DNA of 62,212 nucleotides. Source: Acidiferrobacterales bacterium. GTDB taxonomy: Bacteria; Pseudomonadota; Gammaproteobacteria; Acidiferrobacterales; Sulfurifustaceae. The DNA lies in the NCBI GenBank assembly GCA_919902925.1, contig CAKKRZ010000068.1, forward strand, positions 3,267 to 65,478, written 5' to 3'. The notes under the pieces are model-generated. The model did no database searches, was not told where the DNA came from, and saw only the letters and a program-made list of their open reading frames with translations. Both the position numbers and the translations under genes were made by a program. Every line of letters begins with the position of its first letter. Position 1 is the first letter of the stretch. Shown here piece by piece: positions 1-62,212 of this stretch.

Positions 1-280
1 ATATGTAGCCCTACTCGCTTTGCTCGTTCGTCTTGCTGTAAGAATCCGTAGCCCTGCTCGCTTTGCTCGTTCGTCTTGCTGTAAGAATCCGTAGCCCTAC
101 TCGCTTCGCCGATGGGATCGAGGCGAGGGCCGCGGGACAAGGATGTCCCGTCTGCGGCTTCGCTCGTCGCCGATTGGATCGAGGCGAGGGCCGCAGGCCG
201 AAACGGAAGCCCTGCTCCCTTCGGTCGTTCGTCCTGCCGTAGTACGAGGCCTGGTTGCGGCTTTCGTCTTATCATAAGAA
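1..280. repeat. Cluster of short repeats: 43-bp tandem unit (heads at 5, 48, 91) followed by two GCCGATnGGATCGAGGCGAGGGCCGC modules (about 108 and 169) and an AGCCCTGCTC..TCGTCCTGCCGT unit (about 209-240)
   Basis: Direct reading: GTAGCCCT(A/G)CTCGCTTTGCTCGTTCGTCTTGCTGTAAGAATCC repeated head-to-tail. Related units recur in reverse orientation at 28992-29278 and in forward orientation at 43838-43897 and 44871-44993. Confidence 0.85.
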
Positions 281-1567
281 CTAAGCCTCGGTTCCGGCGA
301 CGCGGTTGACCACTTGGATGGCGCGCAGCGCCGCGGCGGTGGCGCTCTGCACGGCGCGGTTGACGTCGAGCGCGTTGGACGCGCTGCCGGCGCCGAACAC
401 ACCGCCTTCGGTGGCATTGATATCGATAAATCCACTGTTGTCGGACACCACGCCGGCACCGATGGTACCGGCGTTGACCGACGGTTCCATGCCGATCGCC
501 AGCACCACGAGGTCGTGCGCATTGGCGTAACGCTTGTAGCCTTCGGTGTCGACACCGTGCAGCACCGGGTTGCCGGTGGCCTGGTCTTCGACGATCGAGG
601 CGACCTTGGACTTGATGAACTTCACTTTCGAGTCCGCACGAACCTTCTGGTAGAAATCCTCGAGACGGTCGATGGCGCGGATGTCGATATAGTAGATCGA
701 CACCTCGCCGTCGTCGGCAAACTTCTCGCGCACGTAGGTGGACTGCTTGAGCGACGCCATGCAGCAGATGCGCGAGCAATGAGAAAGATGATTGCGGTCG
801 CGCGATCCGGCGCACTGGATGAAGGCCACGTTCTTGGCCTCCTTGCCGTCACCCGGGCGCACCAGCTTGCCGCCGGTGGGACCGAACGGGTCCATCATGC
901 GTTCGAACTCGACACTGGTGATGACGTTGTCGTAGCGGTCGTACCCGTACGGCTGGATCTTGTTGGCATCGTACGGCTTCCAGCCGGTCGCCCATACCAC
1001 GGCGCCGACCTTGATGGTGATCTGTTCTTCCTTCATGCCGAGGTCGATGGCGTTGTACTTGCACGCCGCCTTGGCCTTGTCGGCCTCGGGTGTGCCGATG
1101 ATCGAGGGATCGAGCACGTAGCGCTGCGGGTAGGCCATGGCGTTGGGCAGGTAGGCGGCCTTGATCTTGCTCAGGTTGTAGTTGTGGGCGTCGTCGATCT
1201 CGGCGCTGACCGCGTCGGCGCAGGCGCCGCAGGCCGTGCAGTTTTCGTTCACGTAGCGCGGCTTGATCTTGAGCGTCACGCTGTAGTCGCCGGGCTTGCC
1301 CTCGATCTTCGTCACCTCGGTCAGGGTCAGCACGCGCAGGCGCGGCTGGGCCTTGAGGCGCTTGAGATTGATCTCCATGCCGCAGGTGGGATGGCAGAGC
1401 TTGGGAAAATACTTGTAGAGCTGCGATACACGTCCGCCGAGCGCGGGTTGTTTTTCGACCAGCACCACGTCCTTGCCGCATTCCGCGGCCTCGATGGCCG
1501 CGGTCATGCCGCTGATGCCACCGCCGACGACGAGTATGGTCTGATTGGTTGCGACGACTTGCGTCAT
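281..1567 (-). CDS. HdrA/QmoA-like FAD-dependent oxidoreductase (heterodisulfide reductase subunit A family flavoprotein)
   Basis: 428-aa ORF. Has the dinucleotide fold VVGGGISGMTAA, YFPKLCHPTCGMEINLKR and CTACGACADA Cys motifs typical of HdrA/QmoA flavoproteins, and GGAGG 7 nt upstream of the ATG. Confidence 0.75.
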   Translation of the reverse strand: MTQVVATNQTILVVGGGISGMTAAIEAAECGKDVVLVEKQPALGGRVSQLYKYFPKLCHPTCGMEINLKRLKAQPRLRVLTLTEVTKIEGKPGDYSVTLKIKPRYVNENCTACGACADAVSAEIDDAHNYNLSKIKAAYLPNAMAYPQRYVLDPSIIGTPEADKAKAACKYNAIDLGMKEEQITIKVGAVVWATGWKPYDANKIQPYGYDRYDNVITSVEFERMMDPFGPTGGKLVRPGDGKEAKNVAFIQCAGSRDRNHLSHCSRICCMASLKQSTYVREKFADDGEVSIYYIDIRAIDRLEDFYQKVRADSKVKFIKSKVASIVEDQATGNPVLHGVDTEGYKRYANAHDLVVLAIGMEPSVNAGTIGAGVVSDNSGFIDINATEGGVFGAGSASNALDVNRAVQSATAAALRAIQVVNRVAGTEA

Positions 1568-1897
1568 GTAATACCTCCGCCCCTGGTGTGCGATTCAGCC
1601 GGTCGGCCAGGCCCCCGGAAAAGACGGCAACGATACCCCGCCTCGCCGTCGCCGGCCACTGCCCAACCGCCCGCAAAACATTGAACTTTCCGATGCGCGG
1701 ATTGACTGCCTCTATATATAAGGACAGCGAAGCCGCGTAAGGGGCGGCCATTTTCGGGAAGGCGGGTCGGAGCGTCAAGCGAAACGATGCTGCACTTCGG
1801 GGCAACGCGGAGACCGCGCCGGCAATGGCATACTGAATTACTCAGGGTTTTCTGCCATTATTCGGGTGACGATTCCCTGCATACCATTACAGCCGAC

Positions 1898-2758
1898 ATG
1901 ACTATTCACCGCCCGGACAACGCCAGCGCCCGCCACCCGGCCGGCGGCGCGCGGGACCGGCTGCCGGTGGATGAATACCTTATAAAGGTGGAGCCTTTCT
2001 ATGCGCCGCAAGGTCGCGAGATCGAGCTCTTCGAGGCCGCCTGGCGCAACCGTCTGCCGGTGCTGCTCAAGGGGCCGACCGGCTGCGGCAAAACCCGCTT
2101 CATGGAACTGATGGCGTGGCGGCTGAAGCGCCCGCTGATCACCGTCTCCTGCCACGACGATCTCACCGCCGCCGATCTCGTCGGCCGTTACCTGATCCTG
2201 GGCGGCGAAACGGTGTGGGTCGACGGCCCCATGACCCGGGCGGTGCGCGCCGGCGCCATCCTCTACCTCGACGAAGTGGTCGAGGCGCGCAAGGACACGA
2301 CCGTGGTCATTCACCCACTGGCCGATGACCGGCGCGTGCTGCCCATGGAAAAAACCGGCGAGCTGCTGTCCGCGCCGCCGGAATTCTGTCTCGCCATCTC
2401 CTACAACCCGGGTTACCAGAGCGTGCTCAAGGATCTCAAGCAGAGCACGCGCCAGCGTTTCATCGCCCTCGAGTTCAACTACCCGCCGGCCGCGCTCGAA
2501 CAGGAGATCGTCGCGCGCGAAACCGGTATCGACGCCGCCACCGCCGCGAAGCTGGTGAAGTTCGCCGGCATGACCCGCAACCTCAAGGGCAACGGTCTCG
2601 ACGAAGGCGCCAGTACGCGCCTGCTGGTGCACGCCGGCAAGCTGATCAAAGCCGGCATCCCGGAACGCGACGCCTGCCGCGGCGCCATCGCCGAGGCGCT
2701 GACCGACGACGCCGAAATGCTGGCCGCCATCGGTGAGCTGGGCAGCTCGCTGTTCTGA
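1898..2758 (+). CDS. CbbQ/NirQ/NorQ-family MoxR-type AAA+ ATPase
   Basis: Walker A GPTGCGKT, Walker B ILYLDEV, and about 286 aa from the internal ATG at 1898. The ORF-track start at 1787 adds an implausible leader. No CbbO/NorD-type partner follows. Confidence 0.8.
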
Positions 2759-2961
2759 ATCACTCGCGGCCAGCTGCGCCTGCCCGAAACGGGATCCATC
2801 GCCCAACCCCGCGGCCGGCTGGAAAACCATACTATTCGTGTATATTGTTATCCGGATGTGCCGGGCCCGGGAGATCGCGCGGGGCCGCACTCATCCGTCA
2901 ATACTGTAGTTAAGGAAAGCCGGATCAAACAAGGACGATTCCTGCTGGGGAGAGCAGATAG

Positions 2962-5361
2962 ATGCCACGTCGTTTGACCAAGGCCCGCCGCCCGGCAAAA
3001 GACCAGCCGGGGGCGGTCAGGAAAAAACCGGGAAAACCCGGGGTCGCCGGCAGCGCGGCGCGGACCCGGCCGGCCAGGCCGTCGGCCAGCACCCCGCCCG
3101 CCAACGGGACGGCCACCCTCGTCCGCCTGGAGACGGCCCATCCCGAGCTGACGAATATCGAACAGGTGGCGCGCACCACCAACCACGCCTTCAACCAGTA
3201 CCTCAAGATCACGCGCCGCGACCGCAACCTGCTGCGACGCCACGAAAAGCACCTGCGCGAGGGCGCCAAACACTTCGCCGAGACCTTCTACGAATACCTG
3301 TTCGAGCACCCGGCCACCGCCCAGGTGCTGCACGACTACAAGCAGCAGGGTGGAAAGATCGAGCGGCTGATCAAGATGCAGACCGGCCACCTCTACGATC
3401 TGCTCAAGGCCGAGACCGACGAGGCCAACGCCATCCGCATGGCCCACATCGGCGAGATTCACTACCGTTACCAGATCGCCCCGGTGTGGATCATGGGCGC
3501 CTACCGCCTCTATCACGATCACCTTACTGCCCTGATCCAGGAGAGCGACGGTATTACCCGCCGCGATCGCGGGCCGCTGGAGGACGCAGTCACCAAACTG
3601 CTGTTCCGCGACATGGGGCTGATGCTGGAAGGCTACTGGCTGTCGGCCGGCCGGCAGATCGCCACGGAACACAACCAGGTCACGGCGCTGAAGGACCAGA
3701 TCACCAGCCTGCTGGCCAACCTGCCGCAGCTCATCTGGTCGGTCGACGTGGTGAACAACAAACCGCTTTATGTCAGTCCGATCACCCGGGCGATCTGCGA
3801 CATGGACATCGAACTGCCGATCCCCTGTCTCGGCTGGACGGTACCGGAAGAACGCCAGCGGGTGGAGCTGGCCTGGCAACAGGCGCTGGCCGGCGAGAAG
3901 GCCGAGATCGAAACCCATGTGCAGCAACCCGGCGGGCCGCTGCGCTGGTTCCGCCGGGTGTTCTATCCCTACCGCAATGAGCGCGGGCGGGTGGTGCGCA
4001 TCGACGGTTTCATGGAAGACATCAGCGAGGCCAAGGCCATGACCGAGCGCCTGGCCACGCTCGCCACCACCGACAACCTGACCAGCCTCCCCAACCGCAC
4101 CCTGTTCCACGATCGCCTGACCCAGGCCATCGCCGCCGCGCAACGAGAGGCCGACCGCCACATTGTGGTGATGCTCATGGACCTCGACCATTTCAAGGAA
4201 ATCAACGACACCCTCGGGCACCAGGCCGGCGACCAGATCCTGATCGAGGTGGCCAAACGGCTGGCCGGGGCGCTGCGCGACGGCGATACGCTGACCCGCC
4301 TGGGCGGGGATGAATTCGGCGTGCTGCTGCCGCAGGTGACGGACCCGCGCCGTACCGGCGAGCGGGTGGCGCGCAAGCTGCTGCAAACGCTGTCGGCCCC
4401 GTTCCAGTACCAGGAAAACGAGCTTTACCTCAACGCCAGCGTCGGCATCGTCAGCTTCCCCGAGCACGGCGAGGACATGGATACACTCCTCAGCCACGCC
4501 GACGTGGCCATGTACACCTGCAAGAACCGCGATGCCCGTTTCGCCCACTACGATCCGGGGATCGACCCGAACGCCCCGCAACGCCTGCAGTTGTCCGGCG
4601 ACCTGCGTCATGCCCTGGATCGCCGTGAATTTGTACTCCATTACCAGCCCAAGATCGATATCAAGACCCGCCGGCTGGTGGGCGCCGAGGCCCTGATCCG
4701 CTGGAACCATCCCACGCGCGGCCTGCTTCCGCCCGACCAGTTCATCCCGCTGGCCGAACGCTCCGGCGTCATCAAACCGATGACCGACTGGGTCATCGAC
4801 AAGGCGCTCGCGCAGTGCCGCGCCTGGCGCAAGTCGGGCCTGCCCATGCAGATGGCCATCAACCTGTCCGGCCGGGTGTTCCAGGACCCGCGTTTCGCCG
4901 GCCGCGTCACGGCGGCCCTGGCGGCCAACGGACTGCGGCCCAATTGTCTGGAAGTGGAGATCACCGAAAACATATTGATGACTGACATCGAACATGTCTC
5001 GGCCACCCTCAAGGTCCTGCACGACCTCGGGGCGCTGGTCTCGATCGACGATTTCGGCACCGGTTACTCGTCGCTCGCCTACCTGAAGCAGTTACCGCTC
5101 AATACCCTCAAGATCGACAAGACCTTCGTGCTCGACATGGTCAAGGATGAAAACGACGCGCTCATCGTGCGCGCCATCATCGATCTCGCCCACAACCTCG
5201 GGCGGGACGTGATCGCCGAGGGCATCGAGAACGAGGAGACCTGGAACCTGCTGGAGATGCTCGGTTGCGACCGCGCCCAGGGCTTCCACATCGCCCGCCC
5301 GATGCCGGCCGCGGAGTTCCTGGCCTGGGCCCGGCAAAGTCCCTGGACCGACCTCACCTGA
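2962..5361 (+). CDS. Globin-coupled sensor with PAS, GGDEF and EAL domains (c-di-GMP turnover protein)
   Basis: 799 aa. Contains a globin-sensor-like segment (AKHFAETFYEYLFEHP...IHYRYQIAPVWIMGAY), RLGGDEFGVLL (GGDEF), and EALIRW, DDFGTGYSSL and EGIENEE (EAL). The N-terminal 50 aa are Lys/Arg/Pro-rich. Confidence 0.85.
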   Translation: MPRRLTKARRPAKDQPGAVRKKPGKPGVAGSAARTRPARPSASTPPANGTATLVRLETAHPELTNIEQVARTTNHAFNQYLKITRRDRNLLRRHEKHLREGAKHFAETFYEYLFEHPATAQVLHDYKQQGGKIERLIKMQTGHLYDLLKAETDEANAIRMAHIGEIHYRYQIAPVWIMGAYRLYHDHLTALIQESDGITRRDRGPLEDAVTKLLFRDMGLMLEGYWLSAGRQIATEHNQVTALKDQITSLLANLPQLIWSVDVVNNKPLYVSPITRAICDMDIELPIPCLGWTVPEERQRVELAWQQALAGEKAEIETHVQQPGGPLRWFRRVFYPYRNERGRVVRIDGFMEDISEAKAMTERLATLATTDNLTSLPNRTLFHDRLTQAIAAAQREADRHIVVMLMDLDHFKEINDTLGHQAGDQILIEVAKRLAGALRDGDTLTRLGGDEFGVLLPQVTDPRRTGERVARKLLQTLSAPFQYQENELYLNASVGIVSFPEHGEDMDTLLSHADVAMYTCKNRDARFAHYDPGIDPNAPQRLQLSGDLRHALDRREFVLHYQPKIDIKTRRLVGAEALIRWNHPTRGLLPPDQFIPLAERSGVIKPMTDWVIDKALAQCRAWRKSGLPMQMAINLSGRVFQDPRFAGRVTAALAANGLRPNCLEVEITENILMTDIEHVSATLKVLHDLGALVSIDDFGTGYSSLAYLKQLPLNTLKIDKTFVLDMVKDENDALIVRAIIDLAHNLGRDVIAEGIENEETWNLLEMLGCDRAQGFHIARPMPAAEFLAWARQSPWTDLT

Positions 5362-5454
5362 CCCCCGCTCTGCCACGGTAACAACGGCCTTTCACCGGTC
5401 GGCCATTCTTTGCCACAATGCGGTCGCGTCCATGATTCTCGTCAAGGAATTCCC

Positions 5455-6387
5455 ATGTCAGCCCTGATTTGCGGTTCGTTCGCTTATGACACCATCATGG
5501 TGTTCCAGGATGAGTTCAAGAACCACATCCTGCCGGACAAGGTTCATATCCTGAATGTCTCCTTCCAGGTCCCGGAGATGCGCCGCGAGTTCGGCGGCTG
5601 CGCCGGCAACATCGCCTACAACCTGAAGCTGCTGGGCATCGACCCGTGGCCGCTCGGCACGGTCGGCCGCGACTTCGGCCCCTACGCCGAGTGGCTGGAC
5701 CGCTGCGCCATCGACCGCCGCTTCATCAAGACCATCGGCGAGGCCTATACCGCCCAGGCGTTCATCACCACCGATCTGGCCGACAACCAGATCACCGCGT
5801 TTCATCCCGGCGCCATGAACTATTCGCATCAGGCCGGAATGGACGGCGCCGATAACGTCAAGATCGGCATGGTTTCGCCGGACGGGCGCGAGGGCATGAT
5901 CAGCCACGCGGCCGAATTCGTGCAGCGTGGCATTCCATTTGTCTTCGATCCCGGTCAGGGCCTGATCCTGTTCAACGGCGAGGAGCTGTCGCGCTTCATT
6001 GACCAGGCCGACTGGGTAACGGTCAATGACTACGAGGCGCAGTTGCTGCAGGAACGCACCGGGAAAAGTCTGGAACAGCTGGCGAAGCGCGTGCGGGCGC
6101 TGATCGTGACGCTGGGCGCCGATGGCTCGCGCATTTACACGGACGGACGCGTCATCGACATCCCGACTGCCCAGGCACGTGCCGTCAAGGACCCGACCGG
6201 CTGCGGCGACGCCTTTCGTGCCGGCCTGCTGTATGGCCTGATCCGCGGGCTCGACTGGGAAACCACCGGCCGCGTCGCCTCGCTGATGGGTTCGCTCAAG
6301 ATCGAACAGTACGGCACCCAGAACCACCGCTTCACCGCGGACGAGTTCCGGGCGCGCTTTCACGCCGCCTTCGGTCGCCACCTCTGA
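5455..6387 (+). CDS. PfkB-family carbohydrate/nucleoside kinase (adenosine-kinase-like)
   Basis: MSALICGSFAYDTIM... N-terminus, GGCAGNIAYNL and DPTGCGDAFRAG motifs of the ribokinase/PfkB family. ATG at 5455 is preceded by AAGGAA. Confidence 0.8.
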   Translation: MSALICGSFAYDTIMVFQDEFKNHILPDKVHILNVSFQVPEMRREFGGCAGNIAYNLKLLGIDPWPLGTVGRDFGPYAEWLDRCAIDRRFIKTIGEAYTAQAFITTDLADNQITAFHPGAMNYSHQAGMDGADNVKIGMVSPDGREGMISHAAEFVQRGIPFVFDPGQGLILFNGEELSRFIDQADWVTVNDYEAQLLQERTGKSLEQLAKRVRALIVTLGADGSRIYTDGRVIDIPTAQARAVKDPTGCGDAFRAGLLYGLIRGLDWETTGRVASLMGSLKIEQYGTQNHRFTADEFRARFHAAFGRHL

Positions 6388-6436
6388 TCCAATCGCAGTC
6401 CGGCGGCGCTCGTGCCAGAATGGGCGCGAGGTCGCC

Positions 6437-8041
6437 ATGCCATCGCCGCCGGCACTGATCCAGGCCCTGCTCGACCCGCGCCGCTATCCACACGCGGCCG
6501 CGCCGATCGATCTGGTCGAGACGCACATCTCCTGGGTGCTGCTGACCGGCGAATACGCCTACAAGATCAAGAAACCGGTCGATCTCGGGTTTCTCGACTT
6601 CTCCACGCTCGAGCAGCGGCACCACTTCTGCGAGGAAGAACTGCGCCTCAATCGCCGGCTGGCGCCGCCGCTCTATCTCGGCCTCGTGCCGATCACCGGC
6701 ACACCGGACGATCCGCGCCTGGACGGGTTGGGGCCGGCCATCGAGTACGCGCTGCGCATGCGTCAGTTCGACCGCGAGCAGCAGCTCGACCGCCTGCTCG
6801 CCCGCGGCCAACTCACGGCCGCCCACATCGACGATCTGGCGGCGACACTAGCCGACTTTCACGCGCGCACCGCCGTGGCCGGCGTCGACAGCCCATACGG
6901 GGACCCGGACCATGTCTGGCAACCGGTGGCGGAGAACTTCGCCCAGATCGCCGGGCGCCTTGGCACGGAGCCGCCGGACAGGCTGGTGGCCCTGCGGCAG
7001 TGGAGCGAGGCAAGCTTTGCACAACAACGGGCGCGCATCGCCGCCCGCCGGCGCGACGGTTTCGTGCGCGAATGCCACGGCGACGCCCATCTCGCCAACA
7101 TGGTTCTGTGGGACGGGCGGGTAGTGCCGTTCGATTGCCTGGAATTCAATCCATCGCTGCGCTGGATCGACGTGATCAGCGAGATTGCGTTTACGGTCAT
7201 GGACCTTGGTGATCGCGGCCATCCCGATCTTGGCTGGCGCCTGCTCAATGCCTGGCTCGAGCACAGCGGTGACTATGCGGGCGTTGCCCTGCTGCGCTTC
7301 TACCTGACTTACCGCGCCATGGTGCGCGCCAAGGTCGCCATCATCCGGCAGCACCAGGCCGCTCCGGCCACGGCGGCGTTCGAGGCTGCCCGCGAAGAAT
7401 ACGAAGGCTATCTGCATCACGCCGAGCGCTACACCCGGCCGCCGCCGGCGGCGCTGCTGATCACCCACGGCTTGTCCGGTGCCGGCAAGACCACGGTCTC
7501 GCAACAGGTGATCGAGACACTCGGCGCCATCCGCGTGCGCAGCGATGTCGAGCGCAAACGGCTGCACGGACTCGCGGCCACGGCGCGCAGCCGCTCGCCG
7601 ATTGCCGGCGGGCTCTACGGCCGCGAGGCCGGAGACCGGACGTACGAGCGGTTGGCCGCCCTCGCCGGCGAACTGCTCGACGCCGGTGAGACCGTGGTCG
7701 TCGACGCCGCCTTTCTCGAGCGCGCGCGCCGCGAGCGCTTTCGTGCGCTCGCCCAGGCGCGGCACGTTCCGTTCCTGATTCTCGATCTGGTTGCCGACCA
7801 ATCCCGGCTGCGGGCGCGGATCGCGCAACGGATACACACCGGCGGCGACGCCTCCGAGGCCGGGACTGAAGTGCTCACCCACCAGATTGCGACACACGAA
7901 CCGTTGAACCGCGACGAAACGGCAGCGACCCTGACCGTCGACACAGCTGAGCCGTTGTCGGCGGCCGAACTTACCAGCCGGATTCGTCGTCGGCTGGCGC
8001 AGCGCCCGGGTGTGGAGCCGGGTGATGTTCCACGTCAGTAA
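6437..8041 (+). CDS. Bifunctional aminoglycoside-phosphotransferase-like / P-loop kinase-like ATP-binding protein
   Basis: 534 aa. N-terminal half is APH-like (ETHISWVLLTGEYAYKIKKPV, HGDAHLANM). C-terminal half has the P-loop GLSGAGKTT. Confidence 0.7.
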   Translation: MPSPPALIQALLDPRRYPHAAAPIDLVETHISWVLLTGEYAYKIKKPVDLGFLDFSTLEQRHHFCEEELRLNRRLAPPLYLGLVPITGTPDDPRLDGLGPAIEYALRMRQFDREQQLDRLLARGQLTAAHIDDLAATLADFHARTAVAGVDSPYGDPDHVWQPVAENFAQIAGRLGTEPPDRLVALRQWSEASFAQQRARIAARRRDGFVRECHGDAHLANMVLWDGRVVPFDCLEFNPSLRWIDVISEIAFTVMDLGDRGHPDLGWRLLNAWLEHSGDYAGVALLRFYLTYRAMVRAKVAIIRQHQAAPATAAFEAAREEYEGYLHHAERYTRPPPAALLITHGLSGAGKTTVSQQVIETLGAIRVRSDVERKRLHGLAATARSRSPIAGGLYGREAGDRTYERLAALAGELLDAGETVVVDAAFLERARRERFRALAQARHVPFLILDLVADQSRLRARIAQRIHTGGDASEAGTEVLTHQIATHEPLNRDETAATLTVDTAEPLSAAELTSRIRRRLAQRPGVEPGDVPRQ

Positions 8042-8059
8042 TGGGTACATTAAATATTC

Positions 8060-8088
8060 TTGACACCCCAATCTGTCGGGTCTAATCT
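8060..8088 (+). promoter_or_regulatory. Sigma70-type promoter of nrdJ (TTGACA-17 nt-TAATCT)
   Basis: TTGACA at 8060-8065 and TAATCT at 8083-8088 with a 17-nt spacer, in an AT-rich gap upstream of nrdJ. Confidence 0.55.
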
Positions 8089-8097
8089 TTGCGCTGA

Positions 8098-8113
8098 CCA
8101 CAATATGTTGTGT
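8098..8113 (+). promoter_or_regulatory. NrdR box (repressor operator) overlapping the predicted transcription start
   Basis: CCACAATATGTTGTGT resembles the palindromic NrdR-box consensus acaCwAtATaTwGtgt. A weaker candidate, CACAAATAACAACAG, lies at about 8152-8166. Confidence 0.6.
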
Positions 8114-8193
8114 TTTTGGTCAGAATTACCGGTACGCCCGGCCACCACCAGCCACAAATAACAACAGCCGTATATTAGGAGAGATCGAGAATT

Positions 8194-10320
8194 ATGGAGG
8201 CTATTCAACTCAAGGCCCGCCCCTCGGATACCCTCGACGTCCCCCTGCAGCCGGCCTCTTATGATATTTGGGACAAAAAGTACCGTCTCAAGACCAAGAC
8301 CGGCGTACCCGTCGACCAAAGCATTGAAGATACCTACCGCCGTATCGCCCGCGCCCTGGCCGATGTTGAGCCCGCCGCCGAGCAACGCGAGCACTGGTAT
8401 GGGCGTTTCCTGTGGGCGCTGCAACGCGGCGCCATTCCGGCCGGACGCGTCACCTCCAACGCCGGTGCCCAGGCACACAAGCCGGCCACCTCCACCATTA
8501 ACTGCACGGTTTCCCGCACGGTGCCCGACTCCATGGACGGCATCCTGCGCTCGGTGCACGAAGCCGGCCTGACGCTCAAGGCCGGCTGCGGCATCGGTTA
8601 CGAGTTCTCTACCCTCCGCCCCAAAGGGGCGTTTGTGAGCGGGGCCGGAGCGCACACCTCCGGCCCCCTCTCTTTTATGGATATTTTCAATGCCATGTGC
8701 TTTACCGTGTCCTCGGCCGGTGGCCGGCGCGGCGCGCAGATGGGCACCTTCGACATCGCCCACCCGGACATCCTGGACTTCATCCGCGCCAAGCGTGACG
8801 ACGGCCGGCTGCGCCAGTTCAACCTCTCCTGCCTGATCACCGATGAATTCGTGCGGGCCGTCAAGGACGATCAGCCCTGGGAACTGGTGTTCCCGGCCAA
8901 TACCCACGAATACGAGGATGCCGACAGCAAGATCGTCTGGCGCTACTGGCCGAGGACCGAAGGCTACATCACCGACCAGGTCGGCCGGGTCGCCTGCAAG
9001 GTCTACAAGACCCTGCCGGCGCGACGGCTGTGGGACCTGATCATGGCCTCCACCTACGACTACGCCGAGCCGGGCTTTATCCTGATCGACAAGATCAACG
9101 AGATGAACAACAACTGGTGGTGCGAAAACATCCGCGCCACCAACCCGTGCGGCGAACAACCGCTGCCGCCCTACGGCTCCTGCCTGCTGGGCTCGGTCAA
9201 CCTGACCAAATTTGTGGTCGAGCCGTTTACCGAACGCGCGCGCTTCGACTGGGAGCAGTATCGCCAGGTCGTGGCCGTCTTTACGCGCATGCTCGACAAC
9301 GTGGTCGAGATCAACGGCCTGCCGCTGGAACAGCAGCGCCACGAGATTACCCACAAACGCCGTCACGGCATGGGTTTCCTGGGCCTGGGTTCGACCATGA
9401 CCATGCTCACGATGAAGTACGGCTCGCCCGAGTCGCTGGTGTTCACCGATCAGGTGGCGCACGAGATGGCCAAGGTCGGCTGGGAGATCGGTATTGAACT
9501 GGCCCTCGAGAAGGGACCGGCGCCGATCATGGAGGAGGAGTTCACGGTCACCGAGGAAATGCTCGCCCGTCGCCCCGAGATGCGCCGTCACGGCCACAAA
9601 GCCGGCGATCGTCTCAAGGGCAAGGTGCTGCTGGCGAAGTACAGCCGCTACCTGCAGCAATTCCCGGATGAGCTCACCGACCGCCTGGCCGAGTCGGGCT
9701 GCCGCTACACCCACCACACTTCGATTGCCCCGACCGGCACGATCTCGCTATCGCTGGCCAACAATGCCAGCAATGGCATTGAACCGTCATTCGCCCACAA
9801 ATACAGCCGCAATGTGCTGCGCGAGGGGAAGAAGAGCAAGGAGAAGGTCGAGGTGTTCTCCTTCGAGCTGCAGGCCTTCCGCACCCTGGTCAACCCGGAC
9901 GCCGACCCGGACGCAACCGAGGCCGATAACAGCTTGCCGGACTACTTCATCAGCGCGGATACCGTCTCCCCGACCCAGCACGTCGATGTGCAGGCGGCGG
10001 CCCAGAAATGGGTGGATTCCTCGATTTCCAAGACCGCCAACGTGCCCACCGACTTCCCGTACGAGGATTTCAAGAACATCTACATGTACGCCTACGACAA
10101 GGGCCTGAAAGGCTGCACCACCTTTCGCTTCAACCCGGCCGCCTTCCAGGGCGTGTTGGTCAAAGACAAGGACCTGGAAAATACCCTCTACCGTTTTCAG
10201 CTCGACAACGGCGAGATCGTGGAGGTCAAGGGCAACGAGGAGATCGAATACGACGGCGAGCAGCACACCGCCGCCAATCTTTACGATGCACTGAAAGAAG
10301 GTTATTACGGACGCTTCTGA
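8194..10320 (+). CDS. nrdJa: Class II (adenosylcobalamin-dependent) ribonucleotide reductase, large N-terminal polypeptide
   Basis: 708 aa. Has the TNPCGEQPLPPYGSCLLGSVNL active-site loop and general class II RNR-like sequence. GGAGAG lies upstream of the ATG. Confidence 0.9.
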   Translation: MEAIQLKARPSDTLDVPLQPASYDIWDKKYRLKTKTGVPVDQSIEDTYRRIARALADVEPAAEQREHWYGRFLWALQRGAIPAGRVTSNAGAQAHKPATSTINCTVSRTVPDSMDGILRSVHEAGLTLKAGCGIGYEFSTLRPKGAFVSGAGAHTSGPLSFMDIFNAMCFTVSSAGGRRGAQMGTFDIAHPDILDFIRAKRDDGRLRQFNLSCLITDEFVRAVKDDQPWELVFPANTHEYEDADSKIVWRYWPRTEGYITDQVGRVACKVYKTLPARRLWDLIMASTYDYAEPGFILIDKINEMNNNWWCENIRATNPCGEQPLPPYGSCLLGSVNLTKFVVEPFTERARFDWEQYRQVVAVFTRMLDNVVEINGLPLEQQRHEITHKRRHGMGFLGLGSTMTMLTMKYGSPESLVFTDQVAHEMAKVGWEIGIELALEKGPAPIMEEEFTVTEEMLARRPEMRRHGHKAGDRLKGKVLLAKYSRYLQQFPDELTDRLAESGCRYTHHTSIAPTGTISLSLANNASNGIEPSFAHKYSRNVLREGKKSKEKVEVFSFELQAFRTLVNPDADPDATEADNSLPDYFISADTVSPTQHVDVQAAAQKWVDSSISKTANVPTDFPYEDFKNIYMYAYDKGLKGCTTFRFNPAAFQGVLVKDKDLENTLYRFQLDNGEIVEVKGNEEIEYDGEQHTAANLYDALKEGYYGRF

Positions 10321-10355
10321 ACCGAAGCCGCCACCCCGATACGGAGCTAGCGATT

Positions 10356-11033
10356 ATGCCCATCAAGATTGAAAAGAAGATCACCGGCTACGAGGTGGTC
10401 AAGAAGGAAGAGCAGGCCGCCAAACCGGCCGATCACAACGTCGTGCACATGCACGAGCAAATCGGGCGGCCGGAGATGCTGCTTGGCTCGACCTATAAGC
10501 TCAAGACGCCGCTGACCGAACATGCGATGTACGTCACCGTCAACGACATCGTGCTGAACCAGGGCACGCCATACGAAAAACGCCGGCCGTTCGAGATATT
10601 CATCAACTCGAAGAGCATGGACCACTTCCAGTGGGTGGTGGCGCTGACGCGCGTCGTCTCCGCGGTGTTCCGCAAGGGCGGCGACGTCACCTTCCTGGTG
10701 GAAGAGCTGCGTTCGGTGTTCGATCCGCGCGGCGGCTACTTCAAGAAGGGGCGTTACACCCCGTCGCTGGTCGCCGAACTGGGCGACATCATTGAATGCC
10801 ACCTCAGAATGATCGGACTGATTTCCACCGAAGGCCTCGACGAACACCGTCAGAAGCTGCTGGCCGAGAAACGCGCCGATTACGATGCCCGCCAGAAGCT
10901 GGCCACCGGCGGCGACAGCGCCGGCAGTTTTCCGGCCGACGCATCGCTGTGCGGCAAGTGCTCAACCAAGGCCGTCATCAAGATGGATGGTTGCCTGACC
11001 TGCCTCAACTGCGGCGAATCGAAATGCGGATGA
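10356..11033 (+). CDS. nrdJb: Class II ribonucleotide reductase, C-terminal polypeptide with Cys-rich tail
   Basis: Starts at ATG 10356 (MPIKIEKKITGY), 36 nt after the nrdJa stop. Ends with CGKCSTKAVIKMDGCLTCLNCGESKCG. This matches the split NrdJa/NrdJb arrangement known in Pseudomonas aeruginosa. Confidence 0.85.
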   Translation: MPIKIEKKITGYEVVKKEEQAAKPADHNVVHMHEQIGRPEMLLGSTYKLKTPLTEHAMYVTVNDIVLNQGTPYEKRRPFEIFINSKSMDHFQWVVALTRVVSAVFRKGGDVTFLVEELRSVFDPRGGYFKKGRYTPSLVAELGDIIECHLRMIGLISTEGLDEHRQKLLAEKRADYDARQKLATGGDSAGSFPADASLCGKCSTKAVIKMDGCLTCLNCGESKCG

Positions 11034-11161
11034 CGATGACCGGTGCGCTGATTGCGTCGATTCAGATCACAGACGCGCGCGATGCGTCAAGAGGTGAGTC
11101 CGAGTCGATTAAAAATTCGTGCCAACATCGATTGCAATCCGTTTTCTTTTGGATTAAGGTG

Positions 11162-11190
11162 TTGACACATAACGGTGATGTGCTAAAAAT
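11162..11190 (+). promoter_or_regulatory. Strong sigma70-type promoter with extended -10 (TTGACA-16 nt-TGcTAAAAAT)
   Basis: TTGACA at 11162-11167 and TGCTAAAAAT at 11181-11190. No protein gene lies downstream for about 400 nt. Confidence 0.6.
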
Positions 11191-11196
11191 CACCAC

Positions 11197-11508
11197 AAGA
11201 TTCAAGGTTCAGCAGTCACCATGTTGAACCACACGATGTCCGGCAGTGCGGCGGCAGCCACTAAGGATCGCAATGCGAGTGACGACATCGTGAAACGGAA
11301 TCGAAATCAGAATCGAGGGTGATTTTGGATCGATTGCGAAGTCTGAAAGCTGAAACCAGGCGATCACGCCCGACCACCCGTTGGGGGGCTGTAGCCTCCC
11401 CGTCAGTGGTTCACCGTCGCACGGTGCCCAGTACCACTCTTCCAGTGCCCCTTCTTCCCTCCCCAGACCAGGACCAGCTGATAATGACGGCCTACCGTCA
11501 TTATTTTT
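11197..11508 (+). ncRNA. Candidate structured RNA (about 310 nt) of unknown family, or a long regulatory leader
   Basis: Bounded by the promoter above and a perfect terminator. Internal helices are visible: GGTTCA/TGAACC (11207-11230), CACGATGTC/GACATCGTG (11231-11291), CACCG/CGGTG (11412-11426). No credible ORF. Confidence 0.4.
11481..11508 (+). terminator. Intrinsic terminator / attenuator
   Basis: ATAATGACGG-CCTA-CCGTCATTAT forms a perfect 10-bp stem followed by TTTT. Confidence 0.75.
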
Positions 11509-11604
11509 CACCGGCGGTCATCGTGGCGGAGATCCAGAGCAGTACCGGCAGGGGGCTCACGCCCGCTGTCAATCGTCCAACCCACAACCCAACAGGAGCT
11601 CCCC

Positions 11605-11652
11605 ATGGCTAAGAAAAAAGCCAAGAAGAAAGCAGCGAAGAAGAAGAAGTAA
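11605..11652 (+). CDS. 15-codon lysine-rich micro-ORF (MAKKKAKKKAAKKKK)
   Basis: AGGAG at 11594-11598, 6 nt upstream of the ATG. 10 of 15 codons are AAG/AAA. Too short for the ORF track. Coding status is unproven. Confidence 0.35.
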   Translation: MAKKKAKKKAAKKKK

Positions 11653-11767
11653 CGAAACGGCGGGAGACTGCCTACGGTGAGCTGACAGTCATACGGTTGG
11701 CCACCGCGTCGGGGATCGGGGAACTGATCACCGGCTAAGGACAGAAATCCTGCCGTGTTTCGGACAA

Positions 11768-11818
11768 ACCGGTAACACCCGTAGTGCCTGTAAGCGTGCT
11801 GGTGTTGCCGGTTTTTTA
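11768..11818 (+). terminator. Intrinsic terminator
   Basis: ACCGGTAACACC ... GGTGTTGCCGGT forms a 12-bp stem with one G-U pair, followed by TTTTTTA. Confidence 0.7.
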
Positions 11819-11975
11819 TTGCCCGCGTTCCATCGTCCAACCCCGGTCCGCGGCAGCCACCGTACTTAATATAGATTGTCCCCGGCTACCGGCCCCCTGC
11901 CTAGTAAAATTCCTAAGTTACTGAAAAAGCAGGAAATAGAATAGTTCCAGGCCTGCCAATCCTCGCCCGGATCGT

Positions 11976-12764
<789 letters not shown>

Positions 12765-12785
12765 TTAACCCTACCCTGACCCCCA

Positions 12786-15014
12786 ATGCCCTCTTTCACC
12801 GACATTTCGCGGCTGACGGTACTGGCGATCGCCGGCCTCTGTCTGTTAGTCACGGCCACCGGATTGCGGGCCGACGATATCAGCAGCTGCCCCCTGGATT
12901 TCTGGGTCGAGAAGCCCAAGAAACCTCCGCGCCCCGCTCCTGGCACACCGTCCACGATCAGCGCCGACGAGGTCCGCGCTGAAGGCCAAGAGTGGGTGGA
13001 ATTCACGGGTAACGTCGAATTGCGTCGCGGGACGGAACGCCTTACCACCGAACATCTGCGCTACCACAAACCCACGGATACCGTGGAGGCCACCGGCACG
13101 GTCAGTTTTGAAACTGCCGCCAAAGAACGCTTCCAGACCAGCTCCCTGAAACTGAGAATCGAGGACGAAATCGGTGAAACCGGTACTGCCCGCTACAGCT
13201 TCGGACTGATCCCCGCGCGGGGAGAAGGCCGCAAAATCGAGTTCCTCGGTCCCGGGATAACCCGTCTGCACGATGTCACTTACACCACCTGCCCGGAAGG
13301 ACAGGACAGCTGGTTTCTGAAGGCCCGGCAGCTCGATATCGACAAGAACGAGCAGCTCGGCCGCGCCAGGGGCGTCCGCATTGATTTCATGGACGTCCCG
13401 ATCTTCTACCTTCCATACATGTATTTTCCGATTGGCAACCAGCGCCAAAGCGGCGCTCTGCCCCCGCGTATCGGGCATAGCAGCACCTTTGGAAGCTACC
13501 TGGAAATCCCGTACTACCTGAACCTGGCCCCGAATTACGATGACACCTTCACCCCCCGCTATATGACGAAGCGGGGATTGATGCTACGCAACGAGTTTCG
13601 GTACATGACCCAGAACAGCGAGGGCAGTTTCTCGCTGGAAGGCCTGCCGCGTGACCAGATGGCCAACGAGGAACGTTATGCGGGTTACTACCATCACCAG
13701 CAGAAACTGGATGCCCGCTGGTCGACCACCATCGACCTGCGCGGCGTATCGGACAAGCAATACCTGGCCGATTTCGGCGACCATATCAACATCACCAGCC
13801 AGACACACTTGCCGACCAATGCCGAACTCGTCTACCGGGGTCAACGGTGGATATTCACCACCCGCGTGTTGTCGTTCGAGACCATCGACACAACCATACC
13901 GGTCGCCGATAAACCCTACCAGCGCCTTCCCCAGTTGACGCTCGGACTCCAGCCCGGCGGTATAAAAAATGGCTGGCAGCCCCATTTCGACGGGGAATGG
14001 GTGAATTTCGACCGCCGCAATACCACGCTGACCGGGCTTCGCACCACGGCCCGGCCGGCGTTGAGTTACCCGCTCAGCAAGGCGTGGGGGCATTTCATTC
14101 CCAAGGCGGGGGCGCGCTATACGTCCTACAACCTGAACAATGCACCCGACCCGGCGCCGTCACTGGCGCGCGGCTTTGCCAGCCTCGATACCGGCCTGGC
14201 CTTCGTGCGCGACACCAGTTACTGGGGTCGGGCCTACCAGCAGACCCTGGAACCGCGTTTGTACTACCTGTATGTCCCGGCCAAGAACCAGAATCACCTG
14301 CCGGTGTTCGATACTGCACTCGCCGATTTCAATTTCGACAGCCTGTTCCGCGAAAACCGTTTCACGGGCGGTGACCGGATCGGCGATGCCAACCAGCTGA
14401 CGTTGGCGGTCACCAGCCGTTTCCTGGACGATCGTGACGGTCATGAACGCCTGAGACTCTCCCTCGGGCAAATTTTTTATTATGCCGACCAGACGGTCAG
14501 CTTGCCGAACGGGATCGGGGTCGATAACCGCAACGACTCGGACCTGGTCGGCGATATGATCCTGTGGCTACCCAGCCATTGGTACATGCGACTCTCCGCA
14601 CAGTACGACCCGCGCAGCGATCGCGCCCAGAAGGAGAGCCTTACCTTTCAGTACCAACCCGACCGGCGGCGGATCGTGAACCTCGGTTACCGGTTTGTTC
14701 GCGACCAGGTCGGCCAGAGCGACATCTCGGTGGAATGGCCGATTGCCGGACGCTGGACGGCCCGGGCCCGAACGCTCTATTCCTTCCGGGATGACCGGAA
14801 CCTCGATTCCTACCTGGGCGCCGAATACAACGCCTGTTGCTGGGCGGCGCGCGTCTATGCCTACCGCCGATACGATGACACACGGGGCGCCGTCAATGGC
14901 ATTCATTTCGAGTTCCAGCTCGCCGGTCTGAGCAAATACGGTAAGGTGCCGGAAAGCCCGCTCAACCAAAGCTTGTTCAGTTTCCCAGCCCCCGCCAGCG
15001 CGCCCAAAGAGTGA
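12786..15014 (+). CDS. lptD: LPS-assembly outer membrane protein LptD
   Basis: 742 aa with a signal peptide and an OstA-like N-terminus plus a large beta-barrel. Sits in the conserved lptD-surA-pdxA-rsmA order. Confidence 0.9.
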   Translation: MPSFTDISRLTVLAIAGLCLLVTATGLRADDISSCPLDFWVEKPKKPPRPAPGTPSTISADEVRAEGQEWVEFTGNVELRRGTERLTTEHLRYHKPTDTVEATGTVSFETAAKERFQTSSLKLRIEDEIGETGTARYSFGLIPARGEGRKIEFLGPGITRLHDVTYTTCPEGQDSWFLKARQLDIDKNEQLGRARGVRIDFMDVPIFYLPYMYFPIGNQRQSGALPPRIGHSSTFGSYLEIPYYLNLAPNYDDTFTPRYMTKRGLMLRNEFRYMTQNSEGSFSLEGLPRDQMANEERYAGYYHHQQKLDARWSTTIDLRGVSDKQYLADFGDHINITSQTHLPTNAELVYRGQRWIFTTRVLSFETIDTTIPVADKPYQRLPQLTLGLQPGGIKNGWQPHFDGEWVNFDRRNTTLTGLRTTARPALSYPLSKAWGHFIPKAGARYTSYNLNNAPDPAPSLARGFASLDTGLAFVRDTSYWGRAYQQTLEPRLYYLYVPAKNQNHLPVFDTALADFNFDSLFRENRFTGGDRIGDANQLTLAVTSRFLDDRDGHERLRLSLGQIFYYADQTVSLPNGIGVDNRNDSDLVGDMILWLPSHWYMRLSAQYDPRSDRAQKESLTFQYQPDRRRIVNLGYRFVRDQVGQSDISVEWPIAGRWTARARTLYSFRDDRNLDSYLGAEYNACCWAARVYAYRRYDDTRGAVNGIHFEFQLAGLSKYGKVPESPLNQSLFSFPAPASAPKE

Positions 15015-15052
15015 TACGTGGTATCCTAGCGGCCGTTCGTTCGCACCCGCCC

Positions 15053-16360
15053 ATGTCCGTTTCCGCGTTCCCCCTTCAACCCATGCTCCGGCTGCTGGCC
15101 GTGCTGGCCTGTCTGCTGGCCGGCGCCGTAGCGGCGGCCGAGGCCACGGATGCGCTCGACCGCATCGTGGCGGTCGTCAACGACGACGTCATCACCCTGG
15201 CGCAACTGCGCGAGCGCGTGCAGGCGGCCCGGCGCCAGATCGTCCTCGAGAAGATCGCACCGCCGGCGGACGACGTGCTGCAGAAACAGATCCTCGAGCG
15301 GCTGATCCTGGAACGCCTTCAGTTGCAGCTGGCCGAAAAATCCGGCCTGCAGCTCAGCGATGCCGATGTCGAGCGCGCCATCGAGGGCATCGCCGGCCGC
15401 AACAAGATGACGGTTGCGGCCCTGCGCGAACGCATGAAGAAAGAGGGCATCGATCCCGCCCTGCACCGGGCCCAGGTGCGCACCCAGATACTCATCGAAC
15501 AGCTGGTCGACCGCGAGGTGCGCAGCCGTGTCAGCGTAACCGACAGCGAGATCGACGGCTTCCTCGCCGGTCTGTCCGACGTCACGGAGTACCGGCTCTC
15601 GCACATCTTTCTGTCGCTGCCGGAATCGGCCACGCCGGCGACCATTGAGGCGGCACGCAAACGCGCCGACGAACTCGTGGCCAAACTGCGGGCCGGCGGC
15701 AACTTCCAGCAACTCGCCGTCGCCCATTCCCAGGCCCCGGATGCCCTGCAGGGTGGACACATCGGCTGGAAGAAGCCCGGCCAGTTGCCGGACCTGTTCG
15801 TCGTCGCCCTCAAGACGCTGAGCCCGGGCGGGGTCAGCGATGTCCTGCGCAGCCCGAACGGATTTCATGTCCTCAAACTGCACGAGAGCCGCGGCGGACC
15901 CTCGCTGCAACCGGTCCGGCAGACGCGCGCGCGTCACATCCTGCTGCGCACCAGCGAAATTCTCTCGGCCGACGAGGCGCGCCAGCGCCTGCTGGCCCTG
16001 CGCGGGCGCATCGAGCACGGCGAGGATTTCGCCGTCCTGGCCCGCGCCCATTCCGAAGACCCGGGATCGGCGACGCGCGGCGGCGATCTGGGCTGGATGG
16101 CGCCGGGCCAACTGGTCCCGGAATTCCAGCGGGCGATGGACGCCCTCAAACCCGGCGAGCTGAGCGCACCGGTGCAGTCGTCCTATGGCCTGCACCTGAT
16201 CCAGGTCATGGAACGCCGCGAGCAGGGTACCAACGCCGAGCGCCTGCGCAACGCCGCACGCACGCAATTGCACATGCGCAAGGCCGACGAACGCTATCGC
16301 CAGTGGGTGCGGCAGCTGCGCGACGAGGCCTACGTCGAAACCCACCTCGACACCCCTTGA
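15053..16360 (+). CDS. surA: Periplasmic chaperone / peptidyl-prolyl isomerase SurA
   Basis: Signal peptide MLRLLAVLACLLAGAVAAAEA and two parvulin domains (HILL..., GGDLGW). Start is uncertain (15053 or 15083). Confidence 0.9.
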   Translation: MSVSAFPLQPMLRLLAVLACLLAGAVAAAEATDALDRIVAVVNDDVITLAQLRERVQAARRQIVLEKIAPPADDVLQKQILERLILERLQLQLAEKSGLQLSDADVERAIEGIAGRNKMTVAALRERMKKEGIDPALHRAQVRTQILIEQLVDREVRSRVSVTDSEIDGFLAGLSDVTEYRLSHIFLSLPESATPATIEAARKRADELVAKLRAGGNFQQLAVAHSQAPDALQGGHIGWKKPGQLPDLFVVALKTLSPGGVSDVLRSPNGFHVLKLHESRGGPSLQPVRQTRARHILLRTSEILSADEARQRLLALRGRIEHGEDFAVLARAHSEDPGSATRGGDLGWMAPGQLVPEFQRAMDALKPGELSAPVQSSYGLHLIQVMERREQGTNAERLRNAARTQLHMRKADERYRQWVRQLRDEAYVETHLDTP

Positions 16361-16413
16361 CCGGCCACCAACCGGTTTTTGCCACACCCCGGCCTTTGCG
16401 GTGAAATGCCGTC

Positions 16414-17409
16414 ATGCCGACCTTCCCGGTCATTGCCATTACCCCCGGCGAGCCCGCCGGCATCGGTCCCGACCTGTGCGTGGGGCTCAAACCTCCACGC
16501 GATGCCGCACTGGTGCTGGTGGCCGATCCGGCCATCCTGCGGGAACGCGCCCGCGAACTGAACCGGCCATTCGAATTTCACGCCTGGCCCGGGCGCGCGC
16601 TGGCCGAGCCACGCCTGTACGTGCTGGCCATTCCGTCCCCGCGGCCGGTCAGCCCCGGGCAACTCGACCCGGGCAATGCCCGCTATGTGCTGGCCACGCT
16701 GGCGCGCGCGGCCAATGGCTGCCTGGCCGGGGAATTTGACGCGCTCGTTACCGGACCCGTGCACAAGGGCGCGATCAACGACGCCGGGCTGCCGTTTACC
16801 GGCCACACCGAATTCCTGGCGGATCGGGCCGGCGGGAAACCGGTGGTCATGATGCTGGCCGCCCCGGGCCTGCGCGTGGCGCTTGCCACCACCCACCTGC
16901 CGCTGGCCGAGGTGCCGCGCGCGATCACGCGCGAGCGGCTCACCACCGTGCTGCGCGTACTGCAGGCCGACCTGATTGTCCGATTCGGGATCGTCCGGCC
17001 GCGCATCCGGGTGCTGGGGCTCAACCCGCACGCCGGCGAGGGCGGCCATTTGGGGCGCGAAGAGATCGACGTGATCGAGCCGGTGATCCGGCAGCTGCGC
17101 GGGGAAGGCATGCAACTCGAAGGGCCGGTGCCGGCCGACACCGCCTTTCTGCCCGACACGCTGGCCGAAGCCGACGCCGTGCTCGCCCTGTACCACGACC
17201 AGGGCCTGCCGGTGCTCAAACACCACGACTTCGCCCATGCCGTGAACATCACCCTCGGATTGCCCTTTGTGCGCACCTCGGTCGATCACGGCACGGCGCT
17301 GGAGCTGGCCGGCACCGGCCGCGCCGATCCTTCAAGTCTGATCGCCGCGATTGAACTGGCCTGTAATATTGCTGGAACGCAGATGAACGCAGATTCCAAA
17401 AGGAGATGA
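16414..17409 (+). CDS. pdxA: 4-hydroxythreonine-4-phosphate dehydrogenase PdxA
   Basis: GHTEFLA, NPHAGEGGHLG and HGTA motifs. The last ~10 codons and the stop lie inside a repeat element. Confidence 0.9.
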   Translation: MPTFPVIAITPGEPAGIGPDLCVGLKPPRDAALVLVADPAILRERARELNRPFEFHAWPGRALAEPRLYVLAIPSPRPVSPGQLDPGNARYVLATLARAANGCLAGEFDALVTGPVHKGAINDAGLPFTGHTEFLADRAGGKPVVMMLAAPGLRVALATTHLPLAEVPRAITRERLTTVLRVLQADLIVRFGIVRPRIRVLGLNPHAGEGGHLGREEIDVIEPVIRQLRGEGMQLEGPVPADTAFLPDTLAEADAVLALYHDQGLPVLKHHDFAHAVNITLGLPFVRTSVDHGTALELAGTGRADPSSLIAAIELACNIAGTQMNADSKRR

Positions 17410-17541
17410 ACGCAGATTTCCCCTGGTATTACCCACCGGACGAACATCTGCGTTTATCTGCGCTCGGTTATCCGCGATGAACAGGGACGTTCGAGTGCTG
17501 AGAGCGCAGGATGCGCAAGAACAGCCGTTCATCTGCGTTTC
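17374..17541. repeat. Hairpin-forming repeat element built from AACGCAGAT / ATCTGCGTT units
   Basis: Forward copies lie at about 17376, 17386 and 17409. Inverted copies lie at about 17445, 17455 and 17530. It fills the pdxA-rsmA gap. Confidence 0.75.
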
Positions 17542-17550
17542 AATAGCCAT

Positions 17551-18330
17551 ATGACACTATTCCAGCCCCGCAAGCGCTTCGGCCAGCATTTCCTGCGCGA
17601 GCGCGGCGTCATCGAGCGCATCCTGCATGCCCTCAATCTGCAAGCCGACGACATCGTGGTCGAGATCGGACCCGGCCGCGGTGCGCTGACGCGCGGGCTG
17701 GTCGGTCGCGTCGCCGAGCTGCACGTGGTTGAGCTCGATCGCGACCTGGTCGAATTTCTGCGTCGCGAATTTTCTCCGTCGCAGCTGACTGTGCACAGCG
17801 CCGATGCCCTGCGCTTCGATTTCCGCCCCCTGTCCCACGACCAGCGGCGCCTGCGCATCATCGGCAACCTGCCGTACAACATCTCCACCCCGCTGCTCTT
17901 CCATCTGCTCGACCAGGTGGAGGTCGTCCAGGATATGCTGTTCATGCTGCAAAAAGAGGTGGTCGAGCGCATGGCCGCCGGCCCCGGTGGCAAGGACTAC
18001 GGGCGCCTCTCGGTCATGATCCAGTGGCGTGCCCAGGTCGAGAAACTGTTCAACGTGCCGCCGGGCGCCTTCACGCCGCCGCCGCGGGTCGACTCCAGCG
18101 TCGTGCGCCTCGTCCCCCACGCCACGCCACCGGTGACGGTGACCGATCCGGGGCGATTTGCGCTCACCGTGCAGGCCGCCTTCGCCCACCGGCGCAAGAC
18201 GCTGCGCAATACCCTCAAGGGTCTGGTGGACGAATCCGGGTTCGCCCGGGCCGGCATTGACCCCGTGCGCCGGGCCGAAACCCTGACGCTGGCCGAGTTT
18301 GCACGCCTGGCCTGCCAAGTGACCGGATAA
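17551..18330 (+). CDS. rsmA: 16S rRNA (adenine1518/1519-N6)-dimethyltransferase
   Basis: FGQHFL, VVEIGPGRGALT and GNLPYNISTP motifs. Conserved position after pdxA. Confidence 0.92.
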   Translation: MTLFQPRKRFGQHFLRERGVIERILHALNLQADDIVVEIGPGRGALTRGLVGRVAELHVVELDRDLVEFLRREFSPSQLTVHSADALRFDFRPLSHDQRRLRIIGNLPYNISTPLLFHLLDQVEVVQDMLFMLQKEVVERMAAGPGGKDYGRLSVMIQWRAQVEKLFNVPPGAFTPPPRVDSSVVRLVPHATPPVTVTDPGRFALTVQAAFAHRRKTLRNTLKGLVDESGFARAGIDPVRRAETLTLAEFARLACQVTG

Positions 18331-18455
18331 TATTGGGGCCGGCGCCGACACTCGGTGGTTGGCTGTGACGCCGTTCACCCGCATACCGCGCACCGCCGTG
18401 CTATGGTTTTGTCAGCCGCCGTCATCCATCAAGCGTACCCGGGAGCCACGACACC

Positions 18456-19871
18456 ATGAAAAAACCTGCACTGGTCGTTACCGTCCTCGCCACCCTACTG
18501 ACCATGGCGACGAGTCCCGTCCTGGGGGCGGAGGTTGTCGAGGGCCTGCGCCTCGTCAAGCAGGAGAAGTCCTTCGGCCCCGATCATCCGGGTGCGGTCT
18601 GGTCCACACTGATCGTGAGTCCGGACAACCGGCGCTTCGCCTATGCCGCGCGCACCGGCGAACAATGGCAGGTGGTACTGGACGGCCGGGCCAGCCCCGA
18701 ATACCCGGGCATTGGCCGCAACAGCATGCGCTTCAGCGCCGACAGCCGCCGCTTCGGCTTCTGGACCGGCCGCGGCGACCGTCGCTTCATGGTGATCGAT
18801 GGCAAGGAAGGACGTGGCTTCGATGGTCTGGGCAACGGCGATCCGGTGTTCAGCGCCGATGGCCGGCGCGTGGCCCATGCCGCCAAGCGCGGCGAGAAAT
18901 GGTTCGTGGTGGTCGATGACCGGGATGGCCCGACCTACGACGGCATCGGCAGCGACGACCCGGTCTTCAGTCCGGACGGTCAACGCGTAGCCTATGCCGC
19001 CCGCCGCGGTGCCAAGTGGTTGGTGGTGATCGACGGCAAGGAAGGCCCCGGGTACGACGCGGTTGGCGACGGCACGCCGTTCTTCAGTCCGGACAGCAAG
19101 CGCGTGGCCTACGTGGCCCGGCGCGGTGCGGTCTGGCACACGGTGGTCGATGGCCAGGAAGGACCGGGTTACGAAGGCCTGGGCAAGGGCAGCTTCGTAT
19201 TCAGCCCCGACAGCCAGCGGGTGGCTTACTGGGTGCGGGATGGCGAGTGCCGTAAGGTCTTCGTCGACGGCAAGAGCGGTCCCTGTTACGGGTCCATCGG
19301 CGATAACAGCCTCGTGTTCAGCCCGGACAGCAAACGCGTGGCCTACATGGCCCGCCGCGGTGAACAGCAATATGTCGTCCTCGACGGCGAACAGAGCCGC
19401 GGTTATAGCCGGCTGGGGACCACGGGTGTGCGCTTCAGCCCGGACAGCCGCCGCTATGCATTTACAGCCTGGAACGCTGAAGACCGGCGGATCGTGATCA
19501 TCGACGGCCGGGAAGGATCGGGTTACGACGGGATCGGGTCGACCGGCATCATCTTCAGCCCGGACAGCCAGCGCTACGCCTATGCCGCACGACGCGGCAA
19601 CCAGTGGCTGATCGTCACGGATGGCAAGGAGGGCCCGGGTTTCGACGGCGTCGGCAAGGGCGCCTACGTGTTCAGCCCCGACAGCCGTCACGTCGCCTAT
19701 CAGGCGCGGCGCGGGCAAGGCTGGCTGATCGTGGTGGATGGTGTCGAAACCGGCAACTATCGCGGTTTCCTGAACGGCTCGACCCTGGTGTTCGACGGCC
19801 CGACCCGTTTCCGCACCCTCGCCGACGTCGGCGGCGACTCGTCGCTGATCGAGGTCGAGATCGTCAGGTAG
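18456..19871 (+). CDS. Secreted repeat protein: ten tandem 39-aa PD40/WG-like beta-propeller repeats
   Basis: Signal peptide MKKPALVVTVLATLLTMATSPVLGA. Repeat unit is FSPD(G/S)xRVAYxARRGxxWxVVxDGKEGPGYDGIG, ten copies. Confidence 0.8.
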   Translation: MKKPALVVTVLATLLTMATSPVLGAEVVEGLRLVKQEKSFGPDHPGAVWSTLIVSPDNRRFAYAARTGEQWQVVLDGRASPEYPGIGRNSMRFSADSRRFGFWTGRGDRRFMVIDGKEGRGFDGLGNGDPVFSADGRRVAHAAKRGEKWFVVVDDRDGPTYDGIGSDDPVFSPDGQRVAYAARRGAKWLVVIDGKEGPGYDAVGDGTPFFSPDSKRVAYVARRGAVWHTVVDGQEGPGYEGLGKGSFVFSPDSQRVAYWVRDGECRKVFVDGKSGPCYGSIGDNSLVFSPDSKRVAYMARRGEQQYVVLDGEQSRGYSRLGTTGVRFSPDSRRYAFTAWNAEDRRIVIIDGREGSGYDGIGSTGIIFSPDSQRYAYAARRGNQWLIVTDGKEGPGFDGVGKGAYVFSPDSRHVAYQARRGQGWLIVVDGVETGNYRGFLNGSTLVFDGPTRFRTLADVGGDSSLIEVEIVR

Positions 19872-20580
19872 CGCGGCCTTCGAGGCGCGCGACAGTAGAC
19901 TCGATCCACGCTTCGGCGCGGCGATTGATCTCGGCGGCGGTCAGCCCGCGCGGGTCGATCGCCGGGCCGATCACCACCCGCACCGTGCCCGGCTGCTTGA
20001 TCGCCTTGCGCCGCGGCCAGAAGTGGCCGGCGTTGTGCGCCACCGGTACCACCGGATAGCCGCTGGCCTCGGCCAGCACCGCCCCGCCGAGTCCGTAACG
20101 CCGTCGCTGTCCCGGCGCCGTCCGCGTGCCTTCCGGGAAGATCACCACCCAGATGCCTTCGTGCAGACGCTCGCGGCCCTGCTCCACCACCTGCTCGACC
20201 GCCTTGCGACCGGCGCCACGATTGATGGCGATCGGCTTCATCAGCGTCAACGCCCAGCCGAACAGCGGAATCCACATCAGCTCGCGCTTCAACACCCAGG
20301 TCTGCATCGGAAAAATCGTCTGGAACGCAATCGTCTCCCAGGTGGATTGGTGCTTGCCCAGCAGGATGGCCGCGCCGGTGGGCAGGTGCTCGCGTCCTTC
20401 CACCGTGTAATCGATGCGCAGCAGGACCTTCGCCAGCCAGGTGTGGAACCGCGCCCAGGCGCTGATCAGCCGGTACCGCCACCGATAGGGCAACGGGAAA
20501 GTCAGCAGCGCCAGCGGCGCGTACACCGGCACCGACAGCCAGAAGATCAGGTTGAACAGCAGCGAACGGAGCAGGATCAC
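19864..20580 (-). CDS. plsC: 1-acyl-sn-glycerol-3-phosphate acyltransferase
   Basis: GKHQSTWE (HX4-type acyltransferase box) and FPEGTR motifs. 238 aa. Confidence 0.85.
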   Translation of the reverse strand: MILLRSLLFNLIFWLSVPVYAPLALLTFPLPYRWRYRLISAWARFHTWLAKVLLRIDYTVEGREHLPTGAAILLGKHQSTWETIAFQTIFPMQTWVLKRELMWIPLFGWALTLMKPIAINRGAGRKAVEQVVEQGRERLHEGIWVVIFPEGTRTAPGQRRRYGLGGAVLAEASGYPVVPVAHNAGHFWPRRKAIKQPGTVRVVIGPAIDPRGLTAAEINRRAEAWIESTVARLEGRAT

Positions 20581-20584
20581 GCGA

Positions 20585-21130
20585 TCAATCGAGCTGGTCG
20601 GTCACCAGCGCGTCGGTAAAACCGGCGAGGTCGTCGAACACCGGCGCGTCGCCGAGCTGCTTCGATTTTCGCAGCGTACGCACCCCCTTGCCGGTACGGA
20701 CCAGCACCGGTTGCGCACCGGCCGCCCTGGCCGCCACCAGATCGCGCTCCGAATCGCCAATCGCATAGACATTGTCCAGCGAGGTCTTGAGACGATCGGC
20801 GATTTCCTCGTACAGGCCGGGGGCCGGCTTGCGGCAACGACAATCGTCGTCCGGGCCGTGCGGGCAGAAAAAGATAGCGTCGATCTCACCGCCCTTGTCG
20901 CGCACCGCCTCCAGCATGCGGCGATGGATACGGGCCAGCGTGTCGAGGGTGAACAGGCCGCGCGCCACCCCGGACTGGTTGGTGGCCACCGCCACCCGGT
21001 AACCGTGACGATTCAGCCGGGCGATGGCCTCCAGGCTGCCGGGAATGGGGTTCCATTCTTCCGGCGACTTGATATAAGCGTCGGAGTCCTCGTTGATGAC
21101 CCCGTCGCGGTCGAGAATGACAAGTTTCAT
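20585..21130 (-). CDS. gmhB: D-glycero-beta-D-manno-heptose-1,7-bisphosphate 7-phosphatase
   Basis: HAD motif LDRDGVIN and the CxCRKP Zn-binding loop (CPHGPDDDCRCRKP). 181 aa. Confidence 0.88.
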   Translation of the reverse strand: MKLVILDRDGVINEDSDAYIKSPEEWNPIPGSLEAIARLNRHGYRVAVATNQSGVARGLFTLDTLARIHRRMLEAVRDKGGEIDAIFFCPHGPDDDCRCRKPAPGLYEEIADRLKTSLDNVYAIGDSERDLVAARAAGAQPVLVRTGKGVRTLRKSKQLGDAPVFDDLAGFTDALVTDQLD

Positions 21131-21141
21131 ATACTAATTTC

Positions 21142-21219
21142 TGCCGCAAAGACGCGAAGTACGCAAAGAAAAGCAGGAATTTACAGGAAAATCTTTGCGC
21201 TCTTTGCGCCTTTGCGGCA
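21142..21219. repeat. Imperfect 28-bp inverted repeat (TGCCGCAAAG..CGCAAAGA / TCTTTGCG..CTTTGCGGCA)
   Basis: The arms at 21142-21169 and 21192-21219 are complementary apart from a few mismatches. Lies in the intergenic gap between gmhB and the MazG-like gene. Confidence 0.7.
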
Positions 21220-21234
21220 AGAAACTCATATAGG

Positions 21235-21564
21235 TCAGTCCTTAAACTCCGACACGCGGATACGGCCGTTGACCATCTTGCCTTCGCGTGACTGAATCTT
21301 CTGCATTTTTTCCCAGAAGGCCTTCTTGAGGTCGAAGTCCTGGGCGATGGCGGTTCCGATCAACAGAATAAAGAGATCGGCGACCTCCTCGGCCAGCTCT
21401 TCTTTCGGCTTGCCCTTGGTCACGCACTCGGCGATCTCGCCCAGTTCCTCGCTCATCAGGGCGATGCGGTAGATCATTTCCTCGCCGCCGCGTTCGCGGA
21501 ACTGATGCTTGGCATGAAAGGCCTGCACAGCCTTGAGCATTTCTTCATAAGAATCAGTGTTCAT
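21235..21564 (-). CDS. MazG-like all-alpha nucleotide pyrophosphohydrolase family protein
   Basis: 109 aa with EELGEIAE and EEVADLFILL acidic metal-binding helices. Its ATG overlaps the glyS stop (ATGA at 21561-21564). Confidence 0.7.
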   Translation of the reverse strand: MNTDSYEEMLKAVQAFHAKHQFRERGGEEMIYRIALMSEELGEIAECVTKGKPKEELAEEVADLFILLIGTAIAQDFDLKKAFWEKMQKIQSREGKMVNGRIRVSEFKD

Positions 21565-23738
21565 GGCTGTCTGCCCTGCAAGCGGGAAATGTCGGCGGCG
21601 CCGAGAAACAGGTTGCTGAGGCTGTTCAGAAGCGCCAGCCGGTTCTGTTTGAGCGATTCGTCCTCGACCATCACCATGACTTTGTCGAAGAAAGTGTCGA
21701 CCGGGCCGCGCAACGAGGCCAGACTCCGCAGCGCTGCTTCGAAGTCACCTTTCACAAACAGGGGTTCAACCTCAGCACGGCGGGCGTTCACCTGTTCCGC
21801 CAGCACGCGTTCGGCGTCTTCGCGCAGTAGTGAGGCATCCACCTGGTCGCGGGGCTTGCCACCGGCCTGTTTCAGAATATTGCGGATACGCTTGTTGGCC
21901 GCCGCCAAGGCCTCGGCCTCCGGCAATCGACGGAAGGCCTTGAGCGCCTTGAGGCGCGGCAAGAGCTGATCGAGCCGTGTCACCCCGAGCGCCAATACCG
22001 CCTCGATCTCGTCCGCCTCGAAATCCTGCTCGCGCAACCACGGGCGCAGGCGGTCGGCAATGAAAACCATCAGGTCCTGTGCGACGCTCTCGGCGACGAT
22101 GCCGGCCGGGAACTGGCTGCGCGCCAGTTGCAGGAGGTCGCCAAGATCGAGCGACAGGGACTTTTCGACCAGGATGCGCACCACACCCAGCGCCTGCCGG
22201 CGCAGGCCAAAGGGATCCTTGTCGCCGGTGGGTACGAGGCCGATGCCATAGATACCGACCAACGTGTCGAGCTTGTCTGCCAGTGCCACACAGATTCCGG
22301 TCGTCGAACGGGGAAGCCCGTCACCGGCAAAGCGCGGCTGATAGTGCGCGATGGAGGCACCGGCCACCGCCGGGTCTTCTCCGTCGTGCAGGGCGTAGTA
22401 ATAACCCATGAACCCTTGCAGTTCCGGAAACTCGCCGACCATTTCTGTCAGCAGGTCGGCCTTGCACAGTCGGGCCGCGCGCTCAGCCAGACGCACATCG
22501 CTGCCAATCTGTTCGGCGATGGCCACCGCCAATTTCTCCAGACGCTGCACCCGTTCCAGCTGGCTGCCGAGCTTGTTGTGATAGACGACGTTCGCGAGCC
22601 GCGGCACGCGGGAATCGAGCCGGGCCTTGCGGTCCTGTTCATAGAAAAACTTGGCGTCCGAAAGCCGCGCGCGCAGCACGCGCGCATTGCCGTGGACGAT
22701 ATTGTTAGGGCTGCCGGTCTCAAGATTGCTGACCAACAGATATTTCGGTAACAACTCGGCACGCTGGCTCATGAGCGCAAAGTATTTCTGATTCTTCTGC
22801 ATCGTCAGGCTGATGCACTGCGCAGGAACTGCCAGGTACTCGCGCTCGAACTCGCCGGCGTAAACTGCCGGCCATTCCACCAGCGCCGTGACTTCGTCCA
22901 GCAAATCCTGGTTCCGGCCAAGAATCCAGGTTGCCGCAGCCCTGGCTTCGTCAGTAATGTTGCGAGCAACTTCGACCGCTGTGGGTTCAACAATAAACTT
23001 CCCGTCGCGTCCCCGATATGCGCCGAGCAGCCAGCGGGCATCCCCGGCCTCCGCCTTCAGGCGGCGGACGATCTCGTCGCGTCGCTCATCGAAACCGGCG
23101 ATGACCTTCCCCTGCCCCTTGAGGATGGACTCGTAGCGGTCGGCATGCGAAATGACGAGCTGGCCTTTGGACAGGAAACGGTGGCCGAGAGTTTTGTTGC
23201 CGCTCTTGATCCCCAGCACCGTGCCGGGGATCAGCTTGCTGCCGTGCAGCAGGATCAGCCCGTGCACCGGCCGGACGAACTGCGCCTCGCCGTCGCCCCA
23301 GCGCATGACCTTCGGGATCGGCAGGGCCTTGAGTGCCTGCGCGACAAATTCCGGAACCAGCTTCGCCAGCGGTTCACCTTTGATTTTGACCGCATAGGCA
23401 TAACGCCCGTCCTGTACGGAGAGCTTGTCGACCGACACACCGAGACCGCGGGCAAAACCTTCGACGGCCTGCGCCGGCGCGCCCTCTTTCGGTCCCTGCC
23501 GGTTCTGTTCGCGATCGGTCTGCTGCGCCAGAACCCCGGACACGCGCACCGCGAGGCGGCGTGGGGTGGCGAACGGCGTGGTGGTTGAGCCGTCGGTCAG
23601 CAGGTGGGCGTCACGCAGTGCCTTCTCGACCCCTTCGGCAAACACCTCGCTGAGACGGCGCAGCGACTTGGGCGGCAGTTCCTCGGTGCGCAGTTCGATC
23701 AATAAGCTATCGGCCTTCGACTTTGTGGCGCGGGCCAT
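21561..23738 (-). CDS. glyS: Glycine--tRNA ligase beta subunit
   Basis: 725 aa starting with the LLIELRTEELPPK N-terminal signature. Immediately follows glyQ. Confidence 0.93.
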   Translation of the reverse strand: MARATKSKADSLLIELRTEELPPKSLRRLSEVFAEGVEKALRDAHLLTDGSTTTPFATPRRLAVRVSGVLAQQTDREQNRQGPKEGAPAQAVEGFARGLGVSVDKLSVQDGRYAYAVKIKGEPLAKLVPEFVAQALKALPIPKVMRWGDGEAQFVRPVHGLILLHGSKLIPGTVLGIKSGNKTLGHRFLSKGQLVISHADRYESILKGQGKVIAGFDERRDEIVRRLKAEAGDARWLLGAYRGRDGKFIVEPTAVEVARNITDEARAAATWILGRNQDLLDEVTALVEWPAVYAGEFEREYLAVPAQCISLTMQKNQKYFALMSQRAELLPKYLLVSNLETGSPNNIVHGNARVLRARLSDAKFFYEQDRKARLDSRVPRLANVVYHNKLGSQLERVQRLEKLAVAIAEQIGSDVRLAERAARLCKADLLTEMVGEFPELQGFMGYYYALHDGEDPAVAGASIAHYQPRFAGDGLPRSTTGICVALADKLDTLVGIYGIGLVPTGDKDPFGLRRQALGVVRILVEKSLSLDLGDLLQLARSQFPAGIVAESVAQDLMVFIADRLRPWLREQDFEADEIEAVLALGVTRLDQLLPRLKALKAFRRLPEAEALAAANKRIRNILKQAGGKPRDQVDASLLREDAERVLAEQVNARRAEVEPLFVKGDFEAALRSLASLRGPVDTFFDKVMVMVEDESLKQNRLALLNSLSNLFLGAADISRLQGRQP

Positions 23739-23741
23739 GGC

Positions 23742-24677
23742 TCAGGCTTTCCCTGAAGGTTTACACATGGGGAAGCCCAAACGTTCGCGCGATTCGTAAT
23801 AGCTCTGCGCCACGGCGCGCGCCAGGGTGCGGACGCGCGCGATGTAGCCGGCGCGTTCGGTGACCGAGATGGCGCCACGGGCATCGAGCAGGTTAAAGCT
23901 GTGCGAGCACTTCATGACCATCTCGAACGCGGGCAGCGGCAGTTGCGCTTCCATCAGCCGCGCCGCCTCGGATTCGAAACCGTTGAACTGTTCGAGAAGC
24001 CAGTTGACGTTGGCGACCTCGAAGTTGTACTTCGACTGCTCCACCTCGTTCTGGTGGTACACGTCGCGATAGGTCACGCCCGGCGTCCAGACGAGATCGA
24101 ACACGTTCTCGACCCCTTGCAAGTACATGGCCAGACGTTCGAGCCCGTAGGTGATCTCGCCCAGCACCGGCTTGCAGGGCAGCGATCCGACTTCCTGGAA
24201 ATAGGTGAACTGCGTCACCTCCATGCCATTCAGCCATACCTCCCAACCCAATCCCCAGGCGCCCAGCGTCGGCGACTCCCAGTCGTCCTCAACGAAGCGG
24301 ATGTCGTGAGCCTTGGTATCGATGCCGAGCACGCGCAGCGAATCGAGATACAGATCCTGAATATCGATCGGCGAGGGTTTGAGCACCACCTGAAACTGGT
24401 AGTAATGCTGCAAGCGGTTCGGGTTGTCGCCGTAGCGGCCGTCCTTGGGGCGGCGCGTGGGCTGCACGTAGGCGGCGTTCCACGGCTCCGGCCCGAGCGC
24501 GCGCAGGAAGGTGGCGGTGTGGAAGGTCCCGGCCCCGACCTCGATGTCATAGGGTTGCAGGATGGCGCAGCCCTGGTCGGACCAGTAATTCTGCAGGCGC
24601 AGGATCAGGTCCTGAAAACTCAGCACGGACTTGCCGTCACGGGCGCGGCGGGATGGGGTGGATTTGGCTTTTTTCAT
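23742..24677 (-). CDS. glyQ: Glycine--tRNA ligase alpha subunit
   Basis: [17 protein letters not shown] and general GlyQ-like sequence throughout. Start taken at the internal ATG 24677 (MKKAKS...). Confidence 0.93.
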
Positions 24678-24782
24678 GAGCGGGTAGCTGGGCGGATTAT
24701 AACCGCCCCCCTCCCCGACCTGCACGGCTGTGGTTCGGAACCAGAGACCATGGCGGAATGCCGGGCCTGGATCGGATCGGCA

Positions 24783-24814
24783 GGGTGGGACGATGTTGGT
24801 GCCCTCGCGGAACC
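24783..24814 (+). repeat. GGGTGGG..GTTGGTGCCC.CGCGG repeat, copy 1
   Basis: Differs from 25509-25540 by 3 mismatches plus a 1-nt indel over 32 nt. A related inverted copy lies at 24856-24889. Confidence 0.8.
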
Positions 24815-25038
24815 GTCAGAGGGGTATAGCGAGCGTGGCAGCGTTTGTCGACGATCCGCGTGGGCAACCCAAACTCGGGTTACCCACCCTACTCAGCGGG
24901 CTGGGCCAATGGGCCCGCACAAGTTCTTGCCGGACCTTCTGAGGTGTAAGCTGTCTGTGCTCACGATAGGTACTGGTGGTGGGCAACCAACCGGAACGGT
25001 GAATGAGCGCGCCCTAAACTGTGGTCTGAGCTTCCTGC

Positions 25039-25509
25039 ATGCGAATTTATTTCATATCTCCATGGAGGGTGGTGAGCTTTGCTGCGCTTGGACTCGCGGC
25101 GGGCATTTGGGTTGCGTATGGTGCCGGTGGATTGCCTATTGAACACAGATTCGCACCAATAATTGTCGCCGTTTCGGTGCTGTTCTGCGTGGCTGTAATA
25201 TTTCAAGCAGTAATCATTACCAAGGGCGCCATCTACCTCAGAGCAGAATTCCCAAGTCCCGCGGTTGAAAGAATTGCATACGGAAAAATTAAGAGCATAA
25301 CCTTGAGGAGCCGGAAAGACCCTCGAGCAAAAGCAACTCTGTGGCCGGCAAAAACGCCACGCGCGATCGGCCTGTCCGGAGAGGAGATGTTATTTCTCGA
25401 TATTGCACTGAAGAACGAGAAGAAAAGAAGACGGATCCCGTTGCGTTTGTTTGGATTGCGGACGCGCGAAAAGCTTGTTCAGACTCTTTTTGAACGATTA
25501 ACCCGATAG
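25039..25509 (+). CDS. Hypothetical 2-TM membrane protein with possible bacterial PH-like C-terminal domain
   Basis: 156 aa with two hydrophobic helices followed by a basic soluble domain. The gene is visibly more AT-rich than its flanks. No recognisable motif. Confidence 0.55.
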   Translation: MRIYFISPWRVVSFAALGLAAGIWVAYGAGGLPIEHRFAPIIVAVSVLFCVAVIFQAVIITKGAIYLRAEFPSPAVERIAYGKIKSITLRSRKDPRAKATLWPAKTPRAIGLSGEEMLFLDIALKNEKKRRRIPLRLFGLRTREKLVQTLFERLTR

Positions 25510-25540
25510 GGTGGGCACGGTGTTGGTGCCCACGCGGGAC
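25509..25540 (+). repeat. GGGTGGGCACGGTGTTGGTGCCCACGCGGGAC repeat, copy 2 (hairpin GTGGGCAC/GTGCCCAC)
   Basis: Starts on the last base of the stop codon of the 25039-25509 ORF and ends 4 nt before the mtgA stop. Confidence 0.8.
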
Positions 25541-25543
25541 GGG

Positions 25544-26389
25544 TCAGAGCCGGTCTCCCCAGACGGAACGCGGTGACGGTGCGGGTTTCGCGGTTACGGG
25601 GCTGGCGGCCGGCGGAACCGGCGGCAGAAGATCGGCCGCATCACCTGGAAAACGGTTCAACAGCCGCAACACCCGCTGCGCGCGCTTGTCGAACGCCTCG
25701 CTGCGCGTGGCCGGGTTGTGCTTGCGCGGGCTCGGCAGGGTGGCGGCCAGCTCCGCCGCCTGCTGCGGCGTGAGCTGCTCGACATCCCTGTCCCAGTAGT
25801 GGCGCGCCGCCGCCTGAACGCCGTACACACCGTGACCGAACTCGGCGACGTTGAGATACAACTCGAGGATGCGGTGCTTGGTAAGGCTCTGCTCCATGCC
25901 CCAGGTCAGGATCAGCTCGTGCCACTTGCGCAGCGGATCGCGCGAGCGCGTGAGATAGATGTTCTTCACGGTCTGCTGCGAGATGGTGCTGGCGCCGAAG
26001 ACGAGACGACCCTCATCGAGATTGCGGCCCATCGCCTCCTTGAAGGCCAGCAGGTCGAAACCGCTGTGGGTGTAAAACCGGCTGTCCTCGGACAGGATCA
26101 CCGCCCGTTGCACGGTCTTGGGGATAGCCTGCAGGGTCACCGGCTGCCAGCGCAGGTCCGGCCAGTCGTGGCGACCGACGCGCTCCCGCTTGTATTCCTG
26201 TATGAAACTGGAGACCGGGACCGGTCCGGCGGCCAGTTTCTTCCAGTCCGGCCAGATGACCGCCAGATAAAAGAGGTCAATGATCAGCAGGATCAGGAAG
26301 ATGCGCAGTGTCCAGCGCAGCACGACCGCGCCGCGCGTCAGCCACTGGACGATCGGCAGCTCCCGGAACGAAAAACGGCGTCGCGGCAT
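25544..26389 (-). CDS. mtgA: Monofunctional biosynthetic peptidoglycan transglycosylase
   Basis: EDSRFYTHSGFD, GASTISQQ and RKWHE GT51 motifs with an N-terminal TM anchor. Confidence 0.88.
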   Translation of the reverse strand: MPRRRFSFRELPIVQWLTRGAVVLRWTLRIFLILLIIDLFYLAVIWPDWKKLAAGPVPVSSFIQEYKRERVGRHDWPDLRWQPVTLQAIPKTVQRAVILSEDSRFYTHSGFDLLAFKEAMGRNLDEGRLVFGASTISQQTVKNIYLTRSRDPLRKWHELILTWGMEQSLTKHRILELYLNVAEFGHGVYGVQAAARHYWDRDVEQLTPQQAAELAATLPSPRKHNPATRSEAFDKRAQRVLRLLNRFPGDAADLLPPVPPAASPVTAKPAPSPRSVWGDRL

Positions 26390-26450
26390 TTTAGCGGGTC
26401 AACCCCAAATGCCTTGACCGGCCGCGCGCGGACGCCAACAATGGCCCGGC

Positions 26451-27830
26451 ATGCATCCCCGGTACCGGCGCGAACACCCGCTTACCATCGCCTCCGCCAT
26501 GGCGGCCGGAGCCTTCTGGCTCGGCTTGCTGGGCGTCTTGCTGTGGCTGTCGGACAAATATCTTCCGGAATACGGCATGGCGTTCGGGCTGTCGGCGTTC
26601 GTGCTGTTCCCGATTCTAACCTACTCGACGGACGCGCTGCGGCGGGCCGGACAAGTGGCGTGGCTGCACGGGCACGCGGTCGAGATCACCCCGAAGCAAT
26701 TTCCCGATCTGCACGCGCGCCTCAAACAGGCGGCGCGGCGCCTGGAGCTGGCGGTACCGCACGCCTTTCTCGTTCGTCACGCCGGCCACGCGCCGACCTG
26801 GAGCCTGCGGCTGCGCGGACAACGTTATCTGGCCATCGATGCCGAGCTGGTCGGCACGCTGACCGAACGCCAGGGCGCCATCGACTTCTATTTCGGTCAC
26901 GAACTCGCCTGGCTGGCCGATCCGCTGGCGGCCTGGCGGCCGCTGCTCTATCCGGCCACGGTGCTGCCGCTGCTCGGGGCGGCGCTGGAACGGGCGCGTC
27001 TTTTTACCGGCGACCGGACCGGGCTCGCCGTCTGCAAGACCGCCGTGGACGCCGCCCTGGCGCTGGCGGTGCTGGCCAGCGGTTCGCGCCGCTGGAAGTC
27101 ATTTAACATCGCCGCCTTCACCGCCCAGAACGCCGAGCGTGTGCAGTTGGTCCCGTCTTTATCCGAAATCGTCTCGCCCCGTCCCTGGCTCTCCCGCCGT
27201 ATCGCCGAGCTGCGCACCGCTGCCAATCCGTCGGAAGCGGCGTATCCGCCCCGTCACCGTTTCGCCTACGTGCTCGCGCTCTTCTGCCCGCGGTTGTCGC
27301 GCTCACCGGCCCGCTTCAGCCTGCATGCCCTGATCCTGCTCGTCTGGATCGTGCTGGGCATCGGCGCCCATGCCGGAATCACCTACCTGCTGGTGCTGGC
27401 CGAGGTGCTCGATCCGGTCGAAAGCCGGATCGACAACCGCGTGGTTGCGGTCGGCCGGCATCAGACACCGGCCGCTGCCGTCACCCCGTCCACCACACCC
27501 GCCGACGACAAACCGGCCGACACCAATCCCTATACCCGCCTGAACGACGACCTGCGCCGGCTTGGCGATATCGCCGCCGAGCGCTCGGCCAAGCTGGGCG
27601 GCATCGCCTGCGAAGTGGGACCGATCCAGAACCTGCGGCTCCACTATCGCGCGGAACGTTACGCCTTCAGTTGTGACGAGCCGCTGGTGTACACGGTGAT
27701 TGAGGCCGGGGAATTCGAGCCCGGCCGGCCGTCGTTCCTGCACAATTACAACTGGCGCCTGAAACGCTTCTCGCCCGCGGTTTCCGGCGCTACACCGACA
27801 AAACCCACGGAACCGGCCGGCGGCGAGTAG
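26451..27830 (+). CDS. Hypothetical polytopic membrane protein with degenerate M48-like core (HELAW instead of HExxH)
   Basis: 459 aa. TM segments lie at the N-terminus and near residues 280-310. FGHELAWLADP sits where M48-type peptidases carry HExxH. Confidence 0.6.
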   Translation: MHPRYRREHPLTIASAMAAGAFWLGLLGVLLWLSDKYLPEYGMAFGLSAFVLFPILTYSTDALRRAGQVAWLHGHAVEITPKQFPDLHARLKQAARRLELAVPHAFLVRHAGHAPTWSLRLRGQRYLAIDAELVGTLTERQGAIDFYFGHELAWLADPLAAWRPLLYPATVLPLLGAALERARLFTGDRTGLAVCKTAVDAALALAVLASGSRRWKSFNIAAFTAQNAERVQLVPSLSEIVSPRPWLSRRIAELRTAANPSEAAYPPRHRFAYVLALFCPRLSRSPARFSLHALILLVWIVLGIGAHAGITYLLVLAEVLDPVESRIDNRVVAVGRHQTPAAAVTPSTTPADDKPADTNPYTRLNDDLRRLGDIAAERSAKLGGIACEVGPIQNLRLHYRAERYAFSCDEPLVYTVIEAGEFEPGRPSFLHNYNWRLKRFSPAVSGATPTKPTEPAGGE

Positions 27831-27905
27831 CGAGGCTCGGACCGGTGGGCCGGGCCGTGGCTTTGGGCTAGTATGTAGCGTCTTTCAGTTTCCCCCGGTG
27901 TTTCC

Positions 27906-28991
27906 ATGGTTACTCCACTCGCCTCGTCCAGACCCGTTACCGCCTCGCCCGTGCCACGCAAGGCCGTGGCGCTGATCTCGGGCGGGCTCGATTCCCTGCT
28001 CGCCGCCAAGGTGATGCTGGAACAGGGCGTGCATGTCGAAGGGATCAACTTCTACACCGGCTTTTGCGTGGAAGGCCATACCCACGCCATCCGCCGCGAA
28101 CACCAGGAAAAACCCAGGCGCAACAACGCGCTGTGGGTGGCGGAGCAGCTCGGCATCAAGCTGCACATCATCGAGGTGATCGAGGAATACAAGGCGATCG
28201 TGCTCAACCCGAAACACGGTTACGGCGCGAATCTCAACCCCTGCCTCGACTGCAAGGGCTTCATGGTGAAAAAGGCGCGCGAGTGGATGGAAGCGCACGG
28301 TTTCGATTTCATCATCACCGGCGAGGTGATCGGCCAGCGACCGATGTCGCAGCGCAAGGACACCATGCCGGTGGTGGCGCGCGAATCCGGCGCCTTCGAC
28401 CGCCTGTTGCGCCCGCTCTGTGCCCGGTTGCTGCCGGAGACTCTGCCCGAACGCGAAGGCTGGGTAGACCGCGAGAAACTGCTCGACTTCAACGGCCGCA
28501 GCCGCAAACCGCAGATGGCGCTGGCGGCGAAGTACGGCTTTACCGACTACGCCCAGCCGGCCGGCGGTTGCTGCTTCCTCACCAACGAACAGTACTCGCA
28601 CAAGCTCGCCGACCTGTGGCAGTCGCGCGGCCGGCGCGAGTACGATCTCGACGACATCATGCTGCTCAAGGTCGGCCGCCACCTGCGCCCGCGCCCGCAC
28701 TTCAAGCTGATCGTCGGTCGCGACGAGGGCGAAAACAACTACCTTGAAGGTTATCGCAAGCGCTTCATTCACCTGCGCGCGCCGCAGACGCCGGGTCCGC
28801 TGGTGCTGATCGAGGGCGAGAACCTGAGCGAGGATGACCTGCTGCTCGCCGCACGGCTGACGGCCCGTTTCGGCCGGGGCCGGGAGACCGCCGGGGTGAT
28901 CATCGAGATAACGCCGCCGGGCGAGCCGGTGCGCACCCTCACCGTCTCCCCGTTATCGGCCGATGAGATTCCGGCGGACTGGTACTTATAA
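27906..28991 (+). CDS. PP-loop ATP pyrophosphatase, ThiI/MnmA-like tRNA sulfurtransferase family
   Basis: SGGLDS PP-loop (ALISGGLDSLLAA), NPCLDCK and GGCCFLT Cys motifs. 361 aa. Confidence 0.7.
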   Translation: MVTPLASSRPVTASPVPRKAVALISGGLDSLLAAKVMLEQGVHVEGINFYTGFCVEGHTHAIRREHQEKPRRNNALWVAEQLGIKLHIIEVIEEYKAIVLNPKHGYGANLNPCLDCKGFMVKKAREWMEAHGFDFIITGEVIGQRPMSQRKDTMPVVARESGAFDRLLRPLCARLLPETLPEREGWVDREKLLDFNGRSRKPQMALAAKYGFTDYAQPAGGCCFLTNEQYSHKLADLWQSRGRREYDLDDIMLLKVGRHLRPRPHFKLIVGRDEGENNYLEGYRKRFIHLRAPQTPGPLVLIEGENLSEDDLLLAARLTARFGRGRETAGVIIEITPPGEPVRTLTVSPLSADEIPADWYL

Positions 28992-29278
28992 AAGACAGGA
29001 CGAACGGAGCGAAGCGCAGTAGGGCTACAGCAGATGACAAGACGAACGGAGCGAAGCCCATCTTATGAACTTTGTTTCGACAAAGACATGATTGGGCTGA
29101 AGTCATATGACAGGACGAGCGAAGCAGGACTGAAGTCATATGGCAGGACGAACGAAGCGAGTCCGCTACCGCGCCATCCCTGGCGCGCGGCCCTCGCCTC
29201 GTTCCGATCGGCGAAGCGGAGTAGGGCTGAAATCTTATGGCAAGACGAACGGAGCGAAGCGGAGTAGGGCTTCCTTAA
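28992..29278. repeat. Cluster of the same dispersed repeat family as 1-280, opposite orientation
   Basis: GACGAACGGAGCGAAGC..GTAGGGCT units occur at least five times. The reverse complement of the GCCGATCGGAACGAGGCGAGGGCCGCG module lies at about 29161-29219. Confidence 0.85.
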
Positions 29279-29518
29279 ATGAGCGAACACGAACTGGACG
29301 CCCGCGGCCTGCTCTGTCCGATGCCGGTGATCCGCGCCCAGTCGGCCGTGGCCAAGCTTGCACCCGGTGACACGCTGGTCGTACATGCCACCGATCCGGG
29401 CGCGCTCCACGACATCCCCGCCTGGTGCCGCGTGCATGGCCACCACATTGTGGCAACCGCCCGCGAAGGGCGCGAGATTGTCATCACGATAGGTGTCGGA
29501 ACGGGACAGTCCGGATGA
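29279..29518 (+). CDS. tusA: TusA/SirA-family sulfur carrier protein
   Basis: 79 aa with the ARGLLCPMPV active-site Cys motif. Confidence 0.85.
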   Translation: MSEHELDARGLLCPMPVIRAQSAVAKLAPGDTLVVHATDPGALHDIPAWCRVHGHHIVATAREGREIVITIGVGTGQSG

Positions 29519-30678
29519 GCGAACATCCCCATGGGGTGGATCTGTCCAGCCGCGAGCGTTACGAAGCCAGCAAGCGCGTAACGTGGGTCAGCGTATGGCT
29601 CAACCTGGTCCTGACGGTCGCCCAGATCGTCATCGGTCTGATCGGCCAGTCGCAGGCCCTGGTGGCCGACGGCTTTCATACGCTTTCCGATCTCATTTCC
29701 GACTTCATGGTGCTGTTCGCCCTGGCCCATGGACGCAAGGCGGCCGATGCCGAACACCCCTATGGCCATGCGCGCATCGAGACCGCCATGACCCTGATCC
29801 TGGGCGGCATGCTGGTGGCCGTCGGTATCGGGATTGCGATCAATGCCGGGCTCAAACTGCATCGTGGCGAGGCATTCGTCATTCCCTCGCAAATCACGCT
29901 GTGGGTTGCCGTAGTCACCCTGGTCGGCAAGGAATGGCTCTATCGATACCTCATGGTGGTGGCCAACCGCTATGACTCCAGCATGCTGCGCGCCAACGCC
30001 TGGCACAGCCGTTCCGATGCCATTTCATCGCTGGTCGTGGTTGCCGGTATTGGCGGCGCACTCTTCGGCTTTGCCTATCTCGATTCAGTCGCGGCCATTA
30101 TCGTGGCGATCATGGTGGCGAAGATCGGCGCTGACTTTGCCTGGCAATCGTTGCGCGAGCTGATCGATACCGGCCTCGATCCCGCCGTCATCGAGGAGAT
30201 GCGAAAGGTCATCAACGGGGTAGCCGGCGTGAAGGCACTGCACCTGTTGCGTACCCGGCGCACCGGCGGCAAAGCGCTGGTGGACGTGCACATCATCGTC
30301 GACGACCACCTAAGCGTGTCCGAGGGGCACCAGATCAGCGAAACCGTGCGCGCCAGACTAATCAGGGAGGTGGAAGTGATAAGCGACGTGTTGGTGCATA
30401 TCGATACGGAGGAGGACGTGGAATTGCCGTCGTGCGCCGGGCTGCCGCTGCGCGATGAAATACTCTCCCGGTTGAAGCAGTACTTTCGGGACATCCCGGA
30501 GGCTTCCGCCATTGAACGCACCACCCTTCACTACGTCGACGGCCAGCTGGAGATCGAATTGCTCCTGCCGCTGGCCATCGCCCCGTCCCGGGAGGCGGCC
30601 AGTGCCCTGACGAAGCGTTTTCAGACCGCCATTCAGGGTGCCACCGATATCCGACGTCTGGAAATTCTGTATCATTAG
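29515..30678 (+). CDS. Cation diffusion facilitator family transporter (FieF-like)
   Basis: Start ATG 29515 overlaps the tusA stop (ATGA). Has ADGFHTLSDL and HSRSD metal-site motifs, six TM segments and a C-terminal cytoplasmic domain. Confidence 0.82.
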   Translation: MSEHPHGVDLSSRERYEASKRVTWVSVWLNLVLTVAQIVIGLIGQSQALVADGFHTLSDLISDFMVLFALAHGRKAADAEHPYGHARIETAMTLILGGMLVAVGIGIAINAGLKLHRGEAFVIPSQITLWVAVVTLVGKEWLYRYLMVVANRYDSSMLRANAWHSRSDAISSLVVVAGIGGALFGFAYLDSVAAIIVAIMVAKIGADFAWQSLRELIDTGLDPAVIEEMRKVINGVAGVKALHLLRTRRTGGKALVDVHIIVDDHLSVSEGHQISETVRARLIREVEVISDVLVHIDTEEDVELPSCAGLPLRDEILSRLKQYFRDIPEASAIERTTLHYVDGQLEIELLLPLAIAPSREAASALTKRFQTAIQGATDIRRLEILYH

Positions 30679-30681
30679 ATG

Positions 30682-30729
30682 CGCACTATTACAGTGCATA
30701 TCGGCTGTAATATGCACCATCGTAGTGCG
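30682..30729 (+). promoter_or_regulatory. Two NtrC-type enhancer sites (GCAC-N7-GTGC)
   Basis: CGCACTATTACAGTGCA (30682-30698) and TGCACCATCGTAGTGCG (30713-30729) fit the NtrC consensus TGCACC-N5-GGTGCA. They lie upstream of glnA. Confidence 0.65.
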
Positions 30730-30791
30730 ATCATTTACGTTAGTATCTGTATATAACATTGATTTATATCATTTTTATTATTGCACCATCA

Positions 30792-30807
30792 TGGCACACA
30801 TACTGCT
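30792..30807 (+). promoter_or_regulatory. Sigma54 (-24/-12) promoter, glnAp2-like
   Basis: TGGCACACATACTGCT shows the GG-N10-GC spacing of TGGCAC-N5-TTGCW. It is preceded by a third half-NtrC-like site, TTGCACCATCA. Confidence 0.65.
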
Positions 30808-30883
30808 ATCTTAAGGCTCAGTTTTAACCAGGCTTGTCACCCTTTTCATTTATTAATCCGATTCCCGCGAGGAGGAGAACCCG

Positions 30884-32293
30884 ATGTCCGGCGCTGATGT
30901 ACTGAAGATGATCAAAGAGAAAGGCGTAAAGTTTGTCGACTTCCGCTTTACCGATACCAAGGGCAAGGAACAGCATGTCTCCGTGCCCATGCACCAGGTC
31001 GACGCCTCGACTTTCGAGGAAGGCAAGATGTTCGACGGCTCCTCGATCGCCGGCTGGAAGAGCATCAACGAGTCCGACATGATCCTGATGCCGGACGCCT
31101 CAACCGCGGTCATGGACCCGTTCTTCGAGGAACCGACCCTCATCCTGCGCTGCGACGTGGTTGAGCCCTCGACCATGCAGGGCTACGAGCGTTGCCCGCG
31201 TTCACTCGCCAAGCGCGCCGAGGCCTACCTCAAGAGCACCGGCGTCGCCGACACCGCGTTCTTCGGTCCCGAAGCCGAGTTCTTCATCTTCGACGACGTG
31301 CGCTGGGGCGCCGACATCAGCGGCTCGTTCGTGAAAATCGATTCCGAAGAGGCCTCCTGGAACACCGAGAAGGTGTACGAGGGCGGCAACATGGGCCACC
31401 GTCCGGGCGTCAAGGGCGGCTACTTCCCGGTACCGCCGGTCGACTCGCAGCAGGACATCCGCTCGGCCATGTGCCTGGCCATGGAAGAGATGGGGATCGT
31501 CGTCGAAACCCATCACCATGAAGTTGCGACCGCCGGCCAGAACGAGATCGGCATGAAGTTCAACACCCTGGTCAAAAAGGCCGACGAGCTCCAGATCTAC
31601 AAGTATTGCGTGCACCAGGTGGCGCACAGCTACGGCAAGACCGCGACCTTCATGCCGAAACCGCTGGTCGGCGACAACGGCTCGGGCATGCACGTGCACC
31701 AGTCGCTCGCCAAGGGCGGCACCAACCTGTTCACCGGCAAAGGCTACGGCGGTCTGTCCGATCTCGCGCTCTATTACATCGGCGGCATCATCAAGCACGC
31801 GCGCGCGATCAATGCCATCACCAACCCGCTGACCAACAGCTACAAGCGCCTGGTACCGGGCTTCGAAGCGCCGGTGATGCTGGCGTATTCCGCCCGCAAT
31901 CGTTCGGCCTCGATCCGCATCCCGTATGTGGCCAATCCGAAGGGACGCCGCATCGAAGTGCGTTTCCCGGATCCGGGTTCCAATCCGTATCTGGCCTTCG
32001 CCGCCATGATGATGGCCGGCCTCGACGGCATCCAGAACAAGATCCACCCGGGCGAAGCCATGGACAAGGATCTGTACGACCTGCCGCCGGAAGAGGAGAA
32101 AAAGATCCCGACCGTCTGCCATGCGCTCGACCAGGCGCTGGATGCACTCGACAAGGATCGCGAGTTTCTGACCCGCGGCGGCGTGTTCACCAACGACCTG
32201 ATCGATGCCTACATCGGACTCAAGATGGCGGACGTCACGCGCTTCCGCATGACCACGCATCCGGTTGAGTTCGACATGTATTACAGCGTCTAA
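30884..32293 (+). CDS. glnA: Glutamine synthetase type I
   Basis: [17 protein letters not shown] and NGSGMHVH motifs, plus the adenylylation-site context [20 protein letters not shown]. Confidence 0.95.
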
Positions 32294-32319
32294 GGAGGCG
32301 CTGTTCACCGGCTGTGGCC

Positions 32320-32350
32320 CTACGCCCCCGCCTGGGGGCGTAGTTATTTA
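32320..32350 (+). terminator. Intrinsic terminator after glnA
   Basis: CTACGCCCCC-gcct-GGGGGCGTAG forms a 10-bp stem followed by TTATTTA. Confidence 0.7.
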
Positions 32351-32504
32351 CGGAGGCCTGAAGTAAAAAACAGGTGTGCGCTATTTTGGCGCATGACCCA
32401 ATGCTGGAGTCTAAGCGTACTTTACTGTGGCTTATCGCAAAGGAAAATTATCTGCGCCGGCGACGCTGGACCGTATCCCTCCCATCGCCGGCGAGGAACC
32501 GGAG

Positions 32505-33549
32505 ATGGCCGTCAACACACAGCGCCTGCTCGACAGTCTCTCGACCGCCGTACTGACCTTCGACACGGCGCTGCGGCTGATGACCATCAATCCGGCCGGC
32601 GAGATGTTGTTTGAGATCAGCGCCAAGAAAGTGCTCGGCCAGCATCTGATCGACCTGCTGCCAGCAAGCCCGGGGCTCGTGCGCATCCTGCAGTCCACGC
32701 TCAAGCAACGCCGTGCCTTCACCGCCCGGTCGGTGGCCCTGCGACTGCCCTGGCGGCGGCCGCTCACCATCGACTGCACCGTCACACCCATGACCGACGG
32801 TACCGACGGCCTGCTGGTGGAAATCATGCAAGTCGACCGCTGGTTGCGACTGGCCCGCGAGGGCAGCCAGCACGAGCGCCAGGCGGCCAATCGCGCCGTC
32901 ATGCGCGGACTCGCCCACGAGATCAAGAATCCGCTCGGCGGCCTGCGCGGCGCCGCCCAGTTGCTGGAACGCGAACTGAAGGACGCGGCGCTGCGCGACT
33001 ACACGCACATCATCATTCACGAGGCCGACCGCCTGCGAAATCTGGTTGACCGCATGATCGGCCCGTCGCGCCCGCTCAACCTTCAGCCGGTCAACATCCA
33101 CTCCGTGCTCGAACACATCCGCAAACTGATCGTGGTCGAAAATCCGGTCGGCCTCACCATCGACCGTCACTACGACCCGAGCCTGCCGGAAGTGCTGGCC
33201 GACCAGGGCCAGCTGATCCAGGCGCTGCTCAATATTGTCCGCAACGCCGTCCAGGCCACCGACGGCCGCGGAACGATCGTGCTGACGACGCGCGTGCAGC
33301 GCGGTTACATCATCGGCCGGCAACGCCACCGGCTGGCGGCGCGCATCGATATCGAGGACAACGGCCCCGGCATTCCGGAGTCGCTGCGCGAGCAGATCTT
33401 TTATCCGATGGTCACCGGCCGCCCCGAGGGCACCGGCCTCGGCCTGTCGATCGCCCAGGAAATCGTGGCGCGCCACGACGGCCTCATCGAGGTGGCGAGC
33501 AAGCCTGCGCACACGGTATTCAGCATCTATCTTCCCCTGAGGAACAACC

Positions 33550-33557
<8 letters not shown>
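32505..33557 (+). CDS. glnL: Nitrogen regulation sensor histidine kinase NtrB
   Basis: PAS N-terminus, H-box HEIKNPLGG, and N/G boxes (NIVRNAV, GTGLGLS). Start at ATG 32505 after GGAG. Confidence 0.9.
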
Positions 33558-34961
<1,404 letters not shown>

Positions 34962-34962
<1 letters not shown>

Positions 34963-35127
34963 CAGTTTGTTGAAAACTGTCCTTCCATGGACTTTTTCAA
35001 CCCAAAAAGCAAAAAGTGCGATTTTTGCCTTTCTCCATTTTTCAAAAGCTTGGCGCTTTTGAAAAATGACGGTACATCCCTGTACCGCACCGCAGTTTGT
35101 TGAAAAACAAGTTTTTCAACAAACTGC
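34962..35127. repeat. AT-rich intergenic region with nested palindromes built on TTGAAAA/TTTTCAA
   Basis: ACAGTTTGTTGAAAAC lies at 34962-34977. A 14-bp stem spans 35036-35068. A perfect 17-bp palindrome, GCAGTTTGTTGAAAAAC/GTTTTTCAACAAACTGC, spans 35092-35127. Probably acts as a bidirectional terminator. Confidence 0.8.
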
Positions 35128-35147
35128 TAAACGGCCGACCCCGCCGG

Positions 35148-36047
35148 TCAGGCGTCCGGCCGTTCGAGGCCGTGGCGCCGGTAAACGGCCGTGACCGTGT
35201 CCGTCATCAGGAAATCGCGCAGACGCGCGCCCCACTCGCCCCCGTCACCCACCAGACCGAGGTGATACGCGGTCACGATGTTGTCCGTGCGCGTGGCCGG
35301 TTCGGCCTTGCCCTCGCCATCGAGGGCGACGATCTCGAAACACCCCGGAAAGATGCGCGTGTAACGCAACGCCAGGTGATAGTAGAGCACCGCCGCGTCG
35401 GCGCGGTCGTCGTGCAGGGCCTGCGGGGCCTCGCGGTGATGAATTCGCTCGCCATAGACGATCCGCGCCGCGGGCCCGGCGAGAAAATCAAAGCTGACCC
35501 CGAATGCGCGCGCGAAGCGCGCCAGGGTTTCGGCATAAACCTCGTAACTCGCCTTCTCGGTCTGCGGATTGGACAGGAACAGGCGCACCTCCGGCCGCGC
35601 CAGGTCGCGCGCGCTGGCGATACCCAGCGGATTCCCGGCCCGGACCAGCAGCACGTTGCCGCGGCTGCGCATGAATGGTACGTGCTCCGCCACCTGACCG
35701 GTCGCCACCAGCGCATCGAGCACCGGCGCGGGGCTGATAAAAACATGCGGCCGCACCGACAGGAAAAGATTGCCGAGGCTGAAACCACCGGCGGTCAGCG
35801 CCTGCACCAGCACCGCCGGCGGGGTGGTGGCATAAAAGATGTCGCGCACCGCAGGCTGGCCGGCGAGAAACGCCTGCAACGCCTCGGCCAGGGCCATGTG
35901 GTGGTTGCCATCCGAAAAGACCGCCAGGCGCGCGGCCGCGGGATCGCCGTGAAAATCGAGACTGAGGTTGGAGCCGGCGTGAAACCAGACCGGCCGGTCC
36001 GAGCGGTCCCGGGCCCATTCGCGCGGCCAATCGAGCGGTGACGACAC
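35148..36047 (-). CDS. Periplasmic-binding-protein-like (type 2 PBP, molybdate/sulfate-binder-like) protein without obvious signal peptide
   Basis: 299-aa ORF tightly packed behind the two upstream genes. By eye it resembles ModA-like binders (LLVRAGNP, SNPQTE.ASY, AAVLYYHLA). The function call is weak. Confidence 0.5.
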   Translation of the reverse strand: MSSPLDWPREWARDRSDRPVWFHAGSNLSLDFHGDPAAARLAVFSDGNHHMALAEALQAFLAGQPAVRDIFYATTPPAVLVQALTAGGFSLGNLFLSVRPHVFISPAPVLDALVATGQVAEHVPFMRSRGNVLLVRAGNPLGIASARDLARPEVRLFLSNPQTEKASYEVYAETLARFARAFGVSFDFLAGPAARIVYGERIHHREAPQALHDDRADAAVLYYHLALRYTRIFPGCFEIVALDGEGKAEPATRTDNIVTAYHLGLVGDGGEWGARLRDFLMTDTVTAVYRRHGLERPDA

Positions 36048-36058
36048 GACGGGTTAGC

Positions 36059-36337
36059 CTAACCAGTCCCGCCCGCGAACAGTTTCCAGGCCGTGAAATC
36101 CGATACCGCGGCCAGTGCCAGCAGGCACACCACCAGCACCGCCACGGCCAGCCAGTAACGGCGCGCATACTTCCGGCCCAGCGCATCAAGCCGGCCGTAG
36201 GGCGGGAAACTGAAGAGCGCGCCGAAGGTGTTTTCCTTGACCTGATACTGCTGTTCGTAGAAATGCCGCACCAGCAGGCGATAGTAGATCACCACGTAAC
36301 CGGTCACGACCAGCAGGATGCCGAGAAAGGTGCGCAT
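36059..36337 (-). CDS. Small 2-TM membrane protein, hypothetical
   Basis: 92 aa with hydrophobic helices at both ends. Gaps to both neighbours are 9-11 nt, which suggests an operon. Confidence 0.55.
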   Translation of the reverse strand: MRTFLGILLVVTGYVVIYYRLLVRHFYEQQYQVKENTFGALFSFPPYGRLDALGRKYARRYWLAVAVLVVCLLALAAVSDFTAWKLFAGGTG

Positions 36338-36346
36338 GATTGATCC

Positions 36347-37090
36347 TCAGCGAACCGCCGTCGTCGCCGGCCGGGCGAGATCCCCGGACGATGGCTGTGC
36401 GTTCGTGTTCAGCAGCGTCTCCAGGCAGCGGTCGTCGCGCAGACTGATGCGGTGGTCCGACACGGTCAGCAATCCCTGCTGCTTGAGTTCGTTGATCACG
36501 CTGCTGACCGACTGGCGCGTGGTGCCGGTCATGTCGGCCATTTCCTGGTGGGTCAGGGGAATGTCGAGCCGCCGGCTGCCGTCATCCAGTGGAACACCGT
36601 AGCGCTGGTCCAATCGTAACAGCAGCTTGACCACCCGGGTGGTGACGTCATCGGCGATCAGGTTGAGCACGGTATCGGTCAGGCCGCGCAGACGACAGGA
36701 CAGCATGTCGACGACCAGCATCGCCACCGAGATGTCGCCCTCCAGGAAACCACGGAAGCGCTCGCGCGGAATCACCAGCGCTTCGACATCGGTACAGGCC
36801 TCGGCATAGACGACCCGTTCGCCGCCGCGCGCCATCTCGGCCAGGCCGAACATCTCGCCCGGCAGGCAGAACCACAGGATCACGGCCCGGCCGAGCGGCG
36901 ACAGGGCGTACACCTTTACCCGACCCTCCGTCAGGATATAAACATGATCGCCGGAACTACCGGCCCGGAAGATCGGTATACCTTTTCTGAAGCGGACAAC
37001 ACTTCCCTGGGCGGAAAGGCCCGCGCGTGAACCATCCGATAACCGACCCCAGAAATTCGACGGTGCTACATACCAGGATGTGGTCGACAA
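36347..37090 (-). CDS. Crp/Fnr-family transcriptional regulator
   Basis: Cyclic-nucleotide-binding beta-roll (FRAGSSGDHVYILTEGRVKV) and a C-terminal HTH (TRQSVSSVINELKQQGLL). No Fnr-type N-terminal Cys cluster. Confidence 0.85.
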   Translation of the reverse strand: MSTTSWYVAPSNFWGRLSDGSRAGLSAQGSVVRFRKGIPIFRAGSSGDHVYILTEGRVKVYALSPLGRAVILWFCLPGEMFGLAEMARGGERVVYAEACTDVEALVIPRERFRGFLEGDISVAMLVVDMLSCRLRGLTDTVLNLIADDVTTRVVKLLLRLDQRYGVPLDDGSRRLDIPLTHQEMADMTGTTRQSVSSVINELKQQGLLTVSDHRISLRDDRCLETLLNTNAQPSSGDLARPATTAVR

Positions 37091-37303
37091 TTTCGGCTCC
37101 TCCTTGATGATCCTTGGGCAACTGCCTTGTTATGCATGAACGGTATCTGGAATGTCGGCTGGCCGACAGACGCCGCTCCCGGTTTTGCGAATAGTGGCCG
37201 ACCGGCCCATCATCACTGGGCCCTATTATGGTGTCGGTACGGCCCCCCGGCCAGCCGCCGTCACAGGATCTGCAACCTGATTTCAAAAACAAGGAGTTAA
37301 CGG

Positions 37304-38845
37304 ATGGCATCGACCTCTGGAAGTGGCGTGCTTGGATATATTACCAGCAACATTCGTGAAAGCGGCCGAAACCCGGCACGCACCCTGATCGGGTTTGTGC
37401 TCGCCTGGATCGCCTTCGCGCTGATCCTGTGGGTGCTGCCCACACCCACCGGCCTCAAGCCAGAAGGCATGATGGTGCTCGCCATCGTCGTCTGGGCGAG
37501 CATCATGTGGGTGTCGGAGGCCATGCCGGTCGGCATCACCGGCATCAGCATCCCGACGCTGCTCATCATTACCCACGCGCTGCCCTGGGACAAGGGCAAA
37601 CCGCCGCTCGGGCAGGTGTTCTCCGGCTTCACCAACCATGTCGTGTGGCTGCTGTTGTTCGCCCTGATGGTCGGCGCCATCATGCAACTGCTCAAACTCG
37701 ATCGGCGCATCGCGCTCGCGATCCTCGACAAGGTCAGGGCTTCCAATGCCGGACGCGTGATCTGGGGCTTCTTCGGCGTCAACCTGGTGCTGTCGTTCCT
37801 GATCCCGGCGGCCGTGGCGCGTTCCGCGACACTGCTGCCCATCATCCAGGGCGTCACCGACCTGCTCGGCAATTCCGAGAGGGAACGCCAGGCCAAGAAG
37901 GCCATCGTCATCCAGACACTCGTGTATGGCAGCATGATCACGGGCATGTTCATCATGACCGCGCACCTGCCGAACATGATCCTGGTCGAAATGTTCGGCA
38001 AGGGCGGCTACCACATCGGCTACCTCGACTGGATGCTGTTGCAGTTCCCGTACCTCGGCATGTTCGTACTCACGCAGTGGTGGGTGCGTTATCACTTCAA
38101 GACCAAGGGTGTCGAAATTGCCGGCGGTCATGCCTCCATCGCCAAGATGCACAAAAACCTGGGCCCGATGGCCAGCGGCGAGTGGCTGCTGCTGCTGATC
38201 TTCACGGGCGTGGCGCTGTTCTTCATGCTCGGCAAGAACAGTCCGATCATGAAGGTGCACAACGTCCAGCTGGGCATCATCGCGCTGGTCGGGTTTCTGG
38301 TGCTGTTTATTCCCGGTCTGTTCCCGTTCAAGTGGAAGCAGATCGAGGAGCGCACCATGTGGGGCACGTTCCTGCTGCTGGGTGGCGCACTCACCATGAC
38401 CTCCGCCATGTCCACCTCGGGTCTCGCCGGCTGGATGGCCGACGGCATCCACGGCATGGTCGTGGGCCAATCCTGGTGGCTGGTGCTGCTCATCATGATG
38501 GTCGGCACGCACGTGATCCGTATCGGCATGCTCTCGAACGTCGCGGCGGTGGCAATGCTGGCGCCGATTCTGTTCGAGCTTGGCAAGCAACTGGGCCTGC
38601 ACCCGGTGGCCTTCACTATGCTGGTGGCCGACACCGACACCTTCGCCTACCTGCTGCCCACGCAGATCACGGCGGCGGTGATCGCCTACGGTACCGGCAC
38701 CTTCAGCACCGCCGACTACGCCAAGGCCGGATGGGTGTGCATCCTGCTGGCGATCGCCTACGGCATCCTGATCATGGCCCCGTGGTACGCGATCCTCGGT
38801 ATGCCGGTGTGGGACGCCAGTGTGCCCTGGCCGTTCGCCAAGTAA
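37304..38845 (+). CDS. DASS/SLC13-type anion permease (ArsB/NhaD superfamily)
   Basis: 513 aa and highly hydrophobic, with WVSEAMPVGITGI and related hairpin-loop motifs typical of divalent anion:Na+ symporters. Confidence 0.75.
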   Translation: MASTSGSGVLGYITSNIRESGRNPARTLIGFVLAWIAFALILWVLPTPTGLKPEGMMVLAIVVWASIMWVSEAMPVGITGISIPTLLIITHALPWDKGKPPLGQVFSGFTNHVVWLLLFALMVGAIMQLLKLDRRIALAILDKVRASNAGRVIWGFFGVNLVLSFLIPAAVARSATLLPIIQGVTDLLGNSERERQAKKAIVIQTLVYGSMITGMFIMTAHLPNMILVEMFGKGGYHIGYLDWMLLQFPYLGMFVLTQWWVRYHFKTKGVEIAGGHASIAKMHKNLGPMASGEWLLLLIFTGVALFFMLGKNSPIMKVHNVQLGIIALVGFLVLFIPGLFPFKWKQIEERTMWGTFLLLGGALTMTSAMSTSGLAGWMADGIHGMVVGQSWWLVLLIMMVGTHVIRIGMLSNVAAVAMLAPILFELGKQLGLHPVAFTMLVADTDTFAYLLPTQITAAVIAYGTGTFSTADYAKAGWVCILLAIAYGILIMAPWYAILGMPVWDASVPWPFAK

Positions 38846-38858
38846 TTCTTGCTATCTC

Positions 38859-38894
38859 ACGCCCGTCCCCTTCCGGGGGACGGGCGTTCTTTTC
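38859..38894 (+). terminator. Stem-loop after the permease gene (possible terminator or attenuator)
   Basis: ACGCCCGTCCCC-ttccg-GGGGACGGGCGT forms a 12-bp stem followed by TCTTTTCC. Confidence 0.6.
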
Positions 38895-38920
38895 CCGCTG
38901 AATATTTCCGAGATTGGATC

Positions 38921-41305
38921 ATGAAAAAAATTCCCGAAGAGGAAATCCGTCAGAAGCTCGGCGATTACCATGCGCCGAAGGGCCTTTACTCCCTTACCAA
39001 GGACATGCCGTTCCTGGGCAAGGTCAGCTGTAATGTCGAAAGCATCACCGCCGGCTCCTGGCAGGAAATCGTGATTGATTACGAACTCGGCGCCTCCGGC
39101 ATGGCCGACGGTTCGTGGTTCAAGGCCACCTTCCGCTTTTACTCCGATTGGGCGCTGTTCCAGACCACCGAGCCTTCGACAGCCAATTATGTCTCGGCCG
39201 AATACCACGCCGCCCCGACCATTCCCGGGCAATCACCGGCCACCGTGCAGAAACTCGCGGTACGTTTCGACCAGAAGGGCCACGAACGCCCGTTCCAGAA
39301 GGCGATCATCGTCGACACCTTCGATGGCTACCTCAAGGCCGGCGACCACATCATTATCCGCCTCGGTGACCGCCGTTTCGGCGGCGCCGGTACACGCGCG
39401 CAGACCTTCGTCGAGCAGAATTTCAAGATCCGTTGCTACGTCGATCCGCTCGGCACCTCGCGCTTCGCGGCAGTCAACCCGGACCTCGTGATCCAGATCG
39501 TGCCGGGCGTGCCGGCGCAGCTGCAGTGGGTCGGTTCACGCATTGTGCGTGCCGGCGAGAAGCTGCCGCTGCGCCTGCGCGCCGAGGACGAATGGGGTAA
39601 CGCCTGCTGGGATCGACCCGAGCCGGTGGAGATTACCGCCACGCTCGACGGAAAACCGGTATACGCCAAGAAGGCAACGCTGGCCAAAAAAGGCTGGGCA
39701 GTGTTGTTGCTCGAAGACGTGCCGACCGACAAGGCGGGCGAACTGGTCATCACCGCTCACCTGCCGGCGCATCCCTGGGTCAAGCCGCAGACTTTCTACG
39801 CCACCGTCGACAAGGCCTTCGAGGCGCCGCGCATCTACTACTGCGACCTGCACGTGCACTCCGAAGACACCATCGGCACCAACTCGACGACCTACAACCT
39901 GACCTACGGCCGTGACGTCGGTGGACTCGACGTGCTGGCGTTTGCACACAATGACTTCAACATCACCACCGAGAAGTGGAAGAAGACGGTGGAGCTGATC
40001 CGCGAGATCACCAAAGACGGCAGCTTCGTCGCCTATCCCGGCACCGAATGGTGCGGCAGCTCCTGCGCCGGCGGCGACCACAACGTGATATTCCTGCACG
40101 ACGGCGAGCCCGAGTTCCCGTTCCTCAAGTCCGGCGAGCACGTGCGCTCGGTGGACTGGAACGAGGACACCAGGGGCGGCCAGGTCGAGCCCGGCGCCTG
40201 GCCGCTGGAAGAACTGTGGATGGCCTATGCGAAAGATCCCGAGGGACACCTGCTGATCCCGCACGTCGGCGGGCGGCGTTGTATCCTCGACTGGCACTAC
40301 CCCAAGCTCGAACGTCTGATCGAAATCGGCTCCAGCTGGGGCCATTTTGGCTGGCTCTATCAGGAAGCCATGGAACGCGGCTACAAGATCGGCGCCACCA
40401 TGGCCGGCGACGAACACCGCGGCCGCTGCGGCGGCGGCGTGCCGGGCACGGCGGTGTTCGGCACCAAGGGTGGCATGGCCGGTGTGATCGCGCCCGCGCT
40501 CACGCGCAAGGACATCGCCACCGCCCTGCGTGCGCGCCACACTTTTGCCTCCACCGGCGAACGCAGCTATGGCCTGCTGCGCTGCGGCAAGCACCTCATG
40601 GGTGACGAGTTCGAGCACAAGGGTGCCGCGACGCTCGAATACCGCTTCCTCGGCGACGCCGGCTGGGACGAGATCGTGGCCTATGACCACACCGGCGAGA
40701 TCTGGCGCCGCGACCTGCAAAAAGAACTCGGCTACTCGGACCGCAAGATCCGTTTCCGCTGGGGCGGTGCGCGCGTCAAGGACCGCTATCGCTGGGCGGC
40801 GTGGAAGGGCAAGATCACCATCACCAACGCCGTCATCAACGACTTCACCGGCCGCGGCTTCGAGCACATCGAGGAAACCTGCTGGCGCGAGTCGGCGACC
40901 ACCGTCGGTTTCAAGAGCGACACCTACGGTGACGTCGATGCCATCGAGATCGACGTCTCACACCTGAAGACTGCCAAGATCAAGGTCGAGGGCACCATCG
41001 ACGGCTACGTGAAGGTCGGCGATCCGCTCAAGGGCAACCCGTTCGTGCACTGCCCAACCTTCGAGTGGGAGATCACCGGCGCCGAACTGCTGGAGGCCGC
41101 GCGCCTGAAGAAAGACCTGCCGGGCGTGGACATGTTCCTGGGCCTGGAGCGCATGTCGGATGCCCCGGCGCCGCGCGAGGTCACGGGCACGCTCAAGATC
41201 GATCCGCACAACGGCCCGCACGGCCACCGCCCGGTGTACCTTCTCGCTCGCCAGGTCGACGACGCCAAGGTCTGGACCTCGGCGCTGTTCTTCACCTTCC
41301 AGTAA
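38921..41305 (+). CDS. DUF3604-like / PHP-type metal-dependent hydrolase family protein, function unknown
   Basis: 794 aa from ATG 38921. CDLHVHSEDT, GTEW, GDHNVIF and GDEHRG look like PHP-fold His/Asp metal ligands. Large extra N- and C-terminal beta-rich regions. Confidence 0.65.
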   Translation: MKKIPEEEIRQKLGDYHAPKGLYSLTKDMPFLGKVSCNVESITAGSWQEIVIDYELGASGMADGSWFKATFRFYSDWALFQTTEPSTANYVSAEYHAAPTIPGQSPATVQKLAVRFDQKGHERPFQKAIIVDTFDGYLKAGDHIIIRLGDRRFGGAGTRAQTFVEQNFKIRCYVDPLGTSRFAAVNPDLVIQIVPGVPAQLQWVGSRIVRAGEKLPLRLRAEDEWGNACWDRPEPVEITATLDGKPVYAKKATLAKKGWAVLLLEDVPTDKAGELVITAHLPAHPWVKPQTFYATVDKAFEAPRIYYCDLHVHSEDTIGTNSTTYNLTYGRDVGGLDVLAFAHNDFNITTEKWKKTVELIREITKDGSFVAYPGTEWCGSSCAGGDHNVIFLHDGEPEFPFLKSGEHVRSVDWNEDTRGGQVEPGAWPLEELWMAYAKDPEGHLLIPHVGGRRCILDWHYPKLERLIEIGSSWGHFGWLYQEAMERGYKIGATMAGDEHRGRCGGGVPGTAVFGTKGGMAGVIAPALTRKDIATALRARHTFASTGERSYGLLRCGKHLMGDEFEHKGAATLEYRFLGDAGWDEIVAYDHTGEIWRRDLQKELGYSDRKIRFRWGGARVKDRYRWAAWKGKITITNAVINDFTGRGFEHIEETCWRESATTVGFKSDTYGDVDAIEIDVSHLKTAKIKVEGTIDGYVKVGDPLKGNPFVHCPTFEWEITGAELLEAARLKKDLPGVDMFLGLERMSDAPAPREVTGTLKIDPHNGPHGHRPVYLLARQVDDAKVWTSALFFTFQ

Positions 41306-41333
41306 CGACTTGAGACCCAACCCGGACCTGTCC

Positions 41334-41363
41334 CGGCCCCGCTGCGACGGGGCCGATTTTTTT
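41334..41363 (+). terminator. Intrinsic terminator
   Basis: CGGCCCCG-ctgcga-CGGGGCCG followed by A and TTTTTTT. Confidence 0.8.
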
Positions 41364-41703
41364 GCGGTCGCCTGAAAACACCCGTCCGTCGGACTGCTCA
41401 GGAATGAAATGCTGCCCGCGACGTGCGTTGTGCGTCGGGCACACGCGCCACCGATCCCGCCTTCCCGCACCACCCATCGGTCGGGATCAGAATAATAATC
41501 AGCGCGCGCAACATATCGGCCGACGAACAGCACGATCCCCAGGCCGCCCGTCCGGCACGGGGCGATGGATTCCCGCCGATCGTGCGACTTCCGGTCTGGA
41601 CAAGATCGTGACGACGAGTACGCTCTCATTTCGTCAGGGGCTGACACGGAAGTCCGCCCGCAGACCGAAGAACCAAAATTGAAATTCTCTACAGGAGTTT
41701 TCC

Positions 41704-42621
41704 ATGATGCCACGGATCGGTATGTTCTTCTCAACGCTGGCCATTGTCGCGACGGCCTTCCTCATCGACACTCCCGCCCGGGGCGAGCCCGGTGCCCAGC
41801 GCCCGGCGGGGGTCCTGAAGACCGCCTACGCGCGTCCGGACGGAACGCCCCTTCCCGCCGGCAACCGCGCCTACCTCGAACCACCGCTGGTGTTGTCCGC
41901 GCCGCCGCGCGAGACCGCCGAGGATGGCAAGAGCATTTACCAGCCCGTGGCCGAATACCTGAGCACCGTCATCGGGCGTCGCGTCGTCTACCAGCACCCG
42001 GGCACCTGGGGCTTGTACCGCACCACTATGCTGCGCGGCGGCTACGACCTGGTTTTTGACGGGCCGCATTTCAACAGCTATCGCATCGAAAAACTCAACC
42101 ACAACGTCCTGGTGCGCATACCGGCCATTCACGAGTTCGTCGTGATCGCCCGCCAGGGCAGTGAGTTCAGGCACATGAGCGATCTGGCCGGTCGCCGCAT
42201 CTGCACGCACGCGCCGCCGAACCTGGGGACACTGGTGCTGTTGTCGCATTTTGAAAACCCGGCGCGTCAACCCGTCATTCGCGACACCACGGGCTGGAAC
42301 GAGATCTTCACCGGCGTCACCTCCGGCCGATGCGACGCCGGCGTGATGCCGCTGACCAACCTGAAACAATTCGACCCCAGCAACCGGATGACGGTCCTGT
42401 TCAAATCCAAGCCGATGCTGAACCAGGCACTCTCGGCCGGACCGCGTCTGTCGTCGGTGGAACAGAACAAGATCTCGGCGGCACTGCTGTCGCCCGAGGC
42501 GGCCGGTCCCACTGCCCGGTTGCGCGCCGAGTACAAGATCGGCCCCTCTTTTGCCGCGGCCACCAACCGGCAGTACGAAGGACTGTCGAACTACCTGCGC
42601 AATGAGTGGGGTTATTACTAA
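41704..42621 (+). CDS. PhnD/SsuA-like periplasmic substrate-binding protein (paralog 1)
   Basis: Signal peptide. The blocks YDLVFDGPHFN, RICTHAPPNLGTLVLL and LSAGPR are shared with the next gene. Family call made by eye. Confidence 0.55.
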   Translation: MMPRIGMFFSTLAIVATAFLIDTPARGEPGAQRPAGVLKTAYARPDGTPLPAGNRAYLEPPLVLSAPPRETAEDGKSIYQPVAEYLSTVIGRRVVYQHPGTWGLYRTTMLRGGYDLVFDGPHFNSYRIEKLNHNVLVRIPAIHEFVVIARQGSEFRHMSDLAGRRICTHAPPNLGTLVLLSHFENPARQPVIRDTTGWNEIFTGVTSGRCDAGVMPLTNLKQFDPSNRMTVLFKSKPMLNQALSAGPRLSSVEQNKISAALLSPEAAGPTARLRAEYKIGPSFAAATNRQYEGLSNYLRNEWGYY

Positions 42622-42771
42622 TCCCGACACCGTCCGTCGGGAATGGATAGCAGTCTGGCGCCAACGGCTAGTGGTTGGCCAAACCCGGGCTAGTGTCAAT
42701 CAGGAACTGTCCCGTCCGGTGCATTCCCGCACCCGGGACATAGGACTGATCTGCTAACCAAGGAGGGTTAC

Positions 42772-43701
42772 ATGCATCCCACCCGCACCACTCTGCTTTC
42801 CCTCACGTTCGGCCTTGGCCTACTGGCAACGCTGTCAACGACCCACGCTGAATCCCGCCAGCAGCGCAAGGTGGCCTATGCGCCACCCACGGCCGCTGCC
42901 GCCCCGGCGGCGGCACCGGCGTCGCGCCTCGGCAGCACGGATGCGACCAACACGGGTCCGCTGGTGTTCAGCGCGCCACCGCGCGGCACGCGCGAAGCTG
43001 AAATCGCCATGTATCAGCCGGTCGCGGAGCTCCTTTCCCGTACCCTGAAGCGCGAGGTGGTTTATCGCCATGCTGACAACTGGCTGACCTACAGCAAGGA
43101 CATGACCCAGGGCCGCTATGATCTGGTGTTCGACGGCCCGGCCTTCAATGGTTGGCGACAGGACCGGCTCAATCACGTGCCGTTGGTGAAGCTGCCGGAA
43201 CCGTTCGTATTCGTGGTCATCACACGCGCGGAGAATCGGGATATCCGCGACATCGCCGATCTCGCCGGCCAGCGCATCTGTGCCCATGCCCCGCCTAATC
43301 TCGGTACCCTGACGTTGCTGAGCCTCTTTCCCAACGCCGCGCGCCAGCCGGCGATCAAGACCACCGAGGGCTGGGACAACGCCTTCAAGCGCATGATGCG
43401 CGGCGACTGCATCGCCACCGTCGTGCCAATCAAAAACCTCGAGAAAAATGACCGTGAAGGCAAAAAGGCGCGTGTCGTCTATCGCCACGCGGCCCTGCCC
43501 AACCAGGCCCTGTCGGCCGGCCCGCGCATCACGGCGGAGATGCGTGATCGCATTCAGCAGGCGATGCTCTCGAAGGAAGGGCGGCAGGCCACCGCCGCTC
43601 TGCGCGCCACCTACGCCGGACGCGACTTCGTGCCGGCCTCGGCGAAGGAGTACGCCGGCCTCGGCGTCTACCTGCGCGACTCGCTCTATTACTCGTATTG
43701 A
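42772..43701 (+). CDS. PhnD/SsuA-like periplasmic substrate-binding protein (paralog 2)
   Basis: Signal peptide LGLLATLSTTHA. Conserved blocks YDLVFDGPAFN, RICAHAPPNLGTLTLL and LSAGPR. Confidence 0.55.
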   Translation: MHPTRTTLLSLTFGLGLLATLSTTHAESRQQRKVAYAPPTAAAAPAAAPASRLGSTDATNTGPLVFSAPPRGTREAEIAMYQPVAELLSRTLKREVVYRHADNWLTYSKDMTQGRYDLVFDGPAFNGWRQDRLNHVPLVKLPEPFVFVVITRAENRDIRDIADLAGQRICAHAPPNLGTLTLLSLFPNAARQPAIKTTEGWDNAFKRMMRGDCIATVVPIKNLEKNDREGKKARVVYRHAALPNQALSAGPRITAEMRDRIQQAMLSKEGRQATAALRATYAGRDFVPASAKEYAGLGVYLRDSLYYSY

Positions 43702-43837
43702 TTTGCCCCGCACACTGCGGCACACAACGGCCCCGGACGGGGCCGTTGTCATGTCAGGCTCAGGTACAGCCGGGCGACAGCCGGCTCGATTGATCGCACA
43801 GAAAGACGTTGGGTTCGGTGCCGTAGGCGTAACCCGG

Positions 43838-43897
43838 TTCGCCGATCGGACCGAGGCGAGGGCCGCGCGACAGGGATGGCGCGTCTGCGGCTTCGCC
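43838..43897 (+). repeat. Single copy of the GCCGATCGGACCGAGGCGAGGGCCGCG..TCTGCGGCTTCGCC repeat module
   Basis: Near-identical to 104-165 and to the reverse complement of 29161-29219. Confidence 0.8.
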
Positions 43898-43923
43898 CTA
43901 GCGGCTGTCCCAGAACTCGCGGC

Positions 43924-44412
43924 TCATTCCTGCCCCTGCTCACGATCCGCCGTCCGCTGCCGGGCCTGCACGTATTCCTTGAGCCCCATCGGATCGGGCG
44001 CGCCATAGAAAATCACCTCCACGTCGCCACCGGCGGCGCTGGAAAACTCCACGTCACCGACATCGAGCAGGCGCTGCATGACCGTCTGGCGGATGTTGAT
44101 GTTGCGCAGGTCGCGGATGCGGATCGACTGCACGCGCCGGGAGATCAGGCCGTGACTGCTCTCGATGCTCTCGGCATCGATCGTGTACAGCCAACTGTAA
44201 CGCCGGAAGACCGCCAACAACACGAGATACACGGCCAGGGCCGCTCCGCCGATCTCGACGGCGTGGGCGAGCTTCGCCGGTAGCCAGGGAATCGTCGCGA
44301 GCCGCAGCAACACCGCCAGCGCGACGCCGGCCGCGATACCGAGCAGCGAAGGCCATTGGTAACGCCACTGCGGGCGAAAACGGTAAGTGCTGTCGCCGGC
44401 TTCTTCGTTCAT
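43924..44412 (-). CDS. Membrane-flanked bacterial PH domain (bPH_2/YdbS-like) protein
   Basis: 162 aa with two TM helices followed by YTIDAESIESSHGLISRRVQSIRIRDLRNINIRQ, typical of bPH_2. Start overlaps the ubiI-like stop (ATGA). Confidence 0.7.
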   Translation of the reverse strand: MNEEAGDSTYRFRPQWRYQWPSLLGIAAGVALAVLLRLATIPWLPAKLAHAVEIGGAALAVYLVLLAVFRRYSWLYTIDAESIESSHGLISRRVQSIRIRDLRNINIRQTVMQRLLDVGDVEFSSAAGGDVEVIFYGAPDPMGLKEYVQARQRTADREQGQE

Positions 44413-45758
44413 GCCGGTCCGACCCGACGCTTTGCCAACGGCGGGCGCTCGCCGGTCAGGCCGGCCGCGTAGCGCATGAAGGCATGCTTGAGCGGTGGCA
44501 GACGGTCCACCGCCGACAACCCGGCGCCGGCCAGTCGCGCCATCGCCGGGATGCGCCCGCTGAAGAGATAGCGGAAGGCCCCGGTGGCGGTCTGCATGGC
44601 GAGGTTGCCCGCTTTGCGTGCGCGCTCGTAGCGACGCAGCACCTCGAACGATCCGACATCCCGGCCCCGACGACGCGCCTCCAGCAACACCTCGGCGAGC
44701 GTACCGGCGTCGAGAAAACCCAGGTTGACGCCCTGCCCGGCCAGGGGGTGTACGGTGTGCGCGGCATCGCCGATCAGGGCGACGCGTTCGGCCACATAGC
44801 GGCGGGCGGAACGGATAGCGAGAGGAAATACGGCGCGGGGTCCTACTTCCCTGATTTCACCCAGACGATCGCCGATGGGAGGCGTGATAGGCGGGACGCC
44901 AGGGACACGTGTCCGAGGGCCGCGCGCCGAGACGGAAGCCCTGCTCGCTTCACTCGCTCGTCCTGTCGTTTGAGTAGGCGCGTTTGCGGTTTCACCGAAG
45001 GCGGCCGCCAGTTCACCGCGGAAGGCGTCGTCGTCGAGGGCCTTGAGGATGTCGGCGCGGTCATTGTCCGCCGACCAGACGATCGACGAACAATCCGCCT
45101 CGGGCAGCGGCAGCAAGGCGAGCGGTCCGGTGGGCAGAAAAACCTGTCGCGCGGTATCGGCGTGCGGCATGGCCGTGCGCACAGTGGCGACGATCGCCTG
45201 CTGGGCCAGATCGTGGGTGAAGGTCGCCAGGCCGGCAGCCTCGCGTACCTTTGAGTGCGCACCGTCGGCCCCGACGATGAGCGAGGACACCAGCACGCGG
45301 CCATCGGCCAACCGCACCGCGCCATGTCCGGCAGTCAGATCGATGCCCGCGATCTCGACGGGACACAGCACATGCACATTGGTGAACTGCTGCAGGCGCT
45401 CAAACAACGCCGCCTGGATCACGCGGTTTTCGATGATGTAACTGAGCTCGGGCTCGCCGATCTCGGCCGCGTCAAACCGGATCGCGCCGGCGCCATTGGC
45501 CTCCTGCACTTCCATGGCGCGCACCGGCGCGAAACGGCGGGACGCGATACCCGCCCAGGCACCGACGTTTTCGAACAGCGCGCGTGATGACAGTGCGATG
45601 GCGCTGACGCGCTGGTCGAACTCCCCGCTCGGCGGTGCCGCGGCCGGGACCTGCTGTTCCAGCACGGCGACCTTGAATTCGCTGCCGCCGAGCGCACAGC
45701 CCAGCGCCGCGCCCACCATGCCGCCGCCAACAATAATAATGTCGTAATTAGAATTCAT
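44409..45758 (-). CDS. ubiI: UbiH/UbiF/VisC/COQ6-family FAD-dependent ubiquinone hydroxylase carrying a 41-aa repeat-derived insertion
   Basis: IIIVGGGMVGAAL and GDAAHTVHPLAGQGVNLG motifs. Position after ubiH matches E. coli visC/ubiI. The symbol is assigned by synteny only. Confidence 0.8.
   Translation of the reverse strand: MNSNYDIIIVGGGMVGAALGCALGGSEFKVAVLEQQVPAAAPPSGEFDQRVSAIALSSRALFENVGAWAGIASRRFAPVRAMEVQEANGAGAIRFDAAEIGEPELSYIIENRVIQAALFERLQQFTNVHVLCPVEIAGIDLTAGHGAVRLADGRVLVSSLIVGADGAHSKVREAAGLATFTHDLAQQAIVATVRTAMPHADTARQVFLPTGPLALLPLPEADCSSIVWSADNDRADILKALDDDAFRGELAAAFGETANAPTQTTGRASEASRASVSARGPRTRVPGVPPITPPIGDRLGEIREVGPRAVFPLAIRSARRYVAERVALIGDAAHTVHPLAGQGVNLGFLDAGTLAEVLLEARRRGRDVGSFEVLRRYERARKAGNLAMQTATGAFRYLFSGRIPAMARLAGAGLSAVDRLPPLKHAFMRYAAGLTGERPPLAKRRVGPA
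44871..44993 (+). repeat. Dispersed-repeat copy inserted in frame within the ubiI-like CDS
   Basis: 123 nt. The tail CCGAGACGGAAGCCCTGCTCGCTTCACTCGCTCGTCCTGTCGTTTGAGTAGG matches 198-248. It is translated as ETANAPTQTTGRASEASRASVSARGPRTRVPGVPPITPPIG. Confidence 0.75.
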
Positions 45759-45783
45759 CTTGATCTCTCGGCGGCGAACAATA

Positions 45784-47022
45784 TTACAGCGGCAGACCGC
45801 GAGCCAGGCGCGGCAGGCGGCCGGCGAGCCCGCTGGTCACCCGGATGAAACCGCGCTTCACCGGCGGCAGCAGGTCAACGGCGATCAGACCGAGGTTGCG
45901 CAGCAAGGCGAGCGGCGGGATATCGTTGGCGAAGACCCGCAGCAGGCTGTTGGTAAACGACGAAATCATACGGTTATCCTTCACGCGCCAGTCTGCGTAA
46001 CGCTGCAGAACGGCGAGGTCGCCGGGGTCGCGGCCCTCGCGTCGGGCATCCACCAGCACCTCGGCCAGCGTGGCCACGTCGCGTAGCCCGAGGTTGAACC
46101 CCTGCCCGGCCACCGGGTGCACGGTGTGGGCGGCATTGCCGATCATCACCGCGCGCGGACGCACGTGTTCACGGATGGTCGTGAGCCGCAGCGGGTAGGA
46201 GGCGCGTTTGCCGAGTCGGGTGAATTGCCCCAAGCGCTCGCCGAAGCGTTCCTGCAGGTGGGCGAGAAACTCCTCGTCACTCCAGGCCAACAGGGTTTCG
46301 GCCTGCGCCCGCGATGTGCTCCACACCACGCCGACGCGGTTCTCGTTGCCGCCGCGCATGGGCAATATCGCCAGCGGACCACTTTCGGTGAAGCGTTCGA
46401 AGGCCGTGCCCACCGACGGCTGGCTCACGGCGGCATTAGTGACCACGGCCGTCTGGTCGTACTCCGTGCGCTCGAAGGCGATGCCCAGTTTGTCGCGCAC
46501 CGCGGAATCGGCACCGTCGGCGGCGGCCACCAGCCGGGTAGTAATGGTGCGTGTCGAGCCGCCCTGTTGCACCGTCAATGTCGCGCCATCGTTGTCGATG
46601 CGCAGATCCGTGACGGTCGCCGGGCACAGCCATTCGATCGCGGGCGAGCGCTGCACCACCGACAGTAGCGCGGCGCCCAGCACCCGGCTTTCCACCACAT
46701 AGCCGAGCGCCGGCAGACCGGCATCCTGCGCGTGCAGGCGCGTGAACCCGAAACGGCCGCGATCGGAGACATGGATGTGCTCAATGGGCGTCACGCCAAG
46801 CTGATCGATCGCCCCCCACACGCCCATGGTCTCGAAGATGCGCTTGCCGCCATAGGCGAGTGCGATGGTGCGATCATCGAAACTCGGCTGCGCCGCCGCG
46901 GTCAGCGGCACGGCCTCGACCACCAGGATCTTCAGGCCGCTGTCGCGCAGGGCGCAGGCCAGGCTGGCCCCCACCATCCCGCCGCCGACGATGACCAGAT
47001 CGTATGGAGCTTCCTGTGACAT
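45784..47022 (-). CDS. ubiH: 2-octaprenyl-6-methoxyphenol hydroxylase
   Basis: YDLVIVGGGMVGASLA and GNAAHTVHPVAGQGFNLG motifs. Start at 47022 or 47028; the track's 47136 start adds a non-homologous leader. Confidence 0.85.
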   Translation of the reverse strand: MSQEAPYDLVIVGGGMVGASLACALRDSGLKILVVEAVPLTAAAQPSFDDRTIALAYGGKRIFETMGVWGAIDQLGVTPIEHIHVSDRGRFGFTRLHAQDAGLPALGYVVESRVLGAALLSVVQRSPAIEWLCPATVTDLRIDNDGATLTVQQGGSTRTITTRLVAAADGADSAVRDKLGIAFERTEYDQTAVVTNAAVSQPSVGTAFERFTESGPLAILPMRGGNENRVGVVWSTSRAQAETLLAWSDEEFLAHLQERFGERLGQFTRLGKRASYPLRLTTIREHVRPRAVMIGNAAHTVHPVAGQGFNLGLRDVATLAEVLVDARREGRDPGDLAVLQRYADWRVKDNRMISSFTNSLLRVFANDIPPLALLRNLGLIAVDLLPPVKRGFIRVTSGLAGRLPRLARGLPL

Positions 47023-47259
47023 GGGCATAGTGGACCATCGCCAGGAACTGCCCGCAAGCATGAGCGAATCTTTCGTTGGCATCGGAATTCCCTGCCGCGC
47101 ATTCCTCCGGGCAATACCGATCACAGCCGTGCACATCGGAAATTAGGCCTACCCGACGCACTTCTCGCTGCGTCATCGCGGTTTTGAGCTGGAACAACTT
47201 GGGTACGCTGCGGAGAAGACCTTGCCCGTACCGCCGGGTATTTGGCTGCGATTTGGGCG

Positions 47260-48876
47260 CTAGGCCTGTCGTCCGCCCGCGGCTGGCAGCCGTAAGACAA
47301 ACATTGCTCCACGCTCTGATGGGCGCAGCTCTACGCGCCCGCCGTGGGCCTCGACCAGTGACCTGACCACGGCGAGGCCGAGCCCGGTGCCACCGCGGTC
47401 CCGCGCAGTGGTAAAGAACGGTTCGAACACTCGTCCGGTGTTGGCCGGCGATATTCCCGGACCATCGTCCGCGACCGTGATGTCGAGATAGCCCGGGGCG
47501 TCCGCGGCCGGTACCGCCGTCATCCGCACGTGCATACCCGCGCCGCCATGCTGGCGTGCATTCTCGAGCAGGTTGGCGACGATGGATTCGAACGTTTCCC
47601 CGGCCATGGCCACGGATACACCCTCGTCGTCGCACTGACATGAAACCTCGAGCCCGAGGCCCCGGTAGCGCTCGCCAACCCGGGCCAGAACCGGGCCGAT
47701 GCGTGTCACCTCGCCACCGGGACGAAGCATGTCGGCGCGCGCCAATTCGAGCAGCCGCCGCACCAGCCGGTCAAGCCGCTCGGTGTTGGCGGAAAGGTTG
47801 TCGAGAAAGCGCCTGCGTTCCTCTGCCGTCATGCCCGCGCCGTGCTCACGCAACAGCTCTACGGCGCCCTGCATCGCGGTGAGCGGGGTCTTGAATTCGT
47901 GCGAGACGTGCGCGGCGAAATCTCGAATATAGTCGGCCCGGTTTTCCAGAGTCCGCGCCAGCGCCGCGACTGCCTCGGACAGGCGCGCGAATTCGAGCGT
48001 ACCGGCATGGGCCAGCGGAGTGACCGCGCCCTTTTCGCCGCGTTGCGCGCGTTCGGTCTGACGGATGATGGCCGCCACCGGCCGGGCGATCGTCAGGGCG
48101 GTGAACAGGGACACCGCGATCACCACCGCGACCAACGCGCCCAGACCGAATAGCAGCGGGACACGGTGCCGGTAGAGCGTCTGCCCGAGGCTCGCCGGCG
48201 TGCGCGCGAGCACCACCGCCCCGAGCACGCGGTCGCGGTGCACAATCGGGGTGGCGACGAACACGCGCACCCCGGTCGAGCGGCTGACGGAAACCAATGC
48301 CGGGTCGGGATTGTCGGTCAACCGCCGACGCAACACGCTGACGTGCTCGCCGGACAGTGCCCGCGCCACCTCCTCGCGCGCCGACAGTGACAGCCCCAGC
48401 TCCTCGCCGGTCGTGGCCACCACCGTCCCATTGGCGTCAACCACGCGAATCGCGGCCAGCGTCACGGCCTGGGCATCGCGCATGAGCACGGTGATCTCGC
48501 GGCCGGCCGCGGCCGCGTGCGCGTCGGGACGAACATCGGTGGGAACCGCCGGGGCGGGCGGCGGCAACACCGGATCGACGGCGAGATCGAGCCTGGCCGG
48601 CCGGGGTCGCCAACGATCGGCGTCCGTGCCGGACAGCGGCTGAGCAGCCAACAGGGGCCTGCCGTGGTGTCGCAGGGCCGTAGGGCGCACGGCGCGCTCG
48701 AGAGCGCGACGATAAGCCGAGGCGACGAAGGCCCCCTGTGCCACCAGTTCCGATTCCGTCTGGCGCACCAGTGCGCTTTCGTAGACGCGCAGCGCCACGA
48801 TGCCGCCCAGCGGCAACAGCAGGATCAGCAAATTGATCGCCAACAAAACCGTGCGCAATCGCGGTGGCGCGCGCAC
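47260..48876 (-). CDS. Sensor histidine kinase (two TM segments, HAMP, HisKA, HATPase), CreC-like by context
   Basis: H-box SHEFKTPLTA and G-box GGTGLGLA. The likely GTG start at 48876 lies just downstream of the regulator stop codon (48881-48883). Confidence 0.8.
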   Translation of the reverse strand: MRAPPRLRTVLLAINLLILLLPLGGIVALRVYESALVRQTESELVAQGAFVASAYRRALERAVRPTALRHHGRPLLAAQPLSGTDADRWRPRPARLDLAVDPVLPPPAPAVPTDVRPDAHAAAAGREITVLMRDAQAVTLAAIRVVDANGTVVATTGEELGLSLSAREEVARALSGEHVSVLRRRLTDNPDPALVSVSRSTGVRVFVATPIVHRDRVLGAVVLARTPASLGQTLYRHRVPLLFGLGALVAVVIAVSLFTALTIARPVAAIIRQTERAQRGEKGAVTPLAHAGTLEFARLSEAVAALARTLENRADYIRDFAAHVSHEFKTPLTAMQGAVELLREHGAGMTAEERRRFLDNLSANTERLDRLVRRLLELARADMLRPGGEVTRIGPVLARVGERYRGLGLEVSCQCDDEGVSVAMAGETFESIVANLLENARQHGGAGMHVRMTAVPAADAPGYLDITVADDGPGISPANTGRVFEPFFTTARDRGGTGLGLAVVRSLVEAHGGRVELRPSERGAMFVLRLPAAGGRQA

Positions 48877-48880
48877 GGGT

Positions 48881-49567
48881 TCAGCAATTCCCGAGCTTGT
48901 AGCCGACGCCGTGCACGGTTTCGACCGGATCGGCGCCGGCGGCCGCGAGCTTGGCACGCAGGCGCCGCACATGGCTGTCCACGGTCCGGTCGCTCACGAC
49001 GTTGTGAAAATCATAGGCGGCACCGATCAGTTCCTCGCGCGAATACACCTTGCCCGGGCGCCGCAACAGCGTGCGCAGTATGCCGAACTCGGTCACCGTC
49101 AGCGTGACTTCCGTCTCCGCCCACCAGACCTTGAACCGCTCGGCATCCAGCCGGAGCCGTCCGTGCGTCAATACCGGCGAATCCCCTTCGGTAACCGCCG
49201 ACGTGCCACGCCGCAACACCGCCCTCACGCGCGCCACCAGTTCGCGCGGGCTGAAAGGCTTGGTCACATAGTCATCGCCGCCGAGCTCGAGCCCGAGTAT
49301 CCGGTCCACCTCGTCATCGCGCGAGGACAAGAACACGATGGGAGTGGCGTGATCGCGGCGCAATCGCCTGCAGACCTCGGTTCCGTCCATCTCCGGCATC
49401 AGGATATCGAGCACGATCAGGTCCGGTCGCTCGGCGGCGTGGCGTTCCAGCGCCTGCGCGCCGTTGGCCGCCTCGCCTACGCTGAAACCGTCCTTCTCCA
49501 GGGCGAAGCGCAATACCTCGCGGATATGGGGATCGTCGTCGACGATGAGAATTTTCGGCATGGCCAT
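48881..49567 (-). CDS. OmpR-family response regulator, CreB-like by context
   Basis: Receiver domain (ILIVDDD, DLIVLDILMPEMDG) and a winged-helix C-terminus (TVHGVGYKL). Confidence 0.88.
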   Translation of the reverse strand: MAMPKILIVDDDPHIREVLRFALEKDGFSVGEAANGAQALERHAAERPDLIVLDILMPEMDGTEVCRRLRRDHATPIVFLSSRDDEVDRILGLELGGDDYVTKPFSPRELVARVRAVLRRGTSAVTEGDSPVLTHGRLRLDAERFKVWWAETEVTLTVTEFGILRTLLRRPGKVYSREELIGAAYDFHNVVSDRTVDSHVRRLRAKLAAAGADPVETVHGVGYKLGNC

Positions 49568-49770
49568 CGGTCCTGCGCCGATGCTAAACGAGGAATGGCC
49601 CGGCGAGAAGCCGCACACGGGGCGGAAGCCGCCGGCACCGCGGTTTGCACAGAATCGGCACCATCATTCCTCCATCCCGCCACGGCCCGGACATGCCCGC
49701 GCCGCACGGACCCGCCATTCTTCCCGGGACAGGTCGCCGATCCTTCAGTAAGCCATACCGGGAGAACATC

Positions 49771-51009
49771 ATGCTCAAAAAAATACTCGCCATAGCCGTT
49801 ATTTTCATCTGCACCTCGATCGCCTGGATGATCCTGGGCGGCACTCTGTTCGCACGTACCTACGTCGCGGACTCCAGCCTCAAAAACCGGGTCCAGCGCA
49901 TCTGGGGCGGACCCCAAGTGCAGACCGCACCCAGAATGAACTACACCACCGAGGGAACGCGCCAGGAGGAAACCCAGATCGACGGCAAAACGGTGACCAG
50001 GACGGTCAAACACACCGTGACGCATTTCCTGCCGCTCATGGGCAGCGACATCAAGGCCGGGTTGCGGCTGGAACACCGGCAGAAGGGCCTGCTCTGGTAC
50101 GCCACCTACGCGGTGAGATTCTCAGGTGCCTACCAGTTCCAAAACAACACCGGGCAGGACCGGCTGCTGACCGTGTCATTCCCCTTTCCGTCGCAAACAT
50201 CGATCTACGACGGTTTCACCATGACGGTTCGCAATTCCGGCTGGGTCAGAAAACCCGAGTCCGCGGATGGCCAGATCAACGGCGTGGTCCTGGTGCGCGC
50301 CGGCGAAACCGTCACGGTGGATGTGGCCTACGGTTCGCAGGGCATGGACCGCTGGAGCTACCGCCTGACCACGACGGACAAGGTGGCGGAGTTGCGGAAT
50401 TTCCGCCTTGAAATCCAGACGGACTTCGACGCCATCGATTTCCCGGAAGACACCATCTCGCCCATGCGCAAGGAAAGAACGTCCGACGGCTGGCGGCTCA
50501 CCTGGCGCTACACAAACCTGCTCTCCGGGGCGAACATCGGTGTGCACATGCCGCAGAAACTGCAACCGGGACCGCTCGCCGCCGAGATCAGCTTCTTCGC
50601 TCCGGTATCGCTGTTTTTCTTCTTCGTCGTGATGCTCGTCATCACGCTGGTACGCCGTATCGAACTCCACCCGATGCACTACTTCTTCCTCTCGTCGGCG
50701 TTCTTCGCCTTCCACCTGTTGCTCGCCTACTTGGTGGACCACGTCTCCATCCACCTCGCGTTTGCCGCCGCCTCGCTGGTGTCGGTGGCGCTGGTCGTCA
50801 GCTACCTGCGCATTGTCACCGGTGCGCGCTTTGCCTTCGTCGAGGCGGCCACGGCCCAGCTGGTGTACCTCGTCCTGTTCTCCTACGCCTTCTTCTTCAG
50901 GGGCTTCACGGGACTGGCGATCACCCTTGGGGCGATCCTGACGCTGTTCGTGCTCATGCAGATGACGGCTCGCATCCGCTGGAACGAAGTATTCGCAAAA
51001 CGGGCGTGA
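49771..51009 (+). CDS. creD: CreD-family inner membrane protein
   Basis: N-terminal TM, a large periplasmic region and a C-terminal helix bundle. IELHPMHYFFLSSAFFAFHLLLAYL resembles E. coli CreD RLHPMQYLLVGLSLVMFYLLLLAL. Confidence 0.75.
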   Translation: MLKKILAIAVIFICTSIAWMILGGTLFARTYVADSSLKNRVQRIWGGPQVQTAPRMNYTTEGTRQEETQIDGKTVTRTVKHTVTHFLPLMGSDIKAGLRLEHRQKGLLWYATYAVRFSGAYQFQNNTGQDRLLTVSFPFPSQTSIYDGFTMTVRNSGWVRKPESADGQINGVVLVRAGETVTVDVAYGSQGMDRWSYRLTTTDKVAELRNFRLEIQTDFDAIDFPEDTISPMRKERTSDGWRLTWRYTNLLSGANIGVHMPQKLQPGPLAAEISFFAPVSLFFFFVVMLVITLVRRIELHPMHYFFLSSAFFAFHLLLAYLVDHVSIHLAFAAASLVSVALVVSYLRIVTGARFAFVEAATAQLVYLVLFSYAFFFRGFTGLAITLGAILTLFVLMQMTARIRWNEVFAKRA

Positions 51010-51081
51010 GCCGGATGGCGGCGCGGGATGGTGCCGGAACAACCCGGTCATGTCCCCGGCGCCGGAACCGCTACGGCGGGG

Positions 51082-52386
51082 CTACCCGCGCATACAGGCT
51101 TCGATGTCGGCGACGGTCTTGGGGGCATCGACGGTCAGCACCTCGCTGCCGTCGCGGGTGACGAGCACGTCGTCCTCGATGCGGATGCCGATGTTCCACC
51201 AGCGTTTGTCCACGTCGGCGCCGCCCTCGGCGATGTACAGGCCGGGTTCGACGGTCAGCGTCATGCCGGGTTCGAGTTCGCGCCAGGTGCCATCGATCTT
51301 GTAATCGCCCACGTCGTGCACGTCCATGCCGAGCCAGTGGCCGGTGCGGTGCATGTAAAAGCGCTTGTAGTCGCCCTTTTCGATGTGGCCTTCAACGTCA
51401 CCGGTGAGGATTTTGAGGTCTTTCAAACCCTGGGTGAGGGTGCGCACGGCCTTTTCATGCGGTTCGTTCCAGTGCTTGCCGGCGCGCACGTGGTCGATGG
51501 CCGCCAGCTGGGCGGCCAGCACGATCTCGTAGACGGCGCGTTGTTCGCCGCTGTACTTGCCGTTGACCGGGAAGGTGCGGGTGAGGTCGGCGGCGTAGGC
51601 ATCGACCTCGGCGCCGGCGTCGATCAGCAGCAGATCGCCGCTGCGCAGCTCGTCGCGGTTGTCGATGTAGTGCAGCACGCAGGCGTTGCGCCCACCGCCG
51701 ACGATCGGCGGATAGGCCGTGTACTCCGAGCCGCCCTTGCGGAATTCGTGCAGCAGCTCGGCCTCGACCTCGTATTCCATCAGGCCGGGTTTGCAGACGC
51801 GCATGGCGCGACGGTGGGCGGCGGCGGTGATGCGCGCCGCGCGCTTCATGAGCTTGATCTCCTCCGGACGCTTGATGAGGCGCATCTCGTGCAGGATGTG
51901 GTTGAGATCGACAAACTCGCCCGGGGCATGCACGCCGTTGCGGGCCTTGCCGCGCACCTCGTTGACCCAGCCGAGCAGGCGCTGGTCGAAATCGCGGAAC
52001 CGGCCCATGCTGTAAAAAACCTTTTCGCGGTTCTCCAGCAGGCCGGGCAGAATCTCGTCGATATCGTCGATCGGGAAGGCATCGTCGGCGCCGTAGTGCT
52101 CGCGCGCGCCGTCGAAACCGGCACGGCGGCCGTCCCAGATTTCCTTTTCCGGGTTGTTCTCGCGGCAGAACAGGATGAACTCGCCGTGCGCGCGGCCCGG
52201 CACCAGTACCGCCACCGCCTCCGGCTCCGGAAAATGCGTGAGGTAATAAAAGTCGCTGTCCGGCCGGTAGAGATACTGCACGTCGCGGTTACGGGTCTGC
52301 ACCGGCGCGGTCGGGAGGATCGCCACCCCGCTGCCCATCATCCGCATGACTTCCTGGCGGCGTTTGACGAATGCCTTCATGTCCAT
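51082..52386 (-). CDS. pepP: Xaa-Pro aminopeptidase
   Basis: M24B motifs DAGAEVDAYAADLTRT, HRTGHWLGMDVHD and EPG.Y. Start at 52386, 52380 or 52395. Confidence 0.9.
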   Translation of the reverse strand: MDMKAFVKRRQEVMRMMGSGVAILPTAPVQTRNRDVQYLYRPDSDFYYLTHFPEPEAVAVLVPGRAHGEFILFCRENNPEKEIWDGRRAGFDGAREHYGADDAFPIDDIDEILPGLLENREKVFYSMGRFRDFDQRLLGWVNEVRGKARNGVHAPGEFVDLNHILHEMRLIKRPEEIKLMKRAARITAAAHRRAMRVCKPGLMEYEVEAELLHEFRKGGSEYTAYPPIVGGGRNACVLHYIDNRDELRSGDLLLIDAGAEVDAYAADLTRTFPVNGKYSGEQRAVYEIVLAAQLAAIDHVRAGKHWNEPHEKAVRTLTQGLKDLKILTGDVEGHIEKGDYKRFYMHRTGHWLGMDVHDVGDYKIDGTWRELEPGMTLTVEPGLYIAEGGADVDKRWWNIGIRIEDDVLVTRDGSEVLTVDAPKTVADIEACMRG

Positions 52387-52589
52387 ACCGGGCATTATGC
52401 CAGAGAGAAAACCGGTCCGGCGACGACCCAGGCGCCCGACAGGCGGCGGCATCGGCGATACGGGCGGGTACGGTGGCTCACGGAATGCTGCCGGCTTCGA
52501 CTAGAATCAATCCCTGACGGCTCCTTAGTGGCGTCGACTTTGAACGAAAAACCTTTCTAAAACTATCCCGTTTCAACCAGGAGGACTGC

Positions 52590-52997
52590 ATGCAAAGCTT
52601 CCGTCGTTTAGCCAAACCCGTATCCTATGCCCTGATCACCGGCGTGCTGGCGCTGTCCCTGCACGGCCCGGCCGCCCGCGCGGCCATGGTCAGCACCGAC
52701 CAGATCGTCGGCGCCCAGCAGTCACAGCAGGACCGCAGCAAGGTGGTCGCCCTGCTGACCCGCGAAGACGTGAAAACCGCCCTGTCCTCCCGCGGCGTGA
52801 GCACGGCCGACGTGCAGGCGCGCGTCGATGCCATGACCGACCAGGAAGTGCACGCGCTGGCCACCAAGCTCGACCAGATGCCGGCCGGCGGCGACGCCCT
52901 CGGCGTGCTGGTGCTGGTCTTCATCATCCTGCTGATCACGGACGCGATGGGCATTACCGACATCTTCCCGTTCGTGAAGAAGCCGGCGCGTCGCTGA
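52590..52997 (+). CDS. PA2779-family small exported protein with C-terminal hydrophobic segment
   Basis: 135 aa. Has a signal peptide, a soluble middle region, and then PAGGDALGVLVLVFIILLITDAMGI. Paired with a PA2778-type peptidase. Confidence 0.65.
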   Translation: MQSFRRLAKPVSYALITGVLALSLHGPAARAAMVSTDQIVGAQQSQQDRSKVVALLTREDVKTALSSRGVSTADVQARVDAMTDQEVHALATKLDQMPAGGDALGVLVLVFIILLITDAMGITDIFPFVKKPARR

Positions 52998-53009
52998 CGC
53001 GAACAGTCG

Positions 53010-54068
53010 TTGACGGCTGAATTCCGTCTACAGGCCGCACACCTTCGGGCGTGCGGCCTTTTGTTTGCCCTGCTGGCACTGGCCGGCTGCGCCAGTTCCA
53101 TCCCGCAGACCGAGCGGGTGCTGGCCGACGCGCACGCCTACCCGAAACCGGTCGAGCTCGCCACCGTCCCGTTCTATCCGCAGGAGGCCTACCAGTGCGG
53201 GCCGGCCGCGCTCGCCATGCTCTTGCAGGTCGCGGGCGTGGACATCTCGCCCGAGCAACTGGTGCCGCAGGTCTATCTGCCCTCGCGCGAGGGCAGTTTG
53301 CAAATCGAGATGCTGGCCGCGGCCCGCCGCCAGGGGCGCGTGCCGTACGTGCTGTCGCCGCACCTGGAGACGCTGCTGACCGAAGTCGCCTCCGGGCACC
53401 CGGTGCTGGTGCTGCAGAACCTCGGCCTGTCCTGGTATCCGAAATGGCACTACGCGGTCGTGGTCGGGTTCAATCTGCCGCAGGGCGAACTCATCCTGCG
53501 CTCCGGGCTGGAGGCCCGCCACGTCGTACCGCTGGCCACCTTCGAGCGCACCTGGGCGCGCGGCCGGCACTGGGCGGTCGTGATCCTGCCGCCCGGGCGA
53601 CTGCCCCAAACCGCCGAAGAAACGCCCTACCTCGCCGCGGTCGTGCCGCTGGAACGGCTCAAGCACTGGCGCGAGGCCAGCCAGTCTTATGAAGCGGCCC
53701 TGAAGCGCTGGCCGAAAAGTCTGGCCGCCATGCTCGGTCTCGGCAACAGCCACTACGCGCAGGGAGAGAAGTGCGAAGCGCTGTGGGCATTCCGCCGCGC
53801 CGCCCGCGAACACCCGGGCTCGGCGGCGGCGCACAATAATATGGCGCACGTCATGGCCGAATTGGGCGATCTGCACAACGCCGAAAAGGCGGCGTTGCGC
53901 GCCGTGGAACTGGAGGGCGACAAACAACCCATTTACCGGCAAACGCTGGACGACATCCGCCGGCAGTTGGCCGAGAGTGCGCCGGGGAAAACACCCCGCG
54001 TCAGTTGTCCGGAGCCTGCCGGTATTCGTCGTAAATCAGTTGCGCACCGGCGCGCAGATATTCGATAA
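53010..54068 (+). CDS. PA2778-family (C39-like) cysteine peptidase lipoprotein with TPR repeats
   Basis: Lipobox LLALAGC, a papain-like/C39 signature YQCGPAALAMLL and a later His, and C-terminal TPR-like repeats. The 3' end overlaps convergent ygfB by 68 nt. Confidence 0.7.
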   Translation: MTAEFRLQAAHLRACGLLFALLALAGCASSIPQTERVLADAHAYPKPVELATVPFYPQEAYQCGPAALAMLLQVAGVDISPEQLVPQVYLPSREGSLQIEMLAAARRQGRVPYVLSPHLETLLTEVASGHPVLVLQNLGLSWYPKWHYAVVVGFNLPQGELILRSGLEARHVVPLATFERTWARGRHWAVVILPPGRLPQTAEETPYLAAVVPLERLKHWREASQSYEAALKRWPKSLAAMLGLGNSHYAQGEKCEALWAFRRAAREHPGSAAAHNNMAHVMAELGDLHNAEKAALRAVELEGDKQPIYRQTLDDIRRQLAESAPGKTPRVSCPEPAGIRRKSVAHRRADIR

Positions 54069-54579
54069 GTTCGGCCAGCGCCCGCGCCTCTTCTTCATCA
54101 GTGGCCTCGGGGTTCGCTTCGGCCTCGCCCAGCAGCATCAGGTCCTTCATGAATTCCCCGACCTCGCCGGACAGTCCGCGGATGTTGCGCAGACCGCCGC
54201 CGATCAGCCCGTCCAGGAACCCCCGGCACCAATCGCCGAGCGCGCCGGCATCGACATCGTCGTCCGCGCCGGGCAGGAGTGGCTCAAAACTGAACTGCGC
54301 GTCGTCCAGCCGCGCCTGGCAGTCGCGGGCCAGGCGGGCGATGGCCTGCTCCAGCTGGCCGTCGCTGCCCCCGGGTTCGTCGCGAAACAGCAGCGCTGCC
54401 CCGGATGCGCCGCGCCCGCCGGTCGCGCACACAAAACCCGCCACCCGGCCGTGCACCTCGGCCGCGCTCAGCTCCGCGCCGGCATCGTGCAGCAGGCGGT
54501 CGAGCTCATCGTAGTCGGGGGCGGGTTGCGGGTTCACGCCGGAGGGACGTTGCGGACTTGGGATCGAACAGTGTACCAC
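54001..54579 (-). CDS. ygfB: UPF0149 family protein YgfB
   Basis: General YgfB-like sequence (EVHG...GF.CA, DWC.GFL.G) at the conserved position next to pepP. The exact start is uncertain. Confidence 0.8.
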   Translation of the reverse strand: MVHCSIPSPQRPSGVNPQPAPDYDELDRLLHDAGAELSAAEVHGRVAGFVCATGGRGASGAALLFRDEPGGSDGQLEQAIARLARDCQARLDDAQFSFEPLLPGADDDVDAGALGDWCRGFLDGLIGGGLRNIRGLSGEVGEFMKDLMLLGEAEANPEATDEEEARALAELIEYLRAGAQLIYDEYRQAPDN

Positions 54580-54661
54580 CCGCCACGCCGGCCGCCGCGT
54601 TGACCCCGGCCCCGCACCTACCTAATATAGATGCCCGGCTATCCTGATTAACGGCTCCACC

Positions 54662-54874
54662 GTGGCCAGCGACGACATCAAACGACTCGAAAGCCGGATC
54701 GACGATCTCATCTCCGTGGTTGAAAAACTGCGGAACGAGAACAATCAGCTTTACAACCAGCACTCCACCCTGACCAATCGTCACACACGGCTGGCGGAAA
54801 AAACCAAATTGGCGCGCGAGCGCATCGAGGCGATGATCGGTCGCCTCAAAGCCTTGGAACGAAGCGGACCGTGA
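54662..54874 (+). CDS. Small coiled-coil protein (TIGR02449/ZapB-like) preceding zapA
   Basis: 70 aa with a GTG start and heptad-rich sequence LESRIDDLISVVEKLRNEN. Overlaps the zapA start by 4 nt. Confidence 0.7.
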   Translation: MASDDIKRLESRIDDLISVVEKLRNENNQLYNQHSTLTNRHTRLAEKTKLARERIEAMIGRLKALERSGP

Positions 54875-55182
54875 AAGATACTGCCAACGGCTTGTCCGTC
54901 CACATCGGCGGCAAGGAATTCATGGTGGCCTGCCCGGAAGGCCAGCGCGAACAGCTGCGCCGCGCCGCCACTTACCTCGACAAGGCCATGCGCGAGATCC
55001 AGGCCACCGGCAAGGTCCTCGGCACCGAGCGCGCGGCGGTCATGGCGGCGCTCAACATCGCCAACGAACTGATCGAACTGCGCGATCACGGCGGGCTGCC
55101 GCCGGATGTGTCGCAACGGTTACACCAGTTGCAGGTCAAGATCGACGCCGCGCTGAGCGGCGATGGACAGTCCCGCCAATAG
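54871..55182 (+). CDS. zapA: Cell division protein ZapA
   Basis: 103 aa. V.IGGKEF.VACPEGQ...L..AA.YLD matches the ZapA fold. Followed by 6S RNA, as in E. coli. Confidence 0.88.
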   Translation: MKDTANGLSVHIGGKEFMVACPEGQREQLRRAATYLDKAMREIQATGKVLGTERAAVMAALNIANELIELRDHGGLPPDVSQRLHQLQVKIDAALSGDGQSRQ

Positions 55183-55196
55183 GTATATTATATTTA

Positions 55197-55388
55197 CGCG
55201 TCCCCTGCGGTGCGCGTGTTGTGCCAGATATCCCGTGGACCTATAAGTCATAAGCTCGGGGGTCGGTGTGGTACCCGGTGTGCAAGCCCACCTCGAGTGG
55301 GAAGCCTGAAGGGTCCCGAAGACCTGCCAATCTTGAACCTTCGGTTCAAGGATGACGGTGCACACGGCACTCGCGGAGGGCGTCTTAT
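55197..55388 (+). ncRNA. ssrS: 6S RNA
   Basis: Lies between zapA and the 5-FCL ligase gene, matching E. coli zapA-ssrS-ygfA. The 5' arm TCCCCTGCGGTGCGCGTGTTGTGCC pairs with the 3' arm GGTGCACACGGCACTCGCGGAGGG. The conserved CUUGAACC..GGUUCAAGG hairpin is present. Confidence 0.85.
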
Positions 55389-55410
55389 CTTCCCGCACGC
55401 CAATACCATC

Positions 55411-56016
55411 GTGTCCACCGCCTCCCGCAAGAACGAACTGCGCCAACAACTGCGCGATCGGCGCCTGGCGCTGGACGAAGACAGCCAGGCGATCGCCGCC
55501 GCGCAACTGGCCGAGCGCGTCGCCCGCCAGCCGGCATTCCGCCGCGCCCGCCGCCTGGCCGCCTACTTCGCCCACGACGGCGAGATCGATCCATTCCCGA
55601 TCCTCGAACGTGCCTGGGCGCTCGGCAAGCACTGTTACCTGCCGGTGCTGTCGCGCGTGCGCAGCGACCGCCTGTGGTTCGCCCCCTGGACCCCCGCCAG
55701 TCGCTTCCGGCTTAATCGTTTTGGCATTCCCGAACCGATGGTGACCGCGCGCCAGCTGGTCCGCGCCCAGGAACTCGACCTGCTGTTGTTGCCGCTGGTG
55801 GCCTTCGATCACGAGGGTCGGCGGCTCGGCATGGGTGGCGGGTTTTACGACCGCAGCCTGGCCTTTCTGCGCCAGCGCCGGCACTGGCACAAACCGGCGG
55901 TGCTCGGCCTGGCCCACGATTTCCAGCGCTGCGAGCGCCTGCCGGCGGACGATTGGGACATACCGCTGGCCGGAATTGTCACGGACCGAGACTGGTACGC
56001 CGCCGGCCCCGCCTGA
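55411..56016 (+). CDS. ygfA: 5-formyltetrahydrofolate cyclo-ligase
   Basis: About 201 aa from GTG 55411. Has GMGGGFYDR and the D.P.. tail motifs. The track ORF start at 55210 would run through the 6S RNA. Confidence 0.85.
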   Translation: MSTASRKNELRQQLRDRRLALDEDSQAIAAAQLAERVARQPAFRRARRLAAYFAHDGEIDPFPILERAWALGKHCYLPVLSRVRSDRLWFAPWTPASRFRLNRFGIPEPMVTARQLVRAQELDLLLLPLVAFDHEGRRLGMGGGFYDRSLAFLRQRRHWHKPAVLGLAHDFQRCERLPADDWDIPLAGIVTDRDWYAAGPA

Positions 56017-56055
56017 GCCGCGTATACTCATCCTCCGCCAACACCAACGCATGCC

Positions 56056-56880
56056 ATGAAAGTCCTCGTCATCGGCGATGTCATGGGCCCTCCCGGCCGG
56101 CGCGTACTCCGTGCCGCCCTGCCGGCCCTGCGCGCCACCCACCAGCCCGATCTGGTCATCGCCAATGCCGAAAACATCGCCGGCGGCGCGGGCGTTACGC
56201 CGGCGACCGCGCAGGAACTGTTCGATGCCGGCGTCGACGTGCTCACCAACGGCAACCACGCCTGGGACAAACCCGAGGCCATCGACTACATCCGCCGCGA
56301 ACCGCGCCTGCTGCGCCCGCACAATTACCCCAAGAGTACGCCGGGCAGCGGCTGGCTGGTCGCCACCACCGCGCGCGGCGAGCGCGTGGGCGTGCTCAAC
56401 CTGCTCGGCGCCGTCTTCATGCACCCGCACCTCGCCTGCCCGTTCCGCAGCGCCGATCGCGTGCTGGCCGAAAAACCGGACGACGTGAAAACGGTGATCG
56501 TCGATTTTCATGCCGAGGCCACCAGCGAAAAAGCGGCGCTGGCCTACTACCTGGACGGGCGTGTCAGCGCCGTGCTCGGCACCCACACCCACGTGCCCAC
56601 CGCCGACGAGCAGATTCTGCCCAGGGGCACGGCCTACCAGACCGATCTCGGCATGACCGGCTGTTGCGGTTCGGTGATCGGGCTTGACGTGGACAAGGCC
56701 ATCGCCCGTTTCGTGCAGAAACTTCCCTTCGCCTACGACCTGGCCGAGGGTCCGGCCTCGCTGTGCGGCGCACTGATCGACGTTGACGAAATCAGCGGGC
56801 GCGCCCGCTCCATCGTGCGCGTGCGCAGCGACGAGGCCGATCTTCAACAGGCACAGAAGCCCGCGCGGCGTCACGCCTGA
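56056..56880 (+). CDS. YmdB-like (TIGR00282) metallophosphoesterase
   Basis: MKVLVIGDVMG, NAENIAGG, GNH and DFHAEATSEK calcineurin-like motifs. Confidence 0.82.
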   Translation: MKVLVIGDVMGPPGRRVLRAALPALRATHQPDLVIANAENIAGGAGVTPATAQELFDAGVDVLTNGNHAWDKPEAIDYIRREPRLLRPHNYPKSTPGSGWLVATTARGERVGVLNLLGAVFMHPHLACPFRSADRVLAEKPDDVKTVIVDFHAEATSEKAALAYYLDGRVSAVLGTHTHVPTADEQILPRGTAYQTDLGMTGCCGSVIGLDVDKAIARFVQKLPFAYDLAEGPASLCGALIDVDEISGRARSIVRVRSDEADLQQAQKPARRHA

Positions 56881-56910
56881 CCCGGGCCACGACTCGCCAC
56901 GGAACAGCGC

Positions 56911-57573
56911 ATGAACAGACTGGTACTGGTCATCGGCAACCGCAATTACTCATCCTGGTCGCTGCGCCCGTGGCTGGTCATGGAACAGGCCGGCATCCCC
57001 TTCACCGAGATCCGCATCCCGCTGTATGCGCCCGGGGCCAGCCAGCGGCTGCTGGAACATTCCCCGTCCGGCAAGGTGCCGGTGCTGAAGCACGGCGCGC
57101 TGGCGGTCTGGGATTCCCTGGCCATCTGCGAATACCTGGCCGAGCGTTTCCCCGACAAGGGGCTGTGGCCCCACGACCTGCTCACGCGCGCCCAGGCGCG
57201 ATCCATCAGCGCCGAGATGCATTCGGGTTTTAGCGCGCTGCGCGAGAACATGTTCATGAACATCCGCCGGCACATGCCCGGGCGCGGCCGGACACCGGCG
57301 GTCGAGGCGGACATCGAACGCATCCTGTCCATCTGGCGCGGCTGCCGCGCCCGCTATGCCTCCGCCGGCCCGTTCCTGTTCGGTGCGTTCAGCATCGCCG
57401 ACGCCATGTACGCGCCGGTGGCATTGCGCTTCCAGACCTACGCCGTGACCGCCGACGGGTCGGCCGGGGAATACGCCGCTCACCTGCTGTCGTTGCCGGC
57501 CATGAAGAAATGGATCGCCGCGGCGCACGCCGAGACCGAGCGCATCGACCGTTACGAGCCGGTCGACAACTGA
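56911..57573 (+). CDS. Glutathione S-transferase family protein
   Basis: 220 aa with an N-terminal thioredoxin-like fold (NYSSWSLRPW, KVPVL..G...WDSLAI.EYL) and an alpha-helical C-domain. Confidence 0.8.
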   Translation: MNRLVLVIGNRNYSSWSLRPWLVMEQAGIPFTEIRIPLYAPGASQRLLEHSPSGKVPVLKHGALAVWDSLAICEYLAERFPDKGLWPHDLLTRAQARSISAEMHSGFSALRENMFMNIRRHMPGRGRTPAVEADIERILSIWRGCRARYASAGPFLFGAFSIADAMYAPVALRFQTYAVTADGSAGEYAAHLLSLPAMKKWIAAAHAETERIDRYEPVDN

Positions 57574-57576
57574 TCG

Positions 57577-58056
57577 ATGGCGTACTGGCTGATGAAGTCC
57601 GAACCGGACGCGTTCGGCATCGACGACCTGGCCAAGCGTCCGAACAAAACCGAGCCCTGGAACGGCGTGCGCAACTACCAGGCACGCAACTTCATGCGCG
57701 ATGGCATGAAAAAGGGCGACCTGGCCTTCTTCTATCATTCCAGCTGCGCCGAACCCGGCATCGCCGGCATCGTCGAAATCGCCCGCGCCGCCTACCCCGA
57801 CCCGAGCGCGCGCGATCCGGAGAGCCCGCACTTCGATCCCCGCGCCACGGCCGACAACCCGGTGTGGATGATGGTCGACGTGCGGCTGAAGAAAAAACTC
57901 AAGAACCCGGTCACGCTGAAAATGTTGAAGGCACAGAAAGCACTGGCCGGTATGCCGCTGCTGCAACGTGGTAACCGGCTGTCGATCCTGCCCGTTTCCA
58001 AGCGGGAATGGGACACGATTCTCAAACTGGCCCAGAGTGAAAGGGTGCGCGCGTAG
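57577..58056 (+). CDS. EVE (PUA-like) domain protein
   Basis: MAYWLMKSEPD...WNGVRNYQARNFMR..MKKGDLAFFYHS is the canonical EVE domain opening. 159 aa. Confidence 0.85.
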   Translation: MAYWLMKSEPDAFGIDDLAKRPNKTEPWNGVRNYQARNFMRDGMKKGDLAFFYHSSCAEPGIAGIVEIARAAYPDPSARDPESPHFDPRATADNPVWMMVDVRLKKKLKNPVTLKMLKAQKALAGMPLLQRGNRLSILPVSKREWDTILKLAQSERVRA

Positions 58057-58069
58057 AGCGCTTCGGCTC

Positions 58070-58180
58070 GCCTCCCTCTCCCTCCGGGAGAGGGAGTGAG
58101 GGTGAGGGCGGAGGGTTAGGATGAGGGGCGCATTTCATGCACCCCCTCATCCCAGCCTTCTCCCGGAGGGAGAAGGAGTT
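58070..58180. repeat. GC-rich hairpin repeats (CTCCCTCTCCC/GGGAGAGGGAG, GATGAGGGG/CCCCTCATC, CTTCTCCC/GGGAGAAG)
   Basis: Three adjacent short stem-loops were read directly in the EVE-ppiA intergenic gap. Confidence 0.7.
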
Positions 58181-58233
58181 CTGTAACATACCGGCCGCTC
58201 GAAACATCATCGCCGGCCATTACCGGAGCAATT

Positions 58234-58809
58234 ATGAAACGCCGAAATCTTATAGCCCTCGCCGCCCTGCTGCTATCCGCCACCTTCTCTGCCAGCGCCG
58301 CGCCGCCCAACCCGCGTGTGAAGCTCACCACCAGCATGGGCGTCATCATTATCGAACTCGATCGACAAAAGGCCCCGGTCACAGTCAAGAACTTCCTGCA
58401 ATACGTCCGCGACCGCCACTACGACGGCACCATCTTTCACCGCGTGATGCCGGGCTTCATGATCCAGGGCGGCGGCTTCGTCCCCGGCCTGAACGAAAAA
58501 CCCACCCGCGCCCCGATCCGCAACGAGGCGGACAATGGCCTGAGCCACGTCACCGGCACCATCGCCATGGCACGCACCCCCGATCCGCACTCGGCGAGCG
58601 CACAGTTCTTCATCAACGTGAATGACAATGACCAACTCAATCACAGCAGCAAGACCGACGAGGGCTGGGGCTACGCCGTGTTCGGGCGCGTGGTGCAGGG
58701 CATGGACGTGGTGATGAAGATTGTCGCGGTCCAGACCGCCGATATCGGCCCGCACGAGAAAGTGCCAGTGAAGGATGTGGTGATCAGGAAGGTTGAAGTG
58801 ATCAAGTAA
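58234..58809 (+). CDS. ppiA: Periplasmic peptidyl-prolyl cis-trans isomerase (cyclophilin A type)
   Basis: Signal peptide plus [21 protein letters not shown] and SASAQFFIN cyclophilin motifs. Confidence 0.92.
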
Positions 58810-58829
58810 CCGCACAATGCGCGGTTACT
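58806..58829 (+). terminator. Stem-loop at ppiA stop
   Basis: GTAACCGC-acaatgc-GCGGTTAC. The U-tract (TTGTCATT) is weak. Confidence 0.45.
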
Positions 58830-59105
58830 TGTCATTGTGACCGCCACGGATGGCGGAAATGCTGAAAACGCAGGAGCAGTTTTCAGCCGAGCGTGAGGAT
58901 GCTTCTGTCATTGCGAGCACAGCGAAGCAATCTCCCAAACTCTGGAACGCCCTTCGGGCGCAATGAAAGCTTACTTGCAGGTGGCTGACCCGCGGCAGGT
59001 TACCTTCTTTTGTTCCGGCCAAAAGAAGGTAACCCAAGAAAAGGCCGCCCCCGATGCCGCGCTTCTCTTGCGCTCCGCGGCTTTGGGACCCACGCTGTCC
59101 CACGC
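58830..59105. repeat. Mosaic of unrelated REP-like hairpins
   Basis: Includes GTCATTGCGAGCACAGCGAAGCAATC and a perfect 15-bp stem, GGTTACCTTCTTTTG/CAAAAGAAGGTAACC (58998-59034). No credible coding potential. Confidence 0.7.
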
Positions 59106-59262
59106 GACTCCTGTCGCGGGGGACAGTCGCCCACGTCCTGTGGGCGACCCTTCGGGCGCATTCCCAAAGCCTTTCGGTGCTCAGGTGCGGCATAGGGGGT
59201 TGAACGTCAAACCCAACCAACCCATCCAGCGCAATTCGCTGCGCTCATTGCGCCCTACGGGC
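59106..59262 (+). repeat. Left inverted repeat flanking the helicase-nuclease island
   Basis: Its reverse complement aligns with 62064-62212 at roughly 90 percent identity by eye, with one short indel. Contains the hairpins GTCGCCCAC/GTGGGCGAC and GCGCAAT/ATTGCGC. Confidence 0.85.
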
Positions 59263-59369
59263 TACGTCGTCTTCACGGCTCGTTTCAGATCGACCCAAGG
59301 GAATATACAAATCCACACCCATCGGCACGCAGGGGTCGATCATGACGATGGCTTGTATGTTTATTGCTT

Positions 59370-61904
59370 TTACCGGCTTTTACGCTGCGCAGGACACTGG
59401 GGTTTCAACTGGCATGTTTTGCAATGTTTACCAGTCTTCGGCTCATAGCTTCTATCCTTGATGTCTTTAAAGACATTTTCAAGCATTTGTTTGCTCTCCT
59501 CGATAAATGAGGAGCTACAAACAGCCGAGATTGAATTTTGCGGAGAAAAGACTGGGACGATTTCAACGCATTGAATGTTATGTGCGTTCTGCGCAACCAT
59601 ACCCAGGACACCTGACCTTACCTGTAATTCATACTGTAACTGCTGATCTGGTTTGACTTCGGCGGATGTTTTCCATTCCTTCAATACAACGACCCCTTTC
59701 CGCGTTTCTACAAGCGCATCGATCACCCCCTCGACTTGTCCTGAAGTTCCTTGGACATATCTGTAGTGCTTTTCAATTGCGAGGGGTTTTTCTGATGTAC
59801 TGGAGATCCTCTGAACCAATTCCCGGTAGGCGCGCGACATTTTGGCTAAACTCTTTCCGGACAACTTCCGAAAAGGTGAATCACCGTCGGTAAGGCCTTT
59901 CTGGAAACACTGCTCTAGTGATCGAACATCATTTGGCATATTGGCTCGTAGATAATATTCCAGCGCCTTGTGCATTCTCGATCCCATGCTCTGGGGGTGT
60001 GACCAGTTGGGAAGGAACCTGCCCTCATGATATGCAGCAAATTTTAAAGGGCATTGTGCATAGAGATTAAGGTGCGTAGCCGCAACAATCGGTGGTGTAG
60101 TCGAAACCGACGGCGCCATTATTTTGGAATTAGAAGATTCTTTCTTGTTACAGCGAATCGGAACAAGGCCTGCACCAAAAGCAGATAATGTTTTGCGGGG
60201 CTTGACCGTGGTGTGAACAAGGATCAAAAGATCCCGCGCACGTGTCGCCCCAACATAAGCCAACCGAGAATCTTCCTTATTGGCTGGATTCGGAAACGAC
60301 TGGGGACCACCCTTTCCCAATTTCATCAAGAGCACAATCGGGAACTCAAGGCCCTTAGCGGCGTGAATTGTCATTACCTGAATAGCATCAGGTCGACTTA
60401 CAACCGCTGGTGTTACTGAAATATCTCGGTCTTGTGTGCTCTTCAGGGCTGGCCAAGCTTCTTTAAACGTGAAGGACTGCGGCGATAAAGTGCTATCCAA
60501 TGCATTCGCGGCCGTAGCAAGAGGCCGCAATACCCGAATATTTTCAAAATCTCTTTTGCAGAGGGATTGAGAGAGCAAGCTTTTAACCTTTGGGTGATTG
60601 TATAAGCCCGATAAGGCTTTACCCGGTCGCCAATCCAGTGGTTCGCCAATAGTCTGTTTCATGGCGCGGTCTGCACGGGATGACTGGAATTGCACTTTTA
60701 ATTTATTGGCCAGCGCTTTTTCCTTAATTTCCTTAATCGTCTTGCTACTTAAGTTCCGCGAGAGGATTGCAATATCAGTAGGTTTCAGATTTTTATTAGA
60801 GCTAAGTATTGTTCTGGCAAAGAACAGAGCCTTATCAAGGGTTCCTGTGTAGATATGTGCTCCGATGCCGTGGCTATTTTCCTTGCGGTGGGATCGCAGC
60901 AGTTTTAACATTCCTTCACGTTTGAGGCTTGGAACCCTTTTACCGAGAAATCTGTAGGCGGTGTTCAATATAGGTTGAGTCGATCGGAAATTATCCGTTA
61001 AGTAATACTTCTTCGCTCGTGTTTTTCTTATGAACCAAAGCATGTTGTCTGTGCCTGCGCCGCGCCACTCATAAATTTGCTGGCAGGGATCGCCAACTAC
61101 CCACATGTTGAGTCGCTTGCCTGAAAGCAGCATAAGTATTTCAGCCTGTGTACGGCTGGTATCTTGAAACTCATCAACTAGCATCATATCGAACCTAGAA
61201 GTGAACTCGTTGGTCAGCTTCTTGTGGTGCTTTAAGCAGTGCAGAAAATTTCTGCTCAACGTGTCATGGTCGATTCCTCCCAGCTCTTTGAGTTTCTCAA
61301 TGTACTGTTTGTGCGCTTGCCGTAGCTCCCGAAGAGTGGGTATTTTGAAGTCGAAGTAAAAGCCGAAACGGTCTCCCATCTCATTCATTCTGTCGCGAAT
61401 TTCTCGTTGGATTTTCCGCTTCTTCTTTCCTTGAGCGGCATTGGCATGGATGTATTTTTCTAGCAGACCAAGAATGCCTGCCTTATCTGCGGTGACGATC
61501 CAAGAGAATCTCGAATAAGCAGTAGCCTGGCCAAAAGTCTCCCAAGCGCATTGCAGGAGAAGTACTCGCTGCTCGGCTTCGCTGATTAGCCGTGCAGTGG
61601 GCATTAGTTCTCGATGCATTGCCTGCTGTGCAAACTCCCAGTTGAGAGCATCTATAGTGGAAATTCGCAGTTTCTGAGCACGTTCGCCAAGGCGCTCGTA
61701 AGTCCGGTTATACAACTCAGCTGTAGCTTTGCGCGTGAACGTTGTTACAAGTATGCGGCTAGGATCAATGTCGCGTTCTTCCACTAAATGAAATATACGT
61801 TCGGTGAGCGTGGTGGTCTTGCCTGTACCTGCACCAGCAATTACGCAGCCGGCCCCCTTCTTATGGGAGACTGCTCTTAATTGCTCTTCAGTCAAAGATT
61901 TCAC
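59370..61904 (-). CDS. UvrD/Rep-family SF1 helicase fused to a Cas4/AddB-type (4-Cys Fe-S) PD-(D/E)XK nuclease
   Basis: 844 aa. Helicase motifs: GAGTGKTT, VDEFQD, GDPCQQIYEWRGA, DNFRS, TIHAAKGLEFP, YVGATRAR. Nuclease motifs: YAQCPLKF, IDAL..LKEWK, QYELQ, CKTCQLKPQC. The gene is AT-rich. Confidence 0.85.
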   Translation of the reverse strand: MKSLTEEQLRAVSHKKGAGCVIAGAGTGKTTTLTERIFHLVEERDIDPSRILVTTFTRKATAELYNRTYERLGERAQKLRISTIDALNWEFAQQAMHRELMPTARLISEAEQRVLLLQCAWETFGQATAYSRFSWIVTADKAGILGLLEKYIHANAAQGKKKRKIQREIRDRMNEMGDRFGFYFDFKIPTLRELRQAHKQYIEKLKELGGIDHDTLSRNFLHCLKHHKKLTNEFTSRFDMMLVDEFQDTSRTQAEILMLLSGKRLNMWVVGDPCQQIYEWRGAGTDNMLWFIRKTRAKKYYLTDNFRSTQPILNTAYRFLGKRVPSLKREGMLKLLRSHRKENSHGIGAHIYTGTLDKALFFARTILSSNKNLKPTDIAILSRNLSSKTIKEIKEKALANKLKVQFQSSRADRAMKQTIGEPLDWRPGKALSGLYNHPKVKSLLSQSLCKRDFENIRVLRPLATAANALDSTLSPQSFTFKEAWPALKSTQDRDISVTPAVVSRPDAIQVMTIHAAKGLEFPIVLLMKLGKGGPQSFPNPANKEDSRLAYVGATRARDLLILVHTTVKPRKTLSAFGAGLVPIRCNKKESSNSKIMAPSVSTTPPIVAATHLNLYAQCPLKFAAYHEGRFLPNWSHPQSMGSRMHKALEYYLRANMPNDVRSLEQCFQKGLTDGDSPFRKLSGKSLAKMSRAYRELVQRISSTSEKPLAIEKHYRYVQGTSGQVEGVIDALVETRKGVVVLKEWKTSAEVKPDQQLQYELQVRSGVLGMVAQNAHNIQCVEIVPVFSPQNSISAVCSSSFIEESKQMLENVFKDIKDRSYEPKTGKHCKTCQLKPQCPAQRKSR

Positions 61905-62063
61905 AGCGTGGGAATGGGCTGGAGTATTTTTTCTGCTTCTAGTCTAACTGAGCATCAAGAATTAACGCAGCAGTTATGGTTAATTCCCCACCATAGGGTG
62001 TGTCGGCGCACCTCCGAGGCGGATTTTGATGTGGAGGGATGTACGAATGCCTGGCCCACACAG

Positions 62064-62212
62064 CACGTAGGGCGCAATGAGCGCAGCGAATTGCGCCGTA
62101 TGGGTTTGACGTTCAACCCCCTATGCCGCGCCTGAGCACCGCAAGGCTTTGGGAATACGCCCCGCAGGGGTCGCCCACAGGACGTGGGCGACTGTCCCCC
62201 GCGACAGGAGTC
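62064..62212 (-). repeat. Right inverted repeat flanking the island (truncated by the window end)
   Basis: Reverse complement of 59106-59262. The window ends inside it, so its outer boundary is unknown. Confidence 0.85.

Follow-up and report, generated by a model that had tools for sequence, protein, structure and literature searches.

A structured leader RNA and a near-pure polylysine micro-ORF are conserved between nrdJb and murU in Acidiferrobacterales

The Acidiferrobacterales are an order of sulfur-oxidising bacteria. In one of them, the gap between nrdJb and murU holds an unannotated stretch of DNA that raises a simple question: is there a gene in it, and if so, of what kind? The window analysed here is the whole 62,212-nt stretch around this gap; all positions refer to it, and all parts of the unit described below lie on its forward (+) strand. 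The original prediction had read in the gap a layout resembling a transcription unit, namely a promoter, a leader RNA, a terminator-like hairpin (T1), a Shine-Dalgarno (SD) sequence with a 15-codon open reading frame (ORF), and a second terminator (T2). All five elements are present where they were placed, and the flanking genes indeed encode NrdJ (split into a and b parts) and MurU. The layout of the gap is confirmed to be real and beyond chance. Promoter-like matches taken alone occur at chance level (one found in the 62-kb window against 0.8 expected in the promoter scan). The observation nevertheless exceeds chance because 42 distinct related sequences show all of the elements again in register, and this conservation supports the transcription-unit-like reading.

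The element is found on the same strand in 47 of 80 nrdJb loci, which gives 48 loci with the window itself. The 47 related Acidiferrobacterales genomes place the layout always 440–590 nt downstream of nrdJb; nearly all of the relatives are metagenome-assembled genomes (MAGs). The parts are collinear with constrained spacing: promoter hexamers, a conserved block, T1, GCAGUACC with a hairpin H2, a CA-rich SD region, the ORF, and T2. The nrdJb-murU-lptD neighbourhood and the element either co-occur or are both missing, the exceptions being loci L009 and L069, and the leader RNA and the micro-ORF were never seen separately in the 48 loci. The murU gene is convergent in 46 of the 48 (the window and 45 of the 47 relatives), and no same-strand gene follows T2. 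A metagenome scan with the 15-mer GGATCGATTGCGAAG as query returned 120 stretches, one of which (L143) is a true locus, the others being chance matches. On current evidence, the unit is confined to Acidiferrobacterales-type Gammaproteobacteria. The label "orphan" given to the locus was thus wrong, as it is a stable order-wide feature, and its retention in sister genomes speaks against decayed junk DNA. The claim that the gap has no credible protein gene holds for all ORFs in it other than the micro-ORF, which is a different matter (see below). ORFs of 97–110 aa that overlap the gap on both strands were rejected after tblastn searches, as they show no conserved translation in relatives; their matches are only out-of-frame read-outs of nrdJb and of the Lys tract.

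The unit opens with an A/T-rich region at 11120–11161 that carries the conserved GATTGCAAT (family consensus AAAAAGTGTTTGCAATTTTTTT); upstream of the promoter, TTTGCAAT is nearly invariant in a 43-sequence alignment. This region resembles an UP element or a regulator binding site and may serve as one or the other. It is followed by a predicted sigma-70-type promoter with an extended -10 element at 11162–11189, recognised by scan and alignment. The -35 hexamer TTGACA (11162–11167) is separated by a 16-nt spacer from the extended -10 TGc-TAAAAA (11181–11189); the promoter tool itself reported TTGACA-17-AAAAAT with 10 of 12 hexamer matches. An nhmmer promoter profile matches 11120–11202 with E=8e-13. 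Relatives keep TTGAC and TGnGCTA in register at a conservation of 95% or more, and in most of them the last base of the -10 differs from T. The segment has the sequence form of a sigma-70 extended -10 promoter, from which its activity is predicted.

The body of the leader RNA (11196–11480, about 285 nt) is variable in sequence, contains many predicted helices and no conserved ORF, and no conserved translation within it was found among relatives. The segment 11196–11512 folds better than shuffled sequence (z = -3.3). The sole strongly conserved sequence inside the leader is a 26-nt block at 11323–11351, TTTTGGATCGATTGCGAAGTCTGAAAGC (family consensus TTGGATCGATTGCGAAGTnnGACAAC), with an nhmmer E=2e-10, which is present once in the 62-kb window. 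A hairpin of the form UUGCG-loop-CGaCAA is predicted for the block in one clade only. Spacing is kept in all loci, with 91–160 nt from promoter to block and 86–163 nt from block to T1. Just 5' of T1 lies a pyrimidine-rich (C/U) tract at 11437–11464; in 43 leaders, the most pyrimidine-rich 24-nt segment has a mean pyrimidine fraction of 0.81 and lies a median of 21 nt upstream of T1. A consensus fold of the whole leader was not obtained with RNAalifold from 34 sequences because the variable parts cannot be aligned. At the level of a single clade, the leader fold is a plausible but weakly covarying model, and when base-pair probabilities are mapped onto the alignment, only T1, H2 and T2 are conserved in register family-wide. 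Two further candidates were discarded. AGUACC was a candidate for a protein-binding motif present in several copies, but it recurs in only about one sequence in four, and the complementarity between the block (UGCGAAG) and the 3' UTR (CUUCGCA) is restricted to one clade and lacks covariation.

The hairpin T1 (11481–11508), which closes the leader, consists of ATAATGACGG/CCTA/CCGTCATTAT followed by TTTT. In the window it is a perfect 10-bp stem with a 4-nt loop and TTTT(T), and a simple terminator scanner missed it solely through its U-count rule. In an alignment of 31 sequences, 88.6% of the cells are paired and 8 of the 10 pairs have changed on both sides; the covariation score was reached by none of 500 shuffles, and pairing probability averages 0.64. 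Of 42 sequences, at least 27 carry a U-run after T1. A hairpin with a directly adjoining U-run is the form of an intrinsic terminator, and termination at T1 is predicted on that basis. Farther downstream (11539–11570), a conserved GCAGTACC motif (at least 90% conserved) precedes the hairpin H2 (GGCAGGGGGC/UCAC/GCCCGCUGUC). All 42 distinct sequences have an H2-like hairpin whose 5' arm is rich in G and whose 3' arm is rich in C, although its stem sequences differ widely. By an automated count, H2 bears a U-run in 9 sequences in which T1 had been scored as lacking one; inspection by eye gave 6 of these 9, the automated count having overlooked the CUUUUC run of T1 in L003–L005. Counting both hairpins, a U-run follows T1 or H2 in at least 36 of the 42 sequences, and L006, L007 and L017 show no clear U-run on either hairpin.

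The distance from T1 to the ATG is only 64–126 nt, with H2 inside it. The translation initiation region (11575–11604) consists of a CA-rich CCAACCCACAACCCAAC (family consensus TCCCTTAACCACAACC), which is at least 90% conserved, and the SD sequence AGGAG at 11594–11598. AAGGAG and ATG are invariant in the 48 loci and lie 5–8 nt apart; a weak hairpin that would sequester the SD sequence is predicted for a single clade. The micro-ORF (11605–11652) comprises 15 codons plus TAA and encodes MAKKKAKKKAAKKKK. Ten of its 15 codons are Lys, and the product is a nearly pure Lys/Ala polycation of 14 residues once Met is removed. There is no other Lys-rich ORF in the 62-kb window. Of the 80 fetched loci, 42 have an orthologous ORF of 14–36 aa (the window makes 43), and five further lower-GC loci encode KKKA/KKKS repeat proteins of 63–136 aa at the same place. 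It follows that the window's peptide is the shortest representative of a polycation family whose length varies. The products of this family range from 14 to 136 aa with at least 45% Lys and KKKA/KKKS repeats; beyond a Met-Ala start and the Lys/Ala composition no residue is conserved, and length varies tenfold.

The pattern of change in this family is that of a protein-coding sequence. Variable alignment columns by codon position 1/2/3 number 26/33/65, the third position changing about twice as often as either of the others, and synonymous codon differences outnumber nonsynonymous ones (292 vs 210). Ala codons use all four third bases, interruptions of the Lys tract are always whole GCN, ACN or GTN codons with a free third base, and Lys is replaced by Arg in several orthologues. 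The start and the frame of the micro-ORF, whose conservation had been set as a check, are both kept wherever the RNA is present. Judged from this comparison of sequences, the micro-ORF is a real gene. The Lys-rich products gave no match in Pfam, NCBIfam or a word-seeded phmmer search, and the five relatives of 63–136 aa are absent as exact sequences from a collection of about 15 billion protein sequences. The homology searches are uninformative because of low-complexity filters, and the missing matches probably reflect such filtering together with a lack of gene calls rather than true absence. A small basic ribosomal protein of the bL34, bL36, bTHX or bS22 type was considered and rejected, given the tenfold variation in length and the lack of a conserved specific sequence. 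A type I toxin-antitoxin system was likewise rejected: the peptide is almost without hydrophobic residues, and complementarity between leader and mRNA is at chance.

Downstream of the ORF, a structured 3' UTR domain (11653–11765) begins some 9 nt past the stop codon. The succession GGCGGGG...GCGGGAAACCGCCGC...GGAUGAC...CCCGCC in it is common to relatives, and the corresponding nhmmer profile matches with E=8e-16. A putative closing helix is seen both by eye and in minimum-free-energy (MFE) folds. In the low-GC loci examined (L016, L024, L050, L060), the domain is missing or takes a different form. The unit ends at T2 (11766–11818), a long hairpin of terminator type (AAACCGGTAACACC...GGTGTTGCCGGTTTTTT) with unusual conservation of its stem sequence. 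In the window it has a 14–18-bp stem plus T6 and was found by the terminator scanner. Family-wide, its mean pairing probability is 0.82 over 18 pairs; RNAalifold gives 14 pairs, three of them with compensatory changes, and the TTTTTT is invariant in 23 sequences of alignment A3. T2 thus has the form of an intrinsic terminator that closes the unit. Two loci, L018 and L020, carry a further Lys-rich ORF about 55 nt beyond T2, again in the arrangement of a terminator followed by an SD sequence and an ORF.

The original prediction could not match the RNA by eye to a known family, and the database scan agrees with it. Covariance models of Rfam 15 gave nothing at the gathering threshold over 11000–12000; even at E<=10, the only hit in this region was a chance CRISPR-DR20 match (17 bits vs a threshold of 42). 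The scan was sensitive enough to detect 6S RNA elsewhere in the window. ARAGORN found no tRNA or tmRNA in the gap. No Rfam family fits the 5' leader or the 3' UTR domain. The predicted fold of 11196–11825 is far better than that of shuffled sequence (z = -7.3).

How do these parts work together? We infer that they are co-transcribed, that termination between them is partial or regulated, and that the product has a polyanion-binding role. The reading that we prefer, at a probability of roughly one half, is a single transcription unit in which T1/H2, by terminating transcripts, restricts how much read-through reaches the polycation gene. Transcription from a constitutive-looking sigma-70 promoter would first yield a structured non-coding leader, about 310 nt long and ending at T1, with H2 as backup or substitute. 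Polymerase reading through would reach the strong SD sequence and the tiny ORF, and the transcript would end at T2. One unit with T1/H2 inside it would therefore produce two nested RNAs, the short leader in abundance and the full-length mRNA more rarely, and termination at T1/H2 would be a valve that limits, and possibly regulates, polycation output. The peptide most likely acts, by analogy with other polycations, through its bulk charge, binding DNA, RNA or polyphosphate; such action would explain why length drifts from 14 to 136 residues with composition held. A point against the single-unit model is that 14 aa may be too few for a peptide to behave like an H1-type protein.

Set against a riboswitch, the leader gives a mixed picture. 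Platform-like parts are present (T1/H2 and, in one clade, the weak SD hairpin), as is the conserved 26-nt block; a family-wide covarying multi-helix core could not be aligned, and three tests of long-range pairing were negative. The C/U tract pairs with the SD or the ORF (as an anti-SD or anti-ORF) no better than controls, an upstream purine-rich segment pairs with the C/U tract family-wide no better than controls (mean z +0.27), and IhtA-like complementarity of the leader to the translation initiation region is at chance (mean z +0.09). None of the three tests revealed an antiterminator or another alternative pairing in the leader.

Both layouts suggested in the original prediction, an sRNA followed by a basic peptide gene and a read-through attenuator, are possible. 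The leader/attenuator layout is favoured because no promoter was found, or would fit, between T1/H2 and the SD sequence. The promoter scan detected no internal promoter there in the window. By eye in the alignments, the spacing between T1 and the ORF suits neither a sigma-70 nor a sigma-54 promoter, and the TGGCAAC of one clade, considered as a sigma-54 site, is without the -12 GC and is not conserved. The same result weighs against two independent neighbours, a less probable alternative in which a stand-alone trans-acting sRNA of about 310–360 nt ending at T1 or H2 is followed by a separately transcribed peptide gene, with the conserved block or the C/U tract as seed or protein-binding site. 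Much about the leader would suit such an sRNA: T1 is shaped like a classical sRNA 3' end, with a GC stem and a long U-tail that often continues as CUUUUCUUUUU; the block stands out from its surroundings by far stronger conservation, as a contact site acting in trans should; the pyrimidine-rich tract adjoins the terminator; and H2 usually has a U-run where T1 is without one, which suggests selection for a defined 3' end. However, a U-run-bearing H2 ends only about 25–30 nt from the SD sequence, RNA and ORF are never apart in the 48 loci, and spacing is kept over the whole unit and not merely within each half.

A dual-function RNA of the RNAIII or SgrS kind seems doubtful. On that view, regulation would chiefly fall to the full-length RNA (about 620 nt), whose 5' and 3' domains would base-pair with targets or sequester proteins, and the ORF would be secondary cargo. 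The strong fold of the whole 630 nt (z=-7.3) points this way, as do the small share of the ORF (48 of about 620 nt) and the conservation of the 3' UTR domain and of the T2 stem sequence beyond what a terminator needs. Yet the four low-GC loci in which the 3' domain is missing or different keep leader and ORF, a repeated protein-binding motif was not found, and the best-conserved part of the locus is the ORF.

A further idea, which we regard as rather speculative, makes RNA and peptide partners, with a strongly transcribed structured RNA encoding its own polylysine ligand. In one version, the conserved block and the sequence-conserved stems of T1 and T2 would bind the peptide, the outcome being autoregulated synthesis or an RNA-peptide particle or condensate. 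In the other, the leader would sense the balance of polyanions and counter-ions (Mg2+, polyamines, polyphosphate) and dose a "bacterial protamine". Either version, if true, would represent a previously undescribed class of self-contained RNA/micro-polycation system.

It had also been suggested that the run of Lys codons reports lysyl-tRNA charging or provokes ribosome sliding. In the form considered here, the position of the ribosome on the ORF would remodel the downstream RNA and in this way control termination at T2. Most short ORFs do end in KKKK-stop or PKKK-stop, and in most relatives the alternatively pairing GGCGGGG falls within the ribosome footprint of the stop codon. Both ideas proved unsupported, and we consider such a sensor very improbable. 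With murU convergent, there is no same-strand gene downstream to control; Arg replaces Lys in several orthologues, and the ORF grows to 63–136 codons. As for sliding, the longest A-run is 7 nt in 39 distinct ORFs, and AAG:AAA usage (70:30) is the same as in neighbouring genes. The 3' domain, moreover, is not universal. A comparison can also be drawn with attenuators of the trp/his type. A short ORF enriched in Lys codons (10 of 15) is present, and GGCGG/CCGCC segments able to pair alternatively follow the stop codon in many relatives. Regulated same-strand genes are lacking downstream, since the next gene after T2 is the convergent murU, both in the window and at 45 of the 47 related loci, and no link was found between these segments and T2, the domain being absent or different in the low-GC loci examined.

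Finally, we give hardly any credence to an untranslated ORF, a reading that would make the purine-rich (AAG)n tract an RNA element with an accidentally open frame: AAG/AAA repeats are open in all three frames and the predicted fold of the window pairs the tract with an upstream C/U-rich stretch, but pairing with the C/U tract is no better than in controls, AAGGAG stands 5–8 nt before the ATG with both invariant in 48 loci, and the tract is interrupted by whole GCN, ACN or GTN codons with free third bases.

Several known systems resemble the proposed unit in part. AlgP and the tail of PhaF in Pseudomonas, Hc1 and Hc2 in Chlamydia, and Hq1 in Coxiella likewise have a low-complexity composition in which Lys and Ala prevail in short repeats, and the size of such H1-like proteins varies through repeat number between strains or species. 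The KPAA-repeat tail of PhaF binds RNA via its lysines, and its repeat number varies between species (PMC12818456); the size of Hc2 varies with the number of Lys-rich pentamers (PMC2848022), and AlgP associates with polyphosphate granules (PMC9239181). In general, H1-like proteins bind DNA, RNA or polyphosphate granules on the basis of charge (PMC9239181; PMC12818456). The peptides of the locus share with them Lys/Ala-rich low-complexity repeats of variable copy number, but in the locus family the repeat is the entire protein, down to 14 residues and with no folded domain, and proline is almost absent (KKKA/KKKS vs the KPAA of H1-like tails). The likeness is one of composition: no HMM or sequence search links the two, with no match in Pfam, NCBIfam or phmmer, a negative result weakened by low-complexity filtering.

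ScvA of Coxiella burnetii has been described as a small, basic protein that binds DNA and is enriched in one cell form (PMC4766238). Like the locus peptide, it is tiny, highly basic, stand-alone and gammaproteobacterial; unlike it, ScvA is tied to a developmental cycle. It is rich in Arg/Gln rather than in Lys/Ala, so that a relation in sequence is not to be expected, and it is not known to have an associated conserved leader RNA. As to regulation, the sRNA IhtA represses translation of hctA, which encodes Hc1, in Chlamydia (PMC3469542, PMC4355289). The likeness is that a dedicated RNA restrains a potentially harmful Lys-rich nucleoid protein. However, IhtA is encoded elsewhere and base-pairs at the start of the mRNA, whereas the leader of the locus lies in cis, upstream of the ORF, and its complementarity to the initiation region is at the chance level given above. 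The locus resembles riboswitch and attenuator leaders in having a long structured RNA and an intrinsic terminator before an apparently promoter-less ORF. It differs from them in having no Rfam match, no demonstrated antiterminator pairing and no leader peptide before T1, and its product is a 15-aa polycation, not an enzyme or a transporter operon. With RNAIII/hld and SgrS/SgrT, it shares a very small ORF within a much larger structured transcript.

What is new here is a 15-codon gene for near-pure polylysine that is conserved, together with a dedicated RNA architecture, across an entire bacterial order. The absence of the five longer relatives from the protein collection suggests that low-complexity polycations are a blind spot of annotation. 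Cultured relatives exist in Sulfuricaulis, Sulfurifustis and Acidiferrobacter, and the finding is therefore directly testable. A regulatory role for the terminator-containing leader, if it has one, would make it a new cis-acting RNA. Should the peptide bind the nucleoid, RNA or polyphosphate through charge alone, it would set the minimal selected size of a "histone-tail-like" function, and the family would offer studies of chromatin and condensates a natural length series of 14–136 residues that tracks genome GC.

The nrdJb-murU locus is real, conserved and undescribed. It lies in a 942-bp gap (11034-11975) between NrdJb (10356-11033, forward strand), which forms the C-terminal part of a B12-dependent ribonucleotide reductase encoded in two pieces, and MurU (11976-12728, reverse strand), with LptD coming next. 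This class II reductase occupies 8194-11033 of the window as two proteins, NrdJa of 708 aa and NrdJb of 225 aa; the longest open frame listed for NrdJb runs back over the end of NrdJa, and NrdJb probably begins at the ATG at 10356 (MPIKIEKK...). All elements of the locus are on the forward strand. The promoter reads as a -35 TTGACA (11162-11167), 16 nt and TGc-TAAAAA (11181-11189), the scanner version being TTGACA-17-AAAAAT with 10/12 matches. The predicted leader RNA ends in the hairpin T1 (11481-11508): a perfect 10-bp stem, a loop of 4 nt, and then TTTT. The Shine-Dalgarno (SD) sequence AGGAG (11594-11598) stands six bases ahead of the ATG of a micro-ORF (11605-11652, ATG...TAA, product MAKKKAKKKAAKKKK), and the terminator T2 (11766-11818) is a long hairpin with T6. 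The original prediction had named this promoter, T1, the micro-ORF and T2, and every one is present on reading the sequence; its overall layout of promoter, structured RNA, terminator, tiny basic peptide gene and second terminator turned out to be right. Folding is predicted to be stronger than in dinucleotide shuffles, both for the leader by itself (z-score -3.3) and for 11196-11825 (z-score -7.3). The Rfam/Infernal check which had been proposed assigned the gap to no described RNA family, with no match at the gathering threshold and only a chance CRISPR-repeat match at E<=10; the same scan recovered 6S RNA at 55199-55383 as a control. This full-length 6S (SsrS) RNA gene (forward strand; RF00013, 87.9 bits vs. 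a gathering score of 46.4) is the only Rfam match across the 62-kb window. ARAGORN found no tRNA or tmRNA in the gap.

With NrdJb as query, 80 related loci (numbered with an L prefix) were taken from species-representative genomes, mostly MAGs. The best matches have 66-80% protein identity, and of those labelled to family or genus level most are assigned to Acidiferrobacterales, Acidiferrobacteraceae, Sulfurifustaceae or Sulfuricaulis; therefore, the window belongs to that group. When the gap was compared with these loci by blastn, conservation was highest in the micro-ORF and ribosome-binding region (80-90% identity); the promoter region came next, along with a short block at 11325-11350. A scan for Lys-rich ORFs of up to 45 codons with GGAG upstream gave a hit in 42 of the 80 loci, always on the nrdJb strand and 444-592 nt past the nrdJb stop. 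Five further loci, four from profile searches and L069 from a composition scan, had been missed by the codon limit because their ORFs have 63-136 codons, with a product such as MAVKKRSTKKKAAKKKTAKKAAKKRVTKKK(AKKK)n. Conservation in sister genomes, on which the original prediction had placed weight, is thereby found in 47 related loci, giving 48 with the window. The neighbourhood nrdJa-nrdJb-[element]-murU(-)-lptD is kept in all but two of the 48, and murU adjoins nrdJb in 0 of the 33 element-less loci. Judged by gene order, the element is a stable resident of the nrdJb-murU intergenic region in one lineage. A pattern scan of metagenomes returned 120 stretches, 119 of them chance matches.

The alignments give a consensus order: an A/T-rich stretch AAAAAGTGTTTGCAATTTTTTT, the -35 TTGAC(A), an extended -10 TGTGCTAnA, 91-160 nt of variable sequence, the block TTGGATCGATTGCGAAGTnnGACAAC, 86-163 nt with a hairpin and a pyrimidine-rich (C/U) tract, T1 (commonly AAAGACAGCC-nnn-GGCTGTCTTTTC), the motif GCAGTACC, a second hairpin H2 (5' arm rich in G, 3' arm rich in C), TCCCTTAACCACAACC-AAAGGAG-N6-ATG, the Lys/Ala ORF, a structured 3' UTR of ~110 nt (present in most genomes), and T2 (GCCGGTAACACC...GGTGTTACCGGTTTTTT). 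The 3' UTR domain starts ~9 nt past the stop codon and shares GGCGGGG...GCGGGAAACCGCCGC...GGAUGAC...CCCGCC; among the low-GC loci, those examined (L016, L024, L050, L060) have a short or dissimilar version of it, so it falls outside the universal core. Directly before the SD is a near-invariant motif (11575-11592, family consensus TCCCTTAACCACAAC). The boxA bound by NusB/NusE is GCUCUUUAACAA, which the motif loosely resembles in sequence; a role for the motif as CA-rich translation enhancer or ribosome standby site is equally possible. Some genomes share a short sequence, ...GCCCTGCTCGCTTCGCT(T/C)GCTCGTCCTG..., whose insertion point varies: it stands upstream of the promoter in L028 (~2925-3010) and L038 (~4690-4760) but within the leader's 5' end in L039 (~4815-4856), and it looks like a small mobile repeat of the MITE/REP kind.

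The micro-ORF evolves as a coding sequence would. Its AAGGAG and ATG are invariant, and the Lys tract is interrupted by whole codons only (GCN, ACN, GTN, occasionally AGA/CGN), where each of the four bases occurs in third position. Orthologues of equal length have 26, 33 and 65 variable columns at the first, second and third codon positions, and synonymous codon differences (292) exceed nonsynonymous ones (210). Arg replaces Lys in some orthologues, so it is charge and not the Lys codon that is kept. AAG makes up 70% of the Lys codons, equal to neighbouring genes, and no other ORF in the 62-kb window is Lys-rich. The ORF is shorter at higher local GC (Spearman rho -0.50, p=3e-4, uncorrected for phylogeny), with 63-136 codons in L016, L024, L050, L060 and L069 (48-52% GC) and 14-36 codons in the other 43 loci (54-68% GC), which suggests AAG/AAA repeat expansion and contraction shaped by genome composition. 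Since sequence and length vary and composition is kept, the aligned ORFs form a Lys-rich family held by composition. Neither Pfam nor NCBIfam has a match to the products, a phmmer-based search was also negative, and nine relatives of 26-136 aa are absent as exact sequences from a collection of 15 billion proteins; low-complexity filtering and absent gene calls probably explain these negatives. From the sequence evidence, we put the probability of the ORF being a true gene at about 85-90%. L018 (4264-4699) and L020 (5196-5589) carry a tandem second Lys-rich ORF, ~55 nt past T2, with its own AAGGAG and no obvious promoter.

T1 is maintained through compensatory change. In a 31-sequence alignment its pairing holds in 88.6% of cells, changes on both sides occur in 8 of 10 pairs, and its covariation score was reached by 0 of 500 shuffles and by no slid register. 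When base-pair probabilities computed per sequence were mapped onto the family-wide alignment, mean pairing was 0.64 for T1, 0.37 for H2 and 0.82 for T2, and the only further helix was a trivial one of 3 pairs within the ORF; the rest of the leader has no in-register alignment across clades. For the Sulfuricaulis-like clade, RNAalifold predicts a long helix closing a junction, where the block (11323-11351) sits as a small hairpin, a helix around H2, and weak pairing of UCCCUU in the pre-SD motif with the SD, a model with thin covariation. An H2-like hairpin occurs in 42/42 distinct sequences, its stem sequences being many and different. By automated count, a U-run follows the T1 GC core in 27/42, H2 only in 9/42 and neither in 6/42; on inspection, L038, L039 and L054 from the last group and L003-L005 from the H2 group have CUUUUC after T1 and join the T1 group. 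Nearly every genome thus keeps at least one terminator-like hairpin, as read from sequence, between promoter and SD. In a Sulfuricaulis-like subgroup (L012, L015, L019, L026, L028, L032), a ~50-nt insertion between T1 and GCAGTA adds two hairpins before H2 (GCGCGCC-TTTC-GGCGCGG and CCGATTTTGC...GCAAAATCG) and stretches the T1-to-ATG distance to 126 nt. The T1 and T2 stems and their orthologues are also kept in sequence (GACAGCC/GGCTGTC and CCGGTAACACC/GGTGTTACCGG), far above what is usual for terminators, which hints that they may be recognition sites as well.

T1 ends 64-126 nt before the ATG, with H2 in between, and an H2 bearing a U-run ends ~25-30 nt ahead of the SD. Between T1/H2 and the SD the scanner found no promoter in the window, and by eye the conserved bases fit neither sigma-70 nor sigma-54 spacing. 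In L018 and L020, T2 and the following SD-ORF repeat the terminator-before-SD-ORF arrangement. This repeat, the short distance and the absence of a promoter match before the SD therefore favour a single transcription unit. Its polycation ORF would be reached by read-through only, and its products would be an abundant short leader RNA and a rarer full-length mRNA. That the ORF is co-transcribed with the leader and limited by it has, in our estimate, about an even chance. A stand-alone sRNA adjoining a separately transcribed peptide gene stays a serious rival, since three candidate pairings by which read-through might be regulated (the C/U tract with the SD/ORF, a purine-rich segment with the C/U tract, and the leader with the initiation region) all proved no better than controls. 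Lysyl-tRNA sensing, one of two mechanisms originally suggested, is unlikely: a leader-peptide attenuator requires a downstream target and murU is convergent, the ORF reaches 136 codons, and Arg can replace Lys. The other, ribosome sliding, requires long homopolymeric A-runs and is therefore unlikely, the longest run over 39 distinct ORFs being 7 nt.

Taken one by one, the pieces of the locus are familiar: a promoter of the sigma-70 type, intrinsic terminators, a structured leader, and a low-complexity protein rich in Lys. What is new is the combination, a free-standing polylysine micro-gene that sits inside its own dedicated and conserved RNA of ~620 nt and whose product length spans a tenfold range in nature. 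The mature product (Met removed, Ala at position 2) would have 14 residues, 10 of them lysines and none hydrophobic or specific, and the products in relatives share this composition at greater length. The closest described counterparts are the tails, rich in Lys and Ala, of histone H1-like proteins from bacteria. In PhaF, the KPAA repeats bind RNA by way of their lysines, and their copy number changes from species to species (PMC12818456); AlgP is found in association with polyphosphate granules (PMC9239181); the size of Hc2 depends on how many Lys-rich pentamers it has (PMC2848022); and synthesis of chlamydial Hc1 is held back by a dedicated sRNA (PMC3469542). The peptide matches these proteins in composition, but homology is undetectable and membership is not claimed. 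The odds that it acts as a polyanion binder seem evenly balanced; by analogy, it would bind cellular polyanions by charge alone, and control at the RNA level would limit how much of it is made.

Follow-up and report, generated by a model that had tools for sequence, protein, structure and literature searches.

How does a single AT-rich gene come to stand between two inverted, hairpin-rich repeats in a GC-rich genome, and what kind of protein does it encode? The locus in question lies at the right-hand end of a 62,212-nucleotide stretch of Acidiferrobacterales DNA (hereafter, the window), where an initial annotation had pointed out a helicase-nuclease gene bracketed by inverted repeats. The reading that we favour, with a probability of roughly 0.6, is that this is a horizontally acquired, strain-variable single accessory gene at the symmetry centre of a resident repeat structure that belongs to the locus.

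An AT-rich gene between hairpin-rich inverted repeats

The repeat structure lies between the convergent genes ppiA and orf56-ilvA. Its features, in window coordinates, are as follows.

58803-58831, plus strand: ppiA terminator hairpin with a perfect 11-bp stem
58837-58947, unstranded: hairpin-rich spacer, present only in the gene-bearing haplotype and without counterpart in the gene-less contig L017
58948-59263, unstranded: left repeat unit (IR-L), ~317 bp, 63% GC, several hairpins
59229-59253, unstranded: left copy of the central hairpin module, GCGCAAT-TCGCTGCGCTC-ATTGCGC, in IR-L
59264-59369, minus strand: AT-rich core, 3' untranslated end; terminator-like hairpin, 59314-59329
59370-61904, minus strand: helicase-nuclease ORF, 844 aa, GTG start, 47.2% GC, intact
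59391-60083, minus strand: C-terminal PD-(D/E)XK nuclease domain, aa 608-838 (PF12705), with the 1+3 cysteines C618 and C828, C831, C837, together with D729, E743, K745 and Q761
60189-61895, minus strand: SF1A UvrD/PcrA-like helicase part, aa 4-572 (Pfam PF00580 and PF13361)
61905-62061, minus strand: AT-rich core upstream (5') of the ORF, presumed to hold the promoter
62062-62212, continuing to ~62368, unstranded: right repeat unit (IR-R), truncated in the window
62072-62096, unstranded: right copy of the central hairpin module, GCGCAAT-GAGCGCAGCGA-ATTGCGC, in IR-R

The GC content of the core (59264-62061) is 0.475, versus 0.641 for window positions 1-58800, which bears out the AT-rich segment noticed earlier; the gene lies 17 points under its host. 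No consensus sigma-70 promoter match is present in 61905-62061, upstream of the ORF. The initial annotation had seen no partner, transposase or other gene inside the repeats, and we likewise found no second credible gene between the arms. The window locus encodes no partner subunit (AddB, RecC, RecD or AdnA), no cas genes occur within 10 kb on either side of the helicase-nuclease gene, and no gene for the OLD-family nuclease GajA stands beside it, the neighbours being ppiA and orf56/ilvA. The join between AT-rich gene and GC-rich host DNA is not chimeric, because three independent assemblies (the window, NODE_1512 and L015) carry it. Helicase contigs from two samples have 48% and 74% of the coverage of the flank contigs, as read from contig names.

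Within the window, three blocks of 59106-59263 pair with 62062-62212 at 93-95% complementarity, and a shuffled-sequence control for the inverted repeat gave zero matches. The repeat proved longer than the ~150 bp first described. A metagenome contig that is 100% identical to the window (L001) extended it to 59037, and the spanning contig L015 (171.8 kb) revealed arms of ~317 bp each at about 90% identity (window 58948-59263 against L015 13830-14136). The L015 interval corresponds to window 62062 to ~62368, and the window stops inside the right arm. Following the sequence past 62212 through L015, as the initial annotation had suggested, placed the outer end at ~62368 and revealed no target-site duplication. 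IR-L has an 18-bp terminal inverted repeat of its own (58949-58966 and 59245-59262) and folds at -94.6 kcal/mol (z = -8); compensatory changes keep 13 of its 93 predicted pairs in the diverged copy. Rfam searches covering the locus gave no match to an RNA family within the repeat units.

The gene is flanked on both sides, in inverted orientation, by the 45 bp that surround the palindrome centre. The loop of the left module copy is inverted relative both to the right copy and to the single copy of a gene-less strain (L017 13127-13151), with which the right copy agrees in orientation. An invertible segment was considered and rejected: all three assemblies that link the gene to a flank carry one orientation, and no recombinase lies nearby.

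The repeat units resemble REP/BIME elements and MITEs in being intergenic, GC-rich and multi-hairpin, with short terminal inverted repeats and compensatory changes. At ~317 bp they are much longer than classical REPs, and unlike REP/BIME elements or MITEs they occupy only one locus in the host DNA examined: motif and profile searches found no further copy in the window plus extra flank (~70 kb). An abundant genomic REP cluster, REP-like as the units are in structure, was therefore rejected. A 22-mer from the repeat had no true copy in 185,579 GTDB species genomes, its two matches (Sphingomonas and a Verrucomicrobia MAG) being chance matches without wider similarity; the host species is thus either unrepresented there or devoid of the repeat. 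No copy of the units was found in IMG/VR or in plasmid and phage collections.

A co-occurring sister strain lacks the gene

The groundwater sample ERZ1286166 contains two long contigs, L015 with the gene and L017 without it, whose left flanks are 98% identical. The helicase-nuclease gene is strain-variable within a co-occurring population, and does not sit at this locus in all relatives. The alignment of L017 to L015 stops at L015 10603 (~window 58836). Farther right, the right unit recurs in L017 with position and junction unchanged; it is ~89-91% identical to IR-R and agrees with IR-R at the positions where IR-L and IR-R mismatch. L017 also has a diverged left unit, significant by nhmmer (E = 6.5e-24), and the two units are joined head to head at a single central hairpin. 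The repeat pair is resident at the locus with or without the gene. Because the structure belongs to the locus and not to the gene, we regard the repeats as host sequence rather than transposon ends.

Over ~270 nt, IR-L and its counterpart in L017 share only 63% identity. Arm-to-arm likeness is uneven between the haplotypes, at 91% in the gene-bearing one versus only 63% in the gene-less one, and IR-L is far nearer in sequence to the right arm than to its gene-less counterpart. Neither this contrast in arm likeness nor the inverted 45 bp is explained by simple insertion into a resident palindrome alone, and the route by which the gene DNA entered the palindrome centre is a step that we infer. 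The initial proposal that a stand-alone gene was acquired horizontally is strengthened by the 17-point GC gap, the absence from the sister strain and the lack of a partner. Here foreign DNA occupies the precise centre of a long resident palindrome, a natural case that can be compared with a gene-less strain, and the locus is of some interest as a candidate for single-gene entry into a chromosome without a recombinase.

On the left side, the ppiA terminator is the final sequence common to gene-bearing and gene-less haplotypes, which diverge after ~58836.

Gain, loss or transposition

The best-surviving alternative, which we consider possible yet clearly the less probable, is that the gene-bearing state is ancestral and that a deletion between the copies of the central module, mediated by hairpins or short repeats, removed the gene from the sister strain. 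What looks like an 'empty site' would in that case be a deletion scar and no pre-insertion target. Removal of the DNA between the direct heptamers (GCGCAAT, at 59229 and 62072) would leave the exact L017 junction, namely arm, single hairpin with a GAGCGCAGCGA loop, arm. The arms moreover differ by ~5-9%, exceeding the 2% divergence of flanking genes between the strains, so the arms may predate the strain split. However, the L017 state cannot have arisen from the window haplotype by simple deletion, because the left unit of L017 is diverged (63% identity to IR-L) and the 111-bp spacer (58837-58947) is missing. The gene GC of 0.47, which shows little amelioration, also speaks against an ancestral gene.

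The initial annotation had proposed that the gene may be cargo of an inverted-repeat-bounded element. In its explicit form, two MITE-like units would make up a composite non-autonomous transposon that carries the helicase-nuclease and is mobilised in trans by a transposase encoded elsewhere; this we consider improbable. A target-site duplication is absent, and the outer ends (...CTCTGGAA/CG and CG/CACGAGAA) contain no direct repeat. The arms are indeed long and 90-93% identical in the gene-bearing haplotype, each unit folds strongly and has its own 18-bp terminal inverted repeat, and the gene-bearing left arm is much nearer to the right arm than to the gene-less left arm. Short-read assemblies, too, always break at the repeat arms. 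Yet comparison downstream of ppiA, which was to reveal an empty site, uncovered a gene-less strain that keeps the right arm, its outer junction and a left unit. An empty site without the whole element, arms included, was not seen, since L017 retains both arms (the left one diverged). No further copy of the repeat occurs in ~70 kb of host DNA, GTDB, IMG/VR, plasmids or phages, and six homolog loci in other genomes are without flanking inverted repeats. The locus does not represent a novel type of mobile element or system.

A UvrD/PcrA-type motor fused to a Cas4/AddB-type nuclease

The protein is one polypeptide that combines a UvrD/PcrA-type SF1A motor with a C-terminal Cas4/AddB-type PD-(D/E)XK nuclease. 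A Pfam search with the 844-aa sequence detected the UvrD-helicase domain at aa 4-293 (E = 1e-54), UvrD_C (PF13361), and PDDEXK_1 (PF12705) at aa 608-838 (E = 3e-18; 70.4 bits against a cut-off of 22). The UvrD/Rep motif set and the 1+3 cysteines around a D..ExK core, both recognised in the initial annotation, are well founded: the translation contains YAQCPLKF, IDAL..LKEWK and CKTCQLKPQC, and a 35-sequence family alignment shows no variation in the Walker A (GAGTGKT) and DEFQD motifs or at C618, D729, E743, K745, Q761, C828, C831 and C837. A 1+3 Cys motif is typical of AddB, Cas4 and Dna2 and atypical of AddA and RecB. The cysteines probably hold a 4Fe-4S cluster, and the motor is expected to have the 3'-5' polarity of SF1A helicases.

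The AlphaFold2 model of the protein is confident (pLDDT 87.6, pTM 0.88), and its closest structures in a Foldseek search are AddA, RecB, UvrD/PcrA and AdnB. Profile matches of the helicase part in the PDB are UvrD, PcrA and Rep (E = 1e-65). The nuclease domain has only weak profile matches to PDB sequences (MGME1, AdnB and Cas4, E = 0.05-0.5), matches the Cas4 models of PADLOC at E = 1.5e-6, and is matched in structure comparison by phage RecB-family exonucleases with target-normalised TM-scores of 0.67-0.73.

Relation to known helicase-nucleases

The architecture, which the initial annotation could not match to anything named, falls into a class that had already been described: UvrD-Cas4-like fusions form the largest branch of pfam12705, are often stand-alone or found in non-conserved or defence contexts, and were predicted to be linked to defence (Hudaiberdiev et al. 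2017, PMC5704561). The domain order matches, with a UvrD-like SF1 helicase followed by a four-Cys PF12705 Cas4-like nuclease, and members of 900-1000 aa are end-to-end collinear with the 844-aa protein by pairwise alignment and shared Pfam architecture. The protein differs from these fusions at large in being compact (~845 aa) and sharply separated by score; also unlike them, it has relatives with no Type III restriction-modification or Dcm/Vsr neighbours in the subfamily contexts examined. Judged by sequence, it belongs to a compact subfamily of the fusions described in 2017.

AddA, RecB and AdnB share the layout of an SF1A motor followed by a C-terminal PD-(D/E)XK nuclease and are the top Foldseek and PDB profile matches. 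The 844-aa protein is ~300-400 aa shorter than these, has no partner subunit, and is set apart from AddA and RecB by the 1+3 Cys motif of its nuclease. All NCBIfam repair equivalogs scored 86-201 bits against cut-offs of 650-1700, with AddA, RecB and RecB-like failing at 86-130 bits; Cas4 proper (PF01930) also failed (13.8 bits against 22.7).

GajB of the Gabija system has a similar UvrD-like core (GajB models up to E = 5e-47; PDB GajB structure, 1e-34), but lacks the C-terminal nuclease domain, and its matches span only the helicase part of the 844-aa protein. Nhi and Hna embody the same concept of helicase and nuclease modules in one polypeptide that acts alone. Nhi has an N-terminal nuclease and a C-terminal SF1 helicase of a different clade, and Hna has an SF2 helicase and a C-terminal nuclease, whereas the 844-aa protein has an N-terminal UvrD-type SF1A helicase and a C-terminal nuclease. 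In PADLOC 2.0, only generic GajB/helicase and Cas4 models match, with no dedicated model, and neither Hna nor Nhi is among the matches listed. No named, validated defence system covers this architecture.

A rare subfamily with accessory behaviour

The subfamily is rare: clustering at 50% leaves ~7 full-length representatives in a set of 1.84 billion proteins. Its members score 940-1268 bits, and the next proteins at most 319 bits (23-27% identical); beyond this gap lie widespread UvrD-PDDEXK_1 fusions of 900-1050 aa that are collinear with the 844-aa protein. By tblastn, no family members were found among PLSDB plasmids and INPHARED phages, where the best two-domain matches are 22-26% identical, and a search of IMG/VR with the nuclease-domain alignment returned no relative. 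A full-length alignment search of viral and metagenome contigs, which ran on generic helicase motifs, returned only ordinary UvrD/PcrA, 25-32% identical and matching the helicase part alone.

An AddB/RecC-type partner is present in none of the nine homolog contexts examined; the initial annotation had named such partners, if always present, as a sign of ordinary recombination repair. The settings include a GmrSD/HEPN/methyltransferase island, an integrative-conjugative-element-like region and positions beside toxin-antitoxin pairs. The gene forms a single-gene AT-rich islet in at least three genomes, among them L007 (GC 0.446 versus 0.63) and L190 (0.388 versus 0.535), both without inverted repeats. 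Flanking inverted repeats were absent from all six homolog loci scanned, and no conserved 5' or 3' flanking sequence of the kind expected for a homing-like signal was visible across the loci. Four of the nine contexts have housekeeping neighbours, and the gene matches its surroundings in GC in L188 and L192, so long-term residence and a repair role are possible in some lineages.

A role in defence or against mobile DNA is plausible. The protein would load on DNA ends or nicks, its motor would unwind the DNA and pass one strand to the attached nuclease, and linear or replicating foreign DNA would be degraded, much as by a miniature, partner-less AddA or RecB; such degradation would fit a role in defence or in conflict with mobile elements. 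For stand-alone UvrD-Cas4-like helicase-nucleases, a defence role has been predicted since 2017, and we found no experimental validation in the literature. The subfamily is compact and rare and behaves as a single accessory gene that moves horizontally. Since a co-occurring sister strain lacks the gene, it is a reasonable candidate for one-gene anti-phage or anti-plasmid activity.

It seems unlikely that the protein is instead an ordinary enzyme of recombinational repair or an accessory of replication, working as a single-chain counterpart of AddAB, RecBCD or AdnAB without a role in conflict with foreign DNA. AddA, RecB, UvrD and AdnB are its top structural matches, L188 and L190 have housekeeping neighbours (in L190 including uvrA, scpAB and xerD), and the gene matches the GC of its surroundings in L192 and L188. 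A repair enzyme is hard to reconcile, however, with a gene that varies between strains of one population, is compositionally foreign in three hosts and is extremely rare. Repair equivalog scores far under the cut-offs, the lack of a partner subunit anywhere examined, and homologs in a defence island, in a conjugative-element-like region and beside toxin-antitoxin pairs likewise argue against it.

Least probable is that the ~845-aa gene is a self-propagating single-gene element whose own helicase-nuclease would promote insertion at hairpin or palindromic DNA and would leave the palindrome centre duplicated in inverted orientation, with no direct target-site duplication, which would explain the recombinase-free AT-rich one-gene islets in at least three unrelated genomes, the inverted 45 bp flanking the gene and the more homogeneous arms of the gene-bearing haplotype.

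As a minor observation on the homolog contexts, an N6_N4 methyltransferase is encoded near the homolog in both L006 and L192.

A helicase–nuclease gene of the UvrD-Cas4-like class

The gene under study forms a single intact reading frame:

59370–61904, minus strand: helicase–nuclease ORF, intact, GTG start, 844 aa

Pfam identifies a UvrD-helicase domain (aa 4–293, E 1e-54), UvrD_C and PDDEXK_1 (aa 608–838, E 3e-18), which bears out the initial annotation of an 844-aa protein with helicase and nuclease domains. When 35 full-length relatives are aligned, Walker A, DEFQD, C618, D729, E743, K745, Q761 and C828/C831/C837 do not vary, so the 1+3 cysteine and D..ExK pattern that had been noticed is a conserved feature. 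AlphaFold2 gives a high-confidence model (pLDDT 87.6, pTM 0.88) whose top PDB matches are AddA, RecB, UvrD/PcrA and AdnB, while the nuclease domain is matched by phage RecB-family exonucleases and Cas4 models. Judging from this AddA/RecB-like architecture, the protein is predicted most likely to process DNA ends with a nuclease driven by the helicase. It falls far below the cut-offs of the NCBIfam repair equivalogs, and its PADLOC 2.0 matches are generic GajB/helicase only.

About 77 full-length relatives (37–76% identity, ~845 aa) rank first, followed by a sharp drop to E 1e-45. An exhaustive profile search of 1.84 billion proteins returned ~7 full-length representatives at 50% clustering (940–1268 bits); the next tier, at ≤319 bits, is a large population of 900–1050-aa UvrD-PDDEXK_1 fusions that are collinear with the 844-aa protein and have its cysteine positions. 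This class, the UvrD-Cas4-like fusions, is the largest pfam12705 branch in a published survey, which describes it as monophyletic, finds its members either stand-alone or beside genes for Type III restriction-modification or Dcm/Vsr, and predicts a role in defence systems (PMC5704561). The earlier impression that the architecture lacks a known counterpart was therefore wrong. Searches of sequenced plasmids and phages and of IMG/VR recovered no family member.

Genomic contexts of homologs in other genomes
L007, 7918–10581: one-gene AT-rich islet (0.446 versus 0.63 GC), housekeeping neighbours 83 bp and 35 bp away
L190, ~7840–10665: one-gene AT-rich islet (0.388 versus 0.535 GC) between ybeY and scpB
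L188: housekeeping surroundings, GC matching
L006: adjoins integrase, resolvase and methyltransferase
L009–L011: within a TraG/serine-recombinase region
L187: adjoins a PIN/RHH toxin–antitoxin pair
L193–L196: adjoins a Gp49/HTH toxin–antitoxin pair
L192, 3805–17674: defence island with GmrSD_N, HEPN_RiboL-PSP, a Helicase IV-like protein and an 840-aa HTH-N6/N4 methyltransferase

None of nine homolog contexts contains an AddB/RecC-type partner, and the stand-alone status proposed for the gene holds. Flanking inverted repeats are likewise absent (0 of 6 homolog loci scanned). The L007 and L190 homologs (63% and 53% identity to the window protein) are squeezed among housekeeping genes in two genomes, with neither recombinase nor flanking repeats at either islet. 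The GC content of the L192 homolog equals that of its surroundings. Together with the literature on the wider class, these contexts make conflict with foreign DNA a plausible role, and the most likely one. The value of the locus is modest: as a clean single gene, it is a candidate for tests of defence activity.

Extent of the inverted repeat

The core of the locus (59264–62061) has a GC content of 0.475 compared to 0.641 in the remaining window, as the reported AT-rich segment in GC-rich flanks implied, and the repeat arm is host-like at 0.63. The inverted repeat at 59106–59263 and 62062–62212 consists of three blocks that are 93–95% complementary; its modules occur neither elsewhere in the window nor in shuffled sequence. 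The exact protein is also encoded on 2.8–3.2-kb metagenome contigs from Hainich groundwater, both ends of which lie inside the repeat. One of these (L001) reaches 69 bp beyond the window end and extends the repeat back to 59037. A search with the neighbouring PpiA protein located L015, which belongs to a 171.8-kb contig. This contig matches the window at 99.9% identity and covers the locus from end to end; its frameshifted gene calls suggest a long-read assembly. The hairpin-repeat copies said to bound the gene are thus present and longer than described, with ~317 bp per arm at ~90% identity (58948–59263 versus L015 13830–14136, ~window 62062–62368). Extension past 62212 via L015 reached the repeat end at ~62368, and no target-site duplication was found at the outer repeat ends. 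The right flank contains a 56-aa ORF, ilvA and rpiA, convergent on ppiA. The AT-rich gene is joined to the GC-rich host in three independent assemblies (the window, NODE_1512 and L015), in one orientation throughout. This agreement shows that the junction is genuine, and none of the three hints at an inverted segment.

A gene-less sister strain retains the repeat pair

Searching with a YmdB-like neighbour protein, we located L017, a sister-strain locus without the gene, on a contig of 142 kb that comes from the sample of L015 (98% identity in the left flank, 94% in the right). The stretch from the ppiA terminator up to the inner boundary of the right arm measures 355 bp in L017 versus 3,225 bp in the window (58837–62061). 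The right unit is kept, about 89–91% identical and with its outer junction unchanged. The 355 bp is a diverged copy of the repeat unit in left-arm orientation (~63% identity; nhmmer E 6.5e-24 with a model built from the other three). At this site the gene is absent and both arms are present: the palindromic repeat pair is a property of the intergenic region, gene present or not. This speaks against the repeats as cassette ends; they are best read as sequence resident in the host, within a spacer between convergent terminators. The proposed horizontally acquired stand-alone cassette in a mobile inverted-repeat element accordingly keeps its horizontal origin and stand-alone nature and loses the mobile element. 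Contig coverage of helicase versus flank (12 versus 25; 25 versus 34) fits a mixed population.

In L017 one central hairpin, GCGCAAT-GAGCGCAGCGA-ATTGCAC, joins the head-to-head units. In the window each arm has its own copy of this hairpin, extended by 10 nt, and the two copies are inverted relative to each other (59219–59263 and 62062–62106). Deletion between the two copies would recreate the L017 junction and could have removed the gene, but it leaves the divergent L017 left arm unexplained. In the gene-bearing haplotype the two arms resemble each other more closely than in the gene-less one. At sites where the left arm differs from the right, the L017 right unit agrees with the right arm, and the innermost ~45 nt of the left arm share an indel and substitutions with the L017 left unit; the left arm is therefore a mosaic. 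We conclude that this member of the UvrD-Cas4-like class is an accessory gene that moves horizontally and varies between strains, and that the locus is a natural case of foreign DNA lying at the centre of a palindrome.

All eight Hainich short-read left-flank contigs (L019–L026) end within or right after ppiA (L015 9591–10594), near where the haplotypes part, as expected if presence/absence polymorphism interrupts assembly. When L017 1–5027 is set against L015 1–2782, the strains are only 87.7% identical across the CreD/response-regulator segment, compared to 98% over most of the left flank, and further left they do not align. This divergence suggests that strains in the groundwater population are mosaic.

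Nature of the repeat units

Each unit carries an 18-bp terminal inverted repeat and folds at −94.6 kcal/mol, far better than shuffles (z = −8). The diverged copy preserves the hairpins: 13 of its 93 predicted pairs show compensatory changes, a support that is weak with four sequences. No Rfam family matched. The units resemble REP/MITE elements in structure but not, as far as testable, in abundance. The window and extra flank contain no further copy, which argues against an abundant REP cluster within the DNA searched. A count of copies across the genome had been suggested; beyond the locus, none appeared in IMG/VR, PLSDB or INPHARED, and a 22-mer of the unit gave two chance matches only in 185,579 GTDB species genomes.

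Other structured elements occur in the surrounding DNA. Between the EVE-domain gene and ppiA, a long palindrome (58070–58179; weak, miRNA-like Rfam matches only) includes a perfect 11-bp hairpin, CTCCCTCTCCCTCCGGGAGAGGGAG, at 58072–58096, and a similar hairpin, CCCTCTCCCCGGAGGGAGAGGG, sits just beyond the right repeat arm (L015 ~14156–14180). Two neighbouring AT-rich perfect hairpins with stems of 14 bp and 16 bp occur at 35036–35068 and 35092–35127 in this otherwise GC-rich genome. A 6S/SsrS RNA gene (55199–55383, plus strand; Rfam RF00013, 87.9 bits) is flanked by zapA and a 5-formyltetrahydrofolate cyclo-ligase gene, the usual gammaproteobacterial arrangement.
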